Positions 1 to 55,480 of a stretch of 55,480 nt of DNA are shown piece by piece (positions within the stretch are counted from its first letter, which is position 1; each line of letters begins with the position of its first letter). The notes under the pieces are model-generated. The model worked only from the letters and a program-made list of their open reading frames with translations, was not told the origin of the DNA and searched no databases. Location: the NCBI GenBank assembly GCA_030167865.1, contig JALAGF010005425.1, positions 1 through 55,480 on the forward strand. Direction: 5' to 3'. The stretch is from Craspedostauros australis. Lineage: Eukaryota. A program made the translations under genes and the position numbers.

Positions 1-115
1 TGTTGCTGGTTTCCATTGTGAGACTGGTCAACGTGGAGTGTTGTTGGCTGTCCTGGCCTGGCACATTCTGTTGTCGCCGCGCGCAGTCATCATCTTGTCT
101 TGCGGAGGAAGAGTC

Positions 116-220
116 NNNNNNNNNNNNNNNNNNNNNNNNNNNNNNNNNNNNNNNNNNNNNNNNNNNNNNNNNNNNNNNNNNNNNNNNNNNNNNNNNNNNN
201 NNNNNNNNNNNNNNNNNNNN
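116..220. other. Assembly gap (run of N)
   Basis: Run of N characters in the sequence. Confidence 0.99.
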
Positions 221-819
221 TATCCAATCGCCGTTTCTCCCAAAAGCAAGCAAACCAGTGACAACAAGGGGCCAAAACTCCACAACTAGTGTTATCGTGA
301 GTGCATCAACTGCGACCTGGAGGTAGTACGACCCACAGCACAAGGAAGGAGATTCGAACGAGCAGATGAACGAAAGAAGGAAAGGAATGGGATGGAATGG
401 GATGGAACAGGAATTGATGGCGGCAGCACAGCACAAGCTTCTTTGTTGTTCTGCGTGATAGTCGAAAAACTGCTCATAATGGAGCAATAACGTCTTCATT
501 TTTGGGTGGAATACGACAAACCAAATTTACAAACCGGTATTAATAGGGCCGAAAAACGGGACTGTGTGTTCTGCAGTAGGTGTTGTGGCTTGTTGAAGAT
601 TGACAAGTTGGATTCGATCTTCGTGACCAACTTTTTGCAAATGTCACAGGACGTGACTCCTGGATGCGACGGATGAGAATCCGTGCTCATAAATTCGAAG
701 CATCCAACAACCAAAACAGAATACTCGTAGTAACAAGGAACACAGCAATAGCAACAGACACAACAACAACAACAACAACAACAGAGCAACCAAATCCAAG
801 CACTCTACTCTGGTCGACC

Positions 820-2280
820 ATGGCACGCCAAAACATCATGCTGGGTTGTGTTTGCATCAGCGCCATGGCGCTGATGCAGGTACCCTCGGCGGCGACATTT
901 GCGTCGACCCCATCTTTCGCATCGCAACGATCTTCTCAGGAAATACCGGCGTCAGCAGCACCGTCTTCCGCGCTCCAGAATGCTGAACCGATGCGTTTGG
1001 AGGAGAACGTTGATGGTCCGCTGTATGTCAACGACAAGGTGAGTTTACCAATGTGCAATCTGGAGCGGGCTCTTGCTGGCTGCGAGTAAGATTACAAGCG
1101 GCATTCCCATGTGCATTCAACTTTCTCACTATGTTGCTGACTGCATCACACCCAACTTCCCTGACCCGCGATCCATCCGCATCTTCCCTTGTTTGTGTCG
1201 CGTACCGAGTAGTGCATAAACTGCGCAGCGTGCAGCCAATATGCGCCCACTGTCTTCACCCGATCGCCGAAATATAAGATGCACCTGGTGCACCGTCAGC
1301 CATCCTCTGAACTGGAGATTGCGCAAGCGCGAGCCTCTCTGTCTGCTTGCCCGGTTGCCGCCATTCGGGTCGAGACCAACACAGATCGCAGTCATAGGGG
1401 GTTACCAGAGCAGTCGGAAGAAGAAAAGGTATGGACGCCCAAGTTGGTCATCAATCCAAAGTTCAATGGCCTCGAACATCCTTTCCCACGCCCAGTGGCG
1501 CCCCATGCAACACCGGACGTCCATTTCATTGGTCACCATAATGATGCCAGCTTTGGAGCAACACCGTACATGTTCGGCATATCTTCTCGGACGGTAGAGG
1601 GCGAAAAGGAATGGATCATGATAGATGTGCCGCGATACTCCCAATCCGCCATCGCCACGGTGGAGAAGCTGACTGGGCTTGTCGGTCCCAAGTACCTCTT
1701 CCTGACGCACATCGATGACACGCCTGATCATCAGAAATGGGCAGATCACTATCCTGACCTCAAACGCATCTTCAATCGCGGCGATCTAGGACGTCACAAT
1801 TGGATCGGCGATACACGGTTGGAAGATGTGGAAATCTTGCTCCCCGCCACCGATATCTCTCCACACCAAGTCACCAACATGCCCACGTTCCGTCTGGACG
1901 GAACTCCAATCCCACCAACCGCATCCATCGCGGAGGAGGAGGCCGTCATCCTCCATACGCCAGGCCATTCGCCAGGCAGCATAACCTTGTGGAAGCGGCC
2001 CACGGAGACCTCCGAAGGCGTCATTTTCACTGGTGACACATATTCGTACTCGACACGTAATGGTGGATACATGTCGGCTATTCCACGGCGCGGCAACAAT
2101 CTGCGCACCCAAGGTGAGACCATCGGCAAACTCGTTGCTATGAATGACGACATGAATGCATGGTCGATCGTCGCGCCTGCGCATGGACACAGGAGAGATT
2201 ACACAAGAATACCAGCGGGGTCCATGCAATCCGATTACGACGATGTGATGGAAGAGCTGAAGGCGTACCCTGGATATTGA
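820..2280 (+). CDS. Plastid-targeted ferredoxin-domain / MBL-fold metallo-hydrolase, copy 1; join(820..1038,1213..2280), ~428 aa
   Basis: ATG at 820; signal peptide with SAA-TFAS cleavage motif. A phase-0 intron (AAG|GTGAGT...GTAG|TGC, 1039..1212) joins NVDGPLYVNDK to CINCAAC, giving a ferredoxin CxxCxxC...CP motif (CPVAAI). MBL-fold motifs: FLTHIDDTPDH, HTPGHSPGS, FTGD, PAHG. The architecture resembles cyanobacterial/plant ferredoxin-MBL fusion proteins (from recall). Confidence 0.88.
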
Positions 2281-2383
2281 CACGCCGATGATGCCAATGA
2301 CAGCACCCTGTCCCATACGGTAAAATATACCATCTCATGCTCGTATGATGGTGGACTCCATTCTCTCCCTTCTCTGCTGCCAC

Positions 2384-2650
2384 TTGTGCGGAAAAACGTG
2401 CTTGAAGCAGCGGTGATCGGGCTCCATGTCCTTGCCATTGGCCGGCGATGAGGAGTGGATTCATCAGCGGCGACAGCTATAGGTTGTACTCCAGCTTGAA
2501 TATCTGTATCGGTTTCCATTGTTGTCCCATAGTTCGGGATAGTGCGCGAACGAAGTTACATTCCGGGTGGCAACGCCACTCACTGATTCAGACTGTCGTA
2601 TTGACCGCGTTGACCACATGGCATTCATGGAGGAATTCGTTGGAAGTTTG
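2384..2650 (-). pseudogene. Degenerate duplicated fragment of the 3' end of the 5115..8777 gene
   Basis: Aligns by eye to ~5147..5420. The minus strand reads QQWKPIQIFKLEYNL*LSPLMNP, versus QKWKPMQGSKLTHNPLLSPLMKP in the intact gene; it has an in-frame stop and indels. Confidence 0.8.
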
Positions 2651-3075
2651 GGGCAGTGGCTGCTTCAATTGATTGCCACCACTCGACGAAGGCTGCGGCT
2701 GCCGTTGGCGAGACTTCTTCGTTGCCTTCCACGTTGACAAGCTTGCTGCACCTGCATTTCCTCGACCTGGTCGTTAGGACGAGTACTGCACTAGCATTGA
2801 AATGCCAGATATAATACAGATCTGTGCAAGAGGTCGAGGTGCAACAGGCAGAACATCACACGGAAGAAGATTTGATGCGCAAACGGATGAGGGAACGGAA
2901 TGGAACACAAAGCGGAGTCCTAGCTTCTCGTTTTCTTGCAAAATAGTCGAAAAACTGCTCAAAATAGAGCAATAATAGCTTCATTGTACGTTGTAATACG
3001 ACAAACCATATTTACAAAACGGTATTGGTGACACGCTGCAAGAACAGTTGCACGTTTCATCTTCCATTTCATTCG

Positions 3076-3123
3076 ATCGTGTTCGTTGGAGGTTGACACA
3101 TCGTGTTCGTTGGAGGTTGACAC
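3076..3123. repeat. Perfect 24-bp tandem duplication (ATCGTGTTCGTTGGAGGTTGACAC x2)
   Basis: Directly visible upstream of MBL copy 2. Confidence 0.9.
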
Positions 3124-3344
3124 GTTGGGTCCGATCTTTGCGCTCAACGTCCCACGATCTTCATCATGCTCTCGCCATGGTGCTGTGTCACCACAAAAGC
3201 GCACCTCACACGCGGCTTGGGATGGCGCGAATGTGTCATGAGTGTTTTGCCATCGTGTGTCCTCATAAATTGGAAGCATCGAGCAACCAAAGCACAACAG
3301 CACAGCAACAAGAGCATCAAAGCAATCGAGTAGAGGAGTTGATC

Positions 3345-4845
3345 ATGACACGCCAACAGACCATGTTCGGTTCCGTATGCATCAGCGCCATAGCGCTCTT
3401 CCAAGCATCCTCCGTTACGGCATTCGCACCAACCACATCTTTCACACAGCAACGATCTCCTCAGCAAATGACACCCCCATCGGCGGCATCCTCCACCCAC
3501 CTGAATGCCAAACCGAAGCGTTTGGAGGACAACGTTGATGGACCTTTGTATGTCAACGACAAGGTGAGGTTAACAATGTGCAATCTGGAGCGGACTCTTT
3601 GCGATCTGTGCGAGTGACTTTGCAAGTGATGTCGCAATGTGTGCTGCATTTCCATCATGTTTCTCACATCATCATGCGCAACTGCCCTTCTGTCGACATC
3701 GTTCCCATTGCTTCTCTCCCCTTACGTTTCTCTGTTCATGCTGCGCCACGCCACACCGCACCATGCCAAAACAGTGCATCAACTGTGCGGCGTGCAGTCA
3801 CTTCGCGCCCACTGTCTTCAGCCGATCGCCCAAAGACAATGCCCACGTGGTGCACCATCAGCCATCCTCCGAACTGGAGATTGAGCAAGCGCGAGCCTCT
3901 CTGTCTGCTTGCCCGGTTGCCGCCATTCGGGTCGAGACCAACGCAGATCGCAGTCACAGGGGGTTACCAGAGCAGTCAGAGGAGGAGAAGGAGTTGACGC
4001 CCAAGCTAGCCATCAATCCAAAGTTCAATGGCCTCGAACATCCTTTCCCACGCCCAGTGGCGCCTGATGCAGCATCGGACGTTCATTTCATCGGTCACCA
4101 TAATGATGCCAGCTTTGGAGCAACACCATACGTTTTCGGCATATCTTCCCAGACAGCAGATAGAGAAAAGGATTGGATAATGGTCGATACGCCACGATAC
4201 TCCAAGTCTGCAATCGCCACAGTGGAGAAGGTGACCGGGTCTGTCGGTCCCAAGTACCTCTTCCTGACTCACGTCGATGACACTGCCGATCATCAGAAAT
4301 GGAAGGACCACTACCCCGATCTCAAGCGCATTTTCCACGCCGGCGATCTAGGACGTCACAATTGGATCGGCGATAAGCGGTTGGAGGATGTGGAAATCTT
4401 GCTCCCCGCCACCGATGTTCCTGCGCATGAAGCCACCAACATGCCCACGTTCCGTCTGGATGGAACTCCAATCCCACCAACCGCATCCATCGCGGAGGAG
4501 GAGGCCGTCATCTTGCACACACCAGGCCATTCGCCAGGGAGCATAACTCTGTGGAAGCGGCCCACGGAGACCTCCGAAGGCGTCATTTTCAGTGGGGACA
4601 CCTACGCATTCTCGACACGTGGAGGAGGACGCATGTCGGCCTTCCCGCGGTATGGTAACAATCTGCGCACCCAGGGCGAGACGATCGGCAAACTCGTCGC
4701 TATGAATGATGACAACAAGGCATGGTCGGTCGTCGCGCCTGGCCATGGGCACAAGAGAGATTACACCACGATGCCGGCAGGGTCCATGCAGTCCGATTAC
4801 GATGATGCGTTGGAGGAACTGAAGGCGTACTATCGATACGACTGA
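3345..4845 (+). CDS. Plastid-targeted ferredoxin-domain / MBL-fold metallo-hydrolase, copy 2; join(3345..3563,3775..4845), ~429 aa
   Basis: Signal peptide followed by VTA-FAP (ASAFAP-type). Intron 3564..3774 (AAG|GTGAGG...ACAG|TGC) lies at the same position as in copy 1. Motifs: CINCAAC...CPVAAI, THVDDTADH, IFHAGD, HTPGHSPGS, FSGD, APGHG. Confidence 0.9.
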
Positions 4846-5114
4846 TATTGATGACAATGACGATGGCAGTTCTCTGCATGATAACGTAGAACCTTTGGCT
4901 CTAGTTCATTCCATTCTCTGGCCTTTTTCCGTTTGTCTAACTTGGTCAAGAGCAACATTTGCTCTCGATCTGCTTGCTATTCCAGTCATCGTGAGAGACT
5001 TCCCATAGTACTGCGGACAGAGGCGGAGCAAACAACCTATATTCTATTGGAAAGCCATGCATTAAGCAAGCAGTCTATCCTGCCCTGATATGTTCAGTCG
5101 CACTCGTATTCTCG

Positions 5115-5581
5115 TCAAATCGGCATGCTCGCCTTGCGTTGCGGTTTGTGCGGGAACATGTGCTTGGAGGAAAGATGGTCAGATTCTGTCTCCTTGGCGT
5201 TGTCGGTGACATCATACTCCAGCTCAACGGCGGTGATGGGTGGCTTCATCAGGGGCGACAGCAATGGATTGTGCGTCAGCTTGGATCCCTGCATCGGTTT
5301 CCATTTTTGCAGGGTAGAATGCTGCGCGAACGAGACCGAATTCCAGGTGGCATTCCCCGTGGCTGATCCAGACTGTTGCGTTGACCACGTTGCATTCATG
5401 GAGGTATTCCTTGGAAGCCCCGCACTGCTCTGGTGGCGTTGCCCCTTGTGCACGAGGTATGAAAGTGACACCGATCTGGACAATGCGCCACCGGCAGACT
5501 TAAATTGCGTTGGTTTGAACTTCGTCAGCAGAGTCAAGGTTTGGCTCACCGGCAGCGAATCATCCTTCTTGTTGGCATCAC

Positions 5582-5630
<49 letters not shown>

Positions 5631-8600
5631 GCCGTCGTCGTCGCGAGCAGGTAGAGTGCTATCACGCTCAGCATCATCATTGCTGTTGGCCGTTCCAAGC
5701 ACATCATCGTCATCCTTATCATCGATGGTTTCACCCGTGCATGCCGTGCTGCGGCTATCCCTGCGATATGGCATGTTGACACAATCATCGACTCCCGATC
5801 CTGATACCATGCGATCAAAGCCGGGCGATCCTGTACCCTTCAAGTCTTCGTCCGCCGTTTCGTCATCGTCATCCGTACTATCTCCATGCATATCCAACGG
5901 TGCGATGCCCGTTACGTTTGTGATTCTGGTGACGACATTGGGAGGATTCGGTGACAGCGCATGACGCGGCGACACTTCCAATCCCAACGCGTCCGATGTT
6001 TTGGAGTGCAGCGACGTCGAGATTGTAGACGCATGTTTGAGAGCGAGTTTTTGTGCTGGAGATATGGGTGACTGCAATGCCGTATCGTTTGATGCCTCTG
6101 CCGTTTGCATGGCAGCGCTGTTCAACACGTTGCCATGCGCCGCCGCTGTCGATGATGGTTGCTTGCCGTCCTTCAAGAAATCATGCAGCAGGCGTTGCTT
6201 AAAGTTGGACGACAGTGCAGCTTTCGGTGCGGACTTGGTGCTTGACGTCACGAAGTCGGCATTCTTCTCGTGCACGGTCGTCGGCACGAAGGTCGCCCTC
6301 TGCGCATTCATGTTCATGGGCCGCCATGGCGTGTTGACGTCGGGCGTGGATCGCGACGTCATGAGGGCCTTGAAGAGGCTTGGGTTCGTTAAGACGCTGG
6401 CGTGGCCGGAACCCATGGTGCTTGCTGATGGCTGGCGATTCGGCATGCGAAATCCGCCGAAGCTCTGATTTCTGTGCTTGCCGAATTGAAAGATGGGCGA
6501 ATTGCCTTTGCTTTTCAGATTGTGGCTGCTGCTGCTGTTGCTGTGCATGGACGGCGCGACGCCTTCCGCTGGATGCGTCGAGGTGGTATTCGTGGGAATC
6601 GACCATTGCGAATTCGAGCCCGTCGTCGATCCCTTCTGCATGGTATTGGATACGGAGTTGGTGGTGCGCGTCGGCACGCGCAGCTGCAAATCGAATTGAT
6701 AATTGCGCTGCGGCAGGAAGTTGTCGACGGAGGACCGTTGCGGCGGACGGATCTGATGATCGGACGGCACATGCTCCAGCACCTGATCAAACCGGCTGCT
6801 GCAGCTGTCCGTGCGCTTCATGAGGCTGCCGTTGGTGCTGTGGATGCCAAGATTCCTGGCATGGTCGCTGCGATCCTCGCCGTGCAGGTCGTTCAACACA
6901 ATGAGCTCTTCCGACTCGTCGTCGTCATTGTCATCCTCTTCGTCGTCGTGCAAGTCGGAAATATCGTCAAAGAATTGCTGCAGCTGCTCTTGCTTGCGAT
7001 CTTGCCGACGTTGGCGTTTTGGATCTTGCATTTCCAATGGCAGCTGCACGATCGTTTCTGGAACGGTGGCGGAGCGAAAACCGCGGCGGCTGCTGTTGCG
7101 TTTTGGTGAGGACGACAGCGGCATGGAGACGGGCAAGGAGTGGGGCACCGTCGCCTTGGACGGTGACGACATGGTGGGTGCGTTCGGCAGCTGAGATTTT
7201 GCTTTTTGGTAAACCGCTTTGCGCGAAGCCGAGACGGGCGACGTGGTTCGTATGGGCGATCGGTGGTTGCTGTTGCTGGACATGCTTTTACGCTGATGTT
7301 GCGACGACGGCGTCATTCTGGATGGATAGTAGTCGCCGTCTGGTGGCGGTGGCGGCGGAATGGCCTTCCGCGGCGATCGACTCAGGGATATCCTGCGTTC
7401 GTGGGCCGAGGCCCGGCCTCGGCCGTGGTAGGATCGACTGAGGCTGCTGCGGATGGTGGACATGTTGTCGGACGACATCACGTCGCGTTGCTTGGCGCGC
7501 ACCGGAAATCCGTCGTGGCTCTCGCTGCGGCGCATGCTGGATACGGCAACGATGTCGGTGAACGGAGCCATGTTGGATGACGACGACGAATCGATGGCGT
7601 GGAAGGATTGGCCGGTGGTGGCGGACCAGCGCGGTTCGCTGGACACCTTCTGTCCGATGGAACGATGTTCGTGCACGAGCTGCGGCTGCGCCGTAATGGT
7701 CTCCTCGAGGAATCCCGATATGAGGACGCGCGACGATTCTCGGATGTTGGTGATGGAGGTGGTGTGGACAAAGTCGATCGTGTACATGGCCACGGCGGCG
7801 CGTTGCCCAGCGACGATGGTGATGGAATCGATGGTGACGAGGGAGACGCTGCGCAGCTGGCGGACGTCCTCGGCATTGTTGGCGGGGGCCTTGCATTCCT
7901 GGATGACCTGCGTCAACGTCGACGTCGTGCCGTCGGGCTTGACGAGCTGGTACTGCGGGACATGGTGCTGCTCGAAGAAGGACTCCCAGAACTCGTCGAC
8001 CTGCAGCTTCTTGTTGCTGGTGAGGTTGTTCCAATCCTCGAAGTAGTCCACCAGGAATGCGCGGATGCGGTCCTCCGTGAGCTGCCTTCGAATGGGTACC
8101 GTCGACGTGGGGTGGTGCTGCTGCTGCTGTTGCATGCGGTTGGGCTTGCGCCTGTGCTGGCTGCCCTTGCCCGGTTGGTTCTGCGACTGGTGCTTGCTCT
8201 TCGATTTCGATTTGGACTTGTCCTTGTGTTTGGACTTGTCGTTGTGCTTGTGTTTGTCATTGTGCTTGTCACTGTGCTTGTCCTTGTGTTTGTCACTGTG
8301 CTTGTCACTGTGCTTGTCGTTGTCCATCATATCGGAGTCGCCGTTGCCGAAGCCGTTGCTGTTCTCATGGCCGTGGCTGTCCCCTTTGCTCATGGATGGG
8401 CTGAGCGAGGACAGAAGCTCGCTCTTGCAGCTCATGGTCAAGACCGAGATGGAGTTGGACGCTTGCGATTGGATGGAGTACGAATGTTTGGACTTGATGG
8501 CTCTGTGCGGGCCAGACATCGACCCGCGTCCCGCGCCTGTCATCTTGCCTGCCGTCTTTCGCATCGTTGTCGTCGGCGTTCGTCTGTGTTGTTGCTGCTG

Positions 8601-8777
8601 CTGATGCAAGTCCTGTCCGTAGTCGTCGGCATCGGGACTGGGTGGCTTCATGGGAGCGTCCATGTCTGTGACGCCAGTGCTTCTGTTGTGCGCGTTATGT
8701 TCGTTGCTGTTGATGTTGATGTTCCTGTTGCTGGTGGCAGCACCGATGGTGGAGTGCATCGTGTCTGTCTTTGTCAT
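5115..8777 (-). CDS. 1220-aa largely disordered protein with one NTF2-like (DUF3804-related) domain at ~7640..8090
   Basis: Long intronless ORF with poly-Q/N/D tracts and HSDK repeats. The folded island (LTEDRIRAFLVDYFED...LVKPDG...LVTIDSITIVAG...AVAMYT...QLVHEHRSIGQ) aligns to the domain in 11059..13050. Confidence 0.8.
5582..5631. repeat. (TTG)n microsatellite encoding poly-Asn on the minus strand
   Basis: Visible trinucleotide run inside the 5115..8777 CDS. Confidence 0.95.
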
Positions 8778-11058
8778 GGCAACCTCACGAGCTGCGACTG
8801 CTCATGGATCGTGCGTATTATTATGTTATACAATAATATAATACGATCTACTCGTTCTCGTTCTCGTTCTCGTATTAGTGTGACAAGGTTCAGTGCAATG
8901 GCAGTGTGATGATGTCGGAATCGGCCGAGGCTTTGGGTGTGGTTGGACTTTTTCTTTTCTTGTTTTTTTTTGTTTTCTGTTCTCGATGGTGGTGATGGTG
9001 ATGTGAATGTCAACGTCAAGACGGGACGAGTGGCGATCCCTTGACCAATGCCGATCCAGGCGTCTGAACAAATGAGTGCGGGTGCTGCCGTCGATCCTTG
9101 GGCGCTGTTGATCTGCGTCTGCTTCGGGATGGATGACGTTGCACGAGCTCGATGGATAGTGCTAATGGACGATGTAGTCGTATGGCACCAGTTGTGCTGT
9201 GTTGTCCTGTGTTGTGTTTGGCTTGGTAGTCACTCTCTGATCTTGCAGCAGTTTCCACAGCGAGACTGACGAACGCCACCAGATGTGATGAAACGAACGA
9301 AAGGCGATGGCCAAACACGAGGAAAGGCTCGTTGGGCAATAATTGCTCTCGCGGAGTTTGCTGCACGGGGTGGAAACCCACGTCGCCTACTTTCGTTCTT
9401 TCTTCTCGTGCAGGCTTACCCACAACCGTTTCCAGCTTCGCGATCTTTTTGTTTCTCCGTGACGGCCATCGGTGATGTTCGTACCAAAACAACCCCTCTT
9501 GTGTTGTTGAGTGGCTTGCCCTGTTGTTTTCGATAGCCTTGGTTGGATGGAGAGTCTCGATGATGCCCACGCAAGTTGATGCCCTTCACTCTCTTCCTCT
9601 CTCTCTCTCTCACTCTCTCTGTTGTCGAGGTTGAGGCTGATGCGGATGAGGATGCGAATGTGGTCCTTCCAACGGCGGGTGCCTGGAAAGACAGACGTGA
9701 CAAAACCGATCGGTGCGCACGGAGTTGTTGTCCTCCCATCGCTTCGCACGACGGTTGCCGTGTTCACGATGATCATGTCGCTTTCATCAGTGCTATACAA
9801 CGTTCATTGGTACCGAGGTGGTTTTGGCCCGCCGTCGTTGTGCATGGACCGCGCTATTCCAACACGTTCCTCGTTTTCGTTTGCCGCCATCTATTGCCGT
9901 GATGCGAAGCACAAATGCCGCGCTCGATCGATTGGACCTGTCAGAAGTTCCACGCGCTTCGTTTTCTTTAATTGCAGTCCAGGGCATGCGACACGGCCGA
10001 GGCTTGTGAAACAGGTGAGAACCATGGTGACGCAAACATCACGCAAGCCAATTGGGATAAACTTATTCTATCGTTCGATCTCAACCAGGTACAAAGGGGG
10101 CTATGTGCGAGCCTACTTTGTCGATCCAAGAAGCAGCGGCACGTCATCAAAAAACGTCATGGGGAGCAATATCGCGCGAGCACAAATTCCGTTTCAATAT
10201 ACTATCGAAACTACGTTTAACTATAGTACTACTATATACACGGTACCATGTTGTTGAAGCCAATATAGTATACCTAATTTGCAGTATTGTAATCAAATAC
10301 CACATCGAGAGAAAACCAAGTTTGCTCACACGGACAGTCATCGCGCAAGTGACTGGTCCACCGAACATGTCACGATTAAAGGCATCGCCATCAAGAAAGC
10401 TGTGCGTTGTTCCAACACAAACGAGAAAAACACCACTAGAAATTGTCAATCAGGCCCGATCTTTGAATAAGTTCCGCGTTGTTCCTTCACTCCAAGGAGA
10501 CAAACCGGCGGTCCGTTGCGTGTTTCGTTTCTCTGTTCGTGTCTCTGCTGGTGACGATGACTCTGTTGGTGGCTTTGGTGTGGGGTCTGTGGGCGTAGTG
10601 ACCAACGATACTTTTGCCTGTCTGATCGAGATTCGAAGGGGCGCCATGACGAGGTGACAAAACTGCGTTTCCAGAGAAGTCCGCTGGTTGTCATCCGCTG
10701 GTTGTCATCCGCTGGTATCAATCGCGTCCCGACACCACCACTCCGCCGTGCGAAGCGGTTCCGATTTCGCAAACGGTTGTTGATGCAACGTCTCGCATCC
10801 ATGCGCGGAGAGAGCATCTCTGGCGGAGCAGCCAGCGAGGTTTTCTGCCCTCTCGTCGCAACTGCCCTGGTGGACCCCTGCGGTAAGGGAACGAAAGCGT
10901 GAGAAACCCCATCTCTGGATCTCACAGCCAATGGTACAACAAGGTTCATGGACCGCTTGTCGCCAGCATCATTCTCCGCGCCAGCATCGCACGTGCCAGA
11001 CACAGAGCACCAACAGCAACCATAATTCCCGCTCACCCCAGCACCCTATCCGAGCTTG

Positions 11059-13050
11059 ATGGCGAAGCACACCAACTTGAAGGCGGCCATCCATGCGTTT
11101 GGCGACAGCCACACGATGGGCAACGACAACCACAACGAGAACGTTGCACATGCGACTATTGGCAGCGGCATCGGTGACCGCGGGAACAGCAGAGAAAGCC
11201 ACAGCACAAACCACGCCAATACGAGAAGCAGAAGAATGGCTTCTCACAGACAGGATGGCTGGAATGAGAAGGGTTGCCACGACGACCACAATCTTCATCG
11301 TCGCCACCATCCGCAACATCGGACGAACAAGCATCAGCATCAGCCAAACACGATGACAAGCAAGTCTCCGCAAAGGCACAAAGCGCAGCACGAACGGTGG
11401 ACGGCACCCTTGTCGCCGCAAGCACAACACAATATGCGACGATCGCGCCAATCTCTGCAGCACCAGAGGCTGGTGAGCAGCCCCCGCGGGTTGGGCATGG
11501 CCAGCAAGCATGTCATCAAGGGCAGCTCCCGAACGCAACCCACAGTCGCGACGGAGGCGGAGGAGGAGTCTTTCACTGTCAATTCGGATTTTTCTCACCA
11601 AGGCGGAGACAGTCACATCAATGACAACTTCAACGACAACGATGATGTCACCACCGATGCCTGCCAGTGCTCCGATCACGTCGACACGCTCAGCGACGAC
11701 TGTCGTGCGGCAACAAACATCCGGAAGCAAAGTAGCTGCAACAACACGCACAATGGCGATTGCAGCAAGCAGCTCGGGTCCAACCAAGGAGACTTTGACG
11801 AGCCGCATGATCATCATCATGCTGCACGAAGTGCTACTCCCAGTATCAGGACTGGCGCAAGCATCACTGATGATGACGCGAGCAACCGCCATCTCGATCG
11901 CAGCCCGAAACGCGACGTCGCGCGCAGGAAGCGACGCGGTGCTGGCGACGTCAACGACAACGATTCCATCGAGAGTCATCGGGATTCCAGCCTTTCCTCT
12001 CACAGCTCGACCAACCTCCTGGAAGATGAGTTCGACGACGGCGTGCATGGTGCAGGCAACGATGCGCAGCGTAAATACCGCTTCAAAGATCGTCTGCATG
12101 GAACGGCTCCCATCGTGGGCAACGATATCCAAAACGGCAGCAACATTGGCAATGGCGATGGAAATCGCAACAACCGCAACAGCAACCGCAACAGCAACAA
12201 CTCTGCAAAGGCCAGAGCGAGGTCAACAGGGGGCAGGACACGACAGAAGCATCCCGACGTGTCAAGTAAAAACGGGTCGTTGTCACCTTCCGCCAACACG
12301 AGCAACAGGAGCGGCAGGAGTCGCACGAACGGGCCCTTGCACCGTCACCCTTCCACCACGACGCAACGGCCGCTCACGGAAGCCATCATCCGAGCATTCT
12401 TCGTGGACTATTACGAAGACTTCAGCAGCATCGCACCGTTGAAGATCCGGGAAAGCTGGATGGCATTCTTCGACAAGTACTACAGGCCGGACTACATCAT
12501 GGTGCGCCCATCCGGCAACATCATCTCCTTCCTGCAGCTCATCGATAACTTCATGAGCAAGGAGCTATCGCTGGATGAGATGCTCCTGATGAGCATCGAC
12601 AACATCCACATATTCTCGGGCGGCGCAGTGGCAACCGTGGTCTACACCGCCAGGCAACGATTTCGGTATCGAGGCACGCCGAATTGCGATCGGACGGTCT
12701 GCACTGCCGTCATGGAATGTATCGATGGCGAGCCCAAGATCGTGCAGGAGCATCGTGGCACGGGCCAGCCAATAGATCAAGTTGAGGATAACGGGGACGA
12801 GGAGGAGAAGCAGCAACCGGAGGTGGCAAAAGATGCGCGCGTGCCGGGAGCAAAGGCTGCTACTGAACCAACTGTGGTGGCGAACAAGCTGCCGGGTCGG
12901 TTCGCACCTCGAAACCCACTTGCACTGTCTCCGTCCGATACATCTCTGGGCCCCGCACCAAAACGGACGAACGATGTTCCACCGACGATGGTACGACAGC
13001 AGCGCGATGCAAGTGTCGTAGAAGCGAATGTTGCGATCACGCCGCAATAG
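11059..13050 (+). CDS. ~663-aa protein: His/Asn/Ser-rich disordered N-terminus plus DUF3804-like NTF2-fold domain (~12370..12775)
   Basis: MVRPSGN...LLMSIDNIHIF...ATVVYT...FRYRGTPNCD...KIVQEHRGTGQ matches the recalled DUF3804 pattern (IRPSGN...FTYKGTxNDD...RSxGQ) of marine picocyanobacterial proteins. Upstream exons cannot be excluded. Confidence 0.8.
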   Translation: MAKHTNLKAAIHAFGDSHTMGNDNHNENVAHATIGSGIGDRGNSRESHSTNHANTRSRRMASHRQDGWNEKGCHDDHNLHRRHHPQHRTNKHQHQPNTMTSKSPQRHKAQHERWTAPLSPQAQHNMRRSRQSLQHQRLVSSPRGLGMASKHVIKGSSRTQPTVATEAEEESFTVNSDFSHQGGDSHINDNFNDNDDVTTDACQCSDHVDTLSDDCRAATNIRKQSSCNNTHNGDCSKQLGSNQGDFDEPHDHHHAARSATPSIRTGASITDDDASNRHLDRSPKRDVARRKRRGAGDVNDNDSIESHRDSSLSSHSSTNLLEDEFDDGVHGAGNDAQRKYRFKDRLHGTAPIVGNDIQNGSNIGNGDGNRNNRNSNRNSNNSAKARARSTGGRTRQKHPDVSSKNGSLSPSANTSNRSGRSRTNGPLHRHPSTTTQRPLTEAIIRAFFVDYYEDFSSIAPLKIRESWMAFFDKYYRPDYIMVRPSGNIISFLQLIDNFMSKELSLDEMLLMSIDNIHIFSGGAVATVVYTARQRFRYRGTPNCDRTVCTAVMECIDGEPKIVQEHRGTGQPIDQVEDNGDEEEKQQPEVAKDARVPGAKAATEPTVVANKLPGRFAPRNPLALSPSDTSLGPAPKRTNDVPPTMVRQQRDASVVEANVAITPQ

Positions 13051-13547
13051 AGAAGCCCTCACTTGAACACTTTCTGACAGTTGTAGTTCGCTGTCTCTTG
13101 CGCGATGATCAGACGTGGTCACCTGTCCGCAATCGTCGACCACGTCGCCACACGAGCACGGTAGAGAAAGGAAATATTGATCCACCTCTCGAAGACTTTC
13201 ATAGCTCGTACCATATATGACCCACGCGCATATCCCCAAGCGCTCTCATTGCGTGCGTGCATGGGACTATTGAATGGAACAACATAGCGAAGCGCAGAGC
13301 TGAGCAGCATTCAGCACGAATGCCAACTGATACAGAGAATTTGGTATGTAGAGGAGCGTATATATGTAGAATACAAAGAGCACGGATGCTGAATTCACTG
13401 GAACGAATTATTCGTAAGCACTCTATTGTGTTGAAAGGAGCCGAGTGAGAGGTCGTAGATTGTTGTTGATACGGCAGCAGTGGTGCGACCGAAGAGGTTT
13501 GCACCTCGACAGTTGGGCACGGGGATTTTGTCCCTTTTGCTGGAGCT

Positions 13548-13555
13548 TCAGCAGT

Positions 13556-13593
<38 letters not shown>

Positions 13594-15287
13594 GTGTTGA
13601 AATAGGGGATGTTTGGATGTGGACGAGAGACTTCGGCATGGTGATTGAGGCCGAGGAACATGGGCGTCTGAGAGATGGCTGCGTGTGGCAATGGGAACAT
13701 GGTGTGACTATGTGTCAAGAACTGAGGCGGGACCTGTTCCATCACATGAATGCCCGCAACGGGAGGATGCTGCTGACGATACTGCAGCGATGGGCTCCCT
13801 TGACTCATCATCTGGCCGTACAGACTACTCGTAGGCGACAACAATGATGGAAGGTGATGTGTGCCTGGAATAGTGGAAGTGGCCGCGGCAGGTGGCAGCG
13901 CGACTCCAGGGAACGCGGAGAGCGAGTGGGTGGGGGATTGCAAGATATTCGACTGCGTCAGGAGTTGGATGCTGGCGTTGGGGCTGCTTGCAATGCTTGC
14001 GACGCCTTGAGTGCTAGGATGAGCAGAGTCCAATGCTTGCTGTCGAGCATGGAGTCGTCTCAGCGTCAGTGCCTTCGCTTCCAGAGCAGCTGCCTGGGCA
14101 CGATAGTCTTCTGCCAGTACCAGGAGCGATCGCACGTCTTCTGGATCATCTGGCTGTTCGGAGACTCTGATTTCTCGCTTCTGCTGTTGCTGCTGCAGCT
14201 GCTGTTTCTGCTGCTGTTTCTGCAGTTGTCTCTGTGCGAACTGCTCCAACTCCGCTTGCCGTTCCAAGGCGGGAAGTCGTGATGAGGATGGCATGGAAGA
14301 CAGATTGCTGACGTGCTTCACATCAACCATGCCTGCGCTCGCTGGCGAAGCAGATGCGGATGCCTGAATCGTGAGTCCAGTCTCAACGGTGCCGGTCATC
14401 TCGCGAGCGTCCTGCTTTCGTGGGACATGCTGCCCTTCTTGCTCCTGCTCTTGCTTTTGTCTAGTATCGGACCTGTCGTCAGTTTCGGTTGATAGTGCCT
14501 TCTTGGACTTCTTCGCCTTGGATAGATCTGCGTCTCTCTTGCGGATCTTTTTCCTTCCCTGGTCGATTCTCCCATCGCGGCGTTTGACAAAGGTGACGGA
14601 GCGTAGGCTCTGGCTTGTCTTGTCTCTGGCTGATTCGTCACCAACCTCGAAGAAGAGCTGGGCCTTCTCGTCGAAGCGCAGGAACTTGCCTCCTCGCTGT
14701 CGGATCATAGCGACGATCTTGCGTGTGACCATGGGCTTCGCGCGCACGCCCAGGGCTTCGTAGGCCATGCTGTGGCTCTTGACGATCTTGCGGAAGTACA
14801 CGTTGCCAGGGTGATGGTTGATACGTCCGCCGCGTCCAGAGAGCACATCCAGGGGGGTGCACTGTTCGCACCCTTCCGTCGATGGGGGGACCTCAGTCTT
14901 CTTCGTCTCCATGAGAAATTTGTCCAAAATGGCGGAACTTGATGCGATCAGAGGCTGTGTTGCTTCTGTTGTCGCTGCCTCTGCTGCTGCTCGAGGCGAT
15001 GCCGGAGGCTTGGATAGCTGCGCTTGGACACCAGGTGATCCACAGTCGCGGGTGGATGGAGAGCTCTTTCGCTTCTTTGGAGTTGACTCGTCTTCACCAT
15101 CGTATGTTGTCGTATCATCATCTGACAACTGCTGTTTGCCGTCGGCATCAGTCATCTGCCAGTCTGCCATGGCGACTGCTGAGCTTGCTCTGGAAGGCGT
15201 CTTCTCGTGTGCGATCTCCTTGTGCACGAGGCGATGGTGCACCGAAAGTCCTGTTTCGATGGCTTGGTTGGGGTACATCGCAATCAT
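13548..15287 (-). CDS. DUF6824-domain protein (putative diatom transcriptional regulator), 579 aa
   Basis: DVLSGRGGRINHHPGNVYFRKIV...Y...K...IV..IRQRGGKFL...EVGDESARDKTSQSLR at ~14600..14860 is the DUF6824 signature. Also an NLS-like PKKRK and a Gln/Ser/Pro-rich C-terminal region. The start codon is uncertain. Confidence 0.88.
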
Positions 15288-18008
15288 TCAGGCGTAGCTT
15301 TTGGAATGAACGGAGGATGGGAGATGACGAAGAGTATGGAAGAGTGGTGATGGGCAGAATCGACTTTATTGTGAGTACGGAGTAGAGCGGAGTAGAGTAG
15401 AGTAGAAGGAGGTTGGCTTGAGTTGGCTTGAGTTGTGACAGCTTTGAAAATTATGAATGTGGATGAAACGGGTGTAGCGTTCTCCCAAATTGAGGTAATC
15501 TTCTCGCGCATGCGACTACCTACTGATTCTCAACTTCCCCGGTTTGTTTTCACACGCTTCACTTGCTGCGGTGAGTTAGGCTTTTTCTCTCTGTGCCACT
15601 GACCAAACGAGTCCACGATCACCAAAAAAACTGGAGGAGAAACGCAGAAGTCGCAATCAACACAACGGCGTTTGATGGCGTGCCTTGGTCACCCCAGGGC
15701 GAAAGAAACAACAAAACGGACGGGAGACCTTCAGCCAACTTCGTGAAAGTCACCCAAAGCTGCATGACCATAAGTGAGTTGCTCTTCTCCGTCGCCGCCA
15801 ACAGAAACCCATACTTAGCGCATTTCGTAGCACGAATACCGCTCATTAATTGCCAGTCTTGGTGTTCGCATCCGACATGCCCTGGAGGCGAAGAATGGCG
15901 GAAAACACTGCACCACACATCGCCTTCCAGCGCACTTGGATAATTATCTCATTTCCCGCTGTTCACCCCGATGGCCACAGATCGAAGGCCATCTCCACAA
16001 CACCACCCCACCCCACACCAGACATCCCCTACCGATGGGCAACAGAAACAGCAGTGCTGATGATGAAATTCATATCGTCTCCGCGCACGATGACTGAGTG
16101 GCAAAACGAAAGAGATGAAACCAGACGCAAAACCGAAGGGGCTCCAGATGTTCACAGCGACTATTCGTCTCCTCTATTCTGCAACAACATGATATCGCGG
16201 CCGAATGGCCTCCTTGACTGAGGCATCTTCGTGTGAGGTGGGCTTGCGGAACAGAGTCATGATCTGGCCGTTGAGCAGTCCTCGTTAGAGTGGAACACAT
16301 GGTGTCGCGCATGGCATGGCATGGCATTTCACTCAAGATGATGAGAGTTCACTTGTATCCGCCTTGCGTGTCTGCCGAGACAAGATGACCGCAAGAGGAG
16401 GGTGTCCTCCGAGTCAGTTGGTGCGAAAGGAGCCCCTGTTGCTCTCTCTCTCTCTCATCATTGGTGGAGACGACGCCTGCAACTGTGATTCGGATGCTAC
16501 TCAATCACTGGAATTCATGTGACCTACTCTCCATGGCCATGTTCGTCCTCGCATGATGCTCCAAGGCCGGTAAAGCGCTGATGAGAATGGCGGAGTATTT
16601 GTCCGTGTGCACGGCATAGCACAGAAATGACATTGTAATAGAGCAATAGAGCAGAGTAGCGCGATGTATGTCAAAGTAGAGTAGTGTTCCGTTATAGCAA
16701 CGCCTCACGAATGTCGGCAGACACATCGATTGCAAAGCCCTCTTCATCATCCTCAATCTGTCCGCTCCGCCTACTCGTACGAGCCACGAGTATGGTAGAC
16801 GTGTTGCTTTGCTTCACGCGGTGCGCAAGCGCCCTTTGTCACTTTGCGATTCACAATGCATACTTGTACACTCTCCACCAGGGTCTCTGTGCAGTCACAA
16901 CAGGATAGGTGTCAGTGGACAGTCGATTTTGAGGGTAGCTCCAGCACCGTTTGCAGTCCACGCACAAGACACCGTCTTTCCTGTGCTCTGCATGCGATCG
17001 GGTGCGGATATTTTGGCGTGCAATAGTGATTCTCTCGGGAAGGAGACAGAGTAATTGTCGCCTTCATCTCTTGCCATCATCGTTGTTGCTGCTGTTCTTG
17101 TTCTCGACAATGCCCCGAATGACGCCATCCATCGAAAATTAGCACTGTTGTTGATTCAGTGCCAACAACAGCGCTTCGGGTACGAGTGTGACCTGCCATG
17201 AAAGATCAACACGTCGTTGGCATGCGCTGTGCGGACTTCGAGCCGAATAACAGCGCTCACACAGCGCAAGATGGGACCATGATCCACGAGCGGCTTGTAC
17301 AACTATGGGTAGCTCGCGGAGTAGTCACAGCATGCAGGGCGTTCTCGTCCCCGCCGATCTGCGGACTTGGCACAAGCATGTCTTCACACAAAAGGACAAA
17401 CAGCACAGATCTGGCACCAACGCTGCATCCGATGACTCGGTGGTTCTCTTCTCGCTGTCCGTTTCGTAGAAGTCGTGGTATCGGATGAAGCAAGTGCCCA
17501 GCGAGAGGCAACTCTTCGTTCATGCTTTGCGAGTGGGACTTGTGAAGCAGGAAAACAGCCAAGTGCGACTCAAGTTTTGCGGCAACAACTTCCCCCCTGG
17601 TACTTCGGAGCACGCTGTTCTTTCGAGCGCCGACTTTTGTCCCTGTCGTCATTAGTCCTGAGTGATCGTGATCGAGGCTATGAGGAATCCAGTCAAGGAC
17701 ATTCGTGAACAATACTCAAGGCCTAAAAATGTACTAACAGAACAACCCGTATCTCGGGATTAAGATGCTGTTGAATCACGGATTCGCAACAAGCAACTCC
17801 ATCCACCAACCACCATGGTGTTCGGCGTCGTCGCCTTCGTCTTTGCCCTTCGCCGGTGGCTGTTGGTGCTGTTGGTGCTGTTGGCAAAGAGGCACTGTTG
17901 TTGTGCACAAAGAAGCACAAAACAATCACCATAGGTACTCTGCCATCCAACAGCAATAGCAACAGCCATAGTTGCGATAACAAGACCAGTAGCAGCAGCA
18001 AACACAGC

Positions 18009-18941
18009 ATGTCAGCATCCATCGCGAAGCAGATACCGATCGTGTGTCCGGGACACACCAGACCGCTGGCGGAGCTCCAGTTCCTGCGGATCCAAGAGGA
18101 AGAGCGGACGTTCCTGGTCAGCGCCTGCCACGACCGCATGCCCATGATGCGGGATGGCCTGACGGGCAACTGGATCGGCACTTGGTCCGGCCACAAGGGC
18201 GCCGTGTGGAGCTGCCAGGTGGACCCGTCTGGGTCGTTGGCTGCCACGGCCAGCGGCGACTTCTCCGCGCGCGTCTGGGATGCCATCACGGGACAGTCGC
18301 TCGTGGAGCTGCCGCACAAGCACATCGTCAAGACGTGCGCCTTCTCTCCCAACTCGCAGCGGCTCGCCACCGGCGGCAAGGAGGGCCTGCTGCGCGTCTA
18401 CGTGCTCAAGTCGGTGCTCAACAAATCGACGGCGGCCGAGACACAGACCAAGCTGGCGGCCGCCATCACGAAGGTGTGCTGGATGGACGATGCGACGATC
18501 TTGGCGGGCATGGCGAATGGCCACATCGCGATGGTGGACGTCGCCTCCGGAAACCTGCAGCACACCTTCGTTGCCGTCGACGGCGCGGAGATTCGGGACA
18601 TGGAGGTCTCGAGGGATGGGAAGATCCTCAGCTCCGCGGCAGGCACCAAGGTCACCTTCTTCAACATCGAATCGAAGGTCATGCTGCATCAGTGGCCGAT
18701 GCCCATCCACTTTCGGGATGAAGGTGGCGTGACCCTCCATCCATCCGGCACCAAGTTCGTGGCCGGTGGGAGCGACCTTTGGGTGCGGGTGTTCAACTTG
18801 GCGACTGGGGAGGAGCTGGAATGCCACAAGGGTCATCACGGCCCCATCCGGTGCGTGCGGTACAGTCCGGACGGTTCGATATACGCGTCCGGGTCAGAGG
18901 ATGGCACCATCCGACTTTGGAAGACGGATCCATCGAACTGA
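18009..18941 (+). CDS. STRAP: Serine-threonine kinase receptor-associated protein (STRAP/unrip), WD40 repeat, 310 aa
   Basis: PIVCPGHTRP, LVSACHDRMPMMRDGLTGNWIGTWSGHKGAVWS, AATASGDFSARVWDA and GHHGPIRCVRYSPDG.YASGSEDGTIRLW are characteristic of STRAP. Strong GC3 codon bias starts at ATG 18009. Confidence 0.95.
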   Translation: MSASIAKQIPIVCPGHTRPLAELQFLRIQEEERTFLVSACHDRMPMMRDGLTGNWIGTWSGHKGAVWSCQVDPSGSLAATASGDFSARVWDAITGQSLVELPHKHIVKTCAFSPNSQRLATGGKEGLLRVYVLKSVLNKSTAAETQTKLAAAITKVCWMDDATILAGMANGHIAMVDVASGNLQHTFVAVDGAEIRDMEVSRDGKILSSAAGTKVTFFNIESKVMLHQWPMPIHFRDEGGVTLHPSGTKFVAGGSDLWVRVFNLATGEELECHKGHHGPIRCVRYSPDGSIYASGSEDGTIRLWKTDPSN

Positions 18942-19564
18942 ACTAAGCATGGCAGGCATTGAAGAAGTACTCCATTGGAGTAGTACGATACGAGAAATGG
19001 ATTTACCGTGGGTTCGTCAAGGATCCCGAAGGATGCATGGTAGAAGCGCCACTTCGCAGCCTTTCTTGCAGTGTTTCACGCATCATACGAATAGTCAAGG
19101 AGGCGATCCAGTGATCAATCAATCAATCATATCTTCCGACTGCACTCTCCATCTGTCTCTCTCTCTCTCACTTTTAGTATGTCATGTCGTGTGCCAGTGT
19201 GCATTGTCGAAGTACGACAATCAAAACTTCATTTGAGGAGATAAGAGCAGTGGCTGTATTTGCAGGGGTGGTTCTCGCTTGTGCTGAACTATGATACGAG
19301 CAATGGCCAAGTCCCATGCGCTCTGGGATGCCATCTCCTGCACCGAATTACTCTGCTCCACTCCAATCACATTTGACGATGTCACAGAGCAACAAGATTG
19401 GCAGAGTGCGTACCTCATGATAGAATACTGGTAAAGATCCACTAGGATACTACGAATATGTAGAGTTTATCATGGCCAACCTTGAACTCAAAGACGCTCG
19501 CACCTTTCTCTTCCACCCTCGTTTGTTCTGCTCGGCTGTGTTCCTTCCGATCACGCGATGTCGC

Positions 19565-21076
19565 TTAACCCTTGTATGGCTGCAAATACGAGCATGCAAC
19601 GCCGAAGAGAATGTTCATGACGGTGAAGGTGAGGCTTGACGAGTACCGCAGTCCCTTGGCCCATGATGGCATGAGGCCGTAGGTGAGGACGGCAGCGACA
19701 AACCAGGTGGTGAGACCGAGAAGGAAGGCGACCTTACGATGTCCTGTGCCGCCTCCGCCGCCGCCACCGAATCCCATGCCCATGCCACCGCCCTCTATCT
19801 CGTCGCGGTTCATGCCGCGGAAGGTGAGCTGCGCGATGCATACCAACCAGGTGAAGCGACCGAGGTAGGCGACGGAGGGCGGGATGAGCCAGCCCATGGC
19901 GGTGATGATACCCCACAAACGAATCTGTCCATTTCGGTGCTCCTCGTTGGGCTTGACAATGAGGCCTCTTGTCCATGCCGGTCCGTTCCATTCCACTTTC
20001 TTCTTGCTGAGCTCGGCGGCGGCATCGTCGTCGTCACTGTTGGTGCGGGTGTTGTTTTGTGATTGTTTTTGGATGGGTGGAGAGTGGATCATTTGATTGC
20101 AACATATGTGTCAAATGACGAATTCAGCACGCCCATTGCATTGAGAAGTTGGTGCCATAGTTTGTGATGATAGAGTCAACCCAATTCGGGCATGAGCAAA
20201 TGTGCCAATTACCAGAAGGATGAAAGGATGCGCGATGTGAAGTGAGAAATGATATTGCCCAACTCTGGTAATAGTCTGATTGATGTGGATACAAGTCCAT
20301 CATGACTAGAGTCATCGCTCCTGCAATCATCTTCGATCCACAGCATTCGCACTGATGTCGTCTTGTTGCCGATCGGCTGCAGCTTCATCATATTTCAATC
20401 TTCCGAGTCGGAGTGGAATGGTGGAATGGCCCAATGTTGCAACGCAATTCAATCATGCGGTGTTCGGTGTCCCCGTGCTGTGAGCTTGACAAACAGCTGC
20501 ACCACGCCCAAGTAGACACACCACAAATTCAACGACGGCAATAATACAAAACAATTGCAACGACAATTACAACGACAACGGCAAGGCCAACCAGACAAAG
20601 ATGACATACCCTTCCGTTTCAAATCTGGATTGCGCGCTGGCATCCTTCTCCATCTCGGCCAATCCCGCCTTGCGCTCATCCAGCTGGATCTGGAAGATCT
20701 TGTCCTTCGTGACCTCGATGAGCACCTTCTTCTTGAGATCGCCACCGGCCTTCGCTATGAGCGCATCGGTGGCCTCCACGATCTCTTCGTAGGTCGCATC
20801 CTCCGCGATGCCCAATTCGCGGTACAGCGTGGCGCGTTCCAATCGGAGCCTGCGCGCCTGCTTTTCCTGCTCCTTCTTCACGTTCCATGGCAGCTTCTTG
20901 AAGGGGTTGGGGACTGCCGCGGCGTTCAGGGCGGTGCTGGAAGCCGCCGATCGGAAGAGGCGCGACGATGGCACGGTGCTGGATGGGGTGAAGCCATTCA
21001 CGCTGACCGCTAGGATCACGCACAGTGTCACGGTCAGCTGGGGCAGCGACATTCTCGTTTGTGTGGTCGCCATCAT
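19565..21076 (-). CDS. Plastid-targeted CPP1-like (J-like domain + TM helices) protein; complement(join(19565..20036,20610..21076)), ~312 aa
   Basis: Signal peptide ending VNG-FTP. J-like helix pattern LYRELGIAEDATYEEI...IEVTKDKIFQIQLDERKAG lacks HPD and is followed by hydrophobic helices, as in CPP1/DUF3353 proteins. The phase-2 intron GG|GTATGT...AACAG|T (20037..20609) joins the two ORFs in frame. Confidence 0.78.
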
Positions 21077-21590
21077 TCTTCGCTTCAATACTCTTCAACT
21101 GATTACTGGTTGTTGTTAATGTTAATGTTGCTGTTGTTGTTGCTGTTGGTATATTGCTGGTATTGTGTTGGTCTCACAATCACTTTGCTCTGCTCAATCA
21201 TCAATGAAGGCAACCTCGTCTCCTTGTGTTGTCCCTGGTGATGATGTTGATGTTTGTGTCGTTCGTTGGCAACGGCAGCAACGTCCGTCGCCATCATCGA
21301 CAGCAACTTCGTTCGTTGGTCGTTGTTGAAGTGGAATGGTTGGATGCCACCTGGAAGCCCCACAAGCCCACACAAATCGACACTCAAACGAGCTCCTGTA
21401 TCTTTCAAATGCGAGGTCTTTCAATCCATCCGTTTTAGTCGTGCATGTATTCGTAGTCTAATCAATAGGTATAGACAACGTTTAGGCACAATTGAAGCGA
21501 CAGCTCGATGCATCGCAGAAGCATTGCACGTGCCACAGCCATTGTTGCAATACAAACTTCACAGCCTATAATATCATATTTACAGTGTCT

Positions 21591-24500
21591 TTACAGTACA
21601 TTACATATCAACATCAGCGAAAGCATCGTTCCCAGGAGAAGACCCTGCGTCATTCCAACAACAACGACGGCTGCTGCCGATGCCGGCTCGTTCTCCACGA
21701 GGATCTCCTCCTCCTTGGGTGGCATCTCGACGTGCAGCACAATGGACTTGATGCGCGGTACGACGGCGGATTCGACGGCGCAATTATCGATGATCGGTTC
21801 CGGTTGTATTGCGCCATCGTCGTCATCTTGCATGTCGCGACGTTCACCGACGGGACGAGTCTCAGCAATGGCCCAATCGGTTCCTGGACCACTCAAGTTG
21901 ATCGCGGCCGGCAGTTCGAAGGCGACATCGGGCGTGGAGATATCGACATGATCTGTCATCACCTCCAGCGTGTCTTGCGAGACGGCGTACAGCACCTCGT
22001 GGTCGCGTGCAGCGGCGCCCGTGTTGTTCCAATCGCGGAAGCTGTTCATGACGAGCATGGCGCCTTTGGAAGAGTTGCTGCTGAGGCCGATGGTGTAACC
22101 GTGCACCGTCGTGCCGAATGGAATGTCCAACGACGCGGCTTCGATGCGAGGTTGCGAGAAGTCGAGGTGCACCACTTCCGTCGTGTCCATGACGTCCTCG
22201 CGATTCAAGGGAATGGCATCGAACTGGACTGAGAATTGTGTCGTCGTGCCATTCAAACCCACCTGATCGGAGCACGTTCGCAGGATCGTCACGGCCGAGT
22301 TTGAGGTATGGTCCGGCAGCAGATCGGTGGTTACGGTTTCGCTATCTGGCGTGTCGATCAAACAGCCGCGGTCATCGGGAAGCAATGGATTGTACAGAAC
22401 GTACGTCAAACCATCCACAGTGATGCGCGCGCGATGTGACGTCGTGCCGATCTGCTGCGACTGTTCCCAGGCATGAAAGGCGAATTCCAGGATGTAATCG
22501 CATGCTGGTTGCGGAACGAGGTTGGCCGCTGGCAAGAGCCTGTATCCCACGGCGCGGATATCCGAAAACATCTCTCGTGATCCGTACGCGCCTTCGGCGA
22601 TATCCTCGTTCGCCACCAACACCTCGTAGGCTTCGAGCTGCGCCATACCGAGGCCTTTGTTCGTGAATGATACCGGTGCCTCAAGCGCCGAGATGACACC
22701 GCCTGCCAAGAATTCCACCTTGCAGGCCTTGCGCAGGATGGCGTGGTACGGGATGACGATATCCAAACCATCGTCATCGCTTGCGATGCGGATATGACCA
22801 CCGAACTCATGCTGATCCATGCGACGGCCGTCGATGACGGAGGCCTGCGATCCGCCCATGCGATTTGTGGGAACCGTGTTGGGATCGATGCGAAATGTGA
22901 TTGCGATGCTGGCGTCTTTGTGCAGGTCCGTACCGTTCGCCGGCAAATCGATCGCGATGGGGCCGTTGCTGGACAGCCGGATCGTGCGAGGTTGGGATCG
23001 CAGATTGGCAACGACGATGGTGCGAGTCATCACGATCATAGCATCATCCGTGACGTCCATGAATCCCAAATGGATGGATGGTTGCACATCTTCCTTGCAG
23101 TACGCCCACATCGTCGCGCGCAGCGCATTGTGGATGGAAACTTCGCCGCTGCCCATACGCGTCAGCGGGGCTTGGGAATGAGGATCCTCGCACGCGAGCG
23201 TCTCGTCGTCCAAACCGTACTGCACGTGCGTCTGGGCGGTGTTGAGGAGAATGCACTTGATGAAGAAGGGTGAGCACTGACCGTTGCAACGTTGCATCAA
23301 GAGCGCGGCAACGCCGGCCACCACCGGCGACGCAAACGACGTCCCCACGAAACGCTTGAACCGATTGCCCGACCCGGTGTCGGCCATGAGGAAGCCGGAG
23401 GGCGCTGCGATGTCCGGTTTGAGCGCGTTGTTGGCACCCGGTCCGCGCGAACTGTAGTAGCTCATCATGGGTGTGGTGCGGTTGGGCGAAGGGGCATCAG
23501 TCGCGGCGACTGCGACGATGTTGGGCGTCGTGCCCACGGCGCCGGCATTGTAAGGGATGTTGCCACCGTTGCCGACCGACGTGGTGACCACCGCACCCAA
23601 AGCGAATGCGTTCTCGATGGCCACGGCGACCGGTTCGAAGTAAGGAGACGTGTACTTGGTGCCCAACGACAGGTTGACGATATCGACGTTGCGTTCCAAC
23701 ATGAACTCGAGACCTTGGATGACGGCAAAGTCGGGGCACTTTCCAGTGTTGGTGCAGGTCTTGGCAATGAGGAGCTTGGCGTCAGGCGCGATGGAGAGGA
23801 CGGCCGAGGCGACGGCCGTGCCGTGACCGTGAAAATCAATGGGATTGTTATCAGGACGCATGGCATGCGTATCGTTGAGGAGGCCTTCGTCGCCCACGAG
23901 GTCGGCACCGTCAATGAGAACGTGGTTTGGAAAGAATGCGGAATCTTGCTTGCGTCCCAGCACGGATATCTGATAATCCAGGAAGCTGCCGGATCCGCCA
24001 AAGATCTTGTGCGTGTAATCGACGCCGGTATCAAGTATTCCGACCGTGACGTTCTCGCCTGTGAGTGGATACGATTGATTGGTGTCGGCATTCAGATGCT
24101 GCAACAGGTCCTGATCCTGATATGGCAATGAAGGAGACGATGATAGTTTGCGTGCACGTGCACGTTCATGGTTGAATGATGTTGATCCTGCACGTGATCC
24201 CTTGACGATCCCGTGAACATGATGCGTGGCATGCGGGACGATCCGTGTGACCAGGTCGTGGTTCTGAATATGCTCATGCAACTTCCGCCGACGTGTGCTG
24301 CCTCCTTGATTCTTCGTCTTCTCATCATCAGCATCATGAGGCTGAGCAGGTACTTGGAGGTAGATGGCGTTGTACAGTTTGCAGGTGCGCGCGACGACCG
24401 TCAATGATGATCCGTAAAGCTGTCGAAACTGCTCAATGATCTGATCATGCTCGTCCTGGAGTTGCTGGTGGTATTGGACTGGATCGTCGGTTCTGACAGA

Positions 24501-24911
24501 ATTTGCTACCATGAGCAGCGGTGTTGATTTGAGTTCAACCGTGATGATCTCAGTGATGGGGCCTGCACTGGCACTGGCACTTGAAGTTGGACTTTCATTC
24601 TTATCAGCAGTATCGCCTAGATCGGAAGCTGAGGCTGTTTCTGGGTCTGCACCAGCAGTACTATGATGCATGTACTCGTACGAATGCTCGCTGTTGGCCA
24701 TCGATGCAGACGCAGCTGCGATGGATTGCAAGCAGATGATGACGGTCGCCATCGCAACGAAGGCAACCATTCTCGTCCGCGAACTTCTTCTCATGTTCAA
24801 CGGTGTTGCTGATGCTGCTGCTATTTCCGGTGATTGTGGTGCTGTTGGTTCCGTCGCAGATCCTATTTGTGAGCATGGTTGTGATACTGATGTTGATGCT
24901 GACATCGTCAT
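21591..24911 (-). CDS. Subtilisin-like serine protease (S8), secreted/anchored, up to 1106 aa
   Basis: Catalytic triad motifs VGILDTGVDYTH, HGHGTAVAS and GTSFASPVVAG; oxyanion GNGG; SSRGP...KPDIAAP. Hydrophobic N-terminal segment, prodomain and hydrophobic C-terminal tail; intronless. Confidence 0.93.
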   Translation of the reverse strand: MTMSASTSVSQPCSQIGSATEPTAPQSPEIAAASATPLNMRRSSRTRMVAFVAMATVIICLQSIAAASASMANSEHSYEYMHHSTAGADPETASASDLGDTADKNESPTSSASASAGPITEIITVELKSTPLLMVANSVRTDDPVQYHQQLQDEHDQIIEQFRQLYGSSLTVVARTCKLYNAIYLQVPAQPHDADDEKTKNQGGSTRRRKLHEHIQNHDLVTRIVPHATHHVHGIVKGSRAGSTSFNHERARARKLSSSPSLPYQDQDLLQHLNADTNQSYPLTGENVTVGILDTGVDYTHKIFGGSGSFLDYQISVLGRKQDSAFFPNHVLIDGADLVGDEGLLNDTHAMRPDNNPIDFHGHGTAVASAVLSIAPDAKLLIAKTCTNTGKCPDFAVIQGLEFMLERNVDIVNLSLGTKYTSPYFEPVAVAIENAFALGAVVTTSVGNGGNIPYNAGAVGTTPNIVAVAATDAPSPNRTTPMMSYYSSRGPGANNALKPDIAAPSGFLMADTGSGNRFKRFVGTSFASPVVAGVAALLMQRCNGQCSPFFIKCILLNTAQTHVQYGLDDETLACEDPHSQAPLTRMGSGEVSIHNALRATMWAYCKEDVQPSIHLGFMDVTDDAMIVMTRTIVVANLRSQPRTIRLSSNGPIAIDLPANGTDLHKDASIAITFRIDPNTVPTNRMGGSQASVIDGRRMDQHEFGGHIRIASDDDGLDIVIPYHAILRKACKVEFLAGGVISALEAPVSFTNKGLGMAQLEAYEVLVANEDIAEGAYGSREMFSDIRAVGYRLLPAANLVPQPACDYILEFAFHAWEQSQQIGTTSHRARITVDGLTYVLYNPLLPDDRGCLIDTPDSETVTTDLLPDHTSNSAVTILRTCSDQVGLNGTTTQFSVQFDAIPLNREDVMDTTEVVHLDFSQPRIEAASLDIPFGTTVHGYTIGLSSNSSKGAMLVMNSFRDWNNTGAAARDHEVLYAVSQDTLEVMTDHVDISTPDVAFELPAAINLSGPGTDWAIAETRPVGERRDMQDDDDGAIQPEPIIDNCAVESAVVPRIKSIVLHVEMPPKEEEILVENEPASAAAVVVVGMTQGLLLGTMLSLMLICNVL

Positions 24912-26017
24912 GGTTTGGACTATCGTTCTTGGTCACGCTTTTGACTGCGCTTTTGACTGCGATTGATTGTTGTTCGTGCTTGCAAATTGCGCACGAATGA
25001 GGATTGTATCGGGCAGAGTGTGGGGCAGTCGAATCCGTACTTTCCTTTCTGTCTCCGCTCGCTTCAGATGCTCTTGTGATGGTTGGAGTTCGCGCAATGG
25101 AGTATGATGTTACTTGAAGATGGACGCCAGTGCTGATACTCGTACTGAGATTCGTACGTGGCGTGCACCAAGACTCCTCAAAGTGTGGTGGCTTTGTCTT
25201 GGAGAGTACTGTCCGAAGTGTATGAGGAGAAGGGTCAGGGCAACCAATGAAGGATCCGAAAGCACAGGATTGGGAATGATGGTGCAGTATTGGTTGTATG
25301 ACAATAGGTCGTGTGATGGTGCTCTCTGTGAGGAAAGGACGATTCGGCCTCTCCCACCAAACAAGATTGAACACTTCCCCCCAACAGAGGCTGCCACTTT
25401 TCGCAGATGGAGAACAATCCGATGCTCTTGGTCTCCCTCGCGCTTGCACCTTGTTGTGGTGCTCGTATCACTTGCGTACAATCCGCAACCGCAATGCCTT
25501 CTTCTTCTGCGTTGTCAGTCTTCTGATCGGTGTGCCCTGTCTGATCATCAAAGACAATGTGTGAGATTCTTCTTCTGTGCCTCGCTCTCTGTTGCAATAC
25601 CCCCCTTCTTGCCAAAGTTGCAGTCCACTCCGCCGTTTTTGTGGCGTGACGCCGTTCACCTCATTTCATGGCGAGTCCGCACGATCCTGTTTGGTCAGCT
25701 GGCGCCAAAATTCGAATGTCCGCTAACTCATTTGAACGGAAGACGTTATTTAGGCGTTATAAATTGTGGCGAGAGCGTTTGTCAGTTTGTCCAAATGAAG
25801 GGGTGTGTGGAATACGGATGAAACGTGAAACTAGAGAAATGGACAGCCACAAACAAGAGAGGCAAAGCAACAACCACCAACCAAGTCCACAATCGAAAAC
25901 AGAAGAGGACGAATTGACACCAACAGGCAGATGTTGGTATGAAGAACAGCGAATAGCATCACAACTACCATCATCCATCATTCTGCCATCATTGATCACA
26001 AGAAGCGAGAGAGGTTG

Positions 26018-26115
26018 ATCCATCCATCCATCCATCCATCCATCCAGTTCAATTCAATTCAATTCAAACATTGAACAAACAAGCATTGAACAAACAAGCA
26101 TTGAACAAACAAGCA
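26018..26115. repeat. (CCAT)n and (TTCAA)n runs plus three 15-bp TTGAACAAACAAGCA units directly before the SF3A2 ATG
   Basis: Visible; the last base of the third 15-mer is the A of ATG 26115. Confidence 0.9.
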
Positions 26116-27725
26116 TGACCTGCACAACCCTCCCCATGATCCAAGCGGACGTCTCCAACGCCTTCCGCAGCAGCAGCAGCAGCAATAACGCAACCATGAT
26201 TGCCTCATCTGCTGCAACCAAAGCACCGGCCGCTGTTGCGAGTGGACATCAGCAACAGCCAATGCAAACGCAGAAGCAGCCATGCCTGCAGACGGAAGAA
26301 CGAGCATACCCCGCGATCCAGTTCCTCGTGGAAACCCCGCACGGCCGCACCACCACAGTCACCCGCACGCTGGGTGCGCTGCTGTCGCGTCAGCTGCAGC
26401 GTCAGGAGCAGGCCCACACTGCGCAGGACCAGGAGGGCGATTACCACGATCTCCTGCTCGACATCCTGCAGGCTTGCCAACGTCGCGACGCCCCGCAGAC
26501 TCGCGCGCATGCACCGCGCAGATGCTGCTCTCCCACGTTCACGCTCGATGCGCTCAGCTTGGATGACGACAGCAGCTGTGGCGCGTCGCCATCGCAGACG
26601 CCATTGTCCAGCGCGGCCACGGAAACGTCCGTGTACTCCGTGCAGTACATGGAGGTCGATGAATACATCTTTGATGACTGCGACATCAACGAGTATGACG
26701 CTGGCAACGGCATGGAGGACAGCGAAGGCGTCTTCGTCGCGACAACCACCACAGGCCGTCCCATCCATCACCACCAACGCGCTTCGCCCAAGAAACGCCG
26801 CCGCCGTCGTGTGCTGGCAGCCAGGGATCCGCGCATCGCGTTGGTCTGGAACGGAAAGCGCGTCAGCCCCACCAACTACTACCAGATCATCCACAGCACC
26901 GTCATGGAGGCCCTCGCCAAGTCTCCCCGCGCCGTCTCCTCCATCATCGTCCTTCCGCTGCGCCTCGCCGTCGGTCTCATCGTGGGTGGCATCGATCGCC
27001 AGAACCGCGCCGGTTCCAAGTTCGGCGGTGGCGGCGTCTCGTCCTCGTCCCAATCCGAACGCGAGCGCAAGGAACGCCTCAAGCAGCTGGCCCTCGAATC
27101 CATCGACCTGGCCAAGGACCCTTACCTCATGCGCAACCACCTCGGCACCTACGAATGCAAGCTCTGTCTCACCTTGCACACCAACGAGGCCAACTACTTG
27201 GCCCACACGCAAGGCAAGAAACATCAGCAAGGCCTCGCACGCCGCGCCCACCTCGAAAAGCTGCGACAGGACAAGGAGAACGCCGCGACCGTCACGACGG
27301 GTCCGTCCCGCACAACCACAACCAAACAACAGCGCATCAAAATCGGCCGCCCCGCCTACCAAGTCTTCAAAAGCCGCGACCCCGACACGCAGCAACGCTG
27401 CCTCACGTTCGAAATCTCCTACCCCGAAATCGCCGACGACATCCAACCGCGCCATCGCTTCATGAGCGCCTTCGAACAGAAGGTCGAGAGTCCGCCCGAT
27501 CGGCGCTACCAGTACCTCGTCGTGGCGGCCGATCCCTACGAGACGATCGCCTTCAAGGTGCCCAACGAACCGCTGGATCGCACCAAGTTCCTGACGCATT
27601 GGAAAGACAACAAGTTCCTCGTGTCCATGTACTATTGGGATAAGAAGCAAGGCGACGGCAAGAAGAAGAAGAAGGAGAATGGCAAAGATAAGGCAAATGA
27701 TGATGAGGATAAGATGGAAGAGTAA
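26115..27725 (+). CDS. SF3A2: Splicing factor 3A subunit 2 (SF3a66/Prp11) with a ~292-aa N-terminal ubiquitin-like leader
   Basis: From 26991: IDRQNRAGSKFGGGG...RERKERLKQLALESIDLAKDPYLMRNHLGTYECKLCLTLHTNEANYLAHTQGKKHQ (U1-type Zn finger), then KIGRPAY, PRHRFMSAFEQKVE and QYLVVAADPYETIAFKVP. The ORF is open from ATG 26115. Confidence 0.95.
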   Translation: MTCTTLPMIQADVSNAFRSSSSSNNATMIASSAATKAPAAVASGHQQQPMQTQKQPCLQTEERAYPAIQFLVETPHGRTTTVTRTLGALLSRQLQRQEQAHTAQDQEGDYHDLLLDILQACQRRDAPQTRAHAPRRCCSPTFTLDALSLDDDSSCGASPSQTPLSSAATETSVYSVQYMEVDEYIFDDCDINEYDAGNGMEDSEGVFVATTTTGRPIHHHQRASPKKRRRRRVLAARDPRIALVWNGKRVSPTNYYQIIHSTVMEALAKSPRAVSSIIVLPLRLAVGLIVGGIDRQNRAGSKFGGGGVSSSSQSERERKERLKQLALESIDLAKDPYLMRNHLGTYECKLCLTLHTNEANYLAHTQGKKHQQGLARRAHLEKLRQDKENAATVTTGPSRTTTTKQQRIKIGRPAYQVFKSRDPDTQQRCLTFEISYPEIADDIQPRHRFMSAFEQKVESPPDRRYQYLVVAADPYETIAFKVPNEPLDRTKFLTHWKDNKFLVSMYYWDKKQGDGKKKKKENGKDKANDDEDKMEE

Positions 27726-28102
27726 TCCTATATAATACTAGTATTGACATTGCTATACGATGAGTGTGGAGTTACAAGTGTGCAGGACGAATGGTGCGCA
27801 ATGTCCATCGCAAAGTGGGCACGTGGCGGATCAGTTTCATTTTCTCCTGGCAGCCAGTCTATCGAGTTGGAGCTAGAGAGAATCGGAGTTACGATCTTGG
27901 CGATTGTTCGCCACCACACGAGAACTGGCGATGACCAGCAATCATTCTCAGGGCTGTGGCAGTGTCCGCACTCGACCTCATCTCACAAACAGAACTAGAT
28001 TGGGCCGAACTGAATTGAGTTGGACACTAGCAGCATTACGACTATATTGGAATAGTGCACAACCCAACAAGGCATATCGCAACGAGACAAGACAAGAGGA
28101 CG

Positions 28103-29461
28103 ATGTTCGACCCTTCGATGTTGCAGGCCATGCAAGGCATGGGAGGAGGCGGCGATGGCGGCACGCCTCCCAACGCAAGCCAGATGAAGGACATGCTGAA
28201 GCAGATGGGATTGCCGGAGGATTACATGGACACCATGAATCAGGACGACGGCAAGCCGCAGATGCCTTCCTTCGACGACGACAAGCCCATGTCGGAGATC
28301 ACGCGCTTGCTGGAATGCGTCAGCGAGGAGCACGGCGTGCTGCACCAGGAGGGTCGCATCGACTACTTCTGGCAGCTGCTCGACGATCGCATGGAGGCTC
28401 TGCTGTCGCAGCTGCCGCCGTGTCCGCACGATCAGGAGCTGCAGGCGCCGGCCGTGACAAAGAGCAAGGCGACGCAGCAACCGCAGGTCCCGGCTTACGT
28501 CGACAATCCCTATCGGTACCCCGCCGTCGATATCTGCTCCGGCGTCGGCGTGCAGTGCGTGGAATTCGCCAAACACGCGGCATGGCGTCGGCGTCTCGAT
28601 TGGGTGCCCACGGAGTCCATGGCCGCCGTCGTGCAGCCGGAGCGGTACGACAACTCGGCCAACACCAAAAAGAACAACAAGGACGCACCCTACAACCACT
28701 TCCCCACGTCACGTCTGCAACAACTGCGATCGGCCTTGCAGTACTTCTTCGACACCGACAACGACGGTCCCGTCCTCGCGGCCGACCGGCTCGGCATGGC
28801 GCTCTACAAGAATTCGCAGGTCAAATTGTGCGCCTTGCAGCGCGACGGATACAACGGTCGCAAGGGCAAGGTGTTGGGCGTCGATCCCAAGTCCTCCGAC
28901 GATCGTAGGTTGGGCATCAAGCTGGAGACGAAGAACGCGCCCATCTCGTTGAAGCCGGCCAATTTGGAGCGCACGGACGGCGGCTTGAAGTATGAAGAAG
29001 GCGTGCAGATCGAGCAGGATCGACAGCTGCTCGATGAGATGAAGCAGCGGGCTTGTCCGGCCCTCGTCGAGGATATTGAGAGTTGGGAGATCTACCTCAA
29101 GTCCAGTTTCTACGGAAAATGCGCGCTCGTCACCTACGTCACGGTGCAACGCGGCAAGCCGTTGGATGAAGAGAATTATGGCATGCACGACAGCGGCACG
29201 GATCCGCTCGCGTTGATGGGCCAGCCGCCGAACATATCGTGGAGGAAGCTGCTCGTCTTGGCGAATCATCTGCTGCGACCCGGTGGCTACCTCCTGCAGT
29301 ACGATTGCGCCAGCGCCAGCGAGCATTACGGCAACGAGGACCTCATGAAGGAGCACGTCGCCAATCTCTCCTTGGAGTTGGAGTTGGTCGTGAGGGAAAT
29401 TCCAGTGGACGATCCCAACAGCGAGGATCCCATGATTTCCATGCTTTGGCAGAAGAGCTAG
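28103..29461 (+). CDS. 452-aa protein; putative class I SAM methyltransferase (DUF938-like) interrupted by a large insert
   Basis: Strong coding bias. AVDICSGVGVQCVEFA...WVPTE resembles SAM-binding motif I, and ISW...ANHLLRPGGYLLQYD resembles the later strand. The middle contains VKLCALQRDGYNGRKGKV...ISLKPANLE. The gene is well supported; the function is inferred. Confidence 0.7.
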   Translation: MFDPSMLQAMQGMGGGGDGGTPPNASQMKDMLKQMGLPEDYMDTMNQDDGKPQMPSFDDDKPMSEITRLLECVSEEHGVLHQEGRIDYFWQLLDDRMEALLSQLPPCPHDQELQAPAVTKSKATQQPQVPAYVDNPYRYPAVDICSGVGVQCVEFAKHAAWRRRLDWVPTESMAAVVQPERYDNSANTKKNNKDAPYNHFPTSRLQQLRSALQYFFDTDNDGPVLAADRLGMALYKNSQVKLCALQRDGYNGRKGKVLGVDPKSSDDRRLGIKLETKNAPISLKPANLERTDGGLKYEEGVQIEQDRQLLDEMKQRACPALVEDIESWEIYLKSSFYGKCALVTYVTVQRGKPLDEENYGMHDSGTDPLALMGQPPNISWRKLLVLANHLLRPGGYLLQYDCASASEHYGNEDLMKEHVANLSLELELVVREIPVDDPNSEDPMISMLWQKS

Positions 29462-29806
29462 ACATTGGAATGCACGGTGGCGTGTGTGTGCGGTCGTGAT
29501 GCCTGCGATGGAGACGCAGGGTGGCAAACACCTCGAAGGCTGGCACGAGGACGAGCATATCAGAGGGATGAATGCTCATGTCAAAGAAAGCGGGTGCTTA
29601 CTTTCAGTAGGACGAATGAACTACATTTCAGTTAGCGAAGAGAAGCAAGAATGCAACAGAGAGAGAGAGCAACAATCACAAAGGTGTACGTCTCATCGTA
29701 CAGATATGTACACGAATTAGAAATATTTCCATCCCGTTTCATGGAAACGTCACTTCCCGACATGCCTGTATGCAACATGCATGAGTGCGAGCGCTCGTTA
29801 CTATAC

Positions 29807-30925
29807 CTACCGCACTTCTCTCCCAAACTCCATGCCGTCCGACCAGTTCTCTTGCGACGACGTGCCATAGCTCATGCTGGACGATGACCACGTGGGAAAG
29901 GACGATGCCGATGCTGCGACTGGCGACAGACTCGGCCGCATGCTCGGGTGCGTGTGCGATTCGTCGTGGACTTGGCTTGGTGGCGACGACGCGGTTGGTG
30001 GAGCCCGATCCGTTGGGACCACCGGGCAAACCTCGGAAGATGGGCTCTTCAAGGAACTCTGTGAATGGCGTTGCGAGTTGTGTGTTTGCGGGTATCCACA
30101 CGCGTGGACGTGTTTGATCGGGTTGAAAAGGTGAGTAAATGAAAATCGTCAGGGAATTGTTTCAACATAGCGTGCCATAGGTTGATTCCTCCTCAGAATG
30201 CTCACAACGAAGAGGCAGCATGAGATCGAGCCTGCACTTACCAGTCGCAGCCATCCGCCGCTCTGTCCCACGAGGAGAGATGGATATGCATGACAATCGT
30301 TGCTGAATAATATCGTCAGAACGTTCACGACGTCTTGCTGATGCGCATTGACGCCAAACATATTGATCTGCAGTATGCTCGGCAGACGGTCGTCATCGAT
30401 GCTGTCGTTGCTGCGCGTGCGAGAAATAATGGATTCGAAGACGAACGTATCCCCATTGAGAAAGGGCCCAGCGTACGGTTCGCGATAGATGATATCCAGC
30501 TCCCTATCCAATTCCAAGACGTCGAAGTTGGAGACTCGGACTGGCGAAGTGTCCATCATGTTGATATCGTCTCTGTGGTGACTCTTTACTTCGGTGAAGT
30601 TGAAGTTGTGAACTTCGTCGGGTTCGACCGTTGACAGGAAGCATGATGTCCCAATCACCGCATTGTTCCTCGTTATATTCACAGGAGGGCAGGTGAGATC
30701 GAAATCGAACGTGAATGTGTACTGAGCGGGCGAGCATGCGCAAGTTGCGACAGCGAGATCCTTGGTATCATTCTCGTCCAAATGGCCTCGGAGTTGCCTT
30801 GAGATGCCGAAGTCGTCGGCATCGATGATGAGTGATGCACACGACGGGATGATGAGGTCGTTAACCATGACAAGCGTCACGATTGCGATGGCGATTGCAT
30901 TCGTCGTTGCGAACCCGGAACCCAT
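29807..30925 (-). CDS. Secreted diatom-type Cys-containing protein; complement(join(29807..30058,30242..30925)), ~311 aa
   Basis: Signal peptide, RQLRG propeptide-like site and a CACSPAQYTFTFDFDLTCPP...FSNDC..YP...GW domain. The phase-0 intron CTG|GTAAGT...CACAG|AGT (30059..30241) continues into SSLKSPSSEVCP and a Pro/Ser/Thr tail. Confidence 0.8.
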
Positions 30926-31825
30926 TTTGCTTTGTTTTTCCTTCTTGCCTGCCTGTCTGCCTGCTACTTTGGGATTGATGATCTTCACTGATGATGATTT
31001 GAAGCACTCTTCTGGAAATGTTCGAGCTACTGCTCACTTGCTGTTGCTTTGCGTCCGCCTCGGGATGATGCAGTAGATGCCAGATTGTGAGCCACCTTTG
31101 TGTTGCAATTGCCTTTCTCCGTTCCGTCGATGAGGTGTCAACATTGAGATAGCGATGAGATAGTTGGACGGTTGTTATGCGATGGCATCAGCATCAACAT
31201 CCGCGACAGGCCAGAACCTTGCTGTTGTGGTCTTGTTTGCGATCTGTCCTGTCTTGCCCTCTCCCTGCACATCGTTCGCTGCTGCAGCAGGTGACAGGAA
31301 GCAGGCACCAGGGGAAACCAATGGCGAAGTTGCCCACATGCATTGCTCTTGTTGCTCGCACCAGCATGGTGGAGACCGCATGCCGCCCGTACAATGGCTG
31401 TCGGTCTGCTTGGTTCTTTCTCGCTCAATACTTGGTTCGCCCTCTGCATGATCGTTACAAAATGGGCGCCAACATGAACCGTTCGAGTCTTATGCCAGTT
31501 GCACCACATGCATGCAATACATGCCATGCGTAGCTTCCATCAAGATATGTGTCAACGATGGCTCTCCAACGCCTTCGTCTGTGTGCATTGCCGTCACACA
31601 CATCCGCAAGCACGACCAAACATGTCGGCAGGTCGAGAGTCACACCCTTCATTTTGTGATCACAAACATCCAAATGATTTGAGTCACGTTCATTTATTTA
31701 GCTCGCGATTGGTGGGTTTGCGTTGCGACACACACAGAAATCAAACGGCATCGTGTGGTAGGCTACCACCAAATCAAGACAAATTCAGCATGTGTTGTTG
31801 ACATGTCGAGAGGGAGAGGCATTGA

Positions 31826-31861
31826 GAGTAGAGTAGAGTAGAGTAGAGTAGAGTAGAGTAG
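31826..31861. repeat. (GAGTA)n pentanucleotide microsatellite; an imperfect second one at ~15380..15405
   Basis: Visible in the sequence. Confidence 0.93.
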
Positions 31862-33211
31862 ATTGAAGGATGCAGTGTGAGACCATAGCATTATGCAGAC
31901 CTTGGTCATTTCACTTGCATGCCGTCGCACAGGTGGTACGACTACGCCATGCATCATCATCCCTTCGATAATCGCTCAGTTCATGCGTGTGCAATGCTGG
32001 CAGTGCGGCTCGTTCCTTGCAAGTACCTTCACATGGGAAGTAGAGTCATCTGCGGATATTGGCGCTCACCTCCATCATCGTCTTCATCATAAAATACACA
32101 AGAGTGGTCAACGTTGACTTCTTGGTACATGCAATTGGCGCTCACCCTTGGGTCATCCGCTTGCTTCAATATCCAATGCATCGGAGATTGTTGGTTGCGT
32201 TGAGCGCCATGCGCAATTGCGTTCCAAAGTATCTCGAATTGGAAGGCATACAGCATACCGAAGTCGATTTGTCTTGCCGTAAGTGATCGTTCCAAGAGGA
32301 GATACCCTTGCATTTTGACTCCGAAATGACGCAATGGTGCCGTGTTTGCATTGGCTTCCGAGTTGTACATGTTACTTGATGTTGCTTGTGCAGAGATGAT
32401 TCGCGTGCTATCATATTCCGCTCGATATCTGTCTCGAGCTGCCGTGTGTTGGCGGAATAGCGTGAACTTTCAACGTTTGGGGAGGAACGATTCTTGCGTG
32501 GATTCGCTCGCCATCCTTGACATGGGTGCCAATGACTGCTCATCTCAATGCTGATGGTTGATTGATATCCACGCAGTGCCGAGACCCTCCCGCCATTTCT
32601 CTGAAGGGGTACTTTGATGGTCGACAGAGCGAGGCGGTGTGAGACGTCGTTGAGTACTGGTACAGCATTGGATGCATGCCTGCTTGGCCCGGAACTGATG
32701 ATCCCGCCTTCCACGCCGCGGCATCTTCAACAAACACGCTGGCGAAACCACATCGCGTGTAGCCTTTGACTTGAGACCGTTGCATGATTTCCCACCATCT
32801 TCAAAAGCAGTCGTCGGCGTGAGGGATGTGATTCATCGTCAGAATGAGTATGGTGCTATGACTCCTCCACCAACTTTTCATCTCCGCCATGGTCTCTACC
32901 ACCACAACACGAGCATGCGTCTGATGGAGATGTCATCGTTTTGTGTTGTTGATGGCATCCGTGACTCGCAGTCACGCCAACCACCCATTTTCTGTTTTTC
33001 GATTGATCTGTGGTTGTCGCAACGGATACTCGCACAAATGGCGACACCAACAGAAGGCCACAGGTCGGTTCCCAATCAGCACAAGTCGGCAGCAAGGACG
33101 AGGTGGATGAGAGCAGTAAAGCAAGGCAAAGCAACATCGTCAACCCTGTGAGCCCCACGTATTTGCCATCGAAGCTTACTCGAGTTATCGCGGCCGTGAA
33201 ATCGCAAGAGC

Positions 33212-34540
33212 ATGATGAAAGGAGCAGCCTCCAAGCAATCGGGCGGCAACAAGAAACGGCGCAAGAAGGATGGATCGGGTTCTGCCTCCAGCATCAAAGC
33301 GAGGAAGCGATCGAAGGACGCTGCAAAGATCAAAGTCAAAGGCAAGGGGGCTGATGGTGGAGGTCCATCCACGCCGACGTCGCGATCGAGATCGTTGTTG
33401 GATTCAACATCCGCCTCGCAACCGCCAGCCATGATAGGACAATGCCCGAACGTGTCGCACAGATACCAAAAGGTGGGAAGGGTTGGCCAAGGCACGTACG
33501 GTGTTGTCTACAAGGCGAGGGACAAGATCAGCAATCAGCATGTTGCACTGAAGCGTTGCATACCCCACCACGAATCCAGCGATGGCTTCCCGTTGACCAC
33601 GCTACGTGAAATCCACGCGTTGCGCGTCTGCGCACAGCATCCCAACATCATTCGGTTGCTGCATGTCGCCGTCTCGCAGGGCGGCGATGACAACGCCGCA
33701 TCATCCAACAAACGAGGTGCCCAGCCGAAAAGCGGCGCCATCGGCGGCACGTTCCTCGCCTTCGAGTACTGCCCGCACGACATTGCCAACATCATCGATC
33801 GGCATCATCAGCGCACCAAGTCGTCGCCGTTTGCCGTTCCGCAAGTGAAACGATTGCTGCATCAATTGCTGTCGGCCGTGCAGCACTGTCATGACCGTTG
33901 CATCATCCATCGCGACATCAAAATGGCGAATCTGTTGTACAGCACAACGGGCGACTTGAAGTTGGCGGACTTTGGTTTGGCGCGCCAATGGCCGACTGGG
34001 CGAGTTGTTGCCGTGGATGATACCGCGATGTCCAAACAAAGACATCCAACAGTTGAACATCGACTGTTGACGCCCAACGTCGTGAGTTTGTGGTACCGAC
34101 CACCGGAGCTGTTGTTGCAGGATCCGTACTACGCGCAACGCTACACCTGCGCCGTTGATCTGTGGGCCGTAGGGTGCGTCTTTGCGGAGCTGTTGGATGG
34201 ATTTCCACTTTTGAGTGGAAAGGACGAGGAAGAACAAGTGCGCAAGATTATTCGATACTTGGGCAATCCGCCCACAACAACGGCTACGCCATTCTTTCCA
34301 CTGCGCAAAGATGCCGCGACGCAGGGTAACGGCGGGCGGAATGACAAGATGGTGGACAACAGTGGCAGTCGGCACGCCTTGCTTGATCGATACTGCGATT
34401 TGACGGCGGAAGGTTTGCTACTGTTGACCAATTTGATTCATTACGATCCAAAGACACGATGGACTGCCAAGCAATCGTTGGCTTGTTCATTCTTTCGAGA
34501 GGATCCCAAGATGGCAACGAAAATGCCAGAGTTTGCGTGA
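33212..34540 (+). CDS. CDK10: Cyclin-dependent kinase, CDK10/CDK11 subfamily, 442 aa
   Basis: GQGTYGVVYKA, VALK, DGFPLTTLREI (PITSLRE/PISSLRE-like), HRDIKMANLL, DFGLAR, LTPNVVSLWYRPPELL and DLWAVGC. The pre-kinase GQCPNV resembles the GxCRSV of CDK10/11; the exact ortholog is uncertain. Confidence 0.9.
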   Translation: MMKGAASKQSGGNKKRRKKDGSGSASSIKARKRSKDAAKIKVKGKGADGGGPSTPTSRSRSLLDSTSASQPPAMIGQCPNVSHRYQKVGRVGQGTYGVVYKARDKISNQHVALKRCIPHHESSDGFPLTTLREIHALRVCAQHPNIIRLLHVAVSQGGDDNAASSNKRGAQPKSGAIGGTFLAFEYCPHDIANIIDRHHQRTKSSPFAVPQVKRLLHQLLSAVQHCHDRCIIHRDIKMANLLYSTTGDLKLADFGLARQWPTGRVVAVDDTAMSKQRHPTVEHRLLTPNVVSLWYRPPELLLQDPYYAQRYTCAVDLWAVGCVFAELLDGFPLLSGKDEEEQVRKIIRYLGNPPTTTATPFFPLRKDAATQGNGGRNDKMVDNSGSRHALLDRYCDLTAEGLLLLTNLIHYDPKTRWTAKQSLACSFFREDPKMATKMPEFA

Positions 34541-35126
34541 TTCCAATGGCGATCCAATCGTCGTTGGTTGTCGTTTGGCATGCAGTCTGGTCGCAGTCTG
34601 ACATGGAGTTATGTTGTATTTTACAGCAGATCGGTGCATTACTCTACTCTAATACAATAGATTGCGCTGTTTCTTTTGTTCGACTTTCTGCACGTCGTTG
34701 CTTTGTGTCAAGGCAACAACCAATGAGAGGCCATGTTCACATCATTTCTATCTCCAGAAATAATGAGGCATCTCTTGTTTCTGCCTGCATGTCGCAAGGA
34801 TTTCGATCGTGTTGCATCGTGTATCGACTATTCGTACAAGGCAGACACCGAATTAAGTGCTGCGGTACCATACTCCAACCTGCTTCGTGCGCCCAAAGCC
34901 ATGCATACGGTGTGGAATCGGTCCTTCTTGGCGGCCGTTCCCTCTTCACTGTTGTTCACGTGAGTTTGCATTTGCATTTGCAACCAATCCTTGCAAAAAC
35001 ATGGCATTGCAATTCATTGCTTCTCCAACGTCGGCGCCATTGGCAATGTCACCTGAATGTGAATCCCTTCACATAGCATTCCTCCACACAGCATTGCTCT
35101 GAATGCATGATATCCTCTTGGATGCC

Positions 35127-35612
35127 TTACTTCTCGTTGTTGGCGGCATCCTTGTCATTGTCATTATCATCATCACCAGGCTCCTTGCCTTCCACGATGA
35201 TGAACTGCTTGAGGTCTTCCCAGAGCCTGAGTCGTTCCTCGCCCTCCAAGGCCCCATCCAACTTGCCCGACCGCTCCTGACCATCGCTGGCGAACCACAG
35301 ATGCGACACGTGCGTCTCGCCATCATCGAGCGGCAGGGCGTGGTTGTCAACGATATGGATCGGCGGACCGGCCGTGAGCAACCGCTTGAGCTCGGCCTGA
35401 CAATCCGTCGTCTTGACGCGCTCCACGAAGGAATGGAACTGCGTCTTGAGCAGCTCCTCCACCACGGACTGCTCGTAGGTGCAGGGCTTCCACTTGCCGG
35501 AGGGTTGCGTTCGGTATTCGACGTAGTTGTCCGGTGTGATGTCCTCCATGGTGCACAGGCACATCATGCCTTCTGTTGGTTGGCCGTGTGATTGCGAGTC
35601 GTCCGATGCCAT
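35127..35612 (-). CDS. Conserved-looking hypothetical protein, 161 aa
   Basis: ATG 35612 follows an AC-rich leader. Strong GC3 bias and globular composition (CLCTMEDI...NYVEY...DCQAELKRLLTAGPP). Confidence 0.8.
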   Translation of the reverse strand: MASDDSQSHGQPTEGMMCLCTMEDITPDNYVEYRTQPSGKWKPCTYEQSVVEELLKTQFHSFVERVKTTDCQAELKRLLTAGPPIHIVDNHALPLDDGETHVSHLWFASDGQERSGKLDGALEGEERLRLWEDLKQFIIVEGKEPGDDDNDNDKDAANNEK

Positions 35613-36235
35613 CTTGTTTGTATTGCTGTGTTTCTGTTGCGATTGGCGCTGATCTCTCTCTCTCTCTTCTGTATCTCCTGTCTCTCCTGTCTCTTTCAAT
35701 GTCTTCTTTGGTTGCCTGAGGAACTTGTGTCGTCTTCGTCTTTGCTTCAGTTCTATGAGATGAGGTCATCGGCCATCGTCAGCAGCCATCACAAAGTTTC
35801 CTCTGTTTCTCCTCGCGCATTTCTCACCAATGACTTCCCGCGCAGTTTCTCCTTCGTGTTCGATGGACTTCTTCGACCATGAATCTTGTTTGTCGTTGGA
35901 CTTGATCGACTCGAATGTGCGTTGGAAAGTTCGGGGTGTCGATTTGGCGCCAAAAAAGGATACCCTTCTGTCGGATGCGACACACACGCTTCCACGCACT
36001 CGTTTTCTTGGTGGTGTGAAAGTGCGGTAATGCATGGTACGAGTATGCAACACTTGGCGCCAAAGGTGCGGGGTTGCCAAAGGATCGTTGAAAAGGAGAG
36101 ACGACATAATCTGTTCCAACGGACGGCCGCTGTTTCAGAGGCGCGCAAATCCACGTTCGTACGCAAGGGTGCATACACATCATCAGTCATCGACGCCAGC
36201 ACTGATACTCACACTCGCAGCAGACAGCGAGGATC

Positions 36236-39200
36236 ATGGCGCGCTTCAAGCAGAACAAGCGTGGAGCTCCACGATCACGCAGCGGGCGAGCAAGAGCAGT
36301 GGCGACTGACGACGTGACGCAACAGCGCGATGCTGGTTCTCGGCCGATCATCCATGAATCGGTCATTCAGGCAACGGAAGCAGTGGCGCGCAATCCCGCC
36401 AAGACATCGCCATCGTCTCGACTGTCCTTGTCTGACATGGAGACCGCAGCAGATCAACGGCGCGCTGGCGAACGAGATGCCGATGAGAAGCCTCCATGCC
36501 AACGCCCGATCTCAAAACGGAAGCCGGCGAAGTCACGAGCAAGAATGAGAACTGCAGCTCCATCACCACCAAGAACGCGCAGAGCAGCAACAACTGGAAC
36601 TCGAACATCGGCGAATCCACAGCCACACACAAAGGCCCTCTCATCGAAGCGACGCACCAAGTCGCAGCGATCTTCTTCGCCATCGATCCATCACGATGGC
36701 GGCGTCCCTCTCGCATCTGCGGTGAACGGCAACAACAAGAGGAGCAACAGCGTCAGTCGCTCCAGCAAGAAAAAGCGCGCCAAGATAGCCAAGACCAGAG
36801 TACCAATAGCAGCATGTGCTGACACTGGCGTCGCCGATGAAAGTACCGACCGGGTCGTCACGCCCACTATCTTCGAAGGCGATGGTCCAACAAGCCGCGC
36901 CGCGTCAGCAGACCGTCGGAGCCTCCAACGAAGCCCAACTCCCCGGTCCACGTCGCCACTGCGACTCCCGGGTCCTCAAGAAGAAGCACAGCCGCCGCCT
37001 CCTCCTGCCGCCCATCGCAAACGGCCCGCGTCGAACATCGCATCGCATCAGCTCACGGAACGAGAGCAGCTTCGAACCATCCTTCAGAACCAACCGTCGG
37101 TCACGTTCCATGTCACCCCGGAAATGCCGTACCTCGCATGGATGGAGGGATACATCCCCAGCGACGATGTGCACCAACCTCCAGACCACGGCAAGCCAAA
37201 GTCGAGCCGCCTCTGGGACGTTTGGCGCCGGCTGTCCCACACTCGCAGCGACAAGGACGATGACGATCTCATGGACACGCTGTTTCCAGCTGCCGCCTTC
37301 TCTGTGGAGATGCCGCCGGACAAGGCGCTGTGCGGCGCATGGACCATCTCTCTGCACGCCGACGACGACAAACGTCGCGACTTTGAGACGCCGGTGCAAC
37401 GCTTCTGCGTGCGCCACGAACGCTACCAGCATCTCGGACCTGATTTGCTCGCATGCAGCGACCTTTCCATCCAATGCTTCGAACCATCACGGCAGCGGTC
37501 CTTTGCGTTGCACGACGCGCAAACTTCCGATAAAACCTACAGCGATGCAGACGACAGCATCAAGATTGGTGCATTGTCGATCCTCGCGTTCGCCGGTACC
37601 ATGAGTCAACTCAACGGCGCCGAACATCGGCAATGGAGAAATGATCGCAACAGCGATATCGTCATGTCGATCGTCTGCGGCGTCGGAAATGAACGATGCG
37701 ATAGTGACAAACGATGTCTATTTCCAGTGTTCGAATATGCCGAAGACGACATCGAGCCGATCAAACGAGGCCCGGAACTTGAACGATGCACCGACGAAGT
37801 CCGGACGGAGTGCACCGGCGCCTCATTCCTTTGCGATCTGCCATCCAACAAGGACTATCAAATCTGGATTGCGCAAGACGAAACCGCGAAGTCATGCGCT
37901 GACGATCTCGTGGCTCCGATCGTTGCATTTGATGGTACGTCATCGTGCGTTTCTATTCGTTCGGGGGTGTGGTTGTGATTACTTGTGCATGCAAACACCC
38001 ACTCATCAATCCAGATCTATCATACCAGCCAATGTTCTCATCTTTCCATGTCTGTCTCGTCCTCCGTCTGATCTTGTTCACAGTCATCTTTCCGTCTTCC
38101 CAATCGTCGTGGGGGACAAAAGCATCCGCATACAAGAGCTGCGACGCAATCCAGCAGCTGTCGCCATCGCCAATGCTGACGCACGAACTATTGAAACAGC
38201 ATCACAAGAGCTTCGGCGATTGCGACATCGCTGCAAGATCAGCAAGACGACTGCTGCGTGCCATGGTGGTGGAACAATGCTACGACATCGTCAAGAAGGC
38301 CGTCGCAGACGAACGGTCGCTTATGGAGTCGCACGAGCAGCAACTCCACGATTTCGGGAAACGGGGATCAAGCAATGGTCCGCCACAAGATCAAGCAGCA
38401 TCTCCTACACCGCCACGCTCCTGGATCCACAACGTATGCGACACTGTGCGCTCAATGCAAGATGCGGCGAATCCTTCACGCCGACCGCTCAACGTGTCCG
38501 TAAATAGTCGCGATGGAGAACAAAAAATGCAAGCGAAGAGACATCGCACCGACGCGACGACAGAAGCAGATGATCAATCTGCGGACCGTGACGAAACGAT
38601 GAATCCAAACACAGCAGCAAGTGGTGGGGATGGTCCATCCTACAGTCTATTGGACCATCCGCCCGATGTGGATACATCCATTGACGATGATACAGCCTCT
38701 GCAGCTTGCGCCAACGATGCTGACAACGGTCAACCGAAGTATGTGCCTCCTAATACCCAGCCAAGTGGCCAACGGATCAATGGTCTTCAAGCGCCTGTGC
38801 CGGTATCGACACTCATGCAGGTTGGCAACCTGGAACTTCAGGGACCCATCGCTCCGCTTGATCTATTTGCTCCAATCACTCCACACACCTGCAACATGAA
38901 GATCAATGCCAGCGGGAATGGTCAGGAGCACCATCGGCCTCCGTTCGTCCCTGTGGATTGTGGGTCGCTGGCTCGTGGGTGGCAGCATCGCGATTGCAAC
39001 GACGACCCAAATGGTCATGCATCCATACCCACGGCACCTAAAAGGGCGATGGAGTCTACTCACGATGCAAACTCGACTTCCAGCGGAGGAGTTCGTACTG
39101 TGCGCCATGCGGTCGACAGCCCACAGGTTCCGACTGCGAACGACAAGATGGTTTCAGCATCGCAGTCAACACCGGAAAACCCCTCTCCCTTCACCTACGC

Positions 39201-40455
39201 CAAGATTACGCCTCCACAGGAACCTTCGCAGGCAAATGCTGAGAGCTTCGAGCACGAGAATGAAAATGATCAATATCCTCCTCTCAGACCTGTGCCAAGA
39301 CGACTCTATGCACAGGCATCCACGCCAACAGCAACAGCAACAACAGTCTTGCCTGCGGAGCAAGCTCGCAACAACCGACCGCGGCGGTCCGTTCCAGTCT
39401 GTGGAAATCAATACTTGCGAGGCACTGGTCATCATCGACAAGCATCGCGAAGTGGTCGCAGCAAACGCGTCGTCCGCAGTCTGGCTGTGGAGATGCTTGG
39501 ATCTGACCGGAGCAGCAGCAATGACAACAGCAGCACCATCGATTCGTTGGATTTGGAATGTCGACGACTGAGCCGAATGCGGGCCCGGATACTTCGCCAT
39601 CATCATGGCTCACTCGAAGAGCAACGCGCTCTGGTTCCGAGGAATGTGGGCATCGCGGAGACTTCGACACCTGTAGATGATTCATGCGACGAGGCATCAT
39701 CTGTCACAGCTCATGAGACGACTCGCGGCATCAAAAGACCCATGGCTGGAAATCACAATGGTGTCAACGTCGATATCGATGGTTCAGACGGTCACCAGGG
39801 CGATGCCATTGGTACCGATGCTGTGAGTGTAGATGCGAACTGTCATGCGGACGAGCATCCAAGCTGTGATCTATGCGCTGGTGAATGCGACTGCCACTTC
39901 GATGAACAAGAGCCACAGCCTCTCATTGAACATATCACCATGCTCGCAGCGATGGACGACAGTTCCATGCCTACCAGCTCATCACAAGGTCAAGATCCCT
40001 TGCTTTCCCAGTGCGAGGAGAGAGGTGAAGCCACCCGTATGGATGCCGTCGGGACCGAGACCTTCCAGCTCGTTGGCCCTGGCGATGCTGATCGATCGTT
40101 CTCCTCGACGGATTCGCTCGCTCGCGAGGCTTCAGCTCCGATCGTCGAGGAGATAGCTCTGGAAATGACCGTGCCACCAAGAAGCGGCACGAGCCAACCA
40201 TCGCCACTCGTGTTCCATCTCCATCTCTCCAAGGTGACGTTCATTCTATTGGCGCTCTTGATTCCGGTGGTGGATCATCTTGGGAACCATCCGTACGAGC
40301 ACGCACATTCTGGTACTTCACGTCTCACGCCCGGTGACACGCAGCTGAACCCAACAGGAATGGTGTGGAGCAGAGTGGCACAAGAAGATGGCCACATGCT
40401 TCAAGACGAAACGCAAAAGGAACTCGATCCAAAGGTGACGATTGTATGGCTATAA
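36236..40455 (+). CDS. Large hypothetical protein; join(36236..37934,38084..40455), possible extra in-frame intron 40234..40344
   Basis: Two long ORFs are joined in frame by the phase-1 intron G|GTACGT...TTCACAG|TC (37935..38083). Basic NLS-rich disordered N-terminus, folded middle region (~37080..38350) and disordered C-terminus. No family recognised. Confidence 0.72.
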
Positions 40456-41215
40456 CTCTATGGTACGAGTACGGTAGGTATGGCAGGTGTACTAAGCACC
40501 CTACCAGTACATACTCGTACGCGCTACAGCATGACACATTGGCGACGATACAGAAACAGGGAGAGGTTTCATAGTCGCATCCGCAGCGGCCGCAATACGT
40601 TCGCAGGTAGAGCATGATGCTCAAACTTGCGACACCTTCGACACGAGCGATCGTTCCGCGCGGTTCCAAAGGAATAAACTAATGGCAGCCCTATCAATCG
40701 AGAGTTGAGCGCTCCATGCGTGCTTGCGCATGCATTTCATTTTTAGTTTTATTTTCCAGTGTTTGAAATGGTAGTCATGATCTGGTACCAGTATGAGTAT
40801 GTATGGATGAATGCATGTATGCCTGCGTGTCGATGCTTTGCCTGCTTGTTTCAATGGGTAGGCAATGACGGGAGTGTCATACGCAAATCTGCCTCCGCCT
40901 CCTTGTTGCTCTTGGTTGATTCTGAACCCAGCCTATGTGTCTCTGAAGCACCCCTATTGGGTCGTGCTTCCTGGGCTGATGGCGGCCATGCTCGTAGATA
41001 CGAGCACCGTAGTGGCAGTAGGTTATGGTGCCTTTGCATGGACGTCATGGTGCCTATGTCCACCCACAGACAAGAGGCAGATGAAAGATGTTGGGGCGAG
41101 GGCAGAACCTGTTGGCGGCTGTCTGTGGAGCGGCTTGGCTTGCGCTGCCAGGTCGTCGATAGCGACGCAACAGCGGCCGTCTCACATGGCCCATGCTGCA
41201 TGGTAATTCCTGCTT

Positions 41216-43937
41216 TTATGGGAATATGTTGCAGTACTCATCAGCATAGGCATCCGTCACAAGTGGCAGATCCCAATTCTTGTCCCCGGTGTTCATGTCG
41301 GTGGACACCAAAATCCATTGTTTGTGTGTGATGATGTTGCCATCAATGACGAAGCTTCTCTGCTGCGAAAGCCAACGTCTGTCATAGCACTCGTCCGAGT
41401 GGCGTTCATGATAGATGTCGTAGAGAAAGACGATACCGGCATTGATACTGACGGAGAAGACAGCAAATCCTACTGCGACCTCGTAGCCGCCGTTGGGGAA
41501 ATACTTGTGCCTGATCAGCGGGATGATCAATATACCTTGCTCATCAGTCTCCCTCACGTAGCGCCAGGCCTTGTCATAACGAATCGCATCAGTCTTTTCA
41601 TATTGGCCATGATAAGTCCAAAGTTCCTTGGCGTTGTCAGGATCTTGCGCGTCGAAGAGGCTGAGTTTGATCCCATCTATGGAGCCATCCGTGGCATTAA
41701 CATGGCTGCCAATGCCAAGCACGATGGTGGAGGCATCGTTGATGGGGATCAAGAAGTCGGAAAAACCGGGAACATCCAGGGAACCCACGATGGTTGGATT
41801 CGTCGGCTCTGTCAGATCAAACACGTAGAAGGGATCGGTATATCGGAAGGTCACCGCGTAGGCTTTGTCCTTTCGGAACACGATCCCCGTGATGACTGCA
41901 CTCGCAGAGGGCAGCAAGCAGTCGGAAGATGAATGGCCCAAAGCACAAGAGCGGATAGGAATGTAACAGCAAGGAAATCGAGTTAGAAATATTCCTTGAC
42001 AAGTTTGGAAGGCAAGGACGTGGATTGATTGCACTCGGCAACAGCGCAAGCCCAATCGAATTCATCAAGCAAAGCACGCCAAGCGAAATGCACCAAGCAG
42101 GAGGAAGCAAGAAGCAGACAGAAGACGGCCACTTACGCTCGTTGGGCTTTCCGAACTTCACTGTGCCGACGACGTCCAGCGATTTGCCATCGTCGTCGTG
42201 GTCCTCGAGGATGAACATCTCGTTGATGACGTTCGATTCGCCATTGGTGGTTCTAAAATCATCCGCTGCGAAGCGTTCGGAGACAACGCGGAGCTGCCCA
42301 TCAACGTTATCGATCCAGTGCTTGTTGGGGATGGTTCCCAGAACCGATCCGTACTTTTCAGGCACGAGTTTGTCATCTTGAATCTTGTATCGACGAAGGG
42401 TAGTTGTTTTCTTCCGAACATGGATCTCGGGGAATTCCTCTGTGATGGCATTGGAAAGAATGAGATAATCCTTGGTGGCATACGGGATAGTCTCGGGCGA
42501 TGGAAGAAACTGCACCAACGTCTCGACATTCAAGCCGCTACTGGTATCAAGTTGTAGGGGCTTCATGTCGAATTTGGACATTCCAACCATATGGTTTGCG
42601 TATCCGCTACAGAATGCCGCATTGGTTGACTTTGCACCATTGGATGCTGACATGGTCGGAGCATCGAGTTTGACGATGTCAGGGAACACTCCGGGCGTTG
42701 TCTCGAGATCACGCAACAACTTTGTGACATGGCTGTCGACGAGTGTTGGTGCAAGTTCCTTGGCCTTTTCTGCGAAACGGTCGTCGTCCTCACCAAGTTC
42801 AAAATAGAGCTGGCTGATAGGTTGGATGAGGCCCGCCTCTCGATTAATCCCAGACGTGGTCACAATCACAGCTTCGGAGTCAATGGTGTACGCCGCGATG
42901 AGTCTTCCGTCCAGGTACTCCTCACCGATGTATGTGAGGATGTTGCTCTTGTCTACGTTGGTGAAATCGTTGGTTGAGTACAGTTTATCCAGACTGAAGA
43001 GCAGCACGCGAGTAGCTTTCTCATGACGCACGACCCGCGAGATGGGGGTTAATTCCCTGTCGCCAGTTCCGCTCAGGACGACAGCAATTGTGGTGTCCGA
43101 GAGGAGGATGCCGCTGTCAATGCCAGATTCGTCGAAGGGGTTGGATTCGATCCATTCGTCAGAAGCGCCAGCCAACAAGTCAATTTCGCCCACCATCTGA
43201 TTGGTATCAGCGCGAGCGATGATGAGTGTGTTGTATTGCACGATGAAGATAAACCTGCCATCAGACTTGTACATGTCTACCTCGTCAACGTGGTGCTCTT
43301 GATTGTTGGTGCCAAAGGAGTCGTCGCCATCGTCCACGGTGATTGTGGTTGTTGCTGCTTCGGATGGCGAGCTCCCAATGTTCCCTCCCCCACCACCGAC
43401 AGGGTGAAATGTAGAATCGTCCGGATCTCCATGCATCGGACCCATACAGTGAAGATTCCCAATCATGGATTGGATGTAGTTATCAGCGAAGAACTGAAAC
43501 ATGGTGGTGAGGTCGTCCTTGAGCTTGTCCATATCTTCGTAGATTTCGAAAGTGAGGGAGAGTTCGGCTGAATCTCCTGTGAAGACTTCATGTTCGTCAG
43601 ACGAGGGGCTTGGTCCGATGCTGCTTGCGGAAGAAGAGCTACGGCTAGGAACGCCAAACACGCAACCTAGAACCGTGGCGATGATCACCGCAATACCAAA
43701 GCATGCCAAGATGCATGCACGTTTCTTCATCGTCTTGAGCTTCGCTTCAACGGCTTGTGGCTTCTCGGTAGCCCCATCTGCACCGTCGGCCCTGGTGCTG
43801 GAGGTATCGGAGGTGTCATCAGAGGTGACGGTGCCTTCCTCGGGGTCGATGGTGGCTTTGCCATCGTCGTTCTCCACAGCGCTCTCTGGAGCGGTGTAGT
43901 CTTGTTTCTCACCCTTGTTGATGCTTTCGTCCACCAT
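41216..43937 (-). CDS. Type II membrane beta-propeller-domain protein (Beta_propel / COG4880-like); complement(join(41216..41895,42137..43937)), ~826 aa
   Basis: N-terminal TM helix. FGTNNQEHHVDEVDMYKSDG and AYAVTFRYTDPFYVFDL..PTNP.IVGSLDVPGFSDFL are family signatures. The phase-1 intron C|GTAAGT...TGCAG|TC (41896..42136) restores GKPNELITGIVF. Confidence 0.9.
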
Positions 43938-44889
43938 CGTTGACGTTGCTTGTACTCACAAGTGTGGGTGTGGTGCTTGTCTCCAGAGTTCTCGTTCTCG
44001 TTCTAGTTGTGCTGCTGTTGATGCTGGTGCAGCCGGCGTGGTGGATGTTCGTGCTTCTGTCGTTGTGGTGAGACAGAAGCTCTGCGTTCCGTCTGGTGAT
44101 GTTTGTTGGCTGTGATGGTTTGCTGAGATTGGATTTGTGAGGACAACAGAGAAGCAGCCGGTCGCTGGGGATTGGGCAAAGAGACATCACATGGCACAAC
44201 GTCGCAGAACATCATGGTTATCTCAAGTCGTGTTTCCTGTTCGGGTTTGTGCTATTTGCGCAACCAACAGACATTGTGGAGGCTGCGACGTGAAAGTCTT
44301 CTTTTGGTTGGCGTCTCGGTTTCTACCTCAACGAGGAATTCCTCCATCGCTCCAGAACAAATGTCAGAAGGAGGAAGCGTCGTCCTCGTCCCCTGTTGGT
44401 GCCGAAAACAGGCCAGCGCCTCTCTCCTGCTCGAGCGTTGGGGCTGCTCTGCACCACCATTCCCAACATCACCGTTGACACAGAGTCGTCGCTCCAACCG
44501 CGGAACTCCACCATGGCAATGATCGTTCTCGGTCTTCTTGTTGTTCTGTGCTTTCGTGATGCGGAAATGCGTTATTGATTTTGGATACTGTGCGCGTCTG
44601 GAATGTCAAACCACGACTTGACTCAGTCGAATGTTTGTGTGCTATCATGGGTCGTGTGTATTCGTGACCTAATGTGACGTCATCACGAGCGAAACGACAA
44701 CAACGAGTCCGAGAGTTTGAAACGGTCTTCGCAAACAGGTCATCATCGCAGCATCACCATCGCTGCTGTCACAATCCAAAGCCAGAGACCAGACACTCTC
44801 CCCCCAAGTGCAAACTGTCTGTCTCTCGTTCCCTCCAATAGTCGTACATGAAAGGCTCTGCTCTAGAGAGTTGCAGCATTGAGTGAGCG

Positions 44890-46380
44890 ATGACAAAAAT
44901 GGAGATGGCAGCGATGCCGCGGCGCTCTGTGGGCAACAGCCTGATGCTGAATCTGCTCGTGATGTCCGCGATGACATGCTGCCGGTCATTCTCTATCGAT
45001 TCAAGCCGCTCCCGCTTGGCACGCAGTTATCCTTCGAACTATGGAGGAGCGTACAGGAGGCATCATCCTCAGTTCGCGCAATCCGTGGATGGGGAAACAG
45101 CGGACGGCGGCAGTGCGGCGTCGATGGATGATGCAGCGAAGATGCTTGAGGAGATCCGATCGATGCGCGTCAAGGCGCTCAAGACAGAGCTGGACCAGCT
45201 CAGCATTTCCACGAAGGGTCTCTTCGAAAAGGAGGAGCTTGTGCAACGTGTGCTCGTCGCGTGGCAGCAGGGTCGCAAACCGCCTTTGCAAACGACGACG
45301 AATGATGATGACAATGCTTCCGGCCAATCGGCCGATGGATCCTTCACCGCGCCGCTCTACGTCACGCCCCTGGACAAGGATATTAAAATTGATGCCACCA
45401 GCATGAACGGCGACGTCACCATCAAGCCAGATGAGCAGTCCTACCCCTCGGTGCAAATGGAGGTGGATGCCGCATCGCCCTTCGTGCTGAACCTCGTCCT
45501 CGACACGGCCTGTTCTGGATTCGTGGTGCGACCATCCGTGGTGGAGAAGCACAATCTCCCCAAGTTCTCCAATCCAGTCACAATGACGGGCGCCGGTGGT
45601 GTGGGTGACAGCGTCGGGCTGACGCAGATTGAGAAGTTCCGCATCGGCGGGCAGGGCGAGTTTGCAGGTCGCTCCTTTGGGTCGTTGCCGGCGGCCGTGA
45701 AGGATATCAACGGCTTGCCGGCGGCGGTGGATGGTATCATCGGTCTTTCCTTCCTTGGTCAGTTCGGCGCGATGACGATGGACTTTGAGCAAGGGCAGAT
45801 TCAGTTTCAGAGTCGCGAAGCGGCTGCCGCCGCACAGCCCGATGACGCGTCCCTGCAAACGGTCACCGAAGGCAACATGACGCTTCTACCGATAGGCGTT
45901 TACTCCGTTGACGTCTGGCTTGGAAGCCGGGGGCCCGTCAAGATGATCGTGGACAGCGGCGCCACCGACACCTTCTTGAACTGGAAGGGTGTGGAAGATC
46001 TCGGGTTGTCGCGTTCGTCCAGCAGCTTCGTCGAACCCATCCACAATCCCATGGGTGCCTTCGGCACCGACAACGTCGCGATGGAATTAACGCACCGCAT
46101 CCACGTTAGCAGCACCTTGAAGTTGGGTTCGCCATCGGATGTTGACAAGGCCGAAGGTGTGTCGTTCAAGGGCGATTCCAAGCGATTGGCGATCGACATC
46201 GGAGACATTGCTATTCTGGATCGGCTCAAGCCGCAGGGGATCGGTGGCATTCTGGGCATTGACGCCCTGCTGAGATGTTCGGCGGTCCGATTCCACTTCC
46301 AGGCCAGGACGCCGAAGATGGAGCTTCTCATGAAACAGCCGTCCCCAGAGAAGCAAGGACAAGAGCAAGAACAAGCGTAG
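44890..46380 (+). CDS. Two-domain retropepsin-like aspartyl protease with N-terminal presequence and LEM/SAP-like helical motif, up to 496 aa
   Basis: LVLDTACSG...DGIIGLSFL and MIVDSGATDT...GGILGIDAL form two clan-AA lobes. IRSMRVKALKTELDQLSISTKGLFEKEELV is a helix-extension-helix-like motif. A hydrophobic signal ends CRS-FSI. Confidence 0.85.
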   Translation: MTKMEMAAMPRRSVGNSLMLNLLVMSAMTCCRSFSIDSSRSRLARSYPSNYGGAYRRHHPQFAQSVDGETADGGSAASMDDAAKMLEEIRSMRVKALKTELDQLSISTKGLFEKEELVQRVLVAWQQGRKPPLQTTTNDDDNASGQSADGSFTAPLYVTPLDKDIKIDATSMNGDVTIKPDEQSYPSVQMEVDAASPFVLNLVLDTACSGFVVRPSVVEKHNLPKFSNPVTMTGAGGVGDSVGLTQIEKFRIGGQGEFAGRSFGSLPAAVKDINGLPAAVDGIIGLSFLGQFGAMTMDFEQGQIQFQSREAAAAAQPDDASLQTVTEGNMTLLPIGVYSVDVWLGSRGPVKMIVDSGATDTFLNWKGVEDLGLSRSSSSFVEPIHNPMGAFGTDNVAMELTHRIHVSSTLKLGSPSDVDKAEGVSFKGDSKRLAIDIGDIAILDRLKPQGIGGILGIDALLRCSAVRFHFQARTPKMELLMKQPSPEKQGQEQEQA

Positions 46381-48793
46381 AATACAGGAGAGCATGGGAG
46401 TGTTCACGAATGCTGAGTCAGAGTCTGATGGATATGATTTGCGATTTGCGAAACAGCACAGTCTTCTTCCATTCCTGTATTTCCGCAGCTCTAACTACTA
46501 TAACATGAGAGAACCTTGATCTGCGCCTCTAGCACAACATCATTCATACGGGGTGATATGTTGCGATAGGAACCCTGTTGAATACTACACGGCATGGGAA
46601 GTGCTCCGTCACAATGATGAGCTTTTGGCACGGGCGGCGAACTCAAATCTAGACTTCTTTGCTGGAGTGTTAGTGTATCCTTCTTGTTATGCTATTGAGG
46701 CTTGATGTCTCTCTCTGTTCCCCCAAATTGACATCCCCCTTTTCAGATCATTCACGCTTTCGTGTTTCGATACTGTTCAATAAAGATATTTTAATGCGAT
46801 TTCACTCAGAGTTCGCATTGAGTTGGAATCGACTTATTTTAGGGAGGTGGGGTATAAATGGTATTATTTGTTATAACAATATTTGATGTTGTGACAGCGT
46901 TTGACAAGTGAAGGAAAGCACGCAACTTGCTGTTGACACAATTGATGTTGCGGTGCCAAGACCAAACAATCACAAAACAGAACCCTGGCATCCTCCTTCT
47001 CGATCTCAGTCGCTGAGCCTTGATGCGGTTCCTTGCCCGAGTGTGGCGTCGCTGCGTCGCTTCTCGGAGCACATGTCATGAACTTCTCATCGTGGCCCCA
47101 CACGCCATTCTGCGTAAGAGAATGTGGAGGAAGCCTTTTGCCTCTCCGCCCACTGACATCCATGTTCCCGTTCTCTTTCTGCCAACTCTCCGCTCTCTGT
47201 CCCCGAATGAATGGATCCGAATGGAGGCGATATCACAACCGTCCCCTTCGTGAATGATGCGGCCACCACGGATGTATTTGGCTTCGCACGGAGGTACAAT
47301 TCAGCCCAATCCACAATGCGTCGTCACCAGTACAATCTATCAGTCTGGGTGTGTGATCCTGATCCATTCCATCATTCATTTGTTGGTGACTGTTTGTACC
47401 CCGTTCTACCCGAGGAAGCAAGTGGTTTGTCCAATGGATCCGATGGGCTGCTACACTGGTCGTGAACCGGCAGAGGAAGCTCGATGACAAAAGTGGCCGC
47501 TTCGTCGATATCGAGCTTGCCGCACGGACAATCACTGGAGAGAATGCATCCAACAACAGCCCACCATGGGCAGCGAAACGCAAATCCAGCAATGACGATG
47601 TGGAGACCAGCAGCGACCACGCATCGAACGAACATGGTGCAACAGCAACAACCACGACAGCCCAAGCGTCGCCTCCTCACCGCGTGGGATGATTGCAGGG
47701 AGGAGGTATCGCGGGTAGTGATCCGAATTGGCTAGGGTCGTTCTGGCTGCGGCCCGCAGAGAGTCGTGACAGGGTGATGAGAGGCTATACGCACGAATGA
47801 TACACGCGAGGACATGACCTGCGGGAAGCAAACTCGCTTCGACTTTCCGCAATGAGGACATGAGGCAAGATGGATCAGATAGTGAGCGAGCGAAGAGTGA
47901 GCCTGGCCAGAGAGGTCCCAAGAAAGTGCAAGTACGAATGACTCTCACTTGACGACAGAAACAGCAATTGTGCTTCCATGGCAGCCGAGTGTCACCTCAG
48001 AGTACGCATGGCAGAGTAGCAAGGGACGTCACCCACGCTTGGGTTGCGTGGTCCCAAGCATCTCGTCCCACTTCTCCAGTGCTGGTGCCTGTGCTCATCT
48101 GCTTGTCTCTGTGACTCATTGGCGATGGCTGCGGACGGAAACGTGAAACATGGCGACAACTGCCTTCGGATTGGCCCCGAGCCGCCATGTGTTCGCTGTT
48201 CGTTCAGTCTTCGTGCAGGCCGCTTTCGCAAGGATCGCATGACCGTGTTCCAACATACGCTACGCCCCTTCTCTGCGTCTGCGTGAAGCACCACTCGGCG
48301 ACCGTTCGCTGTGGCATCTTGTTGGGCTGTGCTCGCACTTGTTGGGTGACGATTGTGATGGGCGATGATGGTGAAGGTGGCAGCGCACCACGCCCTGTCT
48401 GTTGCTGTCGCTTGCGCCTTCGCGTGGCAGACACTCTGTGCTTTGCAAAGGCACAAGGAGTGTCTTGTAGGACTATTGCATGACGATCTGTCCCTCACAT
48501 CCAATTAAATACAATCATATATAATACAATTCAGTTCAGTCGCAGCGTTTCTGATGGAATAGAGACAAGTACCATGTTCAAGCATTCTTTGAGGTGGGCT
48601 TTTCAAAATCGTTTCAGGCTCTAGCAATAGTATTAGAAAGAGTACTGGTGCGGTAAAGTGATTTGGGGTCTGTGACAATCACCAGTCTCCTTTGCTCCGT
48701 CGCTGATAGTTATGCACACGCGGCCTCCGCCATTTATCGTGCGAGTGCGCGCTTCTGTTGCTGTGCTGGTATTGCCCAAGTGGCAGGTCCAGT

Positions 48794-49936
48794 TCAGATG
48801 GAAACCACGGGTGTTCCTTCGACGCGAGTGCCAGCCATGTCCATGCGCTCGGTTGGCGATGGCAGTCTCTTGCGGTGTCTTGGCTTTGGTGGGGACAGAA
48901 TGTCGCAGAGATCCAAGGCCTCTTCGACGTGCTTCAGCGTGCATGCAGTGCGATCCTTGCGGATTCGGTTGGTGGCACGCCGTGGCATGTTGCCGGGATT
49001 CAGCATCTTCTGCCTGGGGCTGTAGCGAGTCTTTGTCCTGTCCGTTCGATCCTGTTTGGGAGAACCGAAGGTCGAGCACGAGGAGCCTGAGCAATCGGAC
49101 GCGAACGACATCGCCGTGGATGTGGATGAGTAGGACGAGCAGGACGATGATGAAAATGATGGCAGCGGTGCGCCGTGCGGTGGTTTCTGCGCCCGCTTGG
49201 CGTTCTTGTTGGTGGAAGCTGCCGGTGGGACGTCCTGGAGAGAGACGCTGCTGTCGGAGGCGTCTTCATCGCCCATGATCTGCGCGGCGAGGAGCATGGC
49301 CTGGGATGTTGATTGTGGATCCACGCTGAGCGGCGAAACGCGTCTCAGCGATTTGACTGGCGGCAACGATGATGGATCCGCAGGTCTCGTGTTGTTGAGA
49401 GGAAAGGTGGGTCGCCTTGAGAGGACGCTTCCGTTGCGGCTGCCGCTGTTGTTGCTGCTGTGGTTGAGACGCGGTGATGGCAAGTTGACCATCGGAGACA
49501 GCGATCGTGTGGCGAGTTTGCGGACGATCAGCGTGGGGCTCGCATCGAATGGCATGCTGCCGCTGGTGATGCTGCTGTTGGTGCTGCTGTTCATACTTGC
49601 CGTGCAGGAGGAGGATCCTCCGGAGCTGAGGGAGGCGGATTCCCATCGCGAGTCCTTCTTCGTGTGATCGGAAATGTCCAACGATTCCAGCGTGCGCGTG
49701 GGACGCCTGCAGCTGCGCGTGCGAGCCTTGTCCCTCGAGTTGCTGGTGCTTCGGAAAGCAGGTGGCATGGAGTTGGATTTCGTCGTCAGATGGCTGGGAT
49801 CCTTCATCGAGCGCTTGCGGCGGCGTGGAGGAGGTCGGGAGCCTTGGGCGTTGTCAGAGACGATCGAGATCTGCATGCTGTCGATGTCGCTGCCGATGAT
49901 GTGCTCCTTCATGAAGAGGTATAGCGGGAGAGTCAT
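48794..49936 (-). CDS. Ser-rich hypothetical protein of the diatom 'IVSDNA...SRW' type, 380 aa
   Basis: Long ORF after an ACA-rich leader. The ISIVSDNA and DSRWES motifs in low-complexity sequence are a pattern I recall as common in pennate diatom proteomes. Confidence 0.72.
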   Translation of the reverse strand: MTLPLYLFMKEHIIGSDIDSMQISIVSDNAQGSRPPPRRRKRSMKDPSHLTTKSNSMPPAFRSTSNSRDKARTRSCRRPTRTLESLDISDHTKKDSRWESASLSSGGSSSCTASMNSSTNSSITSGSMPFDASPTLIVRKLATRSLSPMVNLPSPRLNHSSNNSGSRNGSVLSRRPTFPLNNTRPADPSSLPPVKSLRRVSPLSVDPQSTSQAMLLAAQIMGDEDASDSSVSLQDVPPAASTNKNAKRAQKPPHGAPLPSFSSSSCSSYSSTSTAMSFASDCSGSSCSTFGSPKQDRTDRTKTRYSPRQKMLNPGNMPRRATNRIRKDRTACTLKHVEEALDLCDILSPPKPRHRKRLPSPTERMDMAGTRVEGTPVVSI

Positions 49937-51611
49937 GTTGTTGTTCGTTGTTGTTTGGTTGTGGTTTGATGTACTTGGTTGTGGTTTGATGTACTTGGTT
50001 GTACTTGATGGATTGTTTGTGTTATGAGCTCCCTTGCGATGTGATGATTGCTTTGCGATGCTTTGTTTTGTGGGATTTTGGTGCTTCTGGTTTGTGCTGA
50101 GGTTTGAATTGTGGGTACTTTGTCATCAGATCCCTTCGCTCGGCCACTGATTCCGGTTTTGGTTGGTGGTGCGTGCTCTGCGTCATAGATCATGGCACGT
50201 GTGCGTAGTGGCGCCGCGTCGATACTCTGCGTGTGGGTTGGTTTGGCGGGTATGACTTTTACTCTGTGGCTGTTCGCACCTTCGAGGCGATCCTGCGTTT
50301 TCTCTCGCTGAGAGCAATTGTCTAGCGTCCCAACGCCAGTGCTCAGACTTCCGCGGAGGAGTTCTGCTGTTTCTGAAGTGCGTGAGTGTGGTTACTTTGG
50401 TTGTCGCTGCGCTTCTGTCCTTCGGCTTTCTTCCCTGTTGAGGTTAGCTATCATGATGTTGTTGTCCACAGAGCCACCGGAACCGCTGCGATTGTGCGCA
50501 TTGGGCTTTGTTTGATCTCGTGAACATCATGCGTTGCGCTACATTCCAAGTTGGAAAAGTCTCGCCCGCAAACGACGTCGTCCAAGAACTCACGCGACGT
50601 TCTTTGACCCCAAGCGACAATACCGGATGTTCTTCGTGAACGCTATTCATCAGACACGCTGAATTCAACTCCGTAATGAATATCCCATGGACTGTTGTTG
50701 GGAAATTGCGGCAGCACACAATTAGACGGAACCGGAAATGAGTTACTTATCGTCTTGATATCAGGTGTTGTATGCGATATTGAACAAGTGAACGTCGGTT
50801 AAGTATGATAGTCCGAGGTTCCTGTTCGCGAAACACTTTGCACGACACAAAAAATGATGCAGATTTTCTCTTGGTCCAAGGAGCTGCGTCCCTGTGACTT
50901 CGAAGACACTCCGGTCGCATTTGGCACGAGGTGGCGAATTGCGCCACGCAGTTTCATTCACGCGGGCACAATGCAAGCCACCTTCCCGAGTAGTTGAGAC
51001 AGACTGGCGACATTTGGTTACTCCTACTATACATACTTAGCAGCGAGCACAGATGGATGAGTTGACAGACAGATCTGTGAGCGAGTAGATGAAGGGGCAG
51101 CAGCATGGCCAGACAGCAGTGGGTTGGCCGCTTCATGCTTCCGTACAAAGTCCTCGAACGGAGACGAATCGGACTCTGCGACTTCGCCGGTCCATCGGTC
51201 AGCTGGATGGCAGGAGAACACTTGTCTCGATGGCGAGCGCCGTGGAGCCCAATTTGGAGTGCAGGGCAGAGGAGAGCAGGTGTGTCATTTTTGTGTTGCC
51301 CTCTGCCATTGCATACGCGAACTACACCTAATCTCATCCTTCGGGTGAGAGTTGTGCCCCAACCAAGACCATGGCAAAGACATGGGGTCATTGGCACAGC
51401 GAACGTGATCAGAGTTGAAGAGAGAGAGAGAGAGTGCTGTCGGAACGGGTGGGGATGAAGCCTATCCCCTGATTGAGAAACGTGCCAACAATTGGTTCGT
51501 TCTGACATTCGAAGACGAACTCTCCATGTCTTGGCCAAACCTGTTTTTGATGCGTTGCCGTTGTTGCTGTTCTGGTGGTACAGTGTATGATCGTATGGCA
51601 TGGCACAGCAC

Positions 51612-53050
51612 AGGGGGGGAAGGGAAAACGGCGTTTTTTTCGAATCGCGACTCAGAAAGAATAGAAAGTGGGTCCATTGTTGCCATTTTCCGAATTTTCT
51701 TGGTCTTCGTTGGAATCAGCCATTTCATAGGTTTTGCTGTTACTTTCCTCGTGTATTTGTAACTGTTCTCGGACTTGGGACAACAAGCCCATCATCCATC
51801 TCGACTTCGTCCGCAATTTCCATCCACACTTCCACATGGTCCTCCCTGTAGCAAATAATTGTAGTCCAGCCTACCATACTGATAATGCAAGTTGCTTCTC
51901 TCTTCCTCCCCCTGCATGCAATGTACAGTGCTTTTTCTGTTGTTATTGTACCCTATAGACTATAATCCATAACTATTTGCCACAGGTGCTTGCATACCTG
52001 CGGCATTTACAACACATGAGTTATTCAGTGGTAACGGATAACGTAGGTAGGTCTTGCCTTGCTGTTTGGTTGCATACAATTGTGTATGCCACTGCATATG
52101 TAATGTACACTCAGGAGACACGCGTGGTGGCACCAACTGCCGTTGCAGTGACTCATATGAGGCATGGTGGGAGTGTGATGATGCTGGAGGATGTTGGATG
52201 CAGATGGTGTACCGTGCAGCCATGCTGGATGCTCCGGAGAAACTGTGGCCTTTGTATGCAGCTTGCCATGTGTCATGGCTAGCACCCACTCTGCTAGAAT
52301 TGGCTAGGTTCCTGGTAGGTGCTGAGCACGCTTACACAGGGTGGGAACGCATAGATCTTCAAGGCAGGTCTACAAAGGCATAGCAATAGACATTCATGCG
52401 CTTCGTCATGATGCCGCACTTGCCTTCCTTTTCGAGCTTGTGACTTGGGCTTGACCATTGTTGTAATTCCACATGCCATGGCTCATGTGTCGCTTTGGCT
52501 TGCCAGTGGAAGGGCTTGCGGTGCTGCAATGATCCAGCAGGGTTGCAACTGTGCATTCTCCACATTGTCAACCATGCTGTCCATATCAGGCAATCTCAGC
52601 CCACTCTTTTCCAAGACTCTTTGATGATGTTGGTCGACATGCAGTTGCTTCCTTCGCTGTAGTGCCGCCTTGCTTCAGGATGCAGAGGGTTTTGACAAGG
52701 ACTTAGGTCCCATCTCCAAGGAGCTTGGCCGCATCTCCATGAACCTCAACGATCGTATGGTGTGCCAGACTTGTTTGATGCTGGAGTCCAAAACTACCTG
52801 GATATATGCATGGTTGTTGTTCTTACGTTGTTAAAGCAGCTTTTTCTTGTTCCTCCATGTGTTTGTCAACAACACAATCATGATGGCATACAAAGTGTTA
52901 TTGCCACTGTTGCTTCTCCTCTTCCTCGTCCTTGTCTTCACCTTTGGAGAGCAGAATCGCTACTCCAGTCCACCTTGGTTTGGTCTCCGATACTTTCTCG
53001 GCTGGTGCGGCCAACTGCACTATCTTTTCAGAAGTTGCGGTGACAAATAA
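51612..53050 (-). mobile_element. Degraded transposon-like relic (possibly MULE-type C-terminal region)
   Basis: Abrupt shift to CpG-poor, TG/CA-rich sequence from ~51850. Broken-frame fragments CLC...FPPC, SHDTWQAAY, LVPPRV and CKCRRYASTCGK occur in the order expected for SWIM/linker/zinc knuckle. A G-rich possible terminus lies at ~51612. The assignment is weak. Confidence 0.3.
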
Positions 53051-53120
53051 ATTGATAAGCACTTGGTGTTGTTGTTATTCTAAAGTTTCATGGATTATTG
53101 AATGTGCTTATTGTTTATTC

Positions 53121-54173
53121 CTATGGTTCCACCAGGGAATCCAACCAATCATCTGTCTCTTGGATGATCCCCATCGTTTCAGTGAGGTTAAACAGTGGAT
53201 TTGTATGCTTCAGTTCCAACTGCGTGATTGCGGCTACCGAGTACATTGCATACTGGTGCTTCTCCAGTAAGTGCCGCCATTTTTGCTTCAGGCACTTCCA
53301 GTTCTTGAACCTTTTGTGTNNNNNNNNNNNNNNNNNNNNNNNNNNNNNNNNNNNNNNNNNNNNNNNNNNGAGTGCGATCCAAGCAGCAGCTTTGCTCACC
53401 TCTGTACCCACGGTCAGCAACAACCTGTTCCAAAGGATCCAACGCATGTAGCAACTTCCGCCGATAAATGTTGATGTCTGGCCACTCCCCACAAGGATAC
53501 GGTCCGTCCACCCACACAAGGTGCCCTTGTGCAATGGAAACACAAGTTTCGTATCGGAGCCCGGCAGCTTGGAATTTGTGGGAATACCAGCCCGGGTCAT
53601 ACAATGTAGGCTCCATGATGGGGAAGTCTGTTCCATCCACGGATGTCATTGTGGTTGTTCCTGGCGGGCATCCTATTCTTCGATCTTCAAAACATATCTG
53701 CAATAGGATCAACATGTGTCAACATTGGAAAAGACAGAGATTGTGAGAGACAAGGTATGCGGCTGATCAATTGCATTGTGGGTGTTGCAGTTTGGCGGAT
53801 GATGTTCCAAAGTTGTGGCACTTACAAGTTCACGGCTGAGGAGTCCCAATGCACGAAGCATAATCCAAGTCCACTTCTGTACAGTTTTTGCATCCTTTCC
53901 CATCTGTCCAGCCAGCACTCCCCATGTCGGATATTGTTTGAGAAACATGAGAGCGCACAATAGGTGTTCCATTGTTGCATTGAAGGGAAGCAAGTCCTCC
54001 TCATTCAGTAAATCCCATGCCATTGCTGCCACTTTCGTGTGGGTACCAAAGTTGCTTCGGAAACACGTTTGCACACTATATGGTGGTGAAGTCTGGAGTC
54101 TGGGATCAATTGCTTGGCCCAGAAGCTCCATGCCTTTGCATGCAATGGTTGTCTCGGTTGTGTCTGATGACAT
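53121..54173 (-). mobile_element. PIF/Harbinger-type (DDE_Tnp_4) transposase gene; exon 1 54173..53826, intron 53698..53825, exon 2 53697..53121 spanning an N gap
   Basis: FRSNFG...HLLCALMFLKQYPT...KTVQKWTW (HTH-like); SVDGTDFPI, WYSHKF..AGLRYE, GPYPCGEWPD.NI and VADRGYRGE; after the gap KRFKNWKCLKQKWRH...VAAITQL. The intron CTT|GTAAGT...TTGCAG|ATA is phase 0. Confidence 0.9.
53320..53369. other. Assembly gap (50 N) inside the transposase
   Basis: Run of N characters. Confidence 0.99.
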
Positions 54174-54450
54174 TCTGATGTGTCTTGGTATACGAACAAG
54201 ATGGAGAACGAAATTGTGGCATGAAGCAGAGGAATATCTAATTCAGCAACAGAGAGAGGAAAACATACAGGGAAAGTGCTGCTATTGTTGGTTTGTTCAG
54301 AACACACAATAACATGCACAATTGAGCATGATGTTTCGCTTTTTGGTGTTGGCTGTCTGTGCCTGTTTGGACCTGGGCAAAATTGACCTGCATTCAAAGA
54401 CACAGAGGAGGATTGGACATGCTGTGTTTGATTGTGCCCGATCAATTTCG

Positions 54451-55480
54451 TACGTGTCTGTCACGTCCGTGCAGTATTGCCGCAACAAACCGGGAACAGA
54501 GAAATGGCACACAGGGCCAATCGTACCAAGTAGTGATACGTGCAACGTCAGAAAGCACAGACAGACATGCTAAATCGTACCGAACGAAGAGGACAGGTAC
54601 ACACAGACGAAAATAAAGAGCAAGAGAACCGTGTTGGTTTGTGCACGACCAAATTTGTAAGCGCTATGTAGTACGTGTCTGTCACGTCCGTGCAGTATTG
54701 CCGCAACAATCCGGGAACAGAGAAATGGCACACAGGGCCAATCGTACCAAGTAGTGATACGTGCAACGTCAGAAAGCACAGACAGACATGCTAAATCGTA
54801 CCNAACGAAGAGGNCAGGTACACACAGACGAAAATAAAGAGCAAGAGAACCGTGTCGGTTTGTGCACGACCAAATTTGTAAGCGCTATGTAGTACGTGTC
54901 TGTCACGTCCGTGCAGTATTGCCGCAACAAACCGGGAACAGAGACATGGCACACAGGGCCAATCGTACCAAGTAGTGATACGTTCAACGTCAGAAAGCAC
55001 AGACAGACATGCTAAATCGCACCGAACCAAAAAGAACAAAACACACAGACACGTAAAGACACAGGCAAAGAGCAAGAGGATTGTGACGAATTGTGCACGA
55101 CCGATTTTGTACGCGTTATGTAGTACGTGTCCCTGCAGTATTGTTGCGACAAACCGTGCTCGGAGGTGTGACACGCAGAGGCCTAATCGTACCAAGTAGT
55201 GATACGTGCAACGTCAGAAAGCACAGACAGAAACGCTAAATCGTACCGAACCAAAAAGAACAAAACAGACAGAGACGTAGAGACACAGGCAAAGAGCAAG
55301 AGGATTGTGACGGATTGTGCACGACCGATTTTGTACGCGCTATGTAGTACGCGCTATGTAGTACGTGTCTGTCACGTCTGTGTAGTATTGTTGCAACAAA
55401 CCATGCATGGAGATGTGACACACAGAGGCCCAATTGTACGAGGTAGTGATACGTGGAACGTATGCAAGCACAGACAGACA
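54451..55480. repeat. Tandem repeat, ~221-238 bp unit, at least 4.5 copies, running off the window
   Basis: Unit starts (TACGTGTC) at 54451, 54672, 54893, 55124 and 55362. The first copies are near-identical and later ones diverge. Confidence 0.95.

Follow-up and report, generated by a model that had tools for sequence, protein, structure and literature searches.

A ubiquitin-like leader ending in Gly-Gly directly precedes the U2 snRNP protein SF3A2 in a diatom and other stramenopiles and suggests release by ubiquitin-type cleavage

Background

Does a diatom make the core splicing factor SF3A2 as a precursor, behind a ubiquitin-like domain (UBL) that is cut away after a terminal Gly-Gly (GG)? 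The question is raised by a locus in the window, that is, the whole stretch of 55,480 nucleotides of Craspedostauros australis DNA that was analysed. The first-pass annotation of the window proposed that SF3A2 is encoded there behind a split UBL and is activated in the manner of the splicing factor Sde2.

In ubiquitin-eL40 (UBA52), ubiquitin-eS31 (RPS27A), and FUBI-eS30, the mature partner begins right after the GG. To our knowledge, leaders of the ubiquitin type are carried by ribosomal proteins and by the accessory regulator Sde2, and none is known on a constitutive subunit of the U2 snRNP. Sde2 of S. pombe and SDE2 of humans are splicing regulators activated by UBL removal (PMC9508853, PMC13572447, PMC6486553), and the N-terminal UBL of Sde2 is removed by deubiquitinases at GG-K (PMC9508853). 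Ubiquitin-ribosomal protein precursors are mentioned in PMC13572447. Lineage-specific ubiquitin fusions have been described in algae, including ubiquitin-NiSOD and cases in Guillardia and Bigelowiella (PMC6332867); the main text of that paper does not contain the terms 'splicing', 'SF3', 'Prp11', or 'zinc finger'. Our literature searches yielded no report of a UBL-SF3A2 fusion.

In the present study, we examined the gene in the window together with its relatives. The layout of UBL, GG, and SF3A2 is common to stramenopile groups, which suggests release of SF3A2 by a ubiquitin-type cut.

Results

SF3A2 begins exactly at the Gly-Gly

A stop-free frame extends from 26019 to 27725, and translation from its earliest ATG gives a product of 536 amino acid residues (Table 1). 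By its domains, this product is identified as the U2 snRNP protein SF3A2 (SF3a66/Prp11) carried behind a leader. In the Pfam search, the SF3A2 domain was preceded by a C2H2 zinc finger, both over the curated cut-offs. The family profile matched residues 1-215 of human SF3A2 (E 8.8e-100) as well as yeast Prp11 (E 1.4e-15), and the match is colinear with structurally characterised SF3A2 from residue 1.

The conserved SF3A2 N-terminus had been placed at 26991 (aa 293), directly after the GG codons at 26985-26990, and both the position and the exact start were borne out: residue 1 of the human protein aligns with the profile position that immediately follows the GG, and I293, which follows G291-G292, is the counterpart of Met1. 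The C-terminal stretch of the leader, LPLRLAVGLIVGG, corresponds to aa 280-292. The other segments quoted in the first-pass annotation, IQFLVETPHGRTTTV at 26316 (aa 68), ALVWNGKRV at 26838 (aa 242), and the Met codon at 26904 (aa 264), also lie where it had located them.

Table 1. Coordinates of the SF3A2 precursor gene and its parts in the window
Feature	Residues	Position	Strand	Basis
ORF for UBL-GG-SF3A2 precursor, 536 codons and stop		26115..27725	+	open frame, translation
N-terminal extension, Ser/Ala/Gln-rich	1-63	26115..26303	+	translation
UBL N-half		26304..26489	+	AlphaFold pLDDT 79-94; family HMM domain 1
Predicted strand 1		26313-26333	+	AlphaFold model
Predicted strand 2		26349-26369	+	AlphaFold model
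Predicted extra helix, window-specific, 13 residues	86-98	26370-26408	+	AlphaFold model, family alignment
Ubiquitin-type helix, DYHDLLLDILQACQRRD	104-125	26424-26489	+	family alignment, AlphaFold model
Disordered insert between helix and strand 3, acidic and Ser/Thr-rich	126-224	26490..26786	+	pLDDT 36-52
K/R-rich helix, NLS-like, PKKRRRRRVLAA	225-236	26787..26822	+	predicted helix, model residues 162-173
UBL C-half		26823..26990	+	AlphaFold pLDDT 80-93; family HMM domain 2
Predicted strand 3		26835-26849	+	AlphaFold model
Predicted strand 4		26856-26864	+	AlphaFold model
Predicted C-half helix		26877-26921	+	AlphaFold model
Predicted strand 5		26946-26972	+	AlphaFold model
Flexible tail GLIVGG, end of UBL C-half		up to 26990	+	AlphaFold model
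Gly-Gly, proposed cleavage site (cut after 26990)	291-292	26985..26990	+	conservation, alignment to ubiquitin G75-G76
SF3A2 proper	293-536	26991..27722	+	Pfam, profile match to human SF3A2
Conserved SF3A2 N-terminus, IDRQNRAGSKFGGGG	from 293	26991-27035	+	family comparison
Matrin-type zinc finger	346-370	27150-27224	+	PF12874, E 2.9e-07
SF3A2 domain	410-500	27342-27614	+	PF16835, E 2.8e-34
Lys-rich tail		27630-27722	+	translation

The leader is a diverged homologue of ubiquitin

The region of aa 64-292 is a diverged ubiquitin homologue that is terminated by GG directly before I293. In single sequences of diatoms, the likeness is below detection: Pfam gave no match to aa 1-292 at E<=10, and the ubiquitin family PF00240 matched 0 of the 121 diatom family members at E<=1, while it scored above its cut-off in 5 of the 24 non-diatom members scanned. 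At the profile level, the homology is evident. A profile of 43 diatom leaders matched 270 PDB sequences at E<=10, and those among the matches listed (60 of the 270) are all ubiquitin or ubiquitin-like proteins. For mono-ubiquitin, E ranged from 8.7e-07 to 4.4e-05; the match was end to end, pairing profile positions 7/8-104 with residues 1-76 and the GG of the leaders with G75-G76. The leader-only profile was needed for this detection; the whole-protein family profile reached polyubiquitin at E 0.83 only.

The leader in the window belongs to the same family. Against an HMM of 100 other diatom leaders, built without the window's own sequence, it scored 55.2 bits (E 8e-16), and the match exceeds chance because the best of 2000 shuffled versions scored 9.9 bits with the same HMM. 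It consists of two in-order, in-frame blocks flanking an insert (domain 1, aa 53-135, 35.7 bits; domain 2, aa 215-284). The leader profiles of diatoms and non-diatoms were aligned end-to-end by hhalign with a probability of 96.5% (E 7e-10). Thus, the 43-leader profile, the family HMM, and the predicted fold described below uphold the proposal of a split ubiquitin homologue. The leader is not ubiquitin proper, of which the 76 residues are near-invariant. Its identity to chains of the ubiquitin family is 16-21% in structural alignments, it carries inserts of 13 and 99 residues, and its tail is LIVGG in place of the LRLRGG of ubiquitin, which many deubiquitinases prefer.

Predicted fold and inserts

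The first-pass annotation had named a β-grasp prediction as a check, and AlphaFold gave this fold: the predicted leader consists of two strands, a helix, two strands, a short helix, and a final strand. In the case of a compact relative (P0079, aa 1-100; pLDDT 88.5), the Foldseek matches listed were all ubiquitin, NEDD8, or Rub1, native or engineered, with a best E of 9.4e-05 at TM 0.68 and a TM range of 0.6-0.72. The structured parts of the window leader (pLDDT 79-94) contain the same β-grasp elements in the predicted structure. When compared with VIA-align, the window leader gave Z 7-8.6 with PB1 domains and, across the insert, Z 5.4-6.2 with ubiquitin, ISG15, SUMO, and FAT10 (for ubiquitin, Z 5.7 and rmsd 2.5 over 74 aligned residues), and these Z-scores of 5-8.6 lie in a range that VIA-align classes as common. 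The β-grasp matches extend over model residues 1-229.

The inner borders of the leader had to be redrawn. TLGALLSRQL, taken earlier as the ubiquitin helix, belongs to the extra helix at aa 86-98, and the true helix is located at aa 104-125. A disordered, acidic insert does separate the helix from strand 3; however, it comprises 99 residues (16 acidic, 5 basic) rather than about 140, and it is missing from the aligned relatives. The motif PKKRRRRR (aa 225-232) is K/R-rich and NLS-like as described, but it lies beyond the disordered insert, in a predicted helix.

Conservation of the junction and a permanent domain as an alternative

Conservation of the GG in relatives had also been named as a check, and it was found. 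In the whole-protein family alignment, conservation of the GG is at least 90%, and in three further alignments the GG is invariant. It stands immediately before the SF3A2 start in 110 of 121 diatom sequences, the other 11 beginning at M(V)DRQNR. Among the 120 matches to a non-diatom fusion profile, the ranking of which favours fusions as the profile included the UBL, GG is present at the junction in 106 and AG in one. When only the junctions that bear an extension are counted, GG is found in 216 of 217, with zero linker residues. The residue following GG is I (62), M (30), T (10), V (6), or MV (2) in diatoms and I (88), M (14), L (2), or V (2) in non-diatoms. The Lys of the Sde2 signature GG-K, which the comparison with Sde2 would have led one to expect, follows GG in none of the 216 junctions. 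The N-terminus expected after a cut reads IDRQNR, or IDFQHR in other stramenopiles.

The mean pairwise identity of the leaders is 26-27%, whereas the SF3A2 bodies to which they are joined average 79%. Such drift of the leader, while the GG stays, is as expected for a processed, disposable domain. Alternatively, stramenopile SF3A2 could retain the UBL permanently at its N-terminus, uncut, as an interaction module in the U2 snRNP or spliceosome, with the GG as a flexible hinge. The fold and the homology fit this explanation equally well, the LIVGG tail of the window is unlike that of ubiquitin, and SF3A1 in the same complex has a non-cleaved UBL (PMC6795144). However, an interaction surface would be expected to be more conserved than the leaders are, and the leaders accommodate inserts of at least 100 residues and long N-terminal extensions; the near-universal GG without a linker also speaks against a lasting domain. 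Moreover, non-cleaved UBL domains are usually without a terminal di-glycine. We therefore regard a permanent domain as unlikely.

Distribution in stramenopiles

The layout had been thought special to one lineage. It is rather found across stramenopiles: in diatoms, in brown, yellow-green, and golden algae, and in raphidophytes, pelagophytes, and oomycetes. Non-diatom carriers of the GG include Ectocarpus, Tribonema, Mallomonas, Fibrocapsa, Saprolegnia, Albugo, and Pythium, and the sources of non-diatom matches that are named, a minority of the matches, are all stramenopiles. Besides the 11 diatom sequences mentioned above, 10 of the 120 other sequences are leaderless, with the SF3A2 N-terminus as their first residues. 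Either some lineages can thus dispense with the leader or it is missing from truncated gene models. Two records with the fusion, from the ciliate Tiarina fusus and from Colp12, were read as probable prey or contaminant sequences and not as evidence of the fusion outside stramenopiles; Colp12 is the opisthokont Syssomonas multiformis, which has also been grown on the stramenopile Spumella (PMC7147346).

In relatives, the leader and SF3A2 are on one mRNA. Five ORFs derived from MMETSP transcriptomes contain both together with GG at the junction; four of them (P0297, P0328, P0335, and P0350) are marked 'type:complete', and the fifth (P0014) is marked 'type:com...'.

The leader lies in the same frame as SF3A2

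In the window, G+C is 0.60-0.65 over about 26100-27600 and 0.43-0.50 in the flanks. The GC3 in frame is 0.73-0.89 over aa 64-292 including the insert, compared with 0.48-0.54 in the flanks, and frame 0 has the top codon score in all segments of the leader. The disordered insert itself is coding-like (GC3 0.73-0.78, codon score best in frame 0). An intron within it was rejected on these grounds and because inspection of 26400-26800 by eye revealed no strong match to the GT donor consensus. From the tail codons to 26991, the DNA contains no AG, and thus no acceptor just upstream of the SF3A2 start; the conserved IDRQ codons are contiguous with those of GG. A translation start at Met264, raised earlier as a reading that would remove the leader, was likewise rejected: this Met is not conserved among relatives, its column in the family alignment being mostly gaps with Met outside the six commonest residues. 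All four candidate start codons (26115, 26136, 26196, and 26262) are located 5' of the UBL. The coding signal of aa 1-63 is weaker (GC3 0.63, codon score -0.19).

One sequencing run for the organism, taken as RNA by guess, gave a single contig of 426 bases that spans only 27284-27709 and covers neither the leader nor the GG junction. An exact look-up of seven start variants in a protein collection gave no identical copy, and a word-based search with aa 1-300 among proteins of 294-938 residues gave no match at E<=0.01. The uncovered 5' part, the lack of an exact copy of the start variants, the weak signal in the first 63 codons, and the leaderless 11 of 121 relatives would suit a gene in which a downstream start such as Met264 or an intron trims the leader, leaving a short extension or none outside SF3A2; against the in-frame codon bias through aa 64-292, the two ordered blocks matching the family profile around the insert, the unconserved Met264, and the absence of an acceptor next to 26991 and of a strong donor, as judged by eye, in 26400-26800, this is very improbable.

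Discussion

Our preferred reading, to which we assign a probability of about 0.7, is that the diatom gene encodes a precursor of SF3A2 whose UBL leader is cut after G292 by a ubiquitin-type hydrolase. The order of parts in the encoded protein is a variable N-terminal extension, a fast-evolving β-grasp UBL, a flexible tail ending in GG, and SF3A2 without a linker. During or soon after translation, a C-terminal hydrolase of the USP or UCH class would cut after G292, as modelled on the processing of ubiquitin-eL40, ubiquitin-eS31, FUBI-eS30, and Sde2, and free SF3A2 with Ile293 as its N-terminus. The freed protein would then assemble with SF3A1 and SF3A3 into the U2 snRNP. As for the leader, its most likely role would be to aid folding, solubility, or nuclear delivery before it is discarded. 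We infer the action of a deubiquitinase at the GG from the layout.

By its layout, the UBL-SF3A2 protein joins the cleavable ubiquitin-like fusion precursors, with cleavage as the presumed step. Like Sde2, it has an N-terminal ubiquitin fold that ends in GG, is distant from ubiquitin, and is attached to a spliceosome-associated protein, with a deubiquitinase route proposed. It is not a member of the Sde2 family, as it has neither GG-K nor the Sde2-C cargo: the cargo is by its Pfam domains SF3A2, a constitutive core subunit of the U2 snRNP unrelated to Sde2-C, and GG, followed by a conserved K in Sde2, is followed by I, M, T, V, or L in the SF3A2 fusions. In addition, cleavage has been demonstrated for Sde2, whereas for the SF3A2 fusion it is proposed. 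The ubiquitin-eL40, ubiquitin-eS31, and FUBI-eS30 precursors share with it the placement of a UBL or ubiquitin immediately ahead of a component of a large RNA-protein machine. Their partners are ribosomal, while that of the SF3A2 leader is spliceosomal; ubiquitin is near-invariant and recycled, whereas the SF3A2 leader has a low identity to ubiquitin, evolves fast, and is more FUBI-like. SF3A1 provides a ubiquitin fold within the same SF3a complex. That UBL is a C-terminal part of the mature protein itself and has no partner at a GG junction, in contrast to the N-terminal, GG-adjoined leader of SF3A2. The algal fusions in PMC6332867 carry recognisable ubiquitin, whereas the diatom SF3A2 leader escapes Pfam. 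As a consequence of this escape, annotation may overlook the domain or yield truncated gene models.

As the layout has been kept across a whole major group of eukaryotes, a function of the leader is likely. The fusion offers a simple case in which proteolytic maturation during spliceosome assembly can be tested, and genetic tools are available in Phaeodactylum, Thalassiosira, Ectocarpus, and Phytophthora. It may also be of use to stramenopile phylogeny as a shared derived character.

A further and doubtful idea is that the cut acts in stramenopiles as a proteolytic switch that sets the N-terminal residue of SF3A2, with an N-degron removing the unassembled protein and the K/R helix importing the precursor. 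In the Arg/N-degron pathway, bulky hydrophobic N-termini such as Ile and Leu are destabilising. The cut at GG would expose Ile (or Leu), so that unassembled SF3A2 would be destroyed and SF3A2 assembled into SF3a would be shielded. If this is true, the supply of U2 snRNP would depend both on deubiquitinase activity and on quality control by N-degrons. In this reading, the K/R-rich helix was gained in diatoms and may carry the precursor to the nucleus before the cut. The helix in the window aligns with K/R-rich patches in relatives, and comparable patches are present in 36 of 101 diatom leaders, compared with 13.7 expected from shuffles.

The gene and its reading frame

SF3A2 (SF3a66/Prp11), a core splicing protein of the U2 snRNP, is encoded within a single long plus-strand frame, which, read over 25800-28200, opens at 26019 and ends with the stop codon at 27723-27725. 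Counted from the first in-frame ATG, at 26115, the product (P0001) has 536 residues, with SF3A2 beginning at Ile293 behind a leader whose ubiquitin-like part (UBL, aa 64-292) ends in G291-G292. Even with the threshold relaxed to E<=10, Pfam left aa 1-292 without a match. The first-pass annotation had proposed a cleavable UBL-GG-SF3A2 precursor like that of the splicing regulator Sde2, and every string that it quoted lies at the stated position: IQFLVETPHGRTTTV begins at 26316, ALVWNGKRV at 26838, and IDRQNRAGSKFGGGG at 26991, while LPLRLAVGLIVGG spans aa 280-292.

The G+C content climbs to 0.60-0.65 near 26100 and holds until about 27600, and the in-frame third-position G+C is 0.73-0.89 over aa 64-292 (the long insert included), 0.82 in SF3A2, and 0.48-0.54 in the flanks. 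A codon score for which the SF3A2 part and the gene downstream served as the training set was best in frame 0 for every leader segment. Codons 1-63 are less clearly coding; thus, the start may be ATG 26115, 26136, 26196, or 26262, all of which are upstream of the ubiquitin-like part. Directly 5' of the first ATG, and extending into it, are tandem arrays (Table) that may mark a 5' UTR or promoter. Antisense to the gene there is a 510-codon frame without a stop (26205-27737, minus strand), for which the simplest explanation is that it arises from the high third-position G+C on the sense side. The downstream gene used as the codon-usage reference is a 452-codon ORF (28103-29461, plus strand) beginning MFDPSMLQAMQGMGGGGDGG.

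Table. Features of the SF3A2 gene and its product in the window
Feature	Position	Strand	Details
Tandem arrays (ATCC)x7.2, (TTCAA)x4, 15-base unit CAAGCATTGAACAAA x3.5	26018-26116		back-to-back, perfect or near-perfect
(GCA)x6 array	26167-26184		encodes Ser-rich run
Strands	aa 67-73, aa 79-85		predicted structure, leader
Extra helix, window-specific	aa 86-98		predicted structure
Main helix	aa 104-125		predicted structure, leader
Disordered insert	aa 126-224		predicted structure; 99 residues, 16 acidic and 5 basic
K/R helix	aa 225-236 (26787-26822)	+	predicted structure
Strands	aa 241-245, aa 248-250		predicted structure, leader
Helix	aa 255-269		predicted structure, leader
Last strand, then loose tail GLIVGG	aa 278-286 (strand)		predicted structure, leader
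Matrin-type zinc finger	aa 346-370	+	Pfam
SF3A2 domain	aa 410-500	+	Pfam, E 2.8e-34

The junction and its conservation in diatoms

On the full-length family profile, residue 1 of human SF3A2 falls at position 117, the first after GG, so the leader runs, without a linker, right up to the point at which SF3A2 begins in other organisms; the alignment of yeast Prp11 starts with its residue 6 at position 122. As the window DNA has no AG dinucleotide between the tail codons and 26991, and the conserved I-D-R-Q codons adjoin the GG codons without a gap, a hidden acceptor bringing in another first exon is unlikely. Met264 (26904), named earlier as a start that would refute the precursor, is not conserved: in the alignment its column is mostly gaps, and Met is outside the six commonest residues.

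With aa 264-536 as the query, in which SF3A2 dominates the score over the 29 leader residues included, 4057 proteins passed E<=1e-10. Identity is 63-75% in the best 120, and those named are mostly raphid pennate diatoms (Nitzschia, Cylindrotheca, Fragilariopsis, Seminavis, and Bacillariaceae). No sequence identical to the window's protein was found among these 120, nor any exact copy of its 7 start variants in the protein collection. GG immediately precedes (I/M/T/V)DRQNR in 110 of the 121 proteins (the window's and the best 120), as GG-I in 62, GG-M in 30, GG-T in 10, GG-V in 6, and GG-MV in 2; 11 proteins are leaderless and start with M(V)DRQNR. The leader has at least 50 residues in 101 of the 121 (median 121), and in these 101 the mean pairwise identity is 26-27% for the leaders and 79% for the SF3A2 body. 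The leaders have kept the pattern of the fold, a small number of glycines and threonines, and the GG at the end.

Relation of the leader to ubiquitin

Realignment brings out the pattern of ubiquitin in the diatom leaders. The first strand (~vQfLVeTPrGrTaav) comes before a helix (~YddLLxhLLqAArxRD), after which a stretch that varies and is often rich in K/R leads to another strand (~aYLVHeGkVl), a variable loop, and the last strand with the tail (~LsLRLRi(l/r)GG). The order of ubiquitin elements first proposed for the window's leader was right. The window's leader matched the profile of the other 100 diatom leaders at 55.2 bits (E 8e-16; best of 2000 shuffles, 9.9 bits). The match consists of one block at aa 53-135 and another at aa 215-284, with the insert between them.

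The diatom leader is invisible to Pfam: the ubiquitin model found none of the 121 single family members at E<=1, and none of the best 120 matches carries a precomputed PF00240 match. The whole-protein family profile reached polyubiquitin in the PDB at E 0.83 only. A leader-only profile, made from the window and 43 rows hand-picked out of 101 as complete, compact leaders, retrieved 270 PDB sequences at E<=10, and all 60 listed are ubiquitin or ubiquitin-like proteins. Mono-ubiquitin chains gave E 8.7e-07 to 4.4e-05 (the much lower values for polyubiquitin result from repeat summation), and the alignment spans ubiquitin 1-76 with the leader GG on G75-G76.

The AlphaFold2 model of the compact 100-aa leader of P0079, a relative, has a mean pLDDT of 88.5 and the order two strands, helix, extra helix, two strands, short helix, and final strand. 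The beta-grasp fold that the first-pass annotation said to look for is thereby predicted, and the Foldseek rows listed for this model are all ubiquitin, NEDD8, or Rub1, native or engineered (best E 9.4e-05, TM 0.6-0.72 on the target, identity 16-21%). The window's leader (aa 64-292) was modelled at a mean pLDDT of 68.9, with its ordered elements at 79-94. TLGALLSRQL, at first taken for the ubiquitin helix, belongs to the window-specific extra helix, and the disordered insert is shorter than the approximately 140 aa once estimated. In a Foldseek-independent comparison with 48161 chains, this model matched PB1 domains at Z 7-8.6, and ubiquitin, ISG15, SUMO, FAT10, and other UBLs at Z 5.4-6.2 with the alignment crossing the insert (ubiquitin 8q7r_U: Z 5.7, rmsd 2.5, 74 of 75 residues aligned); since the tool calls Z values in this range common, the comparison backs the sequence evidence and cannot stand alone.

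A K/R-rich patch resembling an NLS, with 4 or more K/R within 6 residues, lies just upstream of strand 3 in 36 of 101 diatom leaders (shuffles predict 13.7) and in 1 of 99 non-diatom leaders. In the models of P0079 and of the window's leader it is predicted to form an additional helix, and it has the look of something added to the UBL in diatoms specifically.

The fusion beyond diatoms

When 1.84 billion cluster representatives were searched with a profile, 2085 SF3A2 relatives came up at E<=0.001, the best 150 of which include another SF3A2 N-terminus, IDFQHREGSK..., after a UBL-like stretch ending in GG, as in the oomycete Pythium insidiosum. Five of 24 non-diatom proteins scanned (P0131, P0171, P0241, P0244, and P0257) passed the Pfam ubiquitin cut-off, and GG is invariant in the alignment of 21 of the 24. 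These 21 fusions served as a second query, which contains the UBL and is thus biased towards fusions. Of its best 120 matches, 106 carry GG at the junction, and in 101 of these the extension is 40 residues or longer. AG takes the place of GG in 1, the sequence begins directly with the SF3A2 N-terminus in 10, and the motif search missed 3; 41 of the 120 have a precomputed PF00240 match. GG is followed by I in 88, M in 14, L in 2, and V in 2. The conservation of GG at the SF3A2 start, which had been named as a check of the precursor proposal, is borne out in both sets.

Taxon names accompany a minority of the matches. Those among the best 120 include brown algae and allied ochrophyte classes (Ectocarpus, Choristocarpus, Discosporangium, Hapterophycus, Phaeothamnion, and Chrysoparadoxa), xanthophytes (Heterococcus and Tribonema), chrysophytes and synurophytes (Ochromonadaceae CCMP2298 and Mallomonas), a raphidophyte (Fibrocapsa japonica), a pelagophyte (Chrysophaeum taylorii), and oomycetes (Pythium, Albugo, Thraustotheca, Lagenidium, and Saprolegnia). 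Leaders outside the diatoms are compact, with a median of 78 aa and a mean pairwise identity of 27%, and their profile aligns end to end with that of diatoms (hhalign probability 96.5%, E 7e-10), the latter having an extra insertion between the helix and strand 3.

Leader and SF3A2 share one frame in the MMETSP transcriptome-derived ORFs P0297, P0328, P0335, and P0350, marked 'type:complete', and P0014, marked 'type:com...'; two others, P0118 (Grammatophora) and P0384, begin at the SF3A2 N-terminus. The fusion also appears under two non-stramenopile names, the ciliate Tiarina fusus and 'Colp12' (P0027 and P0367), most simply and likely as prey or contaminant sequences; Colp12 is Syssomonas multiformis, which, according to a passage in PMC7147346, was also grown on the stramenopile Spumella.

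Putative cleavage of the precursor

Ubiquitin-ribosomal protein fusions and Sde2 are precedents for a cleavable precursor. The best-supported reading of UBL-GG-SF3A2, to which we give a probability of roughly 0.7, is that it is also such a precursor; we infer the cut, the enzyme responsible, and what the leader does. A ubiquitin-type hydrolase would cut after G292 and free SF3A2 starting at Ile293. Leader drift with a kept GG is the pattern of a domain whose job would be folding and tail recognition, not that of a specific binding surface.

The main alternative is that the UBL is a permanent domain that is not cut off. We consider this rather improbable: GG without a linker at 216 of 217 junctions, together with the fast drift of the remaining leader, speaks against it. 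That SF3A2 starts downstream of the leader in Craspedostauros australis is very improbable, given the coding signal of the leader and the profile match in order and in frame on both sides of the insert.

The likeness of the proposed precursor to Sde2 is partial. According to PMC9508853, Sde2 is translated as a precursor, its UBL is removed by Ubp5/Ubp15 at GG-K, and ubiquitin can take the place of this UBL; the human enzyme is reported to be USP5 (PMC13572447). Sde2 has Lys after GG, a feature that the stramenopile SF3A2 fusions lack: the 216 GG junctions counted continue with I, M, T, V, or L. An N-degron role is possible for Ile or Leu but cannot be general, because M, T, or V follows GG at 48 of the 110 GG junctions in diatoms and at 16 of the 106 outside them.

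We class UBL-GG-SF3A2 among the cleavable ubiquitin and UBL fusion precursors, with a putative cleavage. Full-text literature searches found no description of a ubiquitin-like leader on SF3A2, and the main text of an algal ubiquitin-fusion survey (PMC6332867), whose additional file could list more partners, has no 'splicing', 'SF3', 'Prp11', or 'zinc finger'. The UBL and SF3A2 domain pair shows as precomputed Pfam matches in non-diatom stramenopile records; as far as these searches reach, the architecture is machine-annotated yet undescribed.

Two minor observations concern the C-terminus. P0171 is a UBL-GG-SF3A2 protein whose C-terminal match to an aminotransferase family (PF00155, E 1.4e-05) probably reflects a merged gene model on a metagenome contig. 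The C-terminal tail of the window's SF3A2, KKKKKENGKDKANDDEDKMEE (27630-27722), is short and rich in Lys and acidic residues; human SF3A2 (464 aa in total) has a much longer C-terminal region.
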